A stretch of DNA of 64,000 nt. Source: Centroscyllium fabricii. Lineage: Eukaryota. Location of the stretch: positions 32,922,001 to 32,986,000 of the forward strand of contig JBNRSN020000026.1 of assembly GCA_051313645.2 (NCBI GenBank), written 5' to 3'. The translations under genes and the position numbers were made by a program. A model generated the notes under the pieces. It had not been told where the DNA came from and did no database searches. It saw nothing but the letters and a program-made list of their open reading frames with translations. Each line of letters begins with the position of its first letter. Position 1 is the stretch's first letter. Of this stretch, positions 1-64,000 are shown one piece after another.

Positions 1-364
1 TCATTTTTTGAATTTATAGGATCTCTCATTCACAGTAAGTTGGTTCTGAAGAAAGCACTCTCTTGTCCTGGTATCAGGATCACACCCCACGTCAACAATG
101 CTTCCACCATGTGTACAGGCCCAAGATGTGGGCAGCAGCTCAGTTTTTGTTTTTACTTATCCTATGCCGAGAATAACTTCCTTCAAAACTTGCTGACCAT
201 TGAGTGACTAACCCATCAAGGCTTCAGGGGGATGGTCAAGCGGGATTGAGGGTTATTAGGGTGCTATAATTTGAAGAATGACAAAGATCCCACAGGTAGG
301 TAATCCCACTTTCTATGCCATTCCAGTATCCTTCACACACCGTCAGAGCAATAAAAAACTAGTA

Positions 365-1276
365 CAGGTTGAGCACCCGTAATCTGGCACCCTCGGGACC
401 AACCCGGTGCCGGACCACTGAAAATTCCGGACCACTGAAGGTTGAAGGGATTGAAAACTTACTGATTAGCAGACTGGCGCACTGTGGCTGCAGTGTGTAC
501 CATCTACAAGATGCACTGCAGCAACTCGCCAAAGCTCCTTCAACAGCACCTTCCAAACCCGTGACCTCTACCACTTAGAAGGACAAAGGCAGCAGACGCA
601 TGGGAACAGCACCACCTACAAGTTCCCCTCCAAGCGACACACCATCCTGACTTGGACCTGTATCACCGCTCCTTCACTGTCGCTGGGCCAAAATCCTGGA
701 ACTCCCTTCCTAACAACATTGTGGGTGTACCTACACCATATGGACTGCAGCGGTTCAAGAAGGTGGCTCACCACCATCTTCTCAAGGGCAATTAGGGATG
801 GGCACTAAATGCAGGCCTAGCCAGCCAGCGACGCCCACATCCCAGCAATGGATGAAAAAAAAAGCTATCTTGTACTTCAGAGTGAGGGAATGGCAGAGAT
901 AATTTATGGGGCTGAATTTGTGGTCAGAGGCTTCCACAAATAAATTGCCCACCTACTTGGCGGTCCGGGAGATACGTAGATTCGCGGTCCTGGGACTCTC
1001 CGGCGCTGGCGGGTAGAGGCCCGCGTATCGCGGGGGTGCTGGCGGGTAGAGGCCCACGTATCGCGGGGTGCTGGCGGGTAGAGGCCCGCATATCGCGGGG
1101 TGCTGGCGGGTAGAGGCCCGCGTATTGCGGGTCCCTGGGATCACATGGGCTGGCCAGCGAGAAACGGTGGCGCCGCCGAGCGGCTGCTCCGCAAACTGCA
1201 GACTGCCGGTTCCGATTCATGCCAGACCACTGAAGGTGCCGAACCATCGGGTGCCGGATTACCGGTGCTCAACCTG
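365..1276. mobile_element. Tigger/pogo-like MITE (type B), interrupted by a LINE fragment; contains a ~32-bp tandem repeat x4 (~1005-1130)
   Basis: TIRs CAGGTTGAGCACC...GGTGCTCAACCTG with TA flanks; GGACCACTGAA subrepeats. Confidence 0.75.
470..863 (+). mobile_element. 3' end of a CR1/L2-group LINE (same family as 42150-43803)
   Basis: Shares the tggctgcagtgtgtaccatctacaagatgcactgcagcaactcgcc... segment and the A-rich tail. Confidence 0.8.
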
Positions 1277-2311
1277 TACCAATTTAGAAGGAGGATTGCC
1301 TCTATCTTTGTTGGCAAAACAGGCATGCTGAAAGTACTGTTCTGGGTGTTGACCAAATTTAAACTGCAATGTTTGGTAAACGTGAGAGCTGCCTTACAAA
1401 GCAATATGAAAGCAATAGGGCGGAGTACAGTCCTAATGATGCAAGGAGAAAAAATATGATTCCTGCAACCAATCAAGATTGGAAAAATTCCAACAGTATG
1501 TGAGAGGTGCCTGAATGACCAAGAAGAAACGGTCCTGGTTTGTACAGTTCAGTATAATGCATAGTGCCTTGGCTTGAACAGAAAACAATAGTAAAGCATC
1601 TGTACCCGACTGCATCATAAATCCTCCCTCTCAGCAATCGGCAAGCTGTGTCATAGTAACAAGCGCAACAGTTAAATCAGACAATTCTTCAAAGGCCGGA
1701 CACCATAGCATTTAGACTGGCACGTGATTCTCAAAAAAGTCACGTAAAAATGTTTCTGCTTCCTACCGTCATCATGTGAACTGTGTTAATATGCCACACC
1801 ACAATGCAAGCCTGAGTGGTAGTTATAAATGCACAAAAGTAGGATTTGTTTCTGTTCAATATGCTAAATACCAGTAACGGAAAGCTGGAGCATTTTTTTT
1901 TACATCCACTGTCAACATCAAGCATTCCCAGGTGAGGTATAGCACTGATTAGATTCAGGGTTAACAGCTCCCCTGACACTATCCCAGCAATACATGCTAA
2001 TCCCAATTTCAGAGGTATAGTACTGCACTTCAGACATTTCTATTTCATACCCTAGCAATTCTGAAGGCTTCCTTAACGCTACTGAATTGTGTGTTTATGG
2101 AATTGAGACAAAATAAGTTGACGTAGGACCCTTACAGCCTGAAAGAGAAAGTACCACATCCCTGTCTACATTGGATTCATACCCTGAAGTACATTAACCC
2201 ACTGTGCCATTCAATCGAACATAAAAGGAATGAAATATTCTTCATTACTGGCCAACATTGCTGAAAAGTGCACAGGCCAATATAAGACTCTATCCAATTT
2301 TATCACATAAT

Positions 2312-3636
2312 GGCCCAGATTTTGCGGTTGCAATGATGGTGAAACTGTCACTGTTTGCCGTCATTACAGGTTGAGCACCGTTAATTCAGCATGAGCGGGA
2401 CTAGGCCCGGGCTGGTATAGCGAAAAAACGGAGAATGAAGCAGGCCAGTGCGTGCGCACCATTCAAAATGGCCGCACGCATGCGCACAACATTGGAAATG
2501 GCTGCCGGAAGTTTTGATCACCTGCAGTGTAGCTGCAGCCGCCCAGAACCCGCCGTGCAAAGATCGCTCGGCTCTGCTCATCTCCCCCCACACAACCATA
2601 AACTGAGGCCCAGGATGCAGGCCCAGCACAGCACTAACAAGTTAGTAGAGCCCGGTCCCGGGCAGCGCTGAGGAAGTGAGGCCGGAACGAGCGGCAGATC
2701 CTTACTGTTCGGCGGTGCTTGAATGAGGAGGCAAAGGTCGGTCCAGCCTCCGGCGGCTGTTTTGAATGATCTGCGCATGCGCTCGCTGTTCGGTGGCACA
2801 TGCGCAGATCATTCAAACCTCCGGCGGCCGTTTGAATGATCTGCGCACGTGCAGATCATTTGCTGGAGCATCGATCGCGGCAGCCATTTTGTGCATGAGC
2901 AGGACAGTCGGGGCAATTTATGCCGGACGACCGAAGTTGCCGGCTTTTCGGTTACCGGATTAACGGTGCTCAACCTGCACTGTGTAAAACGGACAGCAAC
3001 CTCTGGTATCCGCACATGCGCAGTTAAACGCGGAAATCCGAAGTTGCTGGCAATGATACCCAGTCTTCGCAGATGCAATCAACACTACCAGTGATTTGAT
3101 ATGAATTTCAACTTTTTATGCATTATTCTTGCTGTAAAAAAACAATGAAAACGTTAAGCAGTGTTGGATCAGGAGTAACAGTTTTTAAACGGCATACTAA
3201 GTCATAATAACTGCTGCACCACCTCTCTGGCCTTGAAAAACAAATTTTACAAATGTGGAGTCTCATTCCTGAGAGTAACATTTAAAAATTGCATGATTTT
3301 TAAAATCGTAAAAAATAATTTTTCTTTTAAAGTTTATGGTATTTCAGCTTCTCCTTTAATCCCATATGTATGCCCCAAATTTTATTTTGCTTTCTGTACA
3401 TGCTTAAAATGTGAATTATAAACCCTGCTTTTTCCTTCCTGCCTTGCAATCTGAAAATCCTTCAATCTGATTGGCTGATCAGTCTGCTTGCTGGCTGCAC
3501 TGTTGTTGGACACCACAGATGGCACTACAAATTTAAATCACATCAAAATAGAGGAAATCCACGCTCTTGAGCCCACTAAATCTTTGCGGACAGCAGTAAT
3601 CACGGTCTCTTCGCCGCTGCCCGCAAAATTCAGGCC
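2312..3636. mobile_element. Harbinger-like non-autonomous element carrying a nested MITE
   Basis: Termini GGCCCAGATTTTGCGG / CCGCAAAATTCAGGCC; 3-bp TSD AAT on both sides. Confidence 0.7.
2367..2977. mobile_element. Tigger/pogo-like MITE (type A)
   Basis: CAGGTTGAGCACC TIRs; internal GAATGATCTGCGCATGCGC palindromes; close relative of 44415-44996. Confidence 0.88.
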
Positions 3637-4039
3637 AATGTCATTACTAAACGCAGGTAAATGAGAGTTTTTGGGAGGAAATTGCGATCAATGTAACAGC
3701 TGAAGCGAGGAACACAGTATGATGAAGGGCTTTATGAAAGAAAGCCAGATACACTGGGCGCATTCCTCTCAGAATTTAGAAGGACAGAAATCCATCTTCT
3801 GTTTGCACTGCAATTAAGCAAATGTCTGTCGCATAGCAAGAGTCCTGAAGAAGAAACAATTTGTTCTCCGTGATATGTACAAGTCTACAATTGTATCGGA
3901 ACTAGCAAAAATTGTTTGGCAGCAATAAACAGCCTTATGTTAGTTTACTCTACATTAAAGATAACCAAATATTCTGTAACTGTAAAATAAAATGTTACAT
4001 TTCAGTAGGCCCAGGCGTATGAACAAAAAACAAATAAGC

Positions 4040-5771
4040 AATGGGCACAAGCTGTTAGAATACTTGATATTTTTATGGGAAAGTATATCTGATAATTTAA
4101 AATGTAAACATCTGCATTGCTTCAGTCCTCCCCTTTACATTTGTGGTTATTAGGCTGAACATGACATTCCTGAACAAGGGATTACGGCAAACATCAGAAT
4201 GGGCACCCCTTTAAGAGAACAAACACTGCTTCAATCCCTGTACATTGTATAGTGGTTGTTTAAAAACAAATGATTAAAAAATTTCCCTTTATCCATTTAC
4301 TAGAGGGGTGGTCCCATTGAAAGGCTTCTGCTGCACCAAGGAATAGTTTTTGTTCAACCAATGTCCCAATACTGCTAGGATCAAGTATAGTGACAGTCAC
4401 ATCCAACAACACACACTTAAGTTTCTAATACTACCCTCTACTGCACCAATTAGCTTCCATTACAGCTTATTAAGGCATCTCAGAACTGAGCCTGGCCATT
4501 TTTCATTGTAGCGACCCTTATCCACCGTATGCCAGAATACATTAAAACCTTTTCACACATATCCCTCATTATTCACAAGGGAGAGATCAAGATATTGGCT
4601 AAATACGACCTCAGCATGACATATTGGCTAAACATGACATCAGAGATAGAGGACAGGTCTTCCACGTGGCCATGGCCATACAGGCAACTAAAGTAACCTG
4701 AAAGATACTTTCTTCTAGGTCGCCCTGTATGTCGAACATTGCTCTTACATGATCCAAGAAGCACCTTGTTGTACAACTTATCTCTTCTGATACCCACAAA
4801 AGAAATTAAAAAATTCCAAAGTTAGAGTCATAAGGTAACTAGTTTGTATGACTGAATTCAGGCAACTGGGCAGTTTTGCACATGTTGATACAACACAAAC
4901 TAGTCATCTTAAGAGCACATATATGCCTTGATTTTGTTCAGTGCAAATTATGACAGCTAAGCCATCCCAAACTCATGCACTTTTTATACCAACCACATAA
5001 CCTCGACTATGTAACAAGAACTTCCTCTAAAACTGCCCAGATGTGCGAAATAGAGGCCAAATGTGTGATTTTCTTTTTTAAAAATGTGTTCAATTCAGAG
5101 TGATGATTGAAACAACCAATGCAAGCATAAACAAAATGGTTCCGGGATACAAAAATATACATCATAAACTATCCCTCCCAAATGTCTCTTCATGAACATG
5201 TCACTAACACTTCGTGACGGGTCTTTTAAATTTTTTAAAGAGCAAAATCATTGTTAGTGTGGCCCTTGTGTGCCAATTTATGACCCAAATATTCAACTGA
5301 AGTTGCTAACCAAAAACTGAATATTAATTTCCAACAAAATACATAAAGAACTATCCTAGTAAATTATTAAAAATGTAGAACCCACACATAATTGAAGTAG
5401 TTCAGACTGATTTCTTGTTAAGGGCAGTGACTTAATTTGGGTTCTAACTAGGTATTTGTCTTGGGAAACAAAACAGACTTAAAATACAAATTAAAACTGT
5501 ACTGGGTTATCTACCAAAAACACTAAAACTCAAAGGGTAAATAAAAACCATGCGAATAGCAACTTGCATTTTGTACAGCAGAAAATAACTAACTGTAGCC
5601 TTCTTCCAAGCAAACAAGACATTTAAAAACATTTGCGTTGCCTCAACATGCACAAAAATATTAGATTCACAAGCAATATTAACATTTCACATTATGAATG
5701 ATTTGGAAATGAAGCAACTTATGGAATGAAACCATAAGAAACAATAATTTCTATGAGGTGGGGATGGACAA
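4040..5771 (-). other. stat5: Probable STAT5 3' UTR
   Basis: AT-rich, repeat-free stretch after the stop; candidate variant signal CATAAA (4072-4077) followed by a U/GU-rich tract (4022-4037); end not proven. Confidence 0.45.
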
Positions 5772-5898
5772 TCATGTCGGTTGATGAGGAAGCCACTGAT
5801 TATCGATTGGTCTGCGCAGAAGTTCCTCCACATGTCTGGCAACATCCATCGTATCATCTAGGTCAAAATCACCGTCAGGATCAAGCATACTGTCTGGG
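5772..5898 (-). CDS. stat5: STAT5 last coding exon (transactivation domain and stop)
   Basis: ttttatttAG acceptor; (N)[41 protein letters not shown]; matches STAT5B C-terminus; phase joins AA|C with the 19602 exon. Confidence 0.96.
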
Positions 5899-6161
5899 CT
5901 AAATAAAAGAGAATCATGAAATGTTATGAAAATTGATTCAATTAACCAGCAGGACAATCTGTAAAAGAAAATAATTTATTCCGTTGCATTTTCTGAATGC
6001 ATCTTTGCAGACAGAATCGGTCGAAGGGAATAGATTGTTCTGTTGCTTTGTGCATCCAATTTCAACAATAACTTTCATTTATACAACACTTTTAATGTAG
6101 GAAAATGTCCCAAGGAGATTAATCAGACAAAAACTGACACTGAACCAAAGATGATGATATT

Positions 6162-6923
6162 GGGCCAGAAATTCCGACCTGCGCATATCGCGTTTGAGCT
6201 CTGTTGCGAGCGCACCAGAGCTTAAACGCGCATGAAGCAGCCGTTTGCGCTGCTTCATCTTTTCTGATGGTGGCCAGCAGGGGGGGCAGAGTTCGTGCGA
6301 TGGCTATTGCAGGAACCAACGCACTACAGGGTGCGCTGAAACATTCCGAATTTAAAAAAAAAGTTTTTCTACGGACCAAGCACAGAAGATTTTACGCTTG
6401 AAAAAAGGAGTCGTAAGCACCCATTTTTATCAGGTAAGTCTGTATTTTATTGATTTTAAGTCTTGTTTTTTCAGGGTTTTAATTATTGTTAAATTTAAAG
6501 ACAAGTATTTATTTAGGCCTGTTAAACATTGAAAAAAATTTCTGTAAATTTTTCTTTTTTCTTTAAAATAGGTTATTTATGTCAGTTGAAGTAATGTTAA
6601 AAAAATGTGGGGTTTGTAAAATTTTAATTTTGAGTTTAGATGTGTTTTGGAAGATCTCTCTTTTGAAAACTTACACAGATTTCTGGGTGTAAGTTTTCAA
6701 TGGAGGATTGCTTCCATTGATTGGCTCCCTGCCGATCACGTGATCTTGTGCGAGACTTCTAACTAATTACGCCACTAAGTTGCCCACGGAGCTCCCACAG
6801 AGCTCTGTCAAGCTGTGCTAATCGGAAAGTCACAGTGCAAAAACTCAAAACTGAAAAAGTGCTGGCTATGCGCTAATAAGAGCACTGCACCCGCACGAAA
6901 GCCCCAATCCTAATTTCTGGCCC
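6162..6923. mobile_element. Harbinger-like non-autonomous element
   Basis: TIR GGGCCAGAAATT...AATTTCTGGCCC; flanks ATT/ATC; GC-rich ends, AT-rich core. Confidence 0.75.
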
Positions 6924-8730
6924 ATCAGGATGGGTGAGTAATAGCTTGGTTAGAGGGGTGGGATTTTAGGGGGATCTTAAAAGGAGAGTGTAGCAAGCTT
7001 TAGGAAGCACATTGCTGAAGGTATGGCATGGATGAGGTTTATCACCAGCAAATACGCTGAGGCGGGTTGGAGAATGGCCATGTTAGAGGTAGAAGTAGGC
7101 AGTCTTTGTGATGGGAGAGGATATGGGTTTGGCTCAGGGTCAAAATAGGATGGCGAGGTTGCGAACAGTCTGGTGCAGCCTGAGACAATGGTCAGAGAGG
7201 GGGATGGAATCAGAGTTTGTGGCGGGGAGCAAAGACAATGGCTTCTGTCCACAGAATATTTAATTGGAGGAAATTGTGCTTTGTTCGTCAAGCAATCTGA
7301 CAACACAGAGGCAGGGGAGGGCTTGAGAGAAATGGTGGTGAGGTAGAGCTGGGTGCCATCAGCATACATGGGGAACCTGACTTCATGTTGTCACTGAGAT
7401 GCAGCATGTGGATGAGAAACAGGCGGGGACCAAGGATAGATCCTTAGGGGACTCCAAACGTTATGGTGCGGGGGCTGCAAACGTTATGGTGCGGGGGCTG
7501 CAAACGTTATGGTGCGGGGGCTGCAAACGTTATGGTGCGGGGGCTGCAAACGTTATGGTGCGGGGGCTGAAGAGAAACCATTGCAGGAGACATTTTTTTA
7601 AATTTGTTCCGGGATGTGGGCGTCGCTGGCAAAGCCAGCATTTATTGCCCATCCCTAATTGCTCTCGAGAAGGTGGTGGTGAGCTGCCTTCTTGAACCAC
7701 TGCAGTCTTTGTGGTGAAGGTACTCCCACAGTGCTGTTAGGGAAGGAGCTCCAGGATTCTGGCCCAGCAACGATGAAGGACTCTCTGCCTACGACTGGAT
7801 AGTTAAGAGCAGAACCAAGCAAGGGCAGTCCACTCAATTGGACAACAAAGTGTCTTTGGAGGAAGATGATGTGGTCAACTGTGTCAAAGGCTGCAGAGAG
7901 GCTGAGAAGGATGGTTGAAGGGGGGTGGGTGGGGGGGAAGAGAGGGAATAGTACACCAGTTAGTCAGAGCTTGTAATTTGTGACTTTGATCAGGGTCATT
8001 TTAGTGTTTTGACAAGGATGGAAACCCGATTGGAGAGGTTCAAAGATGGAGTTGTGGGGAGTTGAGTGGTCAACAGTTTAGTTGGAATGGGGTCGAGAGA
8101 GCAGGAGGCAGGTCCCATGGATAAACAAAGCTTGGAAAGGACACGAGGGTAGATAGGAGAAAATAGGGAAAGACGCAAGTAGCGGGCTAGGCAAGTGTTA
8201 GCCTTGGGGGAAGTTGGGCTTGTTCGGCATAGGGAAGGGGTGAATACGGCAGAAACAGCTAACGGATTGTCTCAACCTCAGAGATATAAGATATCCATGA
8301 GTGTGCCTTGCAGTTGTTGTTGGCAAGGGTGGAGGGGACAGGGGAGATGGGTTTAAGGAGAAAGCTGGTAGTGGAGAAAAGAAGCCGGGGGATATCTTTG
8401 CATTCCAGAATGATCCTGGAGTAGTGAACAGATTTGGCAGAGGACAGTAGGGACTGACGGTGACTGATGTGGTCCAGCCAGATCTGGCGATGAATAGCTA
8501 AACCTGTTGTGCGTCATAGACGTTCAAGCTTGCACCTCTTGGGCTCAAGCGAGTGAAGTTGGGAGCCATACCAGGGGGAACGACCAGGGTTCTACTGGAG
8601 ACAAGGGCATCAAAGGCAAATGTGAGGGTGCAAGTGAGCAAAGCGAGAGAGGCAGAAGTATCGTGGTGGTGGAGGGCCAAAGGTAGACAGTTGGGAATTT
8701 AAAGTGTCGTCGTAAGTGACTTAAGAGTTT
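6924..8730 (-). mobile_element. Degenerate L2-type LINE (RT region)
   Basis: Minus-strand remnants YADGTQLYL and SCSLDPIPTKLL; many stops and frameshifts. Confidence 0.75.
7455..7569. repeat. Minisatellite, 23 bp x5
   Basis: CAAACGTTATGGTGCGGGGGCTG repeated five times perfectly. Confidence 0.95.
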
Positions 8731-8884
8731 TTTTTCAGGGCTGGATGCAGAAACAAACATGGTTGGACTGGAATGTCAGTTGTGATTACATCTGTGATGC
8801 CACATGTTCATATTTCTTTATATTCAGTTGCTCAGCTGTCCAATCAACTCACTGACTATTTTAAAAACTGAGAAATCCTGTGAA

Positions 8885-9285
8885 GGGCGGCACGGTGGCA
8901 TAGTGGTTAGCACTGTTGCCTCACAGCGCTAGGGGCCCGGGTTCAAATCCAGCCTCGGGTGACTATCTGTGTGGAGTTTGCACATTCTTCCCGTGTCTGC
9001 GTGGGTTTCCTCCGGGTGCTCCGGTTTCCTCCCACAGTCCAAAGATGTGCGGGTTAGGTTGATTGGCCAGGATAAATTGACCCTTAGTGTTAGGGGGATT
9101 GAATGTGTGGGGTTACGGGGATAGGGTGGGATAAGTGTCGGTGCAGGCTCGATAGGGATCGAGGGATATGGGGAGAGGGCAGGGGCGGGGTAGTGGGATT
9201 GGATGATCAGCCATGATCTCATTGAATGGCGGAGCAGGCTCGAAGGGCCGAATGGCCTACTCCTGCTCCTATCTTCTATGTTTCT
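8885..9285 (+). mobile_element. HE1-type V-SINE, full length
   Basis: tRNA-like head (A box TGGCATAGTGG, B box GGTTCAAATCC); V-core gtgggtttcctccgggtgctccggtttcctcccac; CR1-like tail. Confidence 0.9.
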
Positions 9286-9664
9286 AAAGGCAAAGGCCTA
9301 TACTGCAGGACATCTCTGAGGTAGAAAAGGGGAGAAGATTAGATAAATCATGCAGTAGTGATTCTGTTAAGGATAAAAGATTAATGAGAGAACAGGGGTG
9401 AGTAAAGTAAGGTCTGGAACATCCTTGTAAGATTTAGCAACATTTATGAGAAGTATTAGAGGATCCATCCTTGGTGGTCCAATACTGAAATGATGCAATA
9501 AATGGAGTGAAACCTGGAAGGTTGTGGATGAAGAGAGTTGGGATGAAAGAGAAGGCCAACAAAGTATTTCCACATTACATAGATAGGCAGGTGGAGTCGG
9601 CCATTCGGCCCTTCGAGCCGGCTCCGCCATTCAGTATGTTCATGGCTGATCCTCTATCTCAATA

Positions 9665-10126
9665 CAGGTTGTGCACCGAAAATCCGTGTCCCGAATAGCC
9701 GGCAGCTTCAGTCTGCCGGCACAAATTGCCCCGACTGCACTGCGCATGCGCAAAATGGCTGCCCCCATCGTGGCTTCAGCGAATGATCTGCGCATGCGTC
9801 ACCGGACGGTCAGCGCATGCGCAGATAATTCAATACGGCCGCCCGTTATTTTCTCCACAGCTGAGCCCCGTGACTGAGGCGGACAGTCACTAGGCAACAG
9901 CTGTCAGCCTGAGTCCCGCTCGGCGGCAGCAGCAACCCGAAAGGCGATGGAGAGGGACGGCGGACCTGGGCCCGATCTGCGCATGCGCGTGCCAGCCAAT
10001 CGCAATGTTGCGCGTGGCCATTTTGACTGGTGCGCATGCACAGTGTCCAAACTCGTTCTCCCGGTTTTTTCCATTTCCCGGCACGGGCCTGGTCCCGCCC
10101 GTGGCGGATTAATGGTGCACAACCTG
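9665..10126. mobile_element. Tigger/pogo-like MITE (type A variant) inside a CR1 3' fragment
   Basis: TIRs CAGGTTGTGCACC/GGTGCACAACCTG; TA TSD. Confidence 0.88.
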
Positions 10127-10967
10127 TACCATATTCCCGCTCTCTCCCCATACCCCTTGATGACTTTTGTGTCTAGAAATCTATCTCCTTCTTAAATATA
10201 TCCAGTGACTTGGCCCCCACAGCCCTCTGTGGTAGAGAATTCACCAGGTGCACCACCCTCTGAGTGAAGAAATTTCTCCTCATCTCAGTCCTAAATGTCC
10301 TGCCCCGAATCCTGAGACTGTGACCCCTCTTAATTTAAATTCTCAAACTGCCATGGTAGGATTTCAACTTATGTTACATATAGAAGATAGGAGCAGGAGT
10401 AGGCCATTTGGCCCCTCGAGCCTGCTCCGCCATTTAATGATAACATGGCTGTTCATCCAAATTCAGTACCCTGTCCCTGCTTTCTCCTCATATCCCTTCC
10501 GCCTTAAGAAATATATCTAACTCCTTCTTTAATATATTTCATGAATTGGCCTCAACTGCCTTCTGTGGCAGAGAATTTCACAGGTTCACCACTCTCTGGG
10601 TGAAGAAATTCCTCCTCATCTCGGTCCTAAATGGCTTACCCCTTATCCTTAGACTGTGACCCCTGGTTCTGGACTCCCCGCCATCGGGAAGATCCTTCCT
10701 GTTCTGCTAGATTATTAGTTTAGACCTGTGGATTATGTTCAGTAAGGTAAACCACTGCACTACCGTACCCCTTTACTAGCCTCTCCTACCCCTTTACTGG
10801 CCTCTCCAATGCTTTGAATTGTTTTGCAGCAGGAATAGCATTGCTCTAAAATCTTTGGCAGCAGTTTATTAAGGCATAAGTGATCAAACATTCTGTAGAA
10901 CAATATAGTTCCAGCTTTGCGTGGATCACAAGAATGTCATCTGCAAATAAAAAAGGTTAGAATTGAA

Positions 10968-11286
10968 TAAAGTAGATAGATAACCACTCATTTGCTCCAT
11001 TACATTCCCAAGGATCAAGGAGGAATTTCAGTTTCCTTAAGATTTCTACTTGGTTCTGTCAGGAGATTTAAAAAAAACTGAAAAGAAGAAGTGAGAGTGA
11101 AAACTGCATGACGCCCCTTACTAGAAGCAGCCTTATATGATAAATAAGCCTGTTATTGTTATTCCACACCGTAATTTCATAATAAAGGAGGAAAGAAGTT
11201 TCAGGCATTTAATGCTAACCACAGAAGATCTATGAGCTCATAAACCCTGTGACCGCTGTCTTACAGGCTTTATGGCAATTCAACAG
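10968..11286 (+). repeat. Inverted-repeat arm A (partner 18439-18763)
   Basis: Reverse complement aligns over ~320 bp, about 90% identity by eye, two small indels. Confidence 0.92.
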
Positions 11287-11287
11287 T

Positions 11288-11342
11288 CACTGTTCTGTGT
11301 GGTAATACCTGCCATTGCAAAGAGAATCTGGTGCAAAAATAC
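11288..11342 (+). repeat. Inverted-repeat arm B (partner 16109-16163)
   Basis: CACTGTTCTGTGTGGTAATACCTGCCATTGCAAAGAGAATCTGGTGCAAAAATAC; one mismatch to the reverse complement of 16109-16163. Confidence 0.9.
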
Positions 11343-11443
11343 CCTTGAGAAGACCTTTTCCCCAATAAAATTCAGGTGGTGTATCCTTTTCTGCAGTCTG
11401 ACTTTGTAGAGAAGTGTTTGAAGAGTTAATAGTTATTCCACGC

Positions 11444-11744
11444 TGTGATAAACCACTGTTTATCATCGTATTGTATATATACTTAATCCACCTGTATAGA
11501 TGTAATCGTACCCAATACCATGTACCTGTATATAAACCGGTGACACGATTACTGGGACATGCCCAGGTCGGCTCCGCCCACGACTCCTCCCTCCCAGGAG
11601 GGGGTATATAAGTGGCAGCCTCCCATCCCCCGGCCATACCTGGGGACAGTCGACTAGCTGGTGTGTGTCCCACCTTTTAGTTAATAAAAGCCGCATTGTT
11701 TCTCTACTTAACTACTCGTCCACGAGGTCGTTATTTCGGTCACA
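11444..11744 (+). repeat. 5' LTR
   Basis: TG...CA ends; TATATAA at 11605-11611; AATAAA at 11683-11688; 4 transitions versus the 3' LTR. Confidence 0.96.
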
Positions 11745-11767
11745 ATTTTATTAACTAAATTTTGAAG

Positions 11768-14700
11768 ATGGACGCCATGCTCAAGCCAGCGACGTTCGAA
11801 TTGGACCCCCGAACACCAGGTGCATCAAACACCTTCACACACTAGCACAGTGGCTTTGATGCGTACCTAAAAGCGAACGCAGCGGTCGTGGTGACCGAAG
11901 AGGACAAACGACGGCTCCTCAACGCCCGGGTGGGCCCTCAGGTGTACTCCATGATCGTGGACGCATCATCCTACTTCGATGCCATCAGGATCCTCAAAGC
12001 TGAGTACAACCGGGCACCCAATATCGTCCACGCCAGACATATCCTTGCCACCAGGAAGCAGCAACCCGGTGAGTCCAGTGTGGAATTTCTAAGAGCGCTG
12101 AGAGTGCTTTCGCGGGCCTGTGACTGCAGAGCGCAAACGGCCCCGGTCCATGCGGACAGCCTCATCAGAGATGCGTATGTAACAGGCATCAGGTCGGACT
12201 ATGTAAGACAGAGGCTGTTAGAACAGAACGGCCTTGACCTGCAGGCAACCGCGGATCTGGGAAACGCGCAGGATGTGGCCTCGCTAAATCTCTCATCCTA
12301 CTCCAGCAACTATACGGGCCCAGCCCCGTCATCTTGGACAACGCCGGCGCAACGGCCGGCAGAAGAAATGATCGCAGCCGCTCACGCGAAGACGGCTAAA
12401 TGCTACTTTTGTGGGCAGTCTCAGCACCCGAGACGTAACTGCCCGGCTAGAGAAGCGGCCTGCTCGAAATGTGGAAAAAAAGGACACTATGCTAAGGTCT
12501 GTAAGGCGACCACATCAACCACAAAACCGAAACCGGGCAGCGCCGCGTGTGGAACATGGGAGCAGCCATATTGGACTCAACCATCCCCCACTCGGTACCC
12601 CTCGTGGCAGCAGTCGCCATATTGGACCCAGCCACCCCCTCCGCAGTACACCGCATGGCGGCAGCCATCTTGGGGACCGGCCCCGGAGGACTACTCTTCG
12701 GATCAAGAAGAATCGGCTGACCCAATACTGGCATCAGTGACTCTTGATCAGGACAAGGCCCAATCGCTGGGGAAATCAATGATGCCTGTTGAAGTAAATG
12801 GACAAGAAGTGGTGTGCCTTTTCGACAGTGGGAGCACGGTGAGTTTCATTAATCCCGAGACAGTACAGCGCCTCTCCCTTAAAGTTATACCAGCGCGCCA
12901 AAGAATTTCGATGGCTTCTAAGTCAGAATCTGCGGACGTCTCCAGGCGTTGCGCAGTAGCACTAACTGTTCAGGGCGCGCTCTTCGATAATTTCAGTTTT
13001 TTCGTGCTGCCGCAGCTCTGCGCCCCATTACTCCTGGGCCTGGACTTCCAGTGCCACCTCCAGAGTGTTACCATGGCGTTCGGTGGGCCCCTTCCCTCGC
13101 TCACGGTCAGAAACCGCAGCTCAGCGCAGCACCCCCGACACACTACCTGTGGCCTCTCGATCCTTAAGGTCGCCCCTCCCTCTCTCTTCGCCAACCTCAC
13201 CCCAGACTGCAAGCCCGTCGCCACCAAGAGTAGGCGCTACAGTGCTGGGGACATGGACTTTATTAAGTCCGAGGTGCAGCGCCTCCTGAAAGAGGGGGTC
13301 ATCGAGGCCAGTAATAGCCCCTGGAGGGCGCAGGTAGTGGTGGTCAAAACCGGAGCGAAGAACCGGATGGTTGTGGACTACAGCCAGACCATAAACCGGT
13401 TCACCCAATTAGATGCCTACCCCCTTCCCCGGATAGCGGACATGGTGAACCAGATCGCACAGTTTAGGGTGTTCTCCACCATCGATCTCAAGTCCGCTTA
13501 TCACCAGCTTCCCATCCGCCCAGAGGACCGTCTCTATACAGCCTTCGAGGCTGACGGTCGCCTCTACCATTTTCTTAGGGTCCCGTTTGGCGTCATGAAT
13601 GGGGTCTCGGTCTTCCAAAGGGAGATGGACCGAATGGTCGATCGGTACGGGCTGCGAGCCACTTTCCCGTACCTCGATAATGTGACCATCTGTGGCCACG
13701 ACCAGCAGGACCATGACGCCAACCTCCAGAAATTTCTCCACACCGCCAAAACACTTAATTTGACCTATAACACCGAAAAGTGCGTGTTTAGTACCACCCG
13801 CCTGGCCATCCTCGGCAGTGTTGTGGAGAATGGGGTCATCGGTCCCGACCCAGACCGCATGCGCCCCCTCATGGAGCTTCCCCTCCCCCACTCCCCCAAG
13901 GCCCTTAAACGCTGCTTGGGATTCTTTGCGTACTATGCCCAGTGGGTCCCCAATTACGCGGACAAAGCTCGCCCACTGCTTAAGTCAACCTCTTTTCCCC
14001 TGTCCGCAGAAGCCAGCTCGGCGTTCTGCGACATTAAGACGACATTGCTAAAGCCACGATGCACGCTGTGGACGAGTCCGTCCCGTTCCAGGTTGAGAGC
14101 GATGCATCTGACTTTGCCCTGGCCGCCACCCTTAACCAGGCGGGCAGACCCATGGCCTTCTTCTCGCGTACCCTCCAGGGCCCCGAGACCCGTCACTCCT
14201 CAGTCGAGAAGGAGGCCCAGGCCATCGTTGAAGCAGTGCGTCACTGGAAGCACTACCTGGCCGGCAAGCGTTTTACTCTGTTGACTGACCAACGATCAGT
14301 CGCTTTTATGTTCAACAACAAAGAGCGGGGTAAAATAAAGAACGACAAGATATTAAGGTGGAGAATTGAACTCTCTGCGTTCAACTATGATATCTTGTAC
14401 CGGCCCGGGAAATTTAACGAACCCCCAGACGCCCTATCCCGCGGTACCTGCGCCAGCGCACAGACAGACCGCCTCCAAACCTTACACAATGACCTCTGCC
14501 ACCCGGGGGTCACCAGGTTGGTTCACTTTGTGAAGTCCCGCAACCTCCCCTACTCCATCGAGGAGGTCAAGACCCTGACCAGCAACTGCCAGGTCTGCGC
14601 GGAGTGCAAGCCGCACTTCTGCCGGCCAGACCGGGCGCACTTGATTAAGGCCACTCGCCCCTTTGAACGACTCAGCGTCGATTTCAAAGGGCCCCTTCCC

Positions 14701-15732
14701 TCCTCCAACAGGAATGTGTACTTCCTTAATGTGATTGATGAGTACTCCCGCTTCCCTTTTGCCATCCCCTGCCCGGACATGACCTCCGCCACCGTCATCA
14801 AAGCCCTCAATAGCATCTTCTCCCTGTTCGGCTACCCCAACTACATTCATAGTGACCGGGGGGCGTCCTTTATGAGTGACGAGCTGCGTCAGTTCCTGCT
14901 AGCCAAAGGCATCGCAACTAGCAGGACTACCAGCTACAACCCCCGGGGGAACGGACAGGTAGAGAGGGAGAACGCCACTGTCTGGAAGGCCATCCTGTTA
15001 GCCCTACGGTCTAAGAGCCTCCCAGTCTCCCGATGGCAGGAAGTCCTCCCCGAAGCGCTCCACTCTATCCGGTCCCTCCTGTGTACCGCCACTAATGCCA
15101 CCCCTCACGAAAGACTTTTTGCCTTCCCCAGGAAGTCGGCTTCCGGGACCTCGCTACCATCGTGGCTGCTATCCCCGGGACCGGTCCTACTACGGAAGCA
15201 CGTGAGGGGACACAAGGCAGATCGCCTGGTCGAACGGGTCCACCTCCTGCACGCCAATCCACAGTACGCCTACGTGGCGTTCCCCGACGGGAGGGAGGAC
15301 ACAGTGTCCATAAATGACCTGGCGCCAGCGGGAGTCCCCAAACCCAGCCCCGCCCAGCAGCCCAAGCACCCAAGAAGCCCCGCCCAGCAGCCCGCGCACC
15401 CAAAACGCCACCCCAGCCACAGGCGCCAAGGTACGCTCCCCGGCACGTGGACCCAGTACCCCAGTACGCCCACACGGCACCTGCGAGCAGCACGGCATGG
15501 CCCCCAGCTTGGCTCCACAGCGCACGCCCCCTAGAGTCAGAGGACGAAGGAGAGAGCGCGCCCCCTGCTGTCAGCATAAGGGCACCACCACCCAGAAACC
15601 TACCAACGACCACCACTCGCCAACCGGCACTGGCACCACCACGACAATCGACCGGCCACCCCGCGACCACGGACACCAGCGGTGCGACGCTCGACAAGGA
15701 TCACCAGACCGCCGGAGCGACTTAACTTATGA
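11768..15732 (+). pseudogene. Gypsy gag-pol, disrupted
   Basis: ATG 11768 in frame with ORF 11888; TAG at 11843-11845; two CX2CX4HX4C knuckles; protease LFDSGS; RT IDLKSAYHQ, PFG, YLDN; frameshift near 14040; RNase H ESDASD; integrase HHCC and DDE (VDFKGP, SDRG, GQVERE); tail RRSTRITRPPERLNL* ends at 15732 after further frameshifts. Confidence 0.92.
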
Positions 15733-15788
15733 ATTAAGAACTTTTTCCTTTCACCCCGCCGGACTTTTGTTTTTAAAGAAGGGGTGAA

Positions 15789-16089
15789 TGTGATAAACCA
15801 CTGTTTATCATCGTATTGTATATATACTTAATCCACCTGTATAGATGTAATCGTACCCAATACCATGTACCTGTATATAAACCGGTGACACGATTACTGG
15901 GACATGCCCAGGTCGGCTCCGCTCACGACTCCTCCCTCCCAGGAGGGGGTATATAAGTGGCAGCCTCCCATCCCCCAGCCATACCTGGGGACAGTCGACT
16001 AGCTGGTGTATGTCCCACCTTTTAGTTAATAAAAGCCGCATTGTTTCTCTACTTAACTACTCGTCCATGAGGTCGTTATTTCGGTCACA
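15789..16089 (+). repeat. 3' LTR
   Basis: Direct repeat of 11444-11744, preceded by the PPT. Confidence 0.96.
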
Positions 16090-16108
16090 CACGCCAACTA
16101 CATTTAAT

Positions 16109-16163
16109 GTATTTTTGCACCAAATTCTCTTTGCAATGGCAGGTATTACCACACAGAACAGTG
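16109..16163 (-). repeat. Inverted-repeat arm B'
   Basis: Reverse complement of 11288-11342. Confidence 0.9.
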
Positions 16164-16184
16164 GCTTACAAAGTTAAGAAAGTA

Positions 16185-16657
16185 CAGGTTGAGCACCGTT
16201 AATCCGGCACGGGCGGGACTAGGCCCGTGCCGGGGAAGTGAAAATCGCGAACGATTGAAGCTTTGGCGAGCACATGCGCAGACCATTCAAAATGGCCGCC
16301 GCAAAAGGCCGACGGCCATTTTGAGTGGTCTGCGCACGTGCTTATCGTTCGGGAGGCCTGGCTCTCGCAGCGGCTCGGGGAGATTCGCAGCGGCCAGGCT
16401 CGGGGAGACTCGCAGCGGCCAGGCTCGGGGAGACTCGCAGCGGCCAGGCTCGGGGAGACTCGCAGCGGCCAGGCTCGGGGAGGCAATTTTATATAATCTG
16501 CGCATGCGCTCGCTGTTCGGCGGCGCATGCACAGATCATTCACCGAAGCATTGATCGCGGTGGCCGTTTTGCGCATGCGCAGGACAGTCGGGGAAATTAT
16601 TGCCAGACGTTCGAAGTTGCCAGTTTTTGAGGTAACGGATTAACGGTGCTCAACCTG
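16185..16657. mobile_element. Tigger/pogo-like MITE (type A) with a 25-bp tandem repeat x4
   Basis: TIRs present; unit CTCGCAGCGGCCAGGCTCGGGGAGA. Confidence 0.88.
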
Positions 16658-17074
16658 TCGTAACTTTATTTACAAACAAGTAACACAATGACATAACAAA
16701 TGGCAAATAATAAAAGTGCAATATACCTATAACATAAACACAAAGAATGTCCAGAATGGGTTAATTACCACTAATGAGAACTTCTACTGATTTAGTCCAA
16801 ATGTGTCTGCCAGATTCATGTACAATGTTCTTGTTACTCTGTTGGAAATTCAGTTTCCTTTTTGACCGCCAGCACAATCTTCTGCATTTGAGAAATTTGC
16901 AATCGCTCCAGCCCCACACATTTCAAAGTAACCTTCTGTAAGGTCTGCTGTTAACTGCTTATATGTCAAAACCAACATTTCTGCAAGATCTGAATGGCTG
17001 CCTTTGCAGTTGAAACCAAATGTCCCGAGCAGCCTTTCAATTAACATGCATAATAGTTTCTTAAATCAAATAGT

Positions 17075-17807
17075 GGCCCAGAAATTCGGGTCCCAATGCG
17101 TGAGTACGGATGGGGTACTCACGCATAGGCCCATCCAAAGTGTTGGTTTCGTGCATGCACAGTGCGTGCGCGCGAAACCGGCACTTCCGATCAATGACAG
17201 AAGGGGTCAGGGGTCGGAACGCCTGCACGGGAGCAGCAGCGGGTGTGCAATGCACTTCCGCTTTTTATTTTTTACAGGTTCTGTGTCCGGGTTAGTATGG
17301 AAAAAGTTACGGCTGCTTTTTTAATGTGCAAAGACTGTTTTTCAAGAGTTAAGCGGTGAATTAATTCTTTCTAAAACATTTTTTCTACAGGTTTTTTTAT
17401 TTTTAAATACTTTAAAGAAAGGCAAGTTTATTTTTAGCCCCGTTCAAAACTGTAATTAATTTTTTCAAAAATTTAAATTACTGTTCAAAATAGTCAATGT
17501 AATTGATGGTTATTTTAAAAAGTAAATTTAAAAAAATTTATTTGAAGATTTAGTGATGTTTTAGGGCTTGTAGTTTTCATACTTTTGACAGGTCTTCCTG
17601 TCAAACTTATGAATGGAGCATTCTGTGCTCTGATTGGCCCGCCGTGGCCCACGTGATCCCTTGCACTAACTGAGCCGCTGGGATACGTGAGCGCAGCGCG
17701 CCGGCAGTTGAGGAAGGCCCCGCATCGGAATTCCACGCGGCCCCACAGCTCAACGGCCGGCGTGCTAGGAAGTGCAGGTTGGAGGCTTGCACACGAATTT
17801 CTGGTCC
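17075..17807. mobile_element. Harbinger-like non-autonomous element (same family as 48384-49373, opposite orientation)
   Basis: GGCCCAGAAATTCG...CGAATTTCTGGTCC termini; flanks AGT/AAT. Confidence 0.78.
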
Positions 17808-18438
17808 AATATTTTATCCATCACACTTGTTAGATGGCAAAAAATATAGAACTCGTCAATATAGTAGACTGACTGCCTGCAAATCCGTCTGTTGATGAAC
17901 AAAAACAATTAGTATGTACAAGTCAAATAGTTAACCAACCAATTCTTTATATGAAAGGGAAGCCCTGCAAGTTAAATCATTGTTATATACAGTAAATCAG
18001 ATACCAGTCACACCATAATAGTACTATGGGATGTTTTACATCCTTCTGAACTATTGAAATAAACAGACTGAGCCTTGGTTGAACATCTCATTCAAAAGAT
18101 GGCACCTCCAACAATGCAGCATCCCTCACTTGTAGTACTGATCGGCAGGCTAGATCATGTGCTTAACTGCAAAAGTGCTACCAACAGCCAAGCGGACATG
18201 TTGGTGTATCGCTTATTACAGTATGAATGATCAAACTTAACTCCGAATCAAAAAGCAAATCTCACCGCATGCTGGAATTTTTCTTTTTTTTGTTAATGCT
18301 GGAAACTCTCAACAGGCGAGTCAGCATATTTGAAGAAAACTCATCTGTTCTCTCCACAGATGTTGACTTACCTGTTAAGTGTTACCAGCATTTTCTGTTT
18401 TAATCGGATTCAGTTGATTGAAATATGTTCTGCTTCTG

Positions 18439-18763
18439 CTGTTGAATTGCCATAAAGCCTCTAAGACAGCAGTCACAGGGTTTGTTATGAGCTCATAGAC
18501 CTTCTGTGGTTAGCATTAACTGCTTGAAACCTTTTTCCTCCTGCATTATGAAATTAAGGTGTGGAATAACAATAACAGGCTTATTTATCATGTAAGGCTG
18601 CTTCTGGTAAGGGGTGTCATACAGTTTTCACTGCCACTTCTTATTTTCAGTTATTTTTTTAACTCCTGAAAGAGCCAAGTAGAAACTTTAAGGAGACTGA
18701 AATTTCTCCTTGATCCTTGTGAATGTAATGGAGCAAAACTTGAGTGGTTATCTATCTACTTTA
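18439..18763 (-). repeat. Inverted-repeat arm A' (partner 10968-11286)
   Basis: ctgttgaattgccataaagcc...tctatctacttta is the reverse complement of arm A. Confidence 0.92.
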
Positions 18764-18765
18764 AA

Positions 18766-19527
18766 GTTATTATCTAAATGAAGAGAAACTGCAAAGTGTT
18801 ACAGTACAAAGGGAGCTGGGGGTCCTGGTGCATGAAACACAGAAGGTTAGTCTGCAGGTACAGCAGGTGATCAGGAAGGCCAATGGAATCTTGGCTTTTA
18901 CTGTAAGGGGGATGGAGTATAAAAGCAGGGAAGTCTTGCTGCAGTTATACTGGGTACTGGTGAGGCCACACCTGGAATACAACATACAGTTTTGGTTTTC
19001 ATATTTAAGAAAAGATATACTTGCTCTAGAGGCAGTTCAGAGAAGGTTCACTCGGTTGATTCCAGAGATGAGGGGGTTGACTTATGAGGAAAGGTTGAGT
19101 AGGTTGGGCCTCTACTCATTGGAATTCAGAAGAATGAGAAGCGATCTTATCTAAACATATAAGATTGTGATGGGGCTTGATCGGGTGGATGCGGTGAGGA
19201 TGTTTCCACTGATGGGTGAGACTAGAACTAGGGGGCATAATCTGAGAATAAGGGGTTGCCCTTACAAAACTGAGATGAGGAGAAACTTCTTCACTCAGAG
19301 GGTGGTGAATCTATGGAATTTGCTGCCTCAGAGAGCTGTGGAAGCTGCGACATTAAATAAATTTAAAACGGAGACAGACAGTTTCCTAGCTGATAAGGGA
19401 ATAAGGGGTTACGGTGAGCGGGCAGGGAAGTGGACGTGAGTCTAAGTTCGGATCAGCCATGATCCTATTGAATGGCGGAGCAGGCCCGAGGGGCCGTACG
19501 GCCTACTCCTTGCTTCTTATGTTCTTA
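18766..19527 (+). mobile_element. CR1 (HER1-type) LINE 3' fragment
   Basis: ORF2 C-terminus LVRPHLEY...YEERLSRLGLYSLE...FFTQRVVNLWN and tail gatcagccatgatc...cttatgttctta. Confidence 0.92.
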
Positions 19528-19601
19528 TAAACCTTGAAACCCAAATTTGTACTCAAGGGCATTCAAAACATCATAGTCAATAATTGAAATAAAATGCTTA
19601 C

Positions 19602-19709
19602 TTTTGCGGGTAGAGGGGATACTGTGGTGGGTGACAAACGGCAGGTGATGCTGCTTGCTCCATATAGGTACTGCTTGTTGATGTAGCATCAGATGATGCT
19701 GTAGCAAAT
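19602..19709 (-). CDS. stat5: STAT5 penultimate coding exon
   Basis: (E)FATASSDATSTSSTYMEQAASPAVCHPPQYPLYPQ(N); AG/GT flanks; 108 nt. Confidence 0.95.
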
Positions 19710-20010
19710 CTGTAACCAGCAAGAGTATCAACTCTAAACAGCATAGCAGTTGTTATATTCTTATTTTATTTTTACAAAGTTCATGCACATAATGCAATAA
19801 ACTCCAATATTTCCAGTACAGATCCACCTATAACACTTAACAGCACCTAAAATTCTGATGTTCAACTTATCAAGAGCATAACTACTGCTATGCCATGCTT
19901 CTCTCTACTGAAGGAAATATTTGAGAAGACCACTGCAAAGATCCCACATTAGGAGATTACTCTCGCCATAGGCATTTCTGTATCAACAAATGCATATTGG
20001 TTATCTAGTC

Positions 20011-20319
20011 CAGGGGTCCCCAACCTTTTTGCGACCGCGGCCCATTTTGGGCTTATCACGGACCGGGGTGGGGGGGGTGCTGGCGGGGATTTTTTGCTGA
20101 CCGGGGGGGGGGGGGGGTGCTGCCGGAGAGTTTTTCAATGACCGGGGGGTGGGGATTTTTCCACTGAACGGGGGCGGGGTGTCTTCCGTCTGTGCCTCGT
20201 TCAACGTCTTCCGGCGGCGAATGATCTGCGCATGCGCCGAGGCACAGACCCTTCCGCGGCCCGGTAAGAATGTCCCGCGAACCGGTACCGGGTCGCGGAC
20301 CGGCGGTTGGGGACCACTG
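20011..20319. mobile_element. hAT (Charlie-like) MITE
   Basis: TIR CAGGGGTCCCCAACC...GGTTGGGGACCACTG; perfect 8-bp TSD ATCTAGTC (20003-20010 and 20320-20327). Confidence 0.92.
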
Positions 20320-21068
20320 ATCTAGTCATTGCACATTATTTTTCTAGACTTGTGTGAAAACCCATGTCTAATCATTTGCTGAAACGCAGAGTGGCGTGAA
20401 CATGCTGAAGTGACACAAGGCAGGATGATCTCCCATGGTAGCGGAGGATTTCCCTTCTTCTCCCCATCGACATCCACTATAGGGGCAACAACCGTACTAT
20501 TTAACTTTCATTTTAGCCTTTTCCCAACCAATGATAAACTCTCTTGACATACGAGTATGCCATTATCAGTGAGAATAAGGAAATAACAAGTAAGTTATAA
20601 AACTCTAACAACTGAATACAGATCAATACGAGTCATGCAGCAACTAAAAGTCAAACGCATAAAATTTTAAACCCAAGATATAGCTTTCTGGGTCCAATTT
20701 TAATTTCCAGATCAGAGATATGAATGAGTCATTTAATTGTCACCACTCAACTTTCAGCAAACCGATCTGTATTCACTATACCAAGTGAAACTATTTTGTC
20801 AATTGCTCACTTCACTAACCGTGAGAACACATTCAAACAGAAACAGTTTTAAAAAAGTACTTGATGAACAGAAGCATGTCAGAATCCAGCATTAGTGTCT
20901 TGGTTATTTGGTACAACTATAAAAGCAGTTACACGTGGTAACTGAATGGCAAAGACATAGAGATGATCAGAGACAGAAATCAGACAACCTGTATAATACT
21001 AGGGTATCAAATTAAAACAAGTTTTATCAACAGTGTTTTTGAAAAGGTCACCACAGTAAAGTACTTAC

Positions 21069-21120
21069 TCTGGAACCACCTGTTTGATCTGTGGTTTTAC
21101 ATAGCCATCTATTGCCTTCG
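21069..21120 (-). CDS. stat5: STAT5 phosphotyrosine exon
   Basis: (S)KAIDGYVKPQIKQVVP(E); activating Tyr codon (mammalian Y694/Y699 equivalent) at 21101-21103; 52 nt; AG/GT. Confidence 0.97.
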
Positions 21121-21690
21121 CTACAGTTGGAGATAAAAAGAAAACCAAGGTTATTAGAACATTAATTCATATATACAGTTGAGATTTTTAAAAAATCTAC
21201 AAAATTAAGACACAACTGAAGTAAATCTATACTACAGAATCAAGATGCACACATGATTCACCTATAATGTAAACTGAACTCTAGATTTAAAAGGCAATTG
21301 TTTCAGTGTGCATTGAGACTTCATGAAGTAATATTCACTTTTGCAGACTATAAACCAGGGCATCCATAAAAAAATATCAAGATGAAAGTATTTATTTGCA
21401 ATACCAATCACAAAGTCCCAATGTTTATCATTTGATGAGTAATTTTCTCACCTTTTTATAGGTTTCTCATGCATCAAATACCACAAGATGACCAAGAAAG
21501 CAGACAGATGATCTGCTCCTAGGCCTCTGCTGGTGATGCTTTGTAAACAGTTGCAAGCAACTAAGCAACAATGATACAGAATGATTCATCCCGATTTTCC
21601 TTCTCAGTATGACACTGCCTGGCTTCCAATTTAGCCCCTTTCCCTGACAAGACTGCAGAGTAGTAGAGGCGGCTTTAAACTAATGAGGGG

Positions 21691-21721
<31 letters not shown>

Positions 21722-21968
21722 TTCAGGAAAGAGTAAATTTAAAAGCAGCAAGAGAAATGTCAAGGCTCTGGAGCAGAGTACAGTTTTGGGAAAAAATAAG
21801 CAGAGTGGGTCAGAGAGAGTAACAAAGGCATCAGAGATTAAGGTGACATCAGGGAAAAATGGAAAAAAGTTAAAGCTTAAAGGCACCATATATGAATGCG
21901 CAAAGTATTCTCAACAGAATAGATGAATTAATTGCGCTGATAGACAGTAATAGGTTTGATCTAATAGC

Positions 21969-22360
21969 GGGCGGCACGGTGGCACAGTGGTTAGCACTGT
22001 TGTTTCACAGCACTGGAGACCCGGGTTCAAATCCAGCCTTATGTACTATTTGTGTGGAGTTTGCACATTCTCCCCGTGTCTGCGTGGGTTTCCTCCGGGT
22101 GCTCCGGTTTCCTCCCACAGTCCAAAGATGTGCGGGTTAGGTTGATTGGCCATGATAAATTGACCCTTAGTGTTAGGGGGATTGAATATGTGGGTTTACA
22201 GGGATGGGGTGGGATGTGTGTCAGTGCAGGCTCGATGGGGATCAAGGGATATGGGGAGGGGGCAGGGGCGGGGTACTGGGTTTGGATGATCAGCCATGAT
22301 CTCATTGAATGGCGGAGCAGGCTCGAAGGGCAGAATGGCCTACTCCTGCTCCTAGTTTCT
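21969..22360 (+). mobile_element. HE1-type V-SINE inserted in the CR1 endonuclease region
   Basis: tRNA head, V-core and tail; splits gatctaatagc|attacg. Confidence 0.88.
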
Positions 22361-24673
22361 ATTACGAAGATGTGGTTGCAAAGTGGCCAAGGATTGGAAC
22401 TAAATATTTCAGGATACTTAATTAAATAAAATTTTTTTTTTTTTAAAGAAGCGATAGGCAAAATGGAAAAGGAGGAAGGGCAGTCATGATAATAAAGGAT
22501 GGGATAGAAACAGTAGAGAGAAAGGATCTTCGTAGAATCAGTTTGGGTGGAGCTAAGAAACAGCAAGGGGCAGAAAACATTAGTGGGAGTTGTTTATAGG
22601 GCCCCAAACAGTAGTTGTAATGTAGGGCAGAGTATAAATCAGGAAATTAGAGGCACATGTAACAAGGGTAATACAGTGATCACAGGGGACATTAATCTTC
22701 ATATAGACTGGGCAAACCAAATTTGCAGTAACAGTGTGGAGGACAAATTTGTGGAATGTATACAAGATCAGTATGTTGAGGAACTAACGAGGGAACAGGC
22801 TATTTTAGATCTAGTATTGCGCAATGAGAAAGGGTTAATTAATAACCTTGTCGTCAAGGGGTCTTTCGGGAAGCGTGACCATTATATGATAGAATTTTAT
22901 ATTGAATTTGAAAGTAATTTAGTTAAATTCGAAACTAGGGTCTATAATCTAAACAAAGCAAACTATGTCGGTATGAGGGGCGAGTCGGCTGAGGTAGATT
23001 GGAAAACTACATTAAAAGGTATGATAGACAAGCAATGGCTAGCATTTAAAGAATTAATACATAATTTACAACAAATATACATTCCTTTAAGGCACAAAAA
23101 CCCCACAGGAAAAGTGGTCCAACCTTGGCTAACAAGAGAAGTTAAAGATAGTGTTAGATCAAAGGAAGAGGCTTATAATGTTGACAAAAAGAGTAGTAAA
23201 CCCGAGGATTGGGAGGATTTTAGAATTCAGCAAAGGAGGAAGAAGAAATTGATAAAGGGAAAATAGAATGAGAGTAAACTAGCGAGAGACATATAAACAG
23301 ACTGTAAAAGCTTCTATAAGTTATGTAAAAAGGAAAAGATTAGCGAAAGTAAACAGGCGGTCAATGGACAGAGTTTACTTCAAACACTTTCAAACTGCAT
23401 ACAGCTCAAAAATGTCTTCCAAGACCTGAAGGCTCAAGCTTCTGACATTGGAAAGTGGACAGCTGTGAAATGGGAGCTTTCATACCACTTTTGCAGCTGT
23501 CAACTATTCACAGCAATGGGAAAACAGAGAACCCGACCTACTTGCCTGACGTGATCTCCGAACGACGTGAACCCCGTTAAAAAAAATGGAAAAAGGCTGG
23601 CAAAATAGTAGTTAACAAGTTTTTAACTATCTTAAATGCCTCCCACGTCGCTCGGTGTCGGGTGTGTTCTGAATTCGCAGATGCGACACTTTGGAAACTT
23701 GCATGGAGGCGGGTTCGGAGCGGGTTCCCAACCCGGTCAATCATTTTGATTTTGACAGCAGGCCCGCCTCCGAACCTGCCCTCTGAGCCTGAGTGCCGGT
23801 AAAATCGCGGCCTTCAAGTCTGTCTTTTCGGAAGAAGATACAAAAAATTTCCCAGAAATAATGGAGAATCAAGGGTCTAGCGAGAATGAGGAACTGAAAG
23901 AAATCAGTATTAGTAAAAAAAAAGTACTGGAGAAATTAGTGGGACTAAGCCGATAAATCCCCATGACCCGATGTCCTACATCCTAGGGTTTTAAAAGAGA
24001 CAGCTATAGAGATAGTGGATGCATTGGTTGTCAGGTTCCAAAATTCCATAGATTCTATAACAGTTCCCGTGGATTGGAAGGTGGCAAATGTAACTCCACT
24101 ATTTAAGAAAGGAGGGAGAGAGAACACGGGGAACACAGACTAGTTAGTCTGACATTAGTAGTAGGGAAAATGCTAGAATATATTATTAAGGATGTGGTAA
24201 CAGGGCACTTAGAAAATAATAATAGGATTGGGCAGAGTCAACACGGATTTATAAAAGGGAAATCGTATTTGACAAATCTGATGAGTTTTTTGAGGTTATA
24301 ACTCGTAGAATAGATAAGGGGGAACCAGTGGATATGGTGTATTGGGATTTTCAGAAGGCATTCGATAAGGTGCCACACAAGAGGTTATTAAACAAAATTA
24401 GAGCTCATGGGATTGGGGGTGATATACTAGCATGGATTGAGGATTGGTATTTGGAGAGAAAACAGCGAGTAGGAATAAACGGGTCATTTTCAGGTTGGCA
24501 GGCTGTAACTAGTGAGGTACCGCAAGACTCGTGCTTGGGCCTCAGCTATTCACAATCTACATCAATGATTTGGATGAGGGGACCAAATGTAATATATCTA
24601 AGTTTGCTGATGATACAAAGCTGGTGGGAATGTAAGTTGTGAGGAGACATGCAGGTTAGGTGAATTGGAGATA

Positions 24674-25119
24674 CAGGTTGAGCACCAGTAATCCGTTACC
24701 CAAAAAACCGGCAGCTTCGAAACGTCCGGCAATAATTCCCCCGACTGCGCCGCGCATGTGCAAAATGGCCACTGCGATTGATGCTTCGGTGACTGATCTG
24801 CGCATGCGCCGCCAAACGGTGAGCGCATACGCAGATCATTCACTGGCCTCTCCGAGCCCAGCCTCTCCGAGCCCCGCCCCGCCTCTCCGAGCCCAGCCTC
24901 TCCGAGCCCAGCCCAGCCTCTCCGCTCCAAGCCCAACCTCGCCGGGCCTCCCCGAACGAACAGCGCATACGCAGACCACTCAAAATGGCCGCCAGCCTTT
25001 CGCGGTGGCCATTTTGAATGGTCTGCGCATGCGCTCACCGACGCTTCAATCGTTCGGCTTTTTCACTTTCCCGGCACGGGCTTGGTCCCGCCCGTGCCGG
25101 ATTAACGGTGCTCAACCTA
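24674..25119. mobile_element. Tigger/pogo-like MITE (type A) inside a SINE inside a LINE
   Basis: TIRs with TA flanks; GCCTCTCCGAGCCCA subrepeats; host SINE ~24645-25310. Confidence 0.87.
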
Positions 25120-26829
25120 TACTAAAAATAAATTGCCCATGAGTATGTGCGTGAGATATAGTTCTTAGAGTTGGGGGTGTCGGGGGATATGGGGAGAGGG
25201 TAGGAGGGAGGTGCTGGGTTTGGATGATCAGCCATGATCTCATTGAATGGCGGAGCAGGCTCGAAGGGCCGAATGGGCCTACTCCTGCTCCTATCTTCTG
25301 TGTGTTTCTGTGGGTGCAAAGAGGCTTCAAGGGGATATAGACAGGCTAAGTGAGTGGACAAGAACATGGCAAATGGGATATAATGTGGAGAAATGTGAAG
25401 CTATCCACTTTGGTAGGAAAATAGAAAAGCAGGGTATTTTTTAAAATGGTGAGAGATTGGGTAATGTTGGTGTTCAGAGGGACCTGGGTCTCCTTGTGCA
25501 CGAATCACTGAAAGTTAACATGCAGTTACAGCAAGCAATTAGGAAAGTGAATGGTATGTTGGCCTGTATTACAAGAGGATTTGAGTATAAGAGTAAAGAT
25601 GTCTTACTGCAATTATATAGGGCCCTGGTGAGATCACACCTGGAGTATTGTGTTCAGTTTTGGTCTCCTCACCTAAGGAAGGATATACTTGCCATAGAGG
25701 GAGTGCAACGAAGGTTCACCAGACTGGTTCCTGGGATGGGGAAATTGTTCTATGAGGAGAGATTGAGTAGATTGGGCCTATACTCTCTAGAGTTCAGAAG
25801 AATGAGAGGTGATCTCATTGAAACATACAAAAATCTTACAGGGCTCGACAAGGAGGATGTTTCCCCTGGCTGGGGCGTCTAGAACCAGGGGGTCACAGTC
25901 TCAGAATAAAGGGTCGGCCATTTAGTAATGAGATGAGGAGAAATGTTTTCACTCAAGAGGGTGGAGAATCTTTGTAATTCTCTACTCCAGAGGGTTGTGG
26001 AGGCTCAGTCGTTGAGCATATTTAAGACAGCGATCGAGTGGTGGGCCTGTGGAATTCCTTGCCACAGAGGGCGGTGGAGGCCAGTTCATTAAACATATTC
26101 AAGAGGGAATTGGATATATTTCTTCAAGCTAAAGAGATTAAAGGTTACGGAGAAAAGGCGGGGACAGGGTACTAGCTTGCTAAAGATCAGCCATGATCTC
26201 ATGGAATGGCGGAGCAGGCTCGAAGGGCTGAATGGCCTACTCCTGCTCCTATCTTCTATGATTCTATGATAGATTTTTTCATATTAAGGGAATCAAGAAA
26301 TCTGGTGATAATGTCGGAAAAGTGGAGTTAAGGTAAAAGATCAGCCATGATCTTATTGAATGGCAGAGCAGGCTCGAGGGGGCGAATGGCCGACTCCTCC
26401 TGCTCCTATTTTTTATGTTCTTATGACTGGCAAATATTGAACACATAGACACAAGCCTACATAGCATGTTACTGTACTAACATGTTTATCATACAGCTGC
26501 CTGGCCAGTAATTTAACACTAGACATTGTGCCAAAGAAGTGGTTAAGCTCCACTTCACAATTTTTTTGTACACATTTGATGGACAAAGTATACTTTATTT
26601 ATCAGTGCTCAAAACAGGACAGTTCTCCTTGTAAACAAAGGAAAGCAAGTACTAACACAAGTAATTCTCAAAATAAGCTAAAAAGCTCATGCTCCATACC
26701 GTAATTTCAATTCAAGCTGTCTACATTAGATTAAAAAAACTTATTTATGTGTCAGCTGTGACAATATGCACAAGTAATAACAAAATGCTACAGAAGCCCT
26801 TCTTTACTAGCAAAGCAATTGACACTTAC

Positions 26830-26985
26830 ATAATTGCGGTGTATAATATTTGGAAAACACATCATCTTTGGGTCTGTCTGGATACAAATACAACAAATGA
26901 GTGAGATCGTTGATACGATCTGCCAGAGATCGAATTGAAAAATCTTTGGTTGTGTATGGCATGAGATTCCAAACCATTCTTTCTC
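26830..26985 (-). CDS. stat5: STAT5 SH2 domain exon (C-terminal part)
   Basis: (G)[51 protein letters not shown]; 156 nt; AG/GT. Confidence 0.97.
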
Positions 26986-27211
26986 CTATAAAATATAATT
27001 TTTAAATGTGTGTTAATATCGGAGTTGTTCGTGCTTTAGTAGGAAAACAGAATGTTCACAAAGTAGCAAAGCAGTGCAATTTATAAAAAACACCAACTAC
27101 ACACGATAGATCCCCCCTCCCGGCTTCTCCAGTCCTGAAGAAAGTTCATCGACCTGAAACGTTAACTCTGTTTCTCTCTCCACCGATGCTGCGGAGTTTC
27201 TCCAGCATTTT

Positions 27212-28312
27212 ACATAAGAACATAAGAAATAGGAGCAGGAGTAGGCCAATCGGCCCCTCGAGCCTGCTCCGCCATTCAATAAGATCATGGCTGATCTGAT
27301 CCTAATCACCAATCTACTATCACAGAACCATCTCCTTAATCTAACAGAATTAGACACACGAAATAGGATCAGGCTACACGGTCCCTGGGCCTGCTCCACT
27401 ACCCACAGGGCCATGACCGATCTGAACCTAGACTCATGTCCAAATTCCTGCTCACTCCCCGTAACCCTTAATCCCTTTTACTTCTCGGAAGCTGTCTATT
27501 TCGGTTTTAAATTTATGTAATGATGTAGCTTTTACAGATTTTTTGGGCAGCATGTTCCATGGACCTACTACCCTCTGAGTGAAGTAGATTCTCCTCATCT
27601 CAGTTTTGAAAGAGCAGCCCCTTATTCTAAGATTATGCCCCCTAGTTCTAGTTTCACCCATCATTGGGAATATCCTCCCTGCGTCCACCCGATCCAACCC
27701 CTTCACAATCTTATATGTTTCAATAAGATCGCCCCTCATTCTTCTGAACGCCAATGAATAGAGTCCCAATCTACTTAACCTCTCCTCATATGTCCAACCC
27801 TTCATCCCTGGGATTAACCGAGTGAACCCTCTTTGTACCAACTCGAGAGCGAGTATGTCCTTTCTTAAGTATGGACACCAAAACTGTACACAGTATTCCA
27901 GGTGTGGTCTCACCAATACCTTGTACAACTGAAGCAATACCTCCCTATTTTTATATTCTATCCCCCTAGCAATGAAAGCCAACATTCCATTGGCCTTCTT
28001 AATCACTTGCTGCACCTGCAGACTAACCTTTTGAGTTTCGTGCACCAGGACCCCCAGATCCCTTTGTACTACAGTACTTTCCAGTTTCTTGCCATTAAGA
28101 TAATAACTAGCTCTACGGTTTTTCCTGCCATAGTGCATAACCTCACACTTTCCCGTATTGTATTCCATCTGCCAAATCACTGCCCACTTACTTAGCCTGT
28201 CTATGTCCCCTTGCAGGTTTTTTATGTCCTCCTCCCTCACTACTTTCCCTCCCATCTTAGTATCATCTGCAAACTTTGATGTGTTACACTCAGTCCCCTC
28301 CTCCAAATCGTT
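27212..28312 (-). mobile_element. CR1 LINE 3' fragment
   Basis: Open frame 27452-28330 with SKFADDTK...LEYCVQFW...; 3' tail. Confidence 0.92.
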
Positions 28313-28710
28313 GTTATTTCGTATATTCAAACAAAGTCTTTTTGTTTTAATGTTTCAAGTGTTAGACACAAACAGCAGTTCGTTAAAAGCTATTACAGTA
28401 CTTGTTATAAATCTCATCATGAAGAAACGGCATAACACTGGACGGCCACCTGGTAGCGCCATCCAAGGAGTATAAATACACGGCGTGGGCCCAACTTGCC
28501 CAGGGACATTTTGTAAACAGCAACTAGTGAAGGACGACTAGACCTCCATGTTTTGAAATAAGTTGATTAAAGCCTTGCTTTGTACTCAAACCAAGTGCGT
28601 AGTGAGTTTTCTTACCTCAGTACTCATGAGCTTTCATAGTAAGGATTATTCAACAGATTACAATACATCAGGCAATTTTTTTTCTTAAATACATTATCTT
28701 TGCACAATGA

Positions 28711-28731
28711 TATATATATATATATATATAT
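28711..28731. repeat. (TA)n microsatellite
   Basis: tatatatatatatatatata. Confidence 0.9.
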
Positions 28732-28845
28732 TATAGTAGTTAAGGGATTTTAACATTTAATCACAGATGGTTTAAAAAGATTAATTCTGCGAAGGTTGCC
28801 ACAAAAATCAGATGTTAGATGTTGGTGCTTTTCTTATGACCACAC

Positions 28846-28988
28846 CTGCTTTGTTGGGATTATCTGCTACCCAAGCTATTGTAATCCCTCCAATCTCAGA
28901 GTCACTGAATCGCAGCAGGAAGGTTCCATTCGGCTTGGAAAGCAGCATGTCCTGTGCCTGCTGCTTGTTTACAAAGCCCAGAATTGCC
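28846..28988 (-). CDS. stat5: STAT5 SH2 domain exon (N-terminal part)
   Basis: (G)[47 protein letters not shown]; [10 protein letters not shown]2 signature; 143 nt. Confidence 0.97.
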
Positions 28989-29708
28989 CTGTTTGAAGCA
29001 CAGATATGAACATATTGAAATTACTTAAGTTTTAGTACTATACATTTCAAATAAAATGATGTGTTGCAAAAAATAGTATCTAAATACTTCTCTGCTCCTT
29101 TCGCTACCAATTGGTTCCCTCTACGCTTCTATTCCCGACAGCATTGATTCCTACATGAGTATGGGTCCACGAGTGCCCTTTTACCCTCTGGTACCTTGCC
29201 CAAGTTAGCCATTCGTCATGCGAGTTCAGATAGCCAACGCTCGGAAGCAATTCGATCTCACGTCCTCATAGCCGAGACGGATTGTGCCCTCACTTAATAT
29301 CCCCACATGCACCCTGTGCAGCAGGGGTCAATGATGGCGAATTGGAATGGGAACTCAGGTCAATTTTCCGCTCTCCAGAAGTCGAGACTAACTCCAGTGC
29401 CCTGAGTGGCCCGATTGAGATCAGCTAATTCAACAGAAAAAGGAGACTGAACTGGGGAATTTTGGGCTGTAAAGTAAGCTGCACATTGCCCTAACTGGCT
29501 GCGCCCTTTAGGAGGGCTGTTTTCTACTTGCTGCTTGAAGTCATCTGATATAAATAATGTCTTTTACAAAATTACTAGAGATTGATTTGCCCCCCTCTGA
29601 ATTGTTTGCACCATATTTAAATGTAGTAACATGTAGATGTGGCAAAGAGACAGACATATCTGCACCATACAGCTTTACAGACAATGACAGCAGAGAGCAT
29701 TACATTAC

Positions 29709-29803
29709 CCATCATTCCAATGAGGCTTTAGATGCTTTTTTGTCAGCTCCATGACGCCGTCAAACCACTGCCAGAACGTGAAATTCCGGCCTGGCAAACT
29801 TTC
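29709..29803 (-). CDS. stat5: STAT5 linker domain exon
   Basis: [31 protein letters not shown](G); 95 nt; AG/GT. Confidence 0.97.
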
Positions 29804-30022
29804 CTTTAAGAAAAGAAAATTCCAAATACTGCATGTACCAATGTGACAAAACAGCTGTGTGAATATACATAGGAAATTCAATATAAATTAACAAGGTTTT
29901 TTCAGCAGCATCCTGTTCATCTTTATATTAAGCTCATTCCTCTATCTTCAAAAAGAAATGAGCAGTCTGTGGGCAATTTCTAGCGTAATTAACAGCATAT
30001 GCAAAATAAAATCTAACCATAA

Positions 30023-30331
30023 ATGGTGGCATAGTGGTTAGCACTGTTGCCTCACAGCGCTAGGGGCCCGGGTTCAAATTCAGCCTCGGGTACTATCTGT
30101 GTGGAGTTTGCACATTCTCCCCGTGTCTGCGTGGGTTTCCTCCGGGTGCTCCGGTTTCCTCCCACAGTCCAAAGATGTGCGGGTTAGGTTGATTGGCCAG
30201 GATAAATTGACCTTTAGTGTTAGGGGGATTGAATATGTGGGGTTACAGGGATAGGGTGAGATATGTGTCGGTGCAGGCTCGATGGGCCGAAATGGCCTCT
30301 ATCTGCACTGTAGGCATTTTATGATTCTATG
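30023..30331 (+). mobile_element. HE1-type V-SINE (short-tail variant)
   Basis: tRNA head, V-core, tail ...atgattctatga. Confidence 0.87.
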
Positions 30332-30819
30332 AAATGGCCATTTGCTTCACTTTTAATTAGTCTCAAGTTTACCAATCTTTCTCAAAAGCCATTCAACAGA
30401 CATTTAAGAATGCATGCATCAAAGTAACACAGATATTGAGTGTTCTCAACAGATTTTTATATATTTGTTTACAGGCATCAAGAATCATGGAAGAATACTA
30501 ATAGATCTCAAATGTCCACATTTCTCAGTCAGCCAGCATTTTCAGGATAGCGTCCATACTAATGGAGAGAACGCAGCACCCCTCCTTGCTCCTACTTCCT
30601 GTTTCTGCAACTGCACGGGATTAAACTTGGCTGATTAGTGAGCAAGAATGCTCACAAGAACAAGAACTTCTGCCCATAGCACGCGGTGACATCTGAACCC
30701 TTGCAGAAGTAGGTAGAAGCAAGTAGCAGCAGGACATTGGGTGTGGGTTGTGGTGGAAGATTGCTAACAAGAACTAGGCAAGGTGGGTTTTTAATAGTGC
30801 CAGTATGGAATGAAGAAAG

Positions 30820-31272
30820 ACTAGCATTTATATAGCGCCTTTCACTACCTTAGGACTTCCCAAAGCGCTTTACTGCCAATTAGGTACTTTTTGAAGTGTA
30901 ATCACTGCTGTAATGTCGGGAAAGCAGCAGCCAATTTGCACACAGCAAGCTTCCACAAGCAGCAATGTGATAATGACCAGATAATCTGTTTTAGCGATGT
31001 TGATTAAAGGCTAGTATTGGCCAAGAGACCAGGGATAACTCCCCTGCTCATCTTCGAAATAGTGCTGTGGGATCTTTTACGCCCACTTGAGAAAGCAAAC
31101 AGGGCCTCGAGTTAACATCTCATCCGAAAGACGGTACCGATGACAGTGCAGCCCTCCCTCTGTACTGTACCGGACGGTCAGCCTAAATTTTTGTGCTCCT
31201 CTGGAGTGGGACTTGAACCCACAGCCTTTTGATTCTGATGCGAGAGTACTACTAACTGAGCCAAGGCTGACA
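30820..31272 (-). mobile_element. Deu-SINE (SacSINE1-like)
   Basis: tRNA-like head (ttggctcagtt..., gggttcaagtccc); central gcttgctgtgtgcaaattggctgc core; tail gaaaaggcgctatataaatgc. Confidence 0.75.
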
Positions 31273-31531
31273 CTCCAAAGGAACATGAAATGAGTTGAGG
31301 TGGGGTGTAAATTACTATCTTGAAATTGGTGGGGGAGGTGGGGTTGAGGGGGGGGGAGATGATGCGTGTCAGCATGAAATGGTAAGATTGAGGGCTGGGT
31401 GGTAAAGAGAAGACATAAACCTGGGATGGTCAGGAAGAGTGCCTGCAAACACTTGGGTGGGGGTGGGGGAAAGATACATGGAAAGGCACAATGAACTGAG
31501 GATGGGGCAGGGTGGGGGAAGAGAGTGTGTC

Positions 31532-31922
31532 ACATAGAAACTAGGAGCAGGAGTAGGCCATTCGGCCCTTCGAGCCTGCTCCGCCATTCAATGAGATCAT
31601 GGCTGATCATCCAAACCCAGTACCCTGTCACTGCCTTGCCCCCATATCCCTCGATCCCTATCGAGCCTGCACCGACACATATCCCACCCTATCCCCGTAA
31701 CCCCACATATTCAATCCCCCCAACACTAAGGGTCAATTTATCCTGGCCAATCAACCTAACTCCGCACATCTTTGGACTGTGGGAGGAAACCGGAGCACCC
31801 GGAGGAAGCCCACGCAGACACGGGGAGAATGTGCAAACTCCACACAGATGGTACCCGAGGCCGGATTTGAACCCGGGTCTCTAGTGTTGTAAGACAACAG
31901 TGCAAACCACTGTGCCACCGTG
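31532..31922 (-). mobile_element. HE1-type V-SINE
   Basis: Reverse complement of the 8885-9285 pattern. Confidence 0.88.
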
Positions 31923-32453
31923 TCACCTTGAACTCAGGTGGAAGGAACAAAAAGTATGACCTTGAACTGGGGGTGGGGGGAAGAGATGATCAGGAAATCA
32001 GCCACTGTGACAATAGAGGAAGGTGAATAGAGAAGAGTACCAGCATTAACTGAGAGATTGGGGAGAAGAGTGCCCATGTCAAATTGAGAAAGGAGAGGGT
32101 TAAAGTGATCGTCACTGCAACAACTGCATAACCATCTTCAGAATCAAGAGTTAACAACATACACAGTACCAATAAATATCCACAATTTCTCAGCAAGGAA
32201 GGAGTGAATGGCACTGCAATTTATGCCATAATTTTCTACTTAGAACTGTTGAAATGTTGAGTACAAGTGTAGCTTAAATACTTACAAACCTACTACACTT
32301 TTGGTATAACTACAGTTAATTGGCCTATATCAAGGCTGGTTTTCAATTGGCAATTTTTCTGGAGCTGTAAGTCAGCTTTTGCAAGTCTTTTGGGTTGGCA
32401 GGTACAGTTGCAAAACAGTTAATCCCCATTTAGATGCTAAAATAGTTTCTTAC

Positions 32454-32660
32454 CCTATTAAATTGGGACCAGGAGATGGTCATATTACTGTAATCATCTG
32501 TATGCGTGGCCGAACTGCTGAATGCTTTCTGAGCCAGAAAAACGAGATTTTCTTCTGACAATCCTCTGTTGCTCTGAACCTCCGCTTTGAACTTCATGTT
32601 GAGAGCCTCACACAACTGTGGCCAGAGTACTTTGTCGGGGACTACAAAGGGCACTCTACC
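32454..32660 (-). CDS. stat5: STAT5 linker domain exon
   Basis: [47 protein letters not shown]...SWSQFNR; 207 nt; AG/GT. Confidence 0.97.
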
Positions 32661-33088
32661 CTGAAATCACGAACAGAAAACTCGTGTGAACTTCTAAACA
32701 TTTCTACCAATTGATTTTTGTCATTATTATCCAATAAAAAATTCAGGCTATTCAATAGTAAGTAGCAAAAAACCAATAAATATGTATCTAAACAGGTATA
32801 TTTAGAAAAATCAAGCAGTTTCCTAGTTTGCTGACTGAACTTCAGCTAAAGCAGACAGATGAGTACATAAATCTTGAAGGCCTCTGTGGTAAACCAGTGA
32901 GGGGCATGGAAATATAATGCGAGGGGCACAGAATTATGATGCAAGCTGCAACACCTCTTGACTTTATTGTTGCTCCATTCCCAGCTGGTGGAACTGACCA
33001 CCAGGCCAAAATCAGTAACATTTTACTGATTAGGCACAAGTGAATGGCATCTGAAACTGAGATTCAAACTGGCATCTCTCAACCTATG

Positions 33089-33967
33089 GGGGGGATTTTC
33101 AGAGGGCCGTGAGGGTGGGGTTCCGGCGGAGCGGGGGTAAAATCGCAAATCCGGTGGGCGGGAAGCCACCCCGCTGATTTCAGATTTTCCTCGGGCGGGT
33201 TTTGCCGCCCCGAATGTTTCCCGCCGGCCGGGATGCAGATTGAGGTAGTTGAGGGCCCTTAATTGGATGGGTAATCCTATTTTAAGGACCCTCAGCTATT
33301 TTGACCCTCTTCCCACCCAAAACCCACCTGGTGGGAACCCCGCCGTAAAAAAGGTGGTGGGCACCCAGTCGGCTGGGTGTCTGCCACCTTCAAGGCACCC
33401 ACACAGCAGCTTGCTAGCCTCCACCATGCTGGAGGTGCAGCTGCCACTCAAGGGTGGTAAACTTCAGAGCCCCAAAACATAGAAATCACTCACCTTTAAA
33501 TCACTGCTATTCATATAGAGATCGGCATGCTGCGCTGTTTGTGAGCCAAGCTGTCAATCACCCAGGGGATCAGTTTCTGTTTACATTCCTTTGAAACCAC
33601 AAACAAACAGTGAGTGAGTTCAACTGTTTGTTTTGTGGTTTTAGTGTTCCCTTTCATAATGTGACTCACAAAGGCTATGTCAACATGGAAACAAAGGAAC
33701 CACTTGAGCACTGTCAATCAGGCTTAAGGTTTCTTACTACGCAGACTATTCAGGCCTGTCAATCAACAGCCCGCCCCACTCAAACTGAATGAAAAGGGCT
33801 GAGTTCTCGCCCAATAGTGTGTATTGGAAGCCCAGCAGACCGGCGGGGATTTAATTGGCCACTTGAGCCAAAATTATTCGTGCCTCCCAGGTCCTTGGGC
33901 GGGCGGGACAGAAAGCTGACCCACCCAAAACCCGACAGCTTCCCACACCTTTTTAAAAATTCCCCCC
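33089..33967. mobile_element. Harbinger-like non-autonomous element
   Basis: Termini GGGGGGATTTT / AAAATTCCCCCC; 3-bp ATG on both sides. Confidence 0.65.
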
Positions 33968-34207
33968 ATGATACAGTTTGAGGTTAAAGTTGGTAACAAT
34001 ATGCTTTTGAAATAAATGTTCCTTGCGTGTTATTTAAAAGAGGAAATTCTCAGAGCGCCATTTTTGCTCCAATCTTGTAGAATTAAAAAAAACCTGAAGA
34101 CTAATTAAAGTGTTTTAGTAGAAAATGCCAAGTTTCTTACTAACATGGAGATTCTGGAGTGGGACCTACCTTGCCGCTCTGGAGCCATGGATGTCTCAAA
34201 CCAGGAT

Positions 34208-34596
34208 ATAGAAACATAGAAGATAGGAGCAGGAGTAGGCCATTCGGCCCTTCGAGCCTGCTCCGCCATTCAATGAGATCATGGCTGATCATCCAAACCC
34301 AGTACCCTGTCCCTGCCCTCTCCCCATATCCCTCGATCCCTATCGAGTCTGCACCGACACATATCCCACCCTATCCCCGTAACCTCACATATTCAATCCC
34401 CCTAACACTAAGGGTCAATTTATCATGACCAATCAACCTAAACCGCACATCTTTGGACTGTGGGAGGAAACCGGAGCACCCGGAGGAAACCCACGCAGAC
34501 ACGGGGAGAATGTGCAAACTCCACACAGATAGTACCCGAGGCTGGATTTGAACCCGGGTCTCCAGAGCTGTGAGGCAACAGTGCACTATGCCACCG
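34208..34596 (-). mobile_element. HE1-type V-SINE
   Basis: Tail, V-core and tRNA head on the minus strand. Confidence 0.88.
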
Positions 34597-35107
34597 AGCT
34601 GTACACTTGCTTATTGCATGGTGTCCCAAGTAGTACATGGCATGGAATATCCCACATGATCGTTTCCAGTCAGTAGGAAACTGGACATATTTACTAAAAT
34701 ATCAAAAAAGTGCTCAGACTATTATTTTGTTCTATTAAATGGAGGGGGGTTGCTTTGAACACAAGTACCTTTCCTTTAACAAACTTATACAAGCATTTTC
34801 CACAGGAAAAAAAAAACACTCTCAAATTCGCCTTCATTAAATTCAGAAGTTGACTCCACAGATGTTTTTGCAAGTAAAATGCAAGGATTGTGCAGAATTT
34901 TTTAATAGATAAACAGCATTCCCGCAGAATGTTCTGCTTTGATTTTACAAATACTGCCTACATTTAATGTATTTTAAAAAAATTGAGGGAGGTTGGCATA
35001 TATGTACAATCTCACTAATCCACATTCACTATAGCCTTGTTCAAACAGCCTGAAGTACACGGCTTAAATTACCATAAGCTTTCATACAGTTTTAAATTTT
35101 ATATTCA

Positions 35108-35451
<344 letters not shown>

Positions 35452-36133
35452 CTACGAAGAAGGAAAGTTTAATCAAATTCTAAGTGGAGTCAAGATAGTT
35501 TTGATCTTAGGGCTAACATAACACTGTACCAAAATAAATGGAAACATAAACTCAAAACATTTTAGATCAATAAGCAAATACAATAAATGTTCTTATGTTC
35601 AAGACAGCATATTTGGTGAAATTCCATTTTCCAATTAGCAAGAAAATTTGTTTTATGATCAGAAAAATCTCAAAAGAAGAATAGAAAATGTAAATACTCA
35701 AGACAATTAGAAGCAAAGCATTCCTCAGCTCACCTGAAAGCAGCATATTATGATGGGGAGCAGTTCCACAGGTACCAGATCTTTACAATATGGCCAATTT
35801 GTACATCTGAGCTTGACAGCAAGTGTTGCAGGCTATAACAGCCAGGCCAAAACCCGTCCTCACTTTAAGGCCACACAAGCATATTTCTAACTACTATCAA
35901 TGCAATGGGAATCAGGAGTGGAAATCTTCGCTGAGTTTTTCACTTCCTAATGCAGAAATATTGCAGCATACTCATTGCAATCCTGAATGAGACAGATTAC
36001 AGACCATGGATTAAACCTGAAGCTTCCTGCTCCGATGGCATAGTGCTACACTGCACAGTGCACTTACTCATAAAGCTATCTGGGGAGCCACTTTAGAAGC
36101 ATCTTAAGAGTTTTATTATAAACAAAGCTGGGA

Positions 36134-36432
36134 CAGGTTGAGCACCAGTAATCTGGCACCCGATGATCCGGCAGCTTCAGTGGTCCGGCACGATTGGAAA
36201 CCGGCGCTCTTCATTTTGCGGAGCAGCCGCTCGGCGGCGCCACCATTTCCTGGGAAGGGTGAGCGAGCGCCGAAGGAGTTGGGCGTTTGGGTTTCTGTTT
36301 TTTTAGGTTCTCCGAGTGTTCTACCGCGCGCTCCGGGCCCTGGGGAGTGTTCTACCGTGCGCTGCCCCCGAACCTTCAGTGGTCCGGCACCGGCCTGGTC
36401 CCGAGGGTGCCGGATTAACGGTGCTCAACCTG
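36134..36432. mobile_element. Tigger/pogo-like MITE (type B)
   Basis: TIRs CAGGTTGAGCACC; opposite orientation to 54192-54562. Confidence 0.87.
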
Positions 36433-37113
36433 TATATGAATAATTTCCATTATCCATATAAAGAATCTTTCACATACAGAAGAAAAATTATAAATGTTCT
36501 TTTTATAAACTAGGCACCCCTTTTTGTGCATGTTACAATAATGTATAATAAAATCAGTAACATTCTTAGAATGCATGATTGCTGATTACCTCCTAGTTTG
36601 TTTGTGCTACACATGGTTTTTTTGGTGTCACAGTTGAAGATATCAGGTGGAGGGCACAGAATAAATTCCAAAATAAACACAGAAGGCAGCCACAACACTC
36701 ACTACAGTCAAATCAGAAATTCGCTCTCCATTTACTGAATGAATGTACACTTTCATTTTGTTTCGCTCCGTGCCTCCCAACACTTCAAAAAAAAATTCTC
36801 CCAACAATTTTCTCCCATCGACTGCCTATTGCCCCTCCCAACACACTTTCTTAGCATTGACAGCCTCTTCAAACGCAAGAGAGAAACCAATCATGGCATT
36901 TACCGCGATGCAGCTTAGACCCTTGATAACACATGCAACAAGGAATGGCTTTGAACAAACACATGGCGCACAGAACAAACCACAAATTGTTTATCTGTGC
37001 TTGGGTTGAGATCGGATAGGGTAATGCATTGACTGGCTCCCAGACTCCAACCCCAATTGCTTGTGAGCACTGCAATGCGAGCTCCATTAATTGTAATGAA
37101 GGCTTTTGCTTAC

Positions 37114-37201
37114 CATATTTCTAAAGTTGGCACTTAAGGTTCCCGTTGCTTGATGGTACTCCATAACACAACAGTTGTTTAATATTTCACCACTGCTGTC
37201 A
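37114..37201 (-). CDS. stat5: STAT5 DNA-binding domain exon
   Basis: (N)[29 protein letters not shown]; 88 nt. Confidence 0.97.
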
Positions 37202-37384
37202 CTGCCAGAGATATAAATGGGTTAAAATGTATTTACTTTTCAAACTGCTATAAATAAAAACATCACTGCAGATTAGTGATGCGTTACACTGCACAGTAGC
37301 AACATTTATGGAACGATACAAGTAGACAGGCACGATTACACTGCTTGCTTGGACCAGAGGTAAAAAGGGGCAGCAGACTGCCTT

Positions 37385-37681
37385 CATAGAATCATAGAAT
37401 CCCTACAGTGCAGATAGAGGCCATTTCGGCCCATCGAGCCTGCACCGACACATATCCCACCCTATCCCCGTAACCCCACATATTTAATCCCCCTAACACT
37501 AAGGGTCAATTTATCCTGGCCAATCAACCTAACCCGCACATCTTTGGACTGTGGGAGGAAACCGGAGCACCCGGAGGAAAATGTGCAAACTCCACACAGA
37601 TGGTCACCCGAGGCTGGATTTGAACCCGGGCCCCTAGCGCTGTGAGGCAACAGTGCTAACCACGATGACACCGTGCCGCCC
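37385..37681 (-). mobile_element. HE1-type V-SINE (short-tail variant)
   Basis: Tail tcatagaatcatagaatc, V-core and head. Confidence 0.87.
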
Positions 37682-38299
37682 TTGTATGCATGTAAGCAAG
37701 AATGTTGCTCAATGTTCTGTAATTGTGGTCCATTTTCCACCAATTTGAAGGATCCTTTTCCCATTCGTATAAACAGTGCGGCAATACAGCAAACCACACC
37801 AAGTTTTATTAAAATTGAAAGACAGGTGTCGCATTGGCAGTCATTAAACTGGCGATATGAGCTGTAGATACGACCCAATGGTCAAATCAGTTGAAAAAAG
37901 CTTTCTTTGTGCAGTGGGACTGATAGGTTTCTCTCCTAAGTCCATTATTATTGCAAGGCATACCAACTAAAATTGGTTTAGATTTAAATGTAAATTAAAG
38001 AAAGAAACAGGAGGGGGCCTGTTCTTTTCCTTCAACAAAGCCCCAATAATCCATTACTGCATTTTATTTTCCAACTCGCTGCCTCTCCCAAATATGTTGC
38101 TTGCATTTAATTCTGCAAAGGCAAACGGTGACACACAATGCATTTCAACTATAAAAAGTACTTTTCAAAGATAAAGGATCAGGTCATTTGAGTGAGTGTG
38201 TATCTTAGTGAAATGCATAAATGCAATATGTCTGCATAACTGAACAGGGCAAGGGAATGAATACACTTGCATTGCTTTTCATGAAATTACGATTCTTGA

Positions 38300-41200
38300 A
38301 TGGACTGACGAATATTAGAAGCTTCACAAATTCATTACACAGTACACAGCATGAGCAAGTCTGGACATGAAGCTAAAGAGGAGTAGGGCTGAGGGAGGAG
38401 AGAAGATAAAATAGAGCCAGAAGACGTAGTTAGAAGGGAGGCAGTCTGGCTGCTTCAGAATCGGACCCCAGAAGCTGTGCTTAAAAGGGAATATTCTCAG
38501 GAACACTGCCTGTGCAATGCAATAAATCAGACAGGCTGGAGGAGGATTAGGCAGCCGAAGAGGTATTTAGTAGAGTGGTAGAAGTGGGAAGGTTTTCAGT
38601 TCATCGGACAGTGGAACTATCTTTGAAACAGGAGGAGGTTGTATGAGAGGGATGGACTGCACCTGAACTGAACTGAACTGGTGCCAATGAGCCGATATCA
38701 AGAATACAGCTGTAGCTGTAAGCTTGGGTTGGGGTGGTTGGGCCGGAAAGACTAAACTCAAATTACATGGGGTTGGCAGTAAGTGTGTAGAAGGAAAGCA
38801 GTCTAAAACAGTAAGCTTGAGGATGGAGATATGGCTAGGTGTACCTCAGGGCACATGGGAGAGAGTTAAGTGGAAGGATAGTGAAGGAAATAAGAAAAAC
38901 AAGGGGAAAGAGTACAGAGTATGAGTGGGTTAGGGTGTCAGTGATTATGTGCAAATACTAAACATAGAAACATAGAAGATAGGAGCAGGAGTAGGCCATT
39001 CGGCCCTTCGAGCCTGCTCCGCCATTCAATGAGATCATGGCTGATCATCCAAACCCAGCACCCCGCCCCTACCTTGTCCCCATATCCCTATCGAGCCTGC
39101 ACCAACACATATCCCACCCTATCCCCGTAACCCCACATATTTAATCCCCCTAACACTAAGGGTCAATTTATCCTGGCCAATCAACCTAACCTGCACATCT
39201 TTGGACTAAAACAATAGAAATAAAGGTGAGAAACTAGAGTAACCAATAAGAATGGACATAATGTTGTAGCCTTGACAGAAATGGAGTGACAATAAATATT
39301 CCAGTCTGTACATTTTTCAGAGGAGTGAAGAGAAGGAAAAAAGGGAGGGGGGGGGGGGAACCTTTTAATGAAGGGCATGGTTACAGCAGGAAAATAGTTT
39401 TTATGGATGGTGCTGCTGAGAGTGTGTCTATCTGGGTTGAGTTAAGAAATAATAAGGGATCTGTTATCAAGCTGGGAGTACACTAAATAGTGGAAAAGAA
39501 ATGGAGGAAGGGTTTTGTAGGAAATTTATAAAGGTTTGCAGTGGTAACAATTGTAACAATGACAACTTTAACCCAACTGAGGTAAAACAAACCTTTGTGG
39601 TCAACTGGGGAGGGGATTATTAGCATGCATAACCGATTCCTTAATCAGCCGGTCACAGGTCCAATAAGGAATGATGTAATGCTTGACTTTGTTCTGGGTT
39701 GCAAAACAGGACGACGTCACTTGGGAAATAGTGACAATAACCTAATTGGGTTCACAATGAAGATAGATGAAGAAAAAGAGTTGAAGATAAACTCCTGGAC
39801 TGGAAGATGATCATTTTAGTACAAAGGGGGGTCGAGACGAGATTAGTTAGTTCGGAAAATGAGAGCTCAAAAAGACCAGCAGTGGAAGATATTTCTGTTT
39901 AAGGTACAGGTTAAATATCATCTGAGGGATTAAAGATGGTTACATGCAGAAATTAAGAGCAAACCAACTATAAAAAAAAAAGTATAGAGAAATATAAAAA
40001 GTACAGAAATTAAGCAAAGAAAATTAGGAGGACTAAGAAAGAAAGAGTGGATGATTATAGCATGGGCTTTTAGAAGAAATAAAAAGTAGAACAATAAAAG
40101 AGAGGATGGGACCATTAGATATGAAAAGGAACATCTTAATCTTGAGTGAGGCAATCCATAATAAATGTTTTTTTTAACAGCGGTAGGTGAAACTGAAACT
40201 GAGAATGCAGAAGAGCCACTATTGGATGTAAATATTCAAAAGGAAATTTTATTAAAAACAGATTTATGGGGCTAAAAGTAAAGAATTCACTAGGCTTGTA
40301 TGGTTTGCATCCCAGAATACCAAAGGAGTTTGGAGAGGAAATAATTGAGGTACAACTCATAATTTTTCAGAAATCCTTGGAAAACAGTAATTGTGCCAAC
40401 AGACATTGTGCTAACAGACTAGAGGATAGTGAATGTTACACCCCATTCAGGAAAAGGGGTAGGTATGAAGCAGAAACTAATAGTCAATTAATCTTTTCAG
40501 CACCTGATCTTTCGATTAGGCACTTTACAGCCTTCTGGACTCAACATCGAGTTCAACAATTTCAGATAATAATCCCTGCTCCCATTTTTCATGCTGTATG
40601 ATGTTTGCCATTCCCATTTGCAACATTTTATCTTTCCTGTCTCTTACAAAAGTACAGTACATTCTTTCAATTTCTTCCTCCCCTCCTAACCGCCGCCCCC
40701 CCGCCCCCGTCTCTGCACCTGCTTAATATCCGTTACATCTCCAGCTTTTTCCAGTTCTGATGAAGGGTCCCAGACCTGAAACGTTAACTCTGTTTCTCTC
40801 TCCACGGATGCTGCCTGGCCTGCTGAGAATTTCCAGCATTTTCTGTTGTTAAGTCAATTAATCTTACTTGAATTATGGGTGAACGTCTAGAGCACATAAC
40901 AGGACGTGAGCTAATTAGGATCAGGCAGCACATATTTGTTAACGGTAGGTTAAGCTTGACTTCATTAATTTTTTGATGAAATTCGAATGTATAAAAGGAA
41001 TGCAGTGGATGTTGTATATATGTTTTGATAAGGTGCTACATAACAGACTTAAAAGGATAAAGTGAAATGGTAGTAATGGGGACACATCTGCATGGATGGA
41101 GGGATGACTGGAAAAAAAGTAGAGCACAAGAGTAAATTCGTGTTTTTCAGGTTGCATGGTCGTATGCCCCGATGATCTGTCCTGGACCCCCTCGTTTTCC

Positions 41201-41510
41201 ATTTATATTAAATGACTTGAAGATAGTTTGCAGATACCAAATTAGGGACCATGACAAATTTAAAGACTGCAGGAGGAGAGGCAGATACAGTTCAATGCAG
41301 AGAAATGTGTAATAGTGCAAGCAATGAAGGGAAGAATAACCTAAACGGTAAAACTGAGGAATAGAGAGATCTAGGAGCACAGATAAATATCTTTAAATTG
41401 GAAATCGATAGAAAAGGCTCTAAAAAGGCATATTGATTTCTGGTTTCTATATATGGGGCACTAAATATTAAAGCAAGAAAAAAAATGGAGAATGTTAGGA
41501 GTTGCCTTAC
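38300..41510 (+). mobile_element. Very old CR1 LINE remnant with nested SINE (38961-39207) and Penelope fragment
   Basis: Scattered ORF2 motifs: ESVSIWVELRN, HLGNSD, GLHPRIPKE, FDKV. Confidence 0.65.
40640..40850 (+). mobile_element. Penelope-like element terminal fragment with a minimal hammerhead motif
   Basis: AGTT-CTGATGA-A-GGGTC CCA GACCT-GAAAC-GTT-AACT at 40753-40789; related pieces at ~27110-27210, ~45135-45235 and ~18250-18400. Confidence 0.75.
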
Positions 41511-41790
41511 ACAGAAGCACAGAAGATAGGAGCAGGAATAGGCCATTCGGCCCTTCGAGCCTGCTCCACTATTTTTGATGAGTTCATGGCTGATCATCCA
41601 AACCCAGCACCCCCCTCCTACCCTCTCCCCCGACACCTCCAACTCTAAGAACTATATCTCACACACATACTCATGGGCAATTTTCTTTTAGCATCTCCAA
41701 TTCACCTAACCTGCATGTCTTTGGGTGGTGGGAGGAAACCGGAGTACCTGGAGGAAACCCACACAAACACGGGGAGAACATGCAAACTCC
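41510..41790 (-). mobile_element. 5'-truncated V-SINE abutting a STAT5 splice donor
   Basis: V-core and tail; truncation point 4 nt from the exon at 41795. Confidence 0.85.
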
Positions 41791-41793
41791 TTA

Positions 41794-41991
<198 letters not shown>

Positions 41992-42149
41992 TTAAAAATT
42001 ATAGTGCAATCTGTTCTACTTAAATACTGTATATAATCTGATTTCATACATTAAATGAGATAAAATAGTTTATGTCTATGAATAGCATATTTTCCTACAA
42101 TTATCATGCTGATATTAGAATATCTAAGAATATTACTGACATAATATTA

Positions 42150-43803
42150 TGATCCATATCGGCCTCCTCCCGAGTTCCACACCATCACAGAAGCCAGTCT
42201 TCAGCCAATTCGATTCACTCCACATGATATGAAGAAACGGCTGAGCGCACTGGATACAGCAAAGGCTGTGGGCCCCGACAACATCCCGGCTGTCGTGCTG
42301 AAGACTTATGCTCCAGAATTAGCCGCACCTCCAGCCAAGTTGTTCCAGTACAGCTATAACACTGGCATCTATCCGACAATGTGGAAAACTGCCCAGGTAT
42401 GTCCTGTCCACAAAAAGCAGGACAAATCCAATCCGGCCAATTACCACCCCATCAGTCTACTCTCAATCATCAGCAAAGTGATGGAAGGTGTCGTCAACAG
42501 TGCTAACAAGCGGCACTTACTTACCAATAACCTGCTCACTGATTCCCAGTTTGGGTTCCACCAAGACCACTCGGCGCCCGACCTCATTACAGCCTTGGTC
42601 CAAACATGGACAAAGGAGCTGAATTCCAGAGTGAGGTGAGAGTGACTGCCCTTGACATCAAGGCAGCATTTGACCAAGTGTGTCATCAACGAGCCCTAGT
42701 AAAATTGAAGTCAATGGGAATCAGGGGGAAAACTCTCCACTAGCTGGAGTCATACCTAGCACAAAGGAAGATGGTTGTGGTGGTTCAAGGTCAATCATCA
42801 CAGCCCAGGACATGACTGCAAGAGTTCCTCAGGGCAGTGTCCTCGGCCCAACCATCTTCACCTGCTTCATCAATGACCTTCCCTCCATCATAAGGTCAGA
42901 AGTGGGTATGTTCGCTGATGATTGCACAGTGTTCAGTGCCATTCACAACTCCTTAGATAATGAAGCAGTCCATGCCCACATGCAGCAAGACCTGGATGAT
43001 ATTCAGGCATAGGCTGATAAGTGGCAGGTAACACTCGCGTCACACAAGTGCCGGGCAATGACTATCTCCAACAAGCAAGCGCCTAACCACTACCCCTTGA
43101 CACTCAACGGCATTACCATTACAAAATCCACCACCATCAACAGCCTGGGGGGGGGGGGGGGTCACCATTGACCAGATACTTAACTGGACCAGCCACATAA
43201 ATACTGTGGCTACAAGAGGTCAGAGGCTGGGTATTCTGCGACGAGTGTCTCATCTCCTGATGCCCCAAAACCTTTCCACCATCTACAAGGCAGAAGTCAG
43301 GAGTGTGATGGAATACTCTCCACTTGCCTGGATGAGTGCAGCTCCAACAATACAAGAAGCTCAACACCATCCAGGACAATGCAGCTGCTTGATTGGATCC
43401 CATCTACCACCTTAAACATTCACTCCCAGCGTACCATGGCTGCAGTGTGTACCATCTACAAGATGCACTGCAGCAACTCGCCAAGGTTTCTTTGGTAGCA
43501 CCTCCAAAACCCACGATCTCTACCACCTAGAAGGACAAGGGCAGCAGGCGCATGGAAACACCATCACCTCCAAGTCACACACCATCCCGAGTTGGAAGTA
43601 TATCGCCGTTTCTTCATCGTCGCTGGGTCAAAATCCTGGAACTCCCTCCCTAACAGCACTGTGGGAGTACCTTTACCACACAGACTGCTGCGGTTCAAGA
43701 AGGCGGCTCACCACCACCACCATCTTCTCAAGGACAACTGGCGATGGGCAATAAATGCTGGCCTTGCCCAGCGATGCTCGCATACCATGAACGAATAAAA
43801 AAA
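42150..43803 (+). mobile_element. CR1/L2-group LINE, 3' ~1.6 kb (RT)
   Basis: KAVGPDNIP, PISLLSIISKVME, QFGF, ALDIKAAFD, VPQGSVLGP, MFADD; tail gaataaaaaaaaa; several stops. Confidence 0.9.
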
Positions 43804-44071
43804 AATCATCTCTGGCTGTGGAGCAGATTACTTTCTGCACAAATGTTTTTTTCATGTCAGAATTCAGATTTTAGAATGACTGCTTGATTTTAATGAAAAT
43901 TTGTTTGAATTAAAATGATACTTTTCAGCATCTGCTTGCCATTACTAGAGCCATATTAAATATAAGTATTAGGTGCTTTGTTATCTGCTGGGTGAAGCAT
44001 GTATAGCTGAATGTACATTTAAGCAATGTTTACAGTGAATTGTTACATACAGTTCTATTAAAGTTGCTGAC

Positions 44072-44227
44072 CTTGTGACTAGTGCAGATATTACATCTGT
44101 AATTGTTGCATTGAGCTCTGTAAGTAACTCCTCCACTGGGCCTGGGATGGGCAGCTGCTGCCTCTGGTGTTCAGCTCGCCTGATCTGCTGACGATTCTGC
44201 CATATTGTCTCTGCTAACTTTTCACAC
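44072..44227 (-). CDS. stat5: STAT5 coiled-coil domain exon
   Basis: (W)[51 protein letters not shown](S); 156 nt. Confidence 0.97.
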
Positions 44228-44414
44228 CTACAAGAACAAATTTTCCAATAAACAGTATAGTAAATATAAAAAATGACACTTCTAATGGTTACATACCATT
44301 ATAATTACATCACTGTTTAACAATACAATTCTAGAAGCAGGTAAAGGGAATACGACTACGTTTCAATGAACTTATTACTTTTGCTAAATGAATTTGGTGT
44401 CAAAGAATATGGTA

Positions 44415-44996
44415 CAGGTTGAGCACTGTTAATTCAGCACGGGCAGGACTAGGCCTGTGCCGGTCTACCGAAAAAACCGGCCAGTGCGCATCATTCAAAA
44501 TGGCCGCGCACAACACTGGAAATGGCCGCCGGAAGTTTTGATCACCTGCAGTGTAGCTGCAGCCGCCCAGAACCCGGCGTGCAAAGATCCCTCGGCTTGG
44601 CTCACCAGGCAGAAATTATGGGACTCTCCCTCCCTCCCTCCCTCCCCCGCCGGGCACACAGCCATAAATTGAGGCCCAGGCTGCAGGCCCAGCACAACAC
44701 TAACAAGTTAGCAGATCCCGGTCCCGGGCAGCGCTGAGGGAGTGAGGCCGGAGCGAGCAGCAGATCCTTACCGTTTGGCGGCGCACGAATGAGGAGGCAA
44801 AGATCGGTCCAGCCTCCGGCGGCCGTTTTGAATGATCTGTGCATGTGCTCGCTGTTCGGCGGCGCATGCGCAGATCATTCGCCGAAGCATCTATCGCGGC
44901 AGCCATTTTGCGCATGCGCAGGACAGTTGGGGCAATTTATGCCGGAAGACCGAAGTTGCCGGCTTTTCGGTTACTGGATTACCGGTGCTCAACCTG
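44415..44996. mobile_element. Tigger/pogo-like MITE (type A)
   Basis: TIRs present; near-identical architecture to 2367-2977. Confidence 0.88.
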
Positions 44997-45449
44997 TGTA
45001 CAGATTTCCAGTAGCTAACATAACATAAGAGAACATAATAATTAGGAGGAGTAGGCCATACGGCCCCTCGAGCCTGCTCCGCCATTCAATTAAGATCATG
45101 GCTGATCTTCGACCTCAACTCCAATCTTCATATCTCTTTTGACGGAAGGTCATCAACCTGCAACTTTAACTCTGTTTCTCTCTCCACCGATGCTGCCTGG
45201 CCTGCTGAGTTTTTCCAGCGATTTCCGCTGTTATTTCATATCTCTTGACTCCTCGCGAGTCCAATAATCTATCTATCTCAGTCTTGAATATATTCAGCAT
45301 CCACAGCCCTTTGGAGTAGAGAATTCTGCAGGTTCACAACTCTGAGTGAAGAAATTCCTCCTCATCAGTCTTTAAATGGGCAACCGCTTATCATGAGACT
45401 AGTTCGAGACTCTCCAGCCAGGGGAAACAACCTCTCAGCATCTACCCTG

Positions 45450-45862
45450 ACTTGCATTTATATAGCGCCTTTCACAACCACCAGGCGTCTCAAGCCGCTT
45501 TAAAGCCAATGAAGTACTTTTGGAGTGTAGACTGTTTTAATATCGGAAATGTGGCAGCCAATTTGCACACAGCAAGCTCCCACAAACAGCAACGTGATGA
45601 TGACCAGATAATCTGCTTTTGTTATGTTGATTGAGGGATAAACATTGGCCATGACACCGGGGATAACTCCTCCGGCTCGTCTTCGAAATCGTGCCGTGGG
45701 ATCTTTTACATCCAACTGAGCGGGCAGACGGGGCCTCGGTTTAACGTCTCATCCGAAAGACGGTGCAGCAGTCCACTGGAGTGTCAGCCTGGGGGGAGAC
45801 TTGAAACCACAACCATTCTGAATCAGAGGCAAATGTGCTACCCACTGAGCTACGGCTGACAC
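45450..45862 (-). mobile_element. Deu-SINE (SacSINE1-like)
   Basis: Homologous to 30820-31272. Confidence 0.75.
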
Positions 45863-46555
45863 GGAATCCAGTGTTTCAATGAGCTCACACCTCATTCTTC
45901 TAAACTCCAGGTTGAAATAAGTACACATCAAAATCTGCAAATCTGAGCATTGAAAAGACTACTTTTCCAACAATTGTGGCTCCGATTGTTTAACTAGACA
46001 CTAGAACCCTGCGGCATCAACATTCCCTTTATCAACATTTTAACAAACACACTGTAAAAGAGGACAGACTGCAAAATACTATAATTTACCTGCAATTAAG
46101 AGCTTGTATTTTTTACTTTTTGGATAGCCTGCAATTAGGCATTCAAGGCTAACCAAAAATAAAGGTAGTACTGGTATGAAAACGATCATGGAACCAGAAA
46201 CTTCGACTGGTAAGGATACAACTGTGTGATTGATTTACACTAGTTAGCTGTTCAACTTCTGGGAAAATGGCAGGGCAGCGAATATCAGTTGCATACGCAT
46301 CCAGTGCTTTGTGGGAATTCTAGGGCGCTTCTCATGTCCTGGACAAGCACATGTGCAGAAGGTGTTTCCGGCTGCTCAAACTCAGTTTCTGCACTGGAGG
46401 TGTGGCTGGTGTCATAATAGGAGGTTAAAAGTGTATTTGGGAGGCTGAAAGTTTTGTGGATCCCATGTTACAGGAGCTGGTCACCCCGCAGCCGCAGAGT
46501 TCCGGAGAGTGGGTGCGTGGCAATCTGGCACGGTAGGAAGAAGAGGCAGGAAGTG

Positions 46556-46966
46556 CAGAATCATAGAATCCCCACAGTGCAGATAGAGGCCATTTCGGCC
46601 CATCGAGCCTGCACCGACACATATCCCACCCTATCCCCGTAACCCCACATATTCCACTCCATCCCCGTAACCCCACATATTCCACTCTATCCCCGTAACC
46701 CCACATATTCCACTCTACCCCCGTAACCCCACTCTATCCCCATAACCCCACATATTCAATCCCCCTAACACTAAGGGTCAATTTATCCTGGCCAATCAAC
46801 CTAACCCGCACATCTTTGGACTGTGGGAGGAAACCGGAGCACCCGGAGAAAACCCACGCAGACACGGGGAGAATGTGCAAACTCCACACAGATAGTCACC
46901 CGAGGCTGGATTTGAACCCGGGCCCCCGGCGCTGTGATGCAACAGTGCTAACCACTGTGCCGCCCT
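46556..46966 (-). mobile_element. V-SINE with an internal ~28-bp tandem expansion
   Basis: ccccgtaaccccacatattccactctat about 5 times at 46630-46760; sits in a degenerate CR1 (~46390-48380). Confidence 0.85.
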
Positions 46967-47926
46967 TAAGTACCCCACGAGAATGGCACTCACAAACCAA
47001 CTTTCTGAGGGTGATGACACCTTGGAGAGTGCAGTCTAAAGCAACTCCACAGAACTGTGATGCAAATGACTGCAAAGTTAAGCAGTGCAACTGTCATAGG
47101 GGACTCAATAGTCAGGGGATAGACAGACATCCCTGCAACCTTAGACTTGAGTTGCCTCCCTGGTGCCAGAGTAGAGGTTGTCGTAGAACGAGTGCAGAAC
47201 ATTCTGTTGGGGGGGGGGGGGGGGGGGGGGGGGGGGAAACACGGGGACAGAGGGGAACGGCTGCAAGTCATTTTTCATGTTGGAACCAAGAACATTGGAA
47301 AGAAGAGGGTCGAGGTCCTGCAGCCAGATTAAAGACCGAGGGAGGAGGCTAAAGAGCAGGACTTCAAAGGTGATAATCTCTAGAGTATTCCTAGTGCCAC
47401 GTGTTAGTAAGTATAGGAACGGCAATATAAAGAAGGTTCATTTGTGGCTGGAAAGATGGTGGAGAGAGGGCTTCAGATTCCTGTGGCACTGGGATCAGTT
47501 CTGGGCAGGAGGGAACTGTACAAGGTAGACAGGTTACACCTGAACAGGGCTGGTACCAATGTCCTCATGAGGAGGTTAACTAGTGCTGCGGGGGGGTTAA
47601 ACTAATTCGGAGGGGGTGGAGTGGGGAGGACACCAGGATGAAACATCACAGAGGAGAATCAAGGTGCAAAGAGGACTGGGAGAGACAAACGGCATTAGAA
47701 TAAAGAATAGTTCAGAAAGAGGAGGATCAAAAAAGGGATAATGCAAAGCAGACTAAGGCAGGTTGGGGTGCATGCGCGTAAATGTATGGAGCGTGACAAA
47801 TAAGGTTGGTGAGCCACAGGCACAAATTGCCACATGGAGTTATGATGTAGTGGCAAATTGAAGACCTGGCTCAAATAAGGTCAGGAATGGGAACGTAACA
47901 TTCCTGGCTATAACGTATTCAGGAGG

Positions 47927-48176
47927 AATGCAAGAAGTCACACAACGCCAGATTATAGTCCAACAGTTTTATTTTAAATCACAAGCTTTCGGAGCTTTTG
48001 CCCCTTCGTCAGGTGAAAGAGAGAGACTGCCTTCAAGTCAGTCTCTCTCTTTCACCTGACGAAGGGGCAGATGCTCCGAAAGCTTGTGATTTAAAATAAA
48101 ACTGTTGGACTATAATCTGGTGTTGTGTGACTTCTTGCATTTGTCCACCCCAGTCCAACACCAGCACCTCCACATC
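47927..48176. mobile_element. Penelope-like palindromic insertion with two opposed hammerhead motifs
   Basis: ~215-bp near-perfect inverted repeat; 14-bp TSD ACGTATTCAGGAGG (47913-47926 and 48177-48190). Confidence 0.85.
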
Positions 48177-48383
48177 ACGTATTCAGGAGGGATAGGGGAA
48201 GAAAATGAGGGTGGGGGTTGCAGTATTGATCAAATATACTGTTACAGCCCTAGAAAGGGATGATGTGCTGGAGGATCTACTTGGAGTTGAGGAGCAGATA
48301 CAATGCTGGGCAAATACTATAGACCACCAAATAGTGGGCAGGAGATGGAGGAGCAAATCTGCAAGGAATTTCAGAAAGATATA

Positions 48384-49373
48384 GGCCCAGAAATTCGGCT
48401 TGGAGGCTTCCCGCGAGTGCAAGCCTCCAACCCACACTTACCTACTGCGCCGGCCGTTGATCATTGCACCCGCATGGCATTCCAATGTTGGGCCCTCCTG
48501 AAGTGCCGGCGCGCTCTGCTCCTGGAATTGAACGGTGAAGATAGTGCGAGATATCGCGCGGGATCACGTGGGCTGCGAAGAGCCAATCGGAGCCCAGAAT
48601 GCTCCATTCATAAGTTTGACAGGAAGACCTGTCAAACTTATGAATACTACAAGCCCAAAACATCACTAAATCTTAAAATATTTTTTTTTAAAACATCACA
48701 TTTTTTAAAATAACTATCAATTACACAAATTAACTATTTTAAACAAAAATTAAAAATTTTGAAAAAAATTGAAGTATTTAACGGGGTTAAAAATGAAAGA
48801 CCTGTGGAAAAAATGAAAGACCTGTGGAAAAAATTTCTAAAGTTGAATTGAATCACTACTTACCTGCAGAAACCACTTTGCGCTTGAAAATAGGAGACAT
48901 AGAAACTAGGAGCAGGAGTCGGCCATTCGGCCCTTCGAGCCTGCTCCGCCATTCAATGAGATCATGGCTGATCATCCAAACCCAGCACCCTCTCCCTGCC
49001 TTGTCCCCACATCCCTCTCGAGCCTGCACCGACACACATATCCCACCCTATCCCCGTAACATACTCAATCCCCCTAACACTAAGGGTCAATTTATCATGG
49101 CCAATCAACCTAACCCGCACATCTTTGGATCTTTTGAGACATATCTTTTTCTAATACTTACCCAGATAAAAAGCTGTAAAAAAAAATTAAAAAAATAAAA
49201 ATAAAAAATCGGAATTCCATTGCGCACCCGCACAAGCGTTCCGACCCCTGACCCCGTCTTTCAGGGGATCGGAAGTGCCGGTTTCGTGCGCATGCCTGAA
49301 ACTGACAATTCCGATGGGCCCGCGCGCGAGTACCCAGCGCATACTCACGCGTTGCGAGCCTAATTTCTGGCCC
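48384..49373. mobile_element. Harbinger-like element with nested V-SINE (48897-49128)
   Basis: GGCCCAGAAATT...AATTTCTGGCCC termini; homologous to 17075-17807. Confidence 0.78.
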
Positions 49374-49691
49374 ATTATATGAGCCAACAGAGGCACAATG
49401 GGCTGAAAGGCTGTAATCATCTGTGCTGCCTCTTTTTTACATCTTTGAATTTTCCTTGCAGATTTGCTCCTCCATCTTCTTTCTGAAATAATGAACCACT
49501 GAATGGTGGCAAAGCACATTCGTGATACAAAGACTGTGGCATGGAACTTGTGGCCATGATACCCAACACTGAGCTCCCAATCTCAACGATGTTATTGGGG
49601 GGGAAACACTAAATGAAGCTCAAACACTCACCCACAGGGAGGAGAATGTTGAACTGAGTCCCACTTTATGCTGCCTTGCACTTACGGTATT

Positions 49692-49990
49692 GAAACACAG
49701 AAGATAGGAGGTGTAGGCCATTCGGCCCTTCGAGCCTGCTCTGCCATTCAATGAGATCATGGCTGATCATCCAAACCCAGCACCCCCCTCCTACCCTCTC
49801 CCCATATCCCCCGACGCCCCCAACTCGAAGAACTATATCTCACACACATACTCATGGGCAATATTTAGTATCTCCAAATCACCTAACCTGCATGTCTTTG
49901 GGTGGTGGGAGGAAACCGGAGTACCCGGAGGAAACCCACACGAACACGGGGAGAACATGCAAACTCCACGCAGAGGTGTCCCGGGCCAAG
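49692..49990 (-). mobile_element. V-SINE (second subfamily), partial
   Basis: Tail and V-core with the actatatctcacacacatactcatgggc segment. Confidence 0.82.
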
Positions 49991-50365
49991 CATTGAATTT
50001 TTCCTTATTTATCCAAGGGTTGGGGCAGGACCTCCATTTCCATCATGATCCTGGCCCAGTTTCCTGTGCAAGGGTTTATTAAGTATGCAGCGCAGACTCC
50101 TGGTGGGCTCCCCATCAGCAAAAGTGAACCCACTGAAAAGTCAGGTGGTAGTTTGGTAGGACTGCTGCGACAGCACCGTACGAGCTGAAGTCCAGCTCAA
50201 ACCCCAAGTCACACACCATCCTGACTTGTAAATATATTGCCGTTCCTTCATCGTCGCTGGGTCAAAAATCCTAGAATTCCCTCCCTAAAAGCACTGTGGG
50301 AGTACCTTCACCACACGGACTGCAGCGGTTCAAGGCGGCGGCTCACCACCACCTTCTCAAAGACA

Positions 50366-50579
50366 TGATGTGGAGATGCCGGTGCTGGACTGGGGTGGAC
50401 AAATGTAAGAAGTCACACACCACCAGGTTATAGTCCAACAGCTTTATTTGAAATCACAAGTGTTTGGAGTGCTGCTCCTTCGCTGCTGACTGCACCTGAC
50501 GAAGGAGCAGCGCTCCGAAAGCTTGTGATTTCAAATAAAGCTGTTGGACTATAACATGGTGTTGTGTGACTTCTTACAT
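50366..50579. mobile_element. Penelope-like palindromic insertion in a LINE 3' UTR
   Basis: Inverted arms; motif CTGACGAAGGAGCAGCGCTCCGAAAGCTT; 12-bp TSD TTCTCAAAGACA (50354-50365 and 50580-50591). Confidence 0.85.
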
Positions 50580-51328
50580 TTCTCAAAGACAATTAGGGAT
50601 GGGCAATAAATGCTGGCCTTTCCAGCGACGCCCACATCCCATGAACAAATATTTTTTAATAAGGGCCCCAAAGATCAGGTCAACTTTCACGTCTAAACCA
50701 AGGCAAAATAAAGGTAAGGTTTAGGAACCTGACGGGAGAGAGGGGTGCCTAGTACTCGGCCGTTTTCCTTCAAAAAGTGGCATCAATGGGCCTTCTGCAG
50801 CTGCCTCAGATTACCATCACTTATCTCCTGCAAGTGTCTGGGGCAACAGTGGAAGGCAGGGAAACTGTGCAGCTTGCTAGACCCCACCTTCCCACTGTCA
50901 TTTACACAAGTAACAGGCAGGGAAGGTGTGACTGACAGCGTTGCAGCTGGTGTGGGGTGGAAAAAAAGCGAGCAGGAACACATTAGCAGGCTTCGCCACC
51001 CAATTTCCTGTTTTCCAGGCAATAGAGGTAAATTCAATAGAAACACAGCCCAACCTCTGGGAACTAAAGTCACATGCCCAAGTTTTTGTCTGGGAAATGG
51101 CACATAGTCTGGGTTAACCTAAAGGACAGGAGAAACAAAATAACAATAAACTTAATGAGAGGTAGAATGCAAGTATTAAAAGCATGCTGTGTAAAATATC
51201 CTGTTCACAGCTACAAGCACGCCTCTAATCTGTTATAGTACACATGCTTTCTTGCAGTCTACAATTTTGAAACATCATTGTTTGCTGAATCATACCAATC
51301 AAATTTTACTGAAATGTGAATTTTCTTA

Positions 51329-51481
<153 letters not shown>

Positions 51482-51804
51482 CTACAAAAAGTACACGGTT
51501 CACATTCTGGTTAGAAATGATATTGCCAGCATTTATTGGCCTTACTGGTTTCTGTTAGAAATATTCCAATTTTTTTTTTTTTTTAGGAGACAAATTCCTG
51601 AATTAATGAATTTCAATTGAGGGAACTCCTTTTCTTTGATCAAAAGGGTGTTCAAAATCCAGCCCAGAATGATGGGAAGACTGAATTTATTTGCCCAATT
51701 AAGGGTTCCATATCAAATGAGTTGAAACAGTCACACATCAACTCAAAACAGATCCACATTTACAATACAAAACTGTTCATAAATTGGCATCTTCACTTGA
51801 AAAA

Positions 51805-53045
51805 ACTACAATGAAGGCTCGGAAATAGAAAAAGAATTCCCACCGATGTACGGCAATGGGTAAATGATAAAAGCAGTCAAAGGAAGGGTGGGGCTTATTA
51901 GGGACCAAAAAGGAGATCTTCTTGTGGCGGCAGAAAGCATGGCTGAGGTACTAAATGAGTACTTTGCATCTATCTGCACGAGAGAAGAGGATGCTGCCAA
52001 TGTAGTAGTAAAGGAAGAAGCAGAAGAGATATTGGATAGGATAAAAATAGATTAAAAAAGGGGGTACTTAAAAGGTTGGCAGTCCGCAAAGCAGAATAGT
52101 CACCCGGTCGGGATGGGATGCATCCTAGGGTACAGAGGAAAGTAATGGTGGAAATTCCAGAGGCTTTGGCCATAGTCTGCTAATCCTCCTTTGATATGGG
52201 GATGGTATCAGAGGACTGGACGATTGCAAATGTTACACCCCTGTCTGAAGAAGAGGAGGGGGGTAAACCTGGCAGCTATAGGTCAGTCAGCCGAACATCG
52301 GTCATGGGGAAACTTTTAGAGATAATGGCCTGGATATTTACAGGGGTGGGCTACACTGGCGGGGCTGCGGATTTTCAGATGGGAAACCCAGAAGTTCAGA
52401 TTTTCCAGCTTGCTGTGGCGACCCTGGGGGCCTTTATTTGTGGGGTGGGGTCGGATGAGGGGAGAGCTTGGGGGGCTGGGGGAAGCACTCCTGCTCCTCC
52501 TGGCCCACAAGCAGTGCGGTGAAGACACTTACATAAGAAGTAGGAGCAGGAGTAGGCCATACGGCCCTGCTCCGCCATTTAATAGGATCATGGCTGATCC
52601 GAACTTAGACTCACGTCCACTTCATTGCCCGTTCCCCGTAACCCCTTATTCCCTTATCAGCTAGGAAACTGTCCATCTCCATTTTAAATCTATTTAAAGT
52701 TGCAGCCTCCACAACTCTCTGAGGCAGCAAATTCCATTGACTCCACCCTCTGAGTGAAGAAGCTCCTCCTCATCTCAGTTTTGAACGGGCAGCCCTTATT
52801 CTCAGATTATGCCCCCAGTTCTAGTTTCACCCATCAGTGGAAACATCCTCACCGCATCCACCCGATCAAGCCCCCTCACAATCTTATATGTTTCGATATG
52901 ACTGCCTCTTATTCTTCTGAATTCCAATGAGTAGAGGCCCAACCTACTCAACCTTTCCTCATAAGTCAACCCCCTCATCTCCGGAGTCAACAGAGTGAAC
53001 CTTCTCTGAACTGCCTCGAGAGCAAGTATATCTTTTCTTAAATGT
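51805..53045. mobile_element. CR1 fragments (+ 51805-52325; - 52530-53045)
   Basis: MAEVLNEYFASI, EDWTIANVTPL; minus-strand YEERLSRLGLYSLE and tail. Confidence 0.82.
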
Positions 53046-53046
53046 G

Positions 53047-53888
53047 GAAACCGGCAACTTCAGTCGTCCGGCCCAAATTGCCCCGACTGCCCTGCGCAAA
53101 ATGGCCGCCGCGATCGAGGCTTCGGCGAATGATCTGCGCATGTGCTCGCTGTTCGGCGACGCATGCGATCATTCGCCGAAGCCTCGATCGCGGCGGCCAT
53201 TTTGCGCATACGCAGGGCGACGGACAGGAGAGGACAGGCGAGAGAGAGGAGCAGAGCCCACTCCAGCCTTTGATCCTGGCACATTCACACTCACCGTCCC
53301 GATGGCTTCAGGAGACGCCGACCCCATGGAAGGCAGCAGCGACTCGGACTCGGGAGGCCGAGAGCTCCGGTGCCTCAGAGTCGCTGGGAGACGAGGAGGA
53401 GGCCTTCTCTGACCTGTCGGATGAGGAGCAGATGCTCAACCGCGCTTGAAACGGGGACAGGTCCCGCCTGGCTGGCCTTGATTGGGTGGTGGCAGGGGGG
53501 GGGGGGGGGGGGGGGGAGTGTGCCGGGGTGGCAGGAGGTTTGTGATTGGTGGAATAGCCTGTCAATCCCGTGGCTGGGGGGGTAAAGGAGGCTTGTGATT
53601 GGTGGAGCAGCTCGTCAATCCTGCGGCTTAGGGTGATAGGAGGTTTGTGATTGGTGGAGAGGCCTGGCAATCCCGTGGTTGGGGGGGGAACAGTAGGCTT
53701 ATGATTGGTGAAGCAGCCTGTCAATCCTGTGGCAAGGAGAGGGAGGCGATTTTGTGATTGCAATGTTATGCGCATGCGTGCGGCCATTTTGAATGGCACG
53801 CGCACTGGCCAGCTTCATTCTTCCGTTTTTTTCGCTATACCGGCCCGGGCCTAGTCCCGCCCATGCCGATATAATGGTGCTCAACCTG
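53047..53888. mobile_element. Long type A MITE, left TIR missing; ~42-bp CCAAT-containing tandem repeats
   Basis: Right TIR GGTGCTCAACCTG-TA; repeated tgtgattggtgga...tcaatcc at ~53480-53760. Confidence 0.8.
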
Positions 53889-53961
53889 TATTTTGACGTG
53901 CAATGCAGAATGTGTAAAGAAACCCAATGTGTATTAAAAAAAATAATGAATTTTCAAATAC

Positions 53962-54098
53962 CAGTCTGTATTGCTGTAGTGTCTGGGCTTCTCGTTGTAA
54001 CCAACTCTCCACTGATGTCCGTTTTTGTTGTAAGCTTTGCTCTCGTAAGATACGGTTCTGGTCTTGTGGACTGAGCTGTGCAAGCTGGGCAAGCTGAG
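53962..54098 (-). CDS. stat5: STAT5 coiled-coil domain exon
   Basis: (A)[45 protein letters not shown]; 137 nt. Confidence 0.96.
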
Positions 54099-54191
54099 CT
54101 AAAAAATAATAATTTCACATCACTGTCAAATGGAAATAAATGGGAGTTAAAATGACATATTCCAACAGTTTACTATATTCAAATCAAACTA

Positions 54192-54562
54192 CAGGTTGAG
54201 CACCGGTAATCCAGCACCCTCGGGACCAGGCCAGTGCCGGACCACTGAAAATTCCGAACCACTGAAGGTTCGGGTAGAACGCGCGGGTAGAACACTCCCC
54301 GGGGCATGGAGCGCGCGGGTAGAACTTTCCCCGAGGCCCGGGTAGAACACTCCCCGGGAGGGAGCCCGTGGATAGAACATGTACAAGCCTTAACAAAACA
54401 GAAACCCAAATGCCCGATGCCTTCGGCGCTCGCCCACCCTTCGCGGGAAACAATGGCGCTGCCAAGCAGCTGCTCCGCAAACCGAAGACCGCCGGTTTCG
54501 ATTCGTGCCAGACCACTGAACGTGCCGGACCATCGGGTGCCGGATTACCGGTGCTCAACCTG
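54192..54562. mobile_element. Tigger/pogo-like MITE (type B)
   Basis: Perfect TIRs CAGGTTGAGCACCGGTAATCC; TA TSD; GGGTAGAAC subrepeats. Confidence 0.9.
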
Positions 54563-55686
54563 TATCAAAATACATTTTGCTCATTTTACCAACAGCACCA
54601 TCCACTTTCCATCTGTGCACAGATGAAGAGGTAATTTTCTGAGCATGCACTGGTGGCCATCAAAACATTGCAAGGATGTTGCCTGTGACGATTTTATGAT
54701 ACATGCTGGAACAGGTAAGGCTCCCTGCACCTGGTGTGTACTCGGAAAATTATGCCCCCTCTCCACCGCCCACAAGTCAAAACCATCAAGAAATTAAGTA
54801 GCAAACCAACTAATATCATGGTTGATATATCCGAGTTATGTATTCTAAAAATGTTAAAATTCATATGCTACATCCAGTACTCTATAAAATCCCTGTGATA
54901 CAGTTTAGAAACTTCAACACACCAACTACATTTTGGCAGGAAGAATAAGGAAAGAAAATATGGATTAATTGGTGAAACTTTAAAAAAAAATTAGAAGAGC
55001 AGAGAACATTAGTATTTCAAATAAACAAAGTTTTCGATGAGGGGAGTTGATAAAGCTATAAATAAAAGCTGACTGGATCCTAGGTTTTATAAATAGGAGC
55101 AGAGTGCAATAGCAAGAGGTAATGTTAAAGCAACAGAAATCATTGGCTGGGCTGTAGTTCGAATGCTGTGTCCTGCTGTGGCCACTATGTGAAGGGCAAT
55201 GGAGAGGGTGCAGAAGAGATTTATTAAGATATTACATGATGGTGAAAGGCTTTAGTTATGCAAAGAGACTACAGAAACTGGGCCAATTTTCAGCAGAACA
55301 AAAGGTGGTTCAGAGGCTATCTAATAAAATTATATGGCGATTTGACAAGATAGAGATGAAAACTGTTTCCACTGGTCGATAAGTAAGTGATATTTGAGTC
55401 ATACAGCACAGAGAGGCGCCCTTCGGCCCATCGCGTCCACGCCGGCCATTGAGCCCTATCTATTCTAATCCCATTTTCCTGCATTTGGTCCGTAGCCTTG
55501 TATGCTATGGCATTTCAACATAGAAAACATAGAAAATAGGAGCAGGAGTAGGCCATTTGGCCCCTCGAGCCTGCTCCGCCATTCGATGAGATCATGGCTG
55601 ATCATCCAAACTCAGTACCCCATACCTGCCTTCTCCCCATATCCCTTGATCCCTTTAGCTCTAATAAATATCTAACTTCTTGAATA

Positions 55687-56183
55687 CAGGTTGAGCACCG
55701 GTAATCCGTTAACCAGAAAGCCAGCAGCTTCAGTCATCCGGCATAAATTGCCCCGACTGCCCTGCGCATGCGCAAAATGGCCGCCACGATTGATGCTTCG
55801 GCGAAAGATCTGCGCACGCGTCGCCGAACGGCGAGCGCAAGCGCAGATCATTCGCGATGGTCTCCCTGAGCCGATTGCGGGCCGGCCCGGGGGTGTCCGA
55901 GCCAATCGCGGGTCGGGTCTCTCCGAGCCAATTGCAGGCCGACTCTCTCAGAGTCTCTCCGAGCCAATCGCGGGCTGGGCCTCTCCCAAGTCTCTCCAAG
56001 CCGATCGCGGGCCGGGCCTCCCCGAACGATAAGCGCATACCACTTAAAATGGCCGCCGGCATTTCACAGTGGCCATTTTGAATGGTCTGCGCATGCGCTC
56101 GCCGAAACTTCAATCGTTCGGGATTTTCACTTTCCCGGCACGGGCCTGGTCCTGCCCTTGCCAGATTAACGGTGCTCAACCTG
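55687..56183. mobile_element. Tigger/pogo-like MITE (type A) inside a CR1 3' fragment (~55520-56470, minus)
   Basis: TIRs; TA TSD; GAGCCAATCGCGGG subrepeats. Confidence 0.9.
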
Positions 56184-56934
56184 TATATGTAATGACTTGG
56201 CCTCCACTACATTTTGTGGTAGAGAATTCCACAGGTTCACCACTCTCTGGGTGAAGAAATTCCTCCTCATCTCTGTCCTAATTGGCTTATCCCTTATCCT
56301 TAGACTGTGACCCCTGGTTCTGGACTCTCCCACCATCGGGAACATCCTTCCTGCATCTAGTTTGTCCAGTCCTGTCAGAATTTTATAAGTTTCGACGAGA
56401 TCCCCTTTCATTCTTCTAAACTCCAGCGAGTATAAGCCCAATCGACCCAATCTCTCCTCATACGTCATTCAACAGTGCTCATCTAAATGCTTCTTGAATG
56501 TTGTGAAGGTTCCGGCCTCAACCACCCTTTCAGGCATTATTAGTCAGCAACAGGTCAAAGAATCAGGAATTTTTGATCACTTTCGATCACTCCACTGATC
56601 ACTTTGCTTCACTGTAGAAAATGGGTTGCTTGCTTAGCCTCCTGTACTATGCCATACATCAGTATTTTTTGGTGGCAGGCGAGCCAGGTACAACAGTAAA
56701 AATTCTCTGTTGGAAAGAAACGCCAGAGTTCATCTGGAAATTACACCGTACCACGGTAGTCAGATTTGAATTTGTTTCTTGTATTAAAACACGTATGCTG
56801 AATGGAAACTAGACTTTATCAGCTCATTTTCTTCCCCTTATTTTCAGCTTCTGCTGAACGGACACAAGATAGTGTGCACAAAATTGATCACTTAGTCTAC
56901 TCTTCACCCGAGCGTCTTCTGAGGTGGCAAATTG

Positions 56935-58075
56935 CTGAAAATTGCTACAATTGTACAGGGGCTTGGTGAGACCACACCTTGGGTACTGTGCACCGTTTTG
57001 GTCTCCTTATCGAAGGAAGGATATACTTGCCTTGGAGGCGGTGCAACAAAGGTTGACTAGATTGATTCATGGGATGAGAGGGCTGTCCTGTGATGAGAGA
57101 TTGTGTAGACTGGGCCTATACCTGCTGGAGTTTAGATGAGAGGTGATCTCATTGAAACATACACGATTCTGAAGGGGATTGACAGGGTAGATGCGGAGAG
57201 GTTGTTTACCCCTGGCTGGAGTGTTTTGAACTAGGGGGCATAGTCTCAGGATAAGGGGTCGGCCATGTAAGACCAAGATGAAGAGGAATTTCTTCACTCA
57301 GAGGATTTTCTTCCATACAGAGCCTGCTCCGCCATTCAATAAGATCACGGCTGATCATCGACCTCAACTCCACTTTCCCACCCGATCTCCATATCCCTTG
57401 ATTCCCCCTAGAATTCAAAAGTCAATCTATTTCAACCTTGAATATACTCAAAGACTCAGCATTTACAGCCCTCTGGGGCAGAGAATTCTAAAGATTCACA
57501 ACCCTCTGAGTGAAGAAATTCCTTCTCATCTCGGTCTTAAATGGCCGACCCCTTATCCTGAGACTATGCCCCTGCCCCCCCCCCCCCCTCGGGAGCGGCA
57601 AGTCTTTGTATCGTTGTATTGTACTAGTACTCTGCAATGAAAATAACACTTGAATTGAATTGAATCTAGTCAACCTTTGTTGCGCTGCCTCCAAGGCAAG
57701 TATATCCTTCCTTGGATAAGAACATAAGAAATAGGAGCAGGAGTAGGCCAATCGGCCCTTCGAGCCTGCTCCACCATTCAACAAGATCATGGCTGATCTG
57801 ATCCTAACCTCAATTTTATTTTTACTCTCCATCCCGCCCAAACCCATGTGATCACCCGGGAGAGGCGAAAAACCAGAAAAAACCCAGTGGCCAATTTGGG
57901 AGAAAAAAATCTGGTTAATTCCTCTCCGATCCATCTAGGCAATCGAAAACTGGTCCAGGAGATCACATGGCCGATCTGAACCTAGCCTCACGTCCACTTA
58001 CCTGCCCGCTCACCATAATCCCTAATTAGTTTTACTTCCAGGAAACTGTCTATCTCTGTTTTAAATTTCTTATGT
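56935..58075. mobile_element. Cluster of CR1 3' fragments in mixed orientation
   Basis: + strand LVRPHLGYC...FFTQR; then minus-strand tails at 57320-57570, 57660-57715 and 57716-58075. Confidence 0.8.
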
Positions 58076-58284
58076 TCTTAAAACGTGAAAAATGTGCTAC
58101 AATATACACACATCTAGCAGCTTATTTAATATTTAACATGGAGCAGTACACATACTTAATGACTAAAGTTTTATAAACCTAAGTTTCTTTGAAAGTACAG
58201 AATTTTAAAGTGAAACGATTAGACTAAACTTCATTAGAGAAAAAATGAAGTCACAAAATTCTGTTAATGAAAAATCGCAGTTAC

Positions 58285-58456
58285 CTTGTATGCGTAGACT
58301 TTCTTGATATTGAATGATAAAATATTCTTGGGTATGTTGTAGCTTTCTTAGTTCATTCTCGGTGTCTTGAGTCATTAGTCTTAGTTCCTCAATTGTCTGG
58401 TTTATTTGAAGGTGTTTCTGAGACATGGAATCCAGCAAACCTACTGGTGAACTTGG
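58285..58456 (-). CDS. stat5: STAT5 coiled-coil start exon
   Basis: [57 protein letters not shown]; 172 nt. Confidence 0.96.
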
Positions 58457-58728
58457 CTACATTTAAAAAGAATCATTAATGTTATGAGCTCACTGGTGCT
58501 AGTACAGCAGTTGTATTGCAGAGAACCATGTTCTGCCATCAACTCACTTGCTTTTTATCAACTAATCCCAGGACAAGAATTAAAAGCAAAATGTTTAGAG
58601 GATTTTCAACATCTGGTATTATTGCCCTTAACTGGATCAAGTTTTCTCCAGATGTGGCCAAATCAATTGCAGAGAAAGTACATCATTTTTCTGTCCCCTG
58701 AATGTGATATTCAGGAGGAAACTAATTA

Positions 58729-59052
58729 CAGGTTGAGCACCGGTAATCCGGCACCAGGCCAGTGCTGGACCACTGAAGGTTCAGGTAGAATGTGCGGGTA
58801 GAACACTCCCCGGGGCCCAGAGCGCGCAGGTGGAACACTCCCCGGGAGGGAGCCCGGGGATAGAACACTTACAAGCTTTAAAAAAAACAGAAACCCAAAT
58901 GCCCGACGCCTTCGGCGCTCGCCCACCATTTCGTGGGAAAAGGTGGCGCCGCCGAGCGGCTGCTCCGCAAACCGAAGAGAACCGGTTTCGATTCGTGCCG
59001 GACCACTGAAGGTGCCAGACCATCGGGTGCCGGATTACCGGTGTTCAACTTG
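58729..59052. mobile_element. Tigger/pogo-like MITE (type B)
   Basis: Left TIR intact, right TIR degenerate; homologous to 54192-54562. Confidence 0.85.
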
Positions 59053-60589
59053 CAGTCTTAAGTCTTATTTAGGTACAGCATCTGTTTATAAGGGATACCT
59101 ATTAAGCCTTACAACAAATGAATGACTCAGCCATCAACCTGTCTACAATGGAAATAACCAGTCTACAAAAGCTTTATGAAGGAAGGCAATCTCAAAAAAC
59201 AAAGATTACAGACAGATTTCATTGGATTGCCAAGCTTTTTCCTTCCTCCAGATCTTCTGACTGTCACTGTGTTCCAGTGCCTGAAACACTGCCCTAATCA
59301 TGGACAACACCTTGGATTCTGTACATGGAATAAGCAACATTATTTTAATTGTTGCAGTCACTTACTCAGTATCAATAAATAACTGCTTTATAGGAATGCA
59401 ACCTCCCATTAAAATAAATCAAATAAACTAAAAAGGTAAAGCTTCCAGTGAAGAAGCTCCATTGTGGTAGGACAGCAATACAGACCTTCGCTGTGTGCAA
59501 GTTAGATTAAGTTCATTTTTGTCTAAAGAGAATAAAGCAAGATAAAAGTCCTGCCATGATGTGTGCCACTTCACTTACTTTAATGCATTTGTCTGTATAT
59601 ATGCAAGGATTACAAACAACCAACATTCTTGTTAAATGGCGGAGCAGGCTCGAGAGGCCGATTGGCCTACTCCTGCTCCTATTTCTTATGTTCTTATATT
59701 CACAAATATGCAAGTGTGGCTAGTTGCCATGATTTTTGCAAAGTCAAAATAGACACTCCATTTTATCTAATTTGCTGACAAACGCCATAATTCTACATAT
59801 TCCGAAACCTGATACTAAACAAAGATTACAAATTACTCCTGCTTTTCAAATTGAAAACACAAGTGTTTTATTTTAGGACATTTCATCATAAGTTTACTTT
59901 TATCACAAAGTGTAACTTAGTCCATCAATAAATACTAATTTCATAATACGGAACAATGGAGACAGGATGCTGATGCAGCCAAGGTAAATATGTGAATAAA
60001 AATCATTGCTTCAAGTATCACCTGCAACTCTATAACCTCTTTTTGGAAAAAAAAGAGACAATTTTAATCTTCAAAAGACAATTTCCTCAGATCACCTGCA
60101 ACTCAAACTGCCAGCTACCACCTCTTAGCTTTGATGGTTGCACTCAGTCCTTCATCTAGTATTTTCTTGACCCCTCTGGCCTAGTTTGAACCAAACATCT
60201 CAATTACTAAAGCTGCCTCCAAGAAACTCGGCTTCTTTCTTAGCCGTCTGAAAAGCATAAGTTCATACGGCTTCCACTTCTAGGGAGGCTCCAAAACCTT
60301 TCTTGCATTTCTGAACAAGATAAAGCTCGTTAATGGATTGATGACCCTTCTCTAACCCCAAGATTTTAACCTCTTTTTTGGCAACCTTTCTCTACTTTAT
60401 TAACATTATTGTGATCAGTCTCCTCCAAATGGTCTTCTGTTGTTCCTTCTTAGCTCCAAATATTGAACATGCTCTTCCTCCTCTCTCCATCCCCACTGTA
60501 CTGAAATCAAGACTCATTGCAGACTAAAATTCTCATTCCTTCCCAGGACCTCAGAACGCCCTGCACAGAAACTATTTCTATGTTTCTAT

Positions 60590-61773
60590 GAAACACAGAA
60601 GATAGGAGCAGGAGTCGGCCATTCGAGCCTGATCCGCCATTTTGATGAGATCATGGCTGATCATCCAAACCCAGCACCCCCCTCCTACCCTCTCCCCATA
60701 TCCCCCGACACCCCCAACTCCAAGAACAATGGGCCAGAATTTCCTCTGCTCCAGAGGAGCTGCACACGCACGGAGGGGGGTCCGAAATGCCCCGTGCGTT
60801 CGATGCCCACGAACGGGAATTTCCTCTGCTGAGGGAGAAGGGCCCTCAGATTCAAACGCAGGAGTGAGTTGCACCCAGAATTTGCAATCCAAAAGGGTGA
60901 TTTTTGGAGAGAGATTGTGTGTGCAACTGGCCCACAAGCTGCACCCGGGAAAACCAGTAGTAAACTCGTGCGTGAGGGACAAGATTTAGTTACTAAAGCA
61001 GGTAAGTTAATTTTTTAACTTTAATTTAAATTTTTTACAGTTTTGGGGAGTAATGTGGCCAGATCGGTAGCGTAAATTTTTAAGTTGAAGTTTTAAAATT
61101 TTTTTTACAAATCCGATTTTAAGTTAATTTACCTGTTTCAAATCGCTAATTTTTAAAGTTACATTTCTGAAATTTTTAACTATCTAGCTATTAAAAAATC
61201 AAAGGGAAAAAATGGCAGAGACTTACCTAGCGTTTCTTCCTCTGAGAAGCTGCTCTGCCCGCGCTGCTCCCCGCCGAGTCTGTGAGTGCAGCTCCGCACG
61301 TCCCTGCTCTCACAAAGGTCCGACTCGGGATCTGTGCGCATTTTTAAATTTAAATTAGGGATCTGGGGGCGTTTTTTATTTAAATTTGGGATCTGTGGGC
61401 GGGGCATACACTGCGCACCTAGCGTGGCTGGACTGCCATGCAGCGCAGGAACGGGGAGGAAAGTCAGGGAGCAACTTCTGTGCGATGTTGGTGCGTGCGA
61501 TAGGTGTCCGCAGGGTCCTAGCGCACGCACCAACCTGCAGAGAGGAAATTCTGGCCCTATATCTCACACACATACTCATGGGCAATTTTTACTATCTCCA
61601 ATTCACCTAACCTGCATGTCTTTGGGTGGTGGGAGGAATCCGGAGTACCCGGAGGAAACCCACACGAACACGGGGAGAACATGCAAACTCCACGCAGAGG
61701 TCCCGGGCCAAGCAGGATTCGAACCCAGGAACTCCTTATTGCGAGGTAGCAGTGCTAACCACTGCGCCACCAT
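60590..61773 (-). mobile_element. V-SINE split by a Harbinger-like element
   Basis: Tail part 60590-60727; core and head part 61558-61773. Confidence 0.82.
60731..61557. mobile_element. Harbinger-like non-autonomous element
   Basis: TIR GGGCCAGAATTTCCTCT / AGAGGAAATTCTGGCCC; 3-nt duplication AAT/TAT of the host SINE TAT. Confidence 0.85.
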
Positions 61774-62014
61774 GTCGTCCACACTTCCTCACTCTTCCCT
61801 TCCTTCTACAATTTTCAGGCTTTTAAGCCAATCTTAGGATCAGCAAATCACTACTTTCTAACTGACTCATCTTCTCAATTACTCCCTTGAATCTCGGTAA
61901 GCCTTCACCCTGGTGTCTTAATTCAAAGAAGCTTTTCTGTTACTTCTTCTGCCAGTGATTAAACAGGGCTAAAATGTTATGCAAGAAATTTCTTCTCTCC
62001 AATTTGGTACTTAC

Positions 62015-62104
62015 ATTTGTAGCTTCTCTAATCAGCCTCTGTTCATGGTACAGAATGTGTTTGATTGATCTAACCAGTTCCAGTGGGCAACGGTCATAAG
62101 TATT
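62015..62104 (-). CDS. stat5: STAT5 N-terminal domain exon (first exon visible in the window)
   Basis: [30 protein letters not shown]; 90 nt; AG/GT; upstream coding exons lie beyond 64000. Confidence 0.96.
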
Positions 62105-62842
62105 CTAGAAATAAGAATAAAAGCTATCAAACCATTCAACAAGTGTAACTTATTTTCTAGAACTGAAATCTTTGAAGATAAATGCTCATGAAGCATAAAT
62201 TCACAACACTCAACCTTCTGGACATTAGAAAAATGTACTCAAAACTCAAGTGAGTACTTCATATTTACTCCATGTCCCCTCTTGAAGACAAAGAATCTTG
62301 CCAGCATACAGTTCCAGAGGTGGTGAAGCCCTCCACTACCTCATCCAATGGCCATTAATTAAACTTGAGCTTAAACAGCGAGAGATGGCAGGTCATTTGA
62401 CTGTGGGAGGCAACATACCCGTGTCCCACTCTGTTCCAATCCAACAACTATACTGGCATACTTTCATCAGGGGGCATTGGAGATCGAACACAAGCAGGAA
62501 GTATGACTGATTATTTCCCTCCCTAACCCTAGGGTACTGAAGCAATCTAAATGGTGCTAACTCAGCACAGATCAGAAATCAAAGCTGAATCTTCTGGTTT
62601 ATATGGCTTGGTACTTTATCAACTAGGCCATTGGAGGAACTCAAAGCGGTAAAATTTTTTTTACTGTACTGATGGATCTCCCATGGTGATGTTCCTAGGG
62701 CGGAGAAGGAGGATAGACGAACTGGGGGATTAGTACGAGTGGAACGTGGAAGTTGTAGCTTGTGGGTGAGGCCACATCCCTTGGTCGTGGTTGGTGTAGG
62801 GGCTGGTGATTTGGACGGGAGTCGAGACGCAGGGTGTACAAT

Positions 62843-63760
62843 ACATAAGAACATAAAAAATAGGAGCAGGAGTAGGCCAATCGGCCCCTCGAGCCCGCTC
62901 CGCCATTCAACAAGATCATGGGTGATCTGATCTTAACCTCAAATCTACTTTCACTCTCCATCCCGCCCGAACCCATGCGATCTCCCGGGAGAGGCGAAAA
63001 ACCAGACAAAAACCCAGTGGCCAATTTGGGAGAAAGAAATCAGGGAAAATTCCTCTCTGACCCATCTAGGCGATCGAAACTTGTCCAGGAGATCACATGG
63101 CCGATCTGAACCAAGCCTCACGTCCACTTACCTGCCCGCTCACCATAACCCCCAATTCCCTTTACTTCCAAGAAACTGTCTATCTTGGTTTCAAACTTAT
63201 TCAAAGTAGTAGCTTCCACAGCTCTCTGGGGCAGCAAATTCCACAGACCCACCCTCTGAGTGAAGAAGTTTCTTCTCATCTCAGTTTTGAAAGGGCAGCC
63301 CCTTATTCTCAGATTATGCCCCCTAGTTCTAGTCTCACCCATCAGTGGAAACATCCTCACCGCATCCACCCGATCAAGCCCCTTCACAATCTTATATGTT
63401 TTGATAAGATCGCCTCTCACTCTTCAGAACTCCAATGAGTAGAGGCCCAATCTACTCTTGGCATATGTGACACGTTGAAATGAAATGTACACTTTGCAAA
63501 CTTTGAAGTATGAGAACATAAGAAATAGGAGCAGGAGCAGGCCATTCGGCCCCTCGAGCCTGCTCTGTCATTTAATGAGATCATGGCTGATCCGATTTTA
63601 GCCTCAACTCCACTTTCCTGCCCGCTCCCCATAACCCTCGACTTTCCTGCTGCTCAAACATCTGCCTATCTCAGCCTTGAATACATTCAATGACTCAGCT
63701 TCCACAAATTCCAAAGATTCATGACCCTCGGAGAATTCCTCCTCATCTCCGTCTTAAATG
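62843..63760 (-). mobile_element. Two CR1 3' fragments
   Basis: RGDLIKTYKIVKGLDRVD...; tails at ~62843 and ~63510. Confidence 0.88.
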
Positions 63761-63833
63761 GGTGGACAAATGCAAGAAGTCACACAACACCATATTATAG
63801 TCCAACGGTTTTATTTTAAATCACAAGCTTTCA

Positions 63834-64000
63834 GTGGAAAGCATCTACCTCAAACGCTGCTTACGGAGGTCTATGAACATTATAAAAGACCCCACACACC
63901 CCAGCCACAGTCTGTTCGCCCCTCTGCCCTCCGGGAGACGCTACAGAGCAATTTGCACCCGCACGACTAGATTTCAGAACAGCTTCTTCCCCAGGGCTGT
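63834..64000 (+). mobile_element. Rex1/Babar-type LINE C-terminal fragment, preceded by a Penelope arm (63761-63832)
   Basis: Translates ESIYLKRCLRRSMNIIKDPTHPSHSLFAPLPSGRRYRAICTRTTRFQNSFFPRA. Confidence 0.72.

Follow-up and report, generated by a model that had tools for sequence, protein, structure and literature searches.

To our knowledge, self-priming by an LTR retrotransposon has been worked out only in Tf1 of fission yeast, and among Gypsy elements it is regarded as a mark of the Tf1/sushi group. Published accounts describe Tf1 and Tf2 of S. pombe, Tj1, and Tf1/sushi elements as having no tRNA site and a primer site complementary to their own 5′ LTR (PMC10085805, PMC7175516, PMC4600332). 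Self-priming has also been predicted from primer-site/LTR complementarity in the Tcn1 clade of moss chromoviruses and in the TAR lineage of plant Ty1/copia elements (Houba, Osr-1), and TAR, as described, indicates that self-priming can arise outside Tf1/sushi (PMC6317226). For the dictyostelid Skipper elements, which are Gypsy chromoviruses without TGG, the available account gives a polypyrimidine tract and no complementary LTR region (PMC5006619). Self-priming itself is already known from Tf1/sushi, Tcn1, and TAR.

The DNA analyzed here (the window) is a 64,000-nucleotide stretch of Centroscyllium fabricii contig JBNRSN020000026.1. On its plus strand it carries a young Gypsy element of ~4.6 kb (4,646 nt, 11444–16089), flanked by the 5-bp target-site duplication CACGC (11439–11443 and 16090–16094). 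The 5′ LTR (11444–11744) and the 3′ LTR (15789–16089) are 301 nt each, have TG...CA ends, and differ from each other by 4 mismatches. Between them lie a gag-pol region (11768–15732) with zinc knuckles, protease, reverse transcriptase (RT), RNase H, and integrase, and a polypurine tract (15775–15788) with a T run directly before it. Pfam recovers protease, RT, RNase H, and integrase in Gypsy order, with the zinc knuckle below the cut-off, and the best solved-structure match for the RT is that of Ty3. LTRs, target-site duplication, polypurine tract, a gag-protease-RT-RNase H-integrase order, and no env place the element in Ty3/Gypsy. This copy of gag-pol is broken by a stop at 11843–11845, a frame change at ~14030–14045, and stops at 15532 and 15577. 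Its RT active-site motif is YLDN (~13670–13685).

Past the 5′ LTR come a single A (11745) and then TTTTATTAACTAAA (11746–11759), which is the exact reverse complement of the 14-nt LTR segment TTTAGTTAATAAAA (11676–11689). Two claims of a preliminary description of this DNA, that no TGG follows the LTR end at 11744 and that the primer-binding position is instead complementary to an AATAAA-bearing part of the LTR, are thereby confirmed. The AATAAA (11683–11688) is the sole AATAAA or ATTAAA in the window LTR. A second copy of the segment lies in the 3′ LTR (16021–16034), with no primer site downstream. When the LTR was dinucleotide-shuffled 20,000 times, the longest complement anchored at most 3 nt from the LTR end was 11 nt (reached 3 times), and none was 12 nt or longer. 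Complements of at least 14 nt occur at 204 of 63,654 real window positions (0.3 per cent), which probably reflects the window's many inverted repeats. The global fold of 11630–11790 is unremarkable (z-score −1.37); the pairing signal is positional, not energetic. An Rfam scan of 11400–11900 with E-values up to 1 gave zero matches. The element has no tRNA-type primer site, that is, one that starts with TGG and complements a tRNA 3′ end. The TGG at 11769–11771 was rejected as such a site, as it belongs to the start codon context and lies 24 nt from the LTR. ARAGORN made three tRNA calls on all DNA examined, a set that did not include the host genome, and the best match among them to the window primer site is 7 nt.

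A primer site complementary to the element's own 5′ LTR, together with no TGG, is the combination by which Tf1/sushi elements are recognized, and as far as the published accounts describe them, the likeness extends to the clade of the window element. Unlike Tf1/sushi chromoviruses, however, the window clade has no chromodomain and does not fall among chromodomain elements in our trees. The Tf1 primer is given as the first 11 nt of the RNA, whereas the corresponding segment in the window clade is predicted to lie 30–40 nt inside the transcript; no three-duplex pretzel of the Tf1 kind was detected in the window clade, in which a poly(A) hexamer ends the segment and a hairpin follows it immediately. 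Tcn1 and TAR belong to other lineages and hosts, whereas the window clade is a chromodomain-less Gypsy clade with named animal homologs. Absence of TGG is common to Skipper, as described, and the window clade, but LTR complementarity is found in the latter alone. The details that would make the mechanism distinct, namely an internal primer, a cut at the poly(A) hexamer, and masking of that hexamer, are predicted.

Our literature search, from which Repbase, GyDB, and most subscription journals were excluded, returned no paper that describes self-priming for an animal Gypsy clade without a chromodomain, a result that does not establish absence from print. The Cigr-1 clade of Ciona and molluscs is a candidate match, with short LTRs and one ORF of ~1,200 codons, like the window homologs. 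Cigr-1 is presented as a non-Mag animal clade in a paper whose main text contains neither 'PBS' nor 'primer' (PMC6238403). An animal clade that differs in geometry and lacks a chromodomain would, as a second case, allow a natural comparison of how RTs cut their own RNA and use it, and it has a bearing on which is ancestral, tRNA priming or self-priming. Self-priming elements would also evade control by tRNA fragments and go unnoticed in annotation that depends on a tRNA site.

A homolog search returned 496 homologs from 7,996 candidates. The best-scoring named ones come from sharks and rays, and other named ones come from cnidarians, a sea cucumber, insects, and Trichinella. Among the 120 homologs listed (P0001–P0120), many are a single ORF of ~1,200 residues, and the last position of the RT motif is N (F/YxDN for YxDD) in 78 and D in 38, with no motif in four. 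Self-pairing was seen with both the N and the D forms. Of 533 metagenome loci, a 62-sequence alignment yielded 80, along with 16 from genome contigs, which look eukaryotic in those records; two scans of viral contigs found no relatives. The gag N-terminus was matched in 51 loci and the window. Setting aside tRNA-type outgroups (L088, L092, L093), loci with short upstream DNA (L024, L039), and L055, whose gag is truncated, left 46 loci. One representative per 80 per cent RT cluster gave 23 families with RTs 41–69 per cent identical, although two representatives (L084 and L085) are actually one LTR family. In the set of 23 used for the second helix and for promoters, L003 and L014 take the place of L085 and L073.

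Complementarity between primer site and LTR is a trait of the clade. When the longest stem upstream of gag was sought without a preset motif, most clade loci gave one register, AAA|RCC ... CAA|TTT. At least 11 of the first 14 primer-site bases pair with the LTR in 41 of the 46 loci. The remaining five are L020, L038 (truncated by the contig end), L073, L074 (with an exact stem of 10 bp), and L080. Three loci read at contig ends (L024, L039, L041) also have primer sites that pair with the LTR; L024 was rejected as an in-clade exception with TGG, as its TGG sits in the spacer. In 21 of the 23 representative families, 11–14 of the 14 primer-site bases pair with the family's own LTR, in a register that starts one base past the LTR end. 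Positions 1–13 form Watson–Crick pairs in 19–21 of these 21 families, the spacer position does so in none, and pair position 7 takes all four pair types. The mean own-LTR match of the 23 representatives is 13.0 of 14 bases, compared with 11.0 in the best of 100,000 swaps, and the duplex energy is −13.0 kcal/mol for own, −3.9 for swapped, and −2.6 for shuffled pairs. Primer sites share a loose consensus, so that 37 of 506 swapped pairs also reach at least 12 bases, and the own LTR is strictly best in 16 of 23 families. Where the LTR end was set independently by an LTR pair (14 related loci, seven LTR families), an A/T run follows it and never TGG; in loci without an LTR pair, the junction was chosen by a CA-N-pyrimidine pattern, and the absence of TGG there is therefore not independent. 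Eleven outgroup elements with LTR-like repeats, eight of them with TGG sites, match their own LTRs over just 4–7 nt; the outgroup loci yielded no chromovirus with self-priming as a positive control.

The same covariation is found within young families. Compared with seven sister copies at 1.1–1.7 per cent divergence over ~1,350 nt, L009 has both partners of pair 7 changed, and the change is present in both LTRs and in the primer site. Two further double changes separate L002 from L006 and L042 from L077, at 10–18 per cent divergence. In the window family, the common variants 11682 T>G and 11753 A>C affect pairing partners; both occur in three of the four sequencing runs aligned, unphased, and they are the variants seen within the two arms among the variants listed. 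A variant at 11675 (T>A) would add a fifteenth pair. One-sided changes occur in close pairs at seven loci (L005, L013, L019, L042, L048, L060, L069), and that of L013 is in both LTRs. Two matched substitutions at ~1 per cent divergence are expected if the primer is copied into the new primer site, and we infer that they are harder to explain by selection on a hairpin alone. Such copying is not general, as Ty1 reportedly does not inherit its primer sequence. Covariation of primer site and LTR among family members, the first check that the preliminary description had proposed, thus holds across families, against swaps, and in double changes within families; across families, relatives do not lose the complementarity without compensation. 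The proposal of tRNA-independent priming is supported accordingly, and self-priming of some form is very probable from this comparison of primer sites with LTRs.

A short second helix begins at the first base after the LTR segment. An RCC with a GGY partner is present in 18 of 23 families, compared with a null mean of 6.8, and the summed helix length over the 23 families is 100, compared with a null mean of 65 and a maximum of 84 in 2,000 shuffles. In the window, this hairpin takes the form of GCCG (11690–11693) with CGGT (11737–11740), which is not significant in that copy alone (P-value = 0.36). Neither an upstream hairpin nor pairing between the 40-nt stretches that precede the segment and follow the primer site beats shuffles over the 23 families; the window alone has strong leader pairing (−26.9 kcal/mol). 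No conserved structure to halt plus-strand copying was found in the 23 families.

We favor, at a rough probability of 55 per cent, the reading that the 14-nt LTR segment, and not a tRNA, primes the minus strand, through a copy internal to R that would be cut at AAA|GCC. Transcription would begin near 11636, leaving the segment ~40 nt inside R. The 5′ copy would fold onto the primer site and close a 56-nt loop, with the RCC...GGY hairpin alongside. A cut at the AAA|GCC junction (predicted after 11689, ±1) would provide a 3′-OH, probably through the element's RNase H, as in Tf1; the RNase H domain is present and its activity putative. RT could then copy from 11745 back to 11690, taking in the 55-nt LTR remainder, and the 10–30 nt between AATAAA and the poly(A) site would serve as homology for the first strand transfer. 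Plus-strand synthesis would carry the primer sequence over into the new primer site, a step that would account for double changes in near-identical copies. The duplex may also hide the 5′ poly(A) hexamer, the 3′ copy being without such a partner. A counterpoint to an internal primer is that ~40 nt would be left unpaired 5′ of the segment.

The internal position of the primer follows from promoter prediction, a weak indication by itself. The TATA box at 11605 (11605–11612) named in the preliminary description is present, and TATA-like words also occur at 11474 and 11529. The one at 11529 was rejected as the promoter, and that at 11605 preferred, because the former is altered in most of the depth of sequencing run X1; 11605–11612 has no variant among the 40 variants listed. 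Taken with consensus sequences and spacing, the predicted TATA box and an initiator-like CCATACC at 11634–11640 would put the start at ~11636 and the segment at +41 to +54. Under the strict Tf1 geometry, transcription would instead start at or just before the segment, and the primer would be the first 13–15 nt of the RNA. That arrangement is the mechanism described as demonstrated for Tf1 (PMC7175516) and leaves no 5′ extension to remove; a clear TATA box is present in just 2 of 23 families, and the 21 without one within ~100 nt have no such box fixing the start elsewhere (the match of L004 at −64 is in flanking DNA or unclear). One contig, L038, starts exactly at the first base of the segment (positions 1–13), which may be chance. 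Against the Tf1 geometry, none of the 23 families has a TATA word 25–35 nt before the segment. The TATA boxes lie at −71 from the segment in the window and at −61 in L019, with initiator-like words ~30 nt later (at −31 in L019). Nor were the two flanking duplexes of Tf1 detected in the 23 families, as 254 and 137 of 300 shuffles, respectively, were as low, although short helices could be missed by this comparison. We regard the strict Tf1 geometry as unlikely.

Polypyrimidine-plus-AG words are visible by eye 20–60 nt before the segment in five loci (L025, L050, L051, L073, L094), some with 5′-splice-like words further upstream. These could be LTR introns, which would also put the start well upstream. 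A primer built by splicing was rejected: the segment is contiguous in the LTR, splicing is unneeded, and a crude 3′ splice-site pattern occurs in 4 of 23 families.

The primer could also come from the 3′ LTR, whose segment (16021–16034) is identical in sequence. In that case, the 3′ end of the RNA would fold back to the primer site, and the cut at AAA|GCC would drop the poly(A) tail, let the 3′ end of the entire genomic RNA act as primer, and leave the full 5′ R for transfer. The poly(A) hexamer at the segment end guarantees that the 3′ copy is transcribed, the transfer homology would be longer, and the 5′ extension would pose no problem. However, in most families 24–68 nt separate the 5′ copy from the primer site, with which it is predicted to pair at a probability of 0.96 in the window, so that it would form the duplex first, and the literature, as far as it was available, offered no precedent. 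Priming by the 3′ copy is improbable in our assessment, and the 5′ copy within R remains the preferred primer.

The LTR arm of the duplex ends at AAA|RCC, and AATAAA or ATTAAA stands at the segment end in 14 of 23 families. A second hexamer between segment and primer site occurs in just 2 of 23 families. In the other nine, the duplex is kept with near variants in place of a canonical hexamer in the copy examined, and three of these read a canonical one in the primer-site arm. When the window RNA is folded from the predicted start, the hexamer has an unpaired probability of at most 0.03 in the 5′ context and of 0.13–0.77 in the 3′ context. The preliminary description had suggested that the duplex could mask the 5′ poly(A) signal while leaving the 3′ signal free. 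Its first part is consistent with the hexamer's lying within the duplex in 14 families and being predicted fully paired in the 5′ context; it does not extend to the nine families without a canonical hexamer, and the 3′ copy is predicted to be partly paired rather than free. Masking is thus a plausible second role of the duplex, as judged from predicted folds, and it would explain how a signal in R is used in one LTR only. It may also be a by-product, as the geometry of self-priming alone puts the hexamer near the cut. A hairpin that only regulates the nearby start codon or hides the 5′ poly(A) signal, with priming in trans by a host tRNA fragment or another RNA, is very improbable. In its favor, the segment ends in a hexamer in 14 families, usually the sole one in that part of the LTR, the distance between primer site and start codon is 14–44 nt in 22 of 23 families, and the primer sites share a loose consensus. 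Against it, the 3′ arm is locked one base past the LTR end, where priming must begin, the duplex is present without a canonical hexamer in nine families, ~20 different primer-site sequences each track their own LTR, and a double change at ~1 per cent divergence is hard to obtain by selection on two independent mutations.

That no chromodomain is evident, as previously noted, was borne out by Pfam on the window's integrase tail. None was found in six clade proteins either, and PF00385 is absent among the 120 homologs listed; the same scan was positive in 12 of 41 outgroup fragments. At the ends of three Gypsy integrases (L117, L159, L177), a PHD finger is present in place of a chromodomain. Outgroups for the phylogenies were fetched by a degenerate RT pattern, and the trees contain neither Tf1 nor sushi. 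Self-pairing elements come out as a long-stemmed group with 100/100 support, separate from the chromodomain branch, both in the RT tree (46 rows) and in the RT-RNase H-integrase tree (34 rows, with 10 dropped). A branch of the RT tree with support of 97/93 joins the clade's side with five elements, three of which have TGG, but these neighbors are unsettled in the longer tree. Union of the clade with one chromodomain subgroup is rejected (approximately unbiased [AU] test; P-value = 2e-7), as is union with ten rows of the chromodomain branch (P-value = 0.002), whereas a sister position to the wider chromodomain branch is not rejected (P-values = 0.081, 0.079, and 0.19). Of the RT phylogeny that the preliminary description had proposed as a check, the separation from the chromodomain branch stands, and a position as its sister stays compatible with trees that lack Tf1 and sushi. 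The clade, not being nested among chromodomain elements in these trees, is not filed as Tf1/sushi, and a shared ancient origin of self-priming with Tf1/sushi is not rejected by them. We can only tentatively suggest the fuller scenario, in which a widespread animal Gypsy clade evolved self-priming independently of Tf1/sushi and in which one duplex would silence the poly(A) signal of the 5′ LTR and then be cut at the hexamer end, beside the hairpin, to yield an internal primer.

Several minor observations concern the loci surveyed. Many of L081–L176, in records titled as bacterial or archaeal genomes, carry eukaryote-type LTR retrotransposons, probably through host contamination. L166, in a record titled as a Wolbachia chromosome, is an LTR element whose 231-nt repeats are identical and not directly followed by TGG, and no self-pairing was found in it. 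At one contig end of L017 (positions 140–240), the LTR end and primer site are duplicated by an insertion of ~55 nt that contains an inverted repeat, and the other end is without this insertion. In the window, a palindromic MITE-like repeat (families D16 and D19) and a 28-nt tandem array occupy 16179–16660, immediately to the right of the element, and the remainder is dense in LINE/SINE-like repeat fragments.
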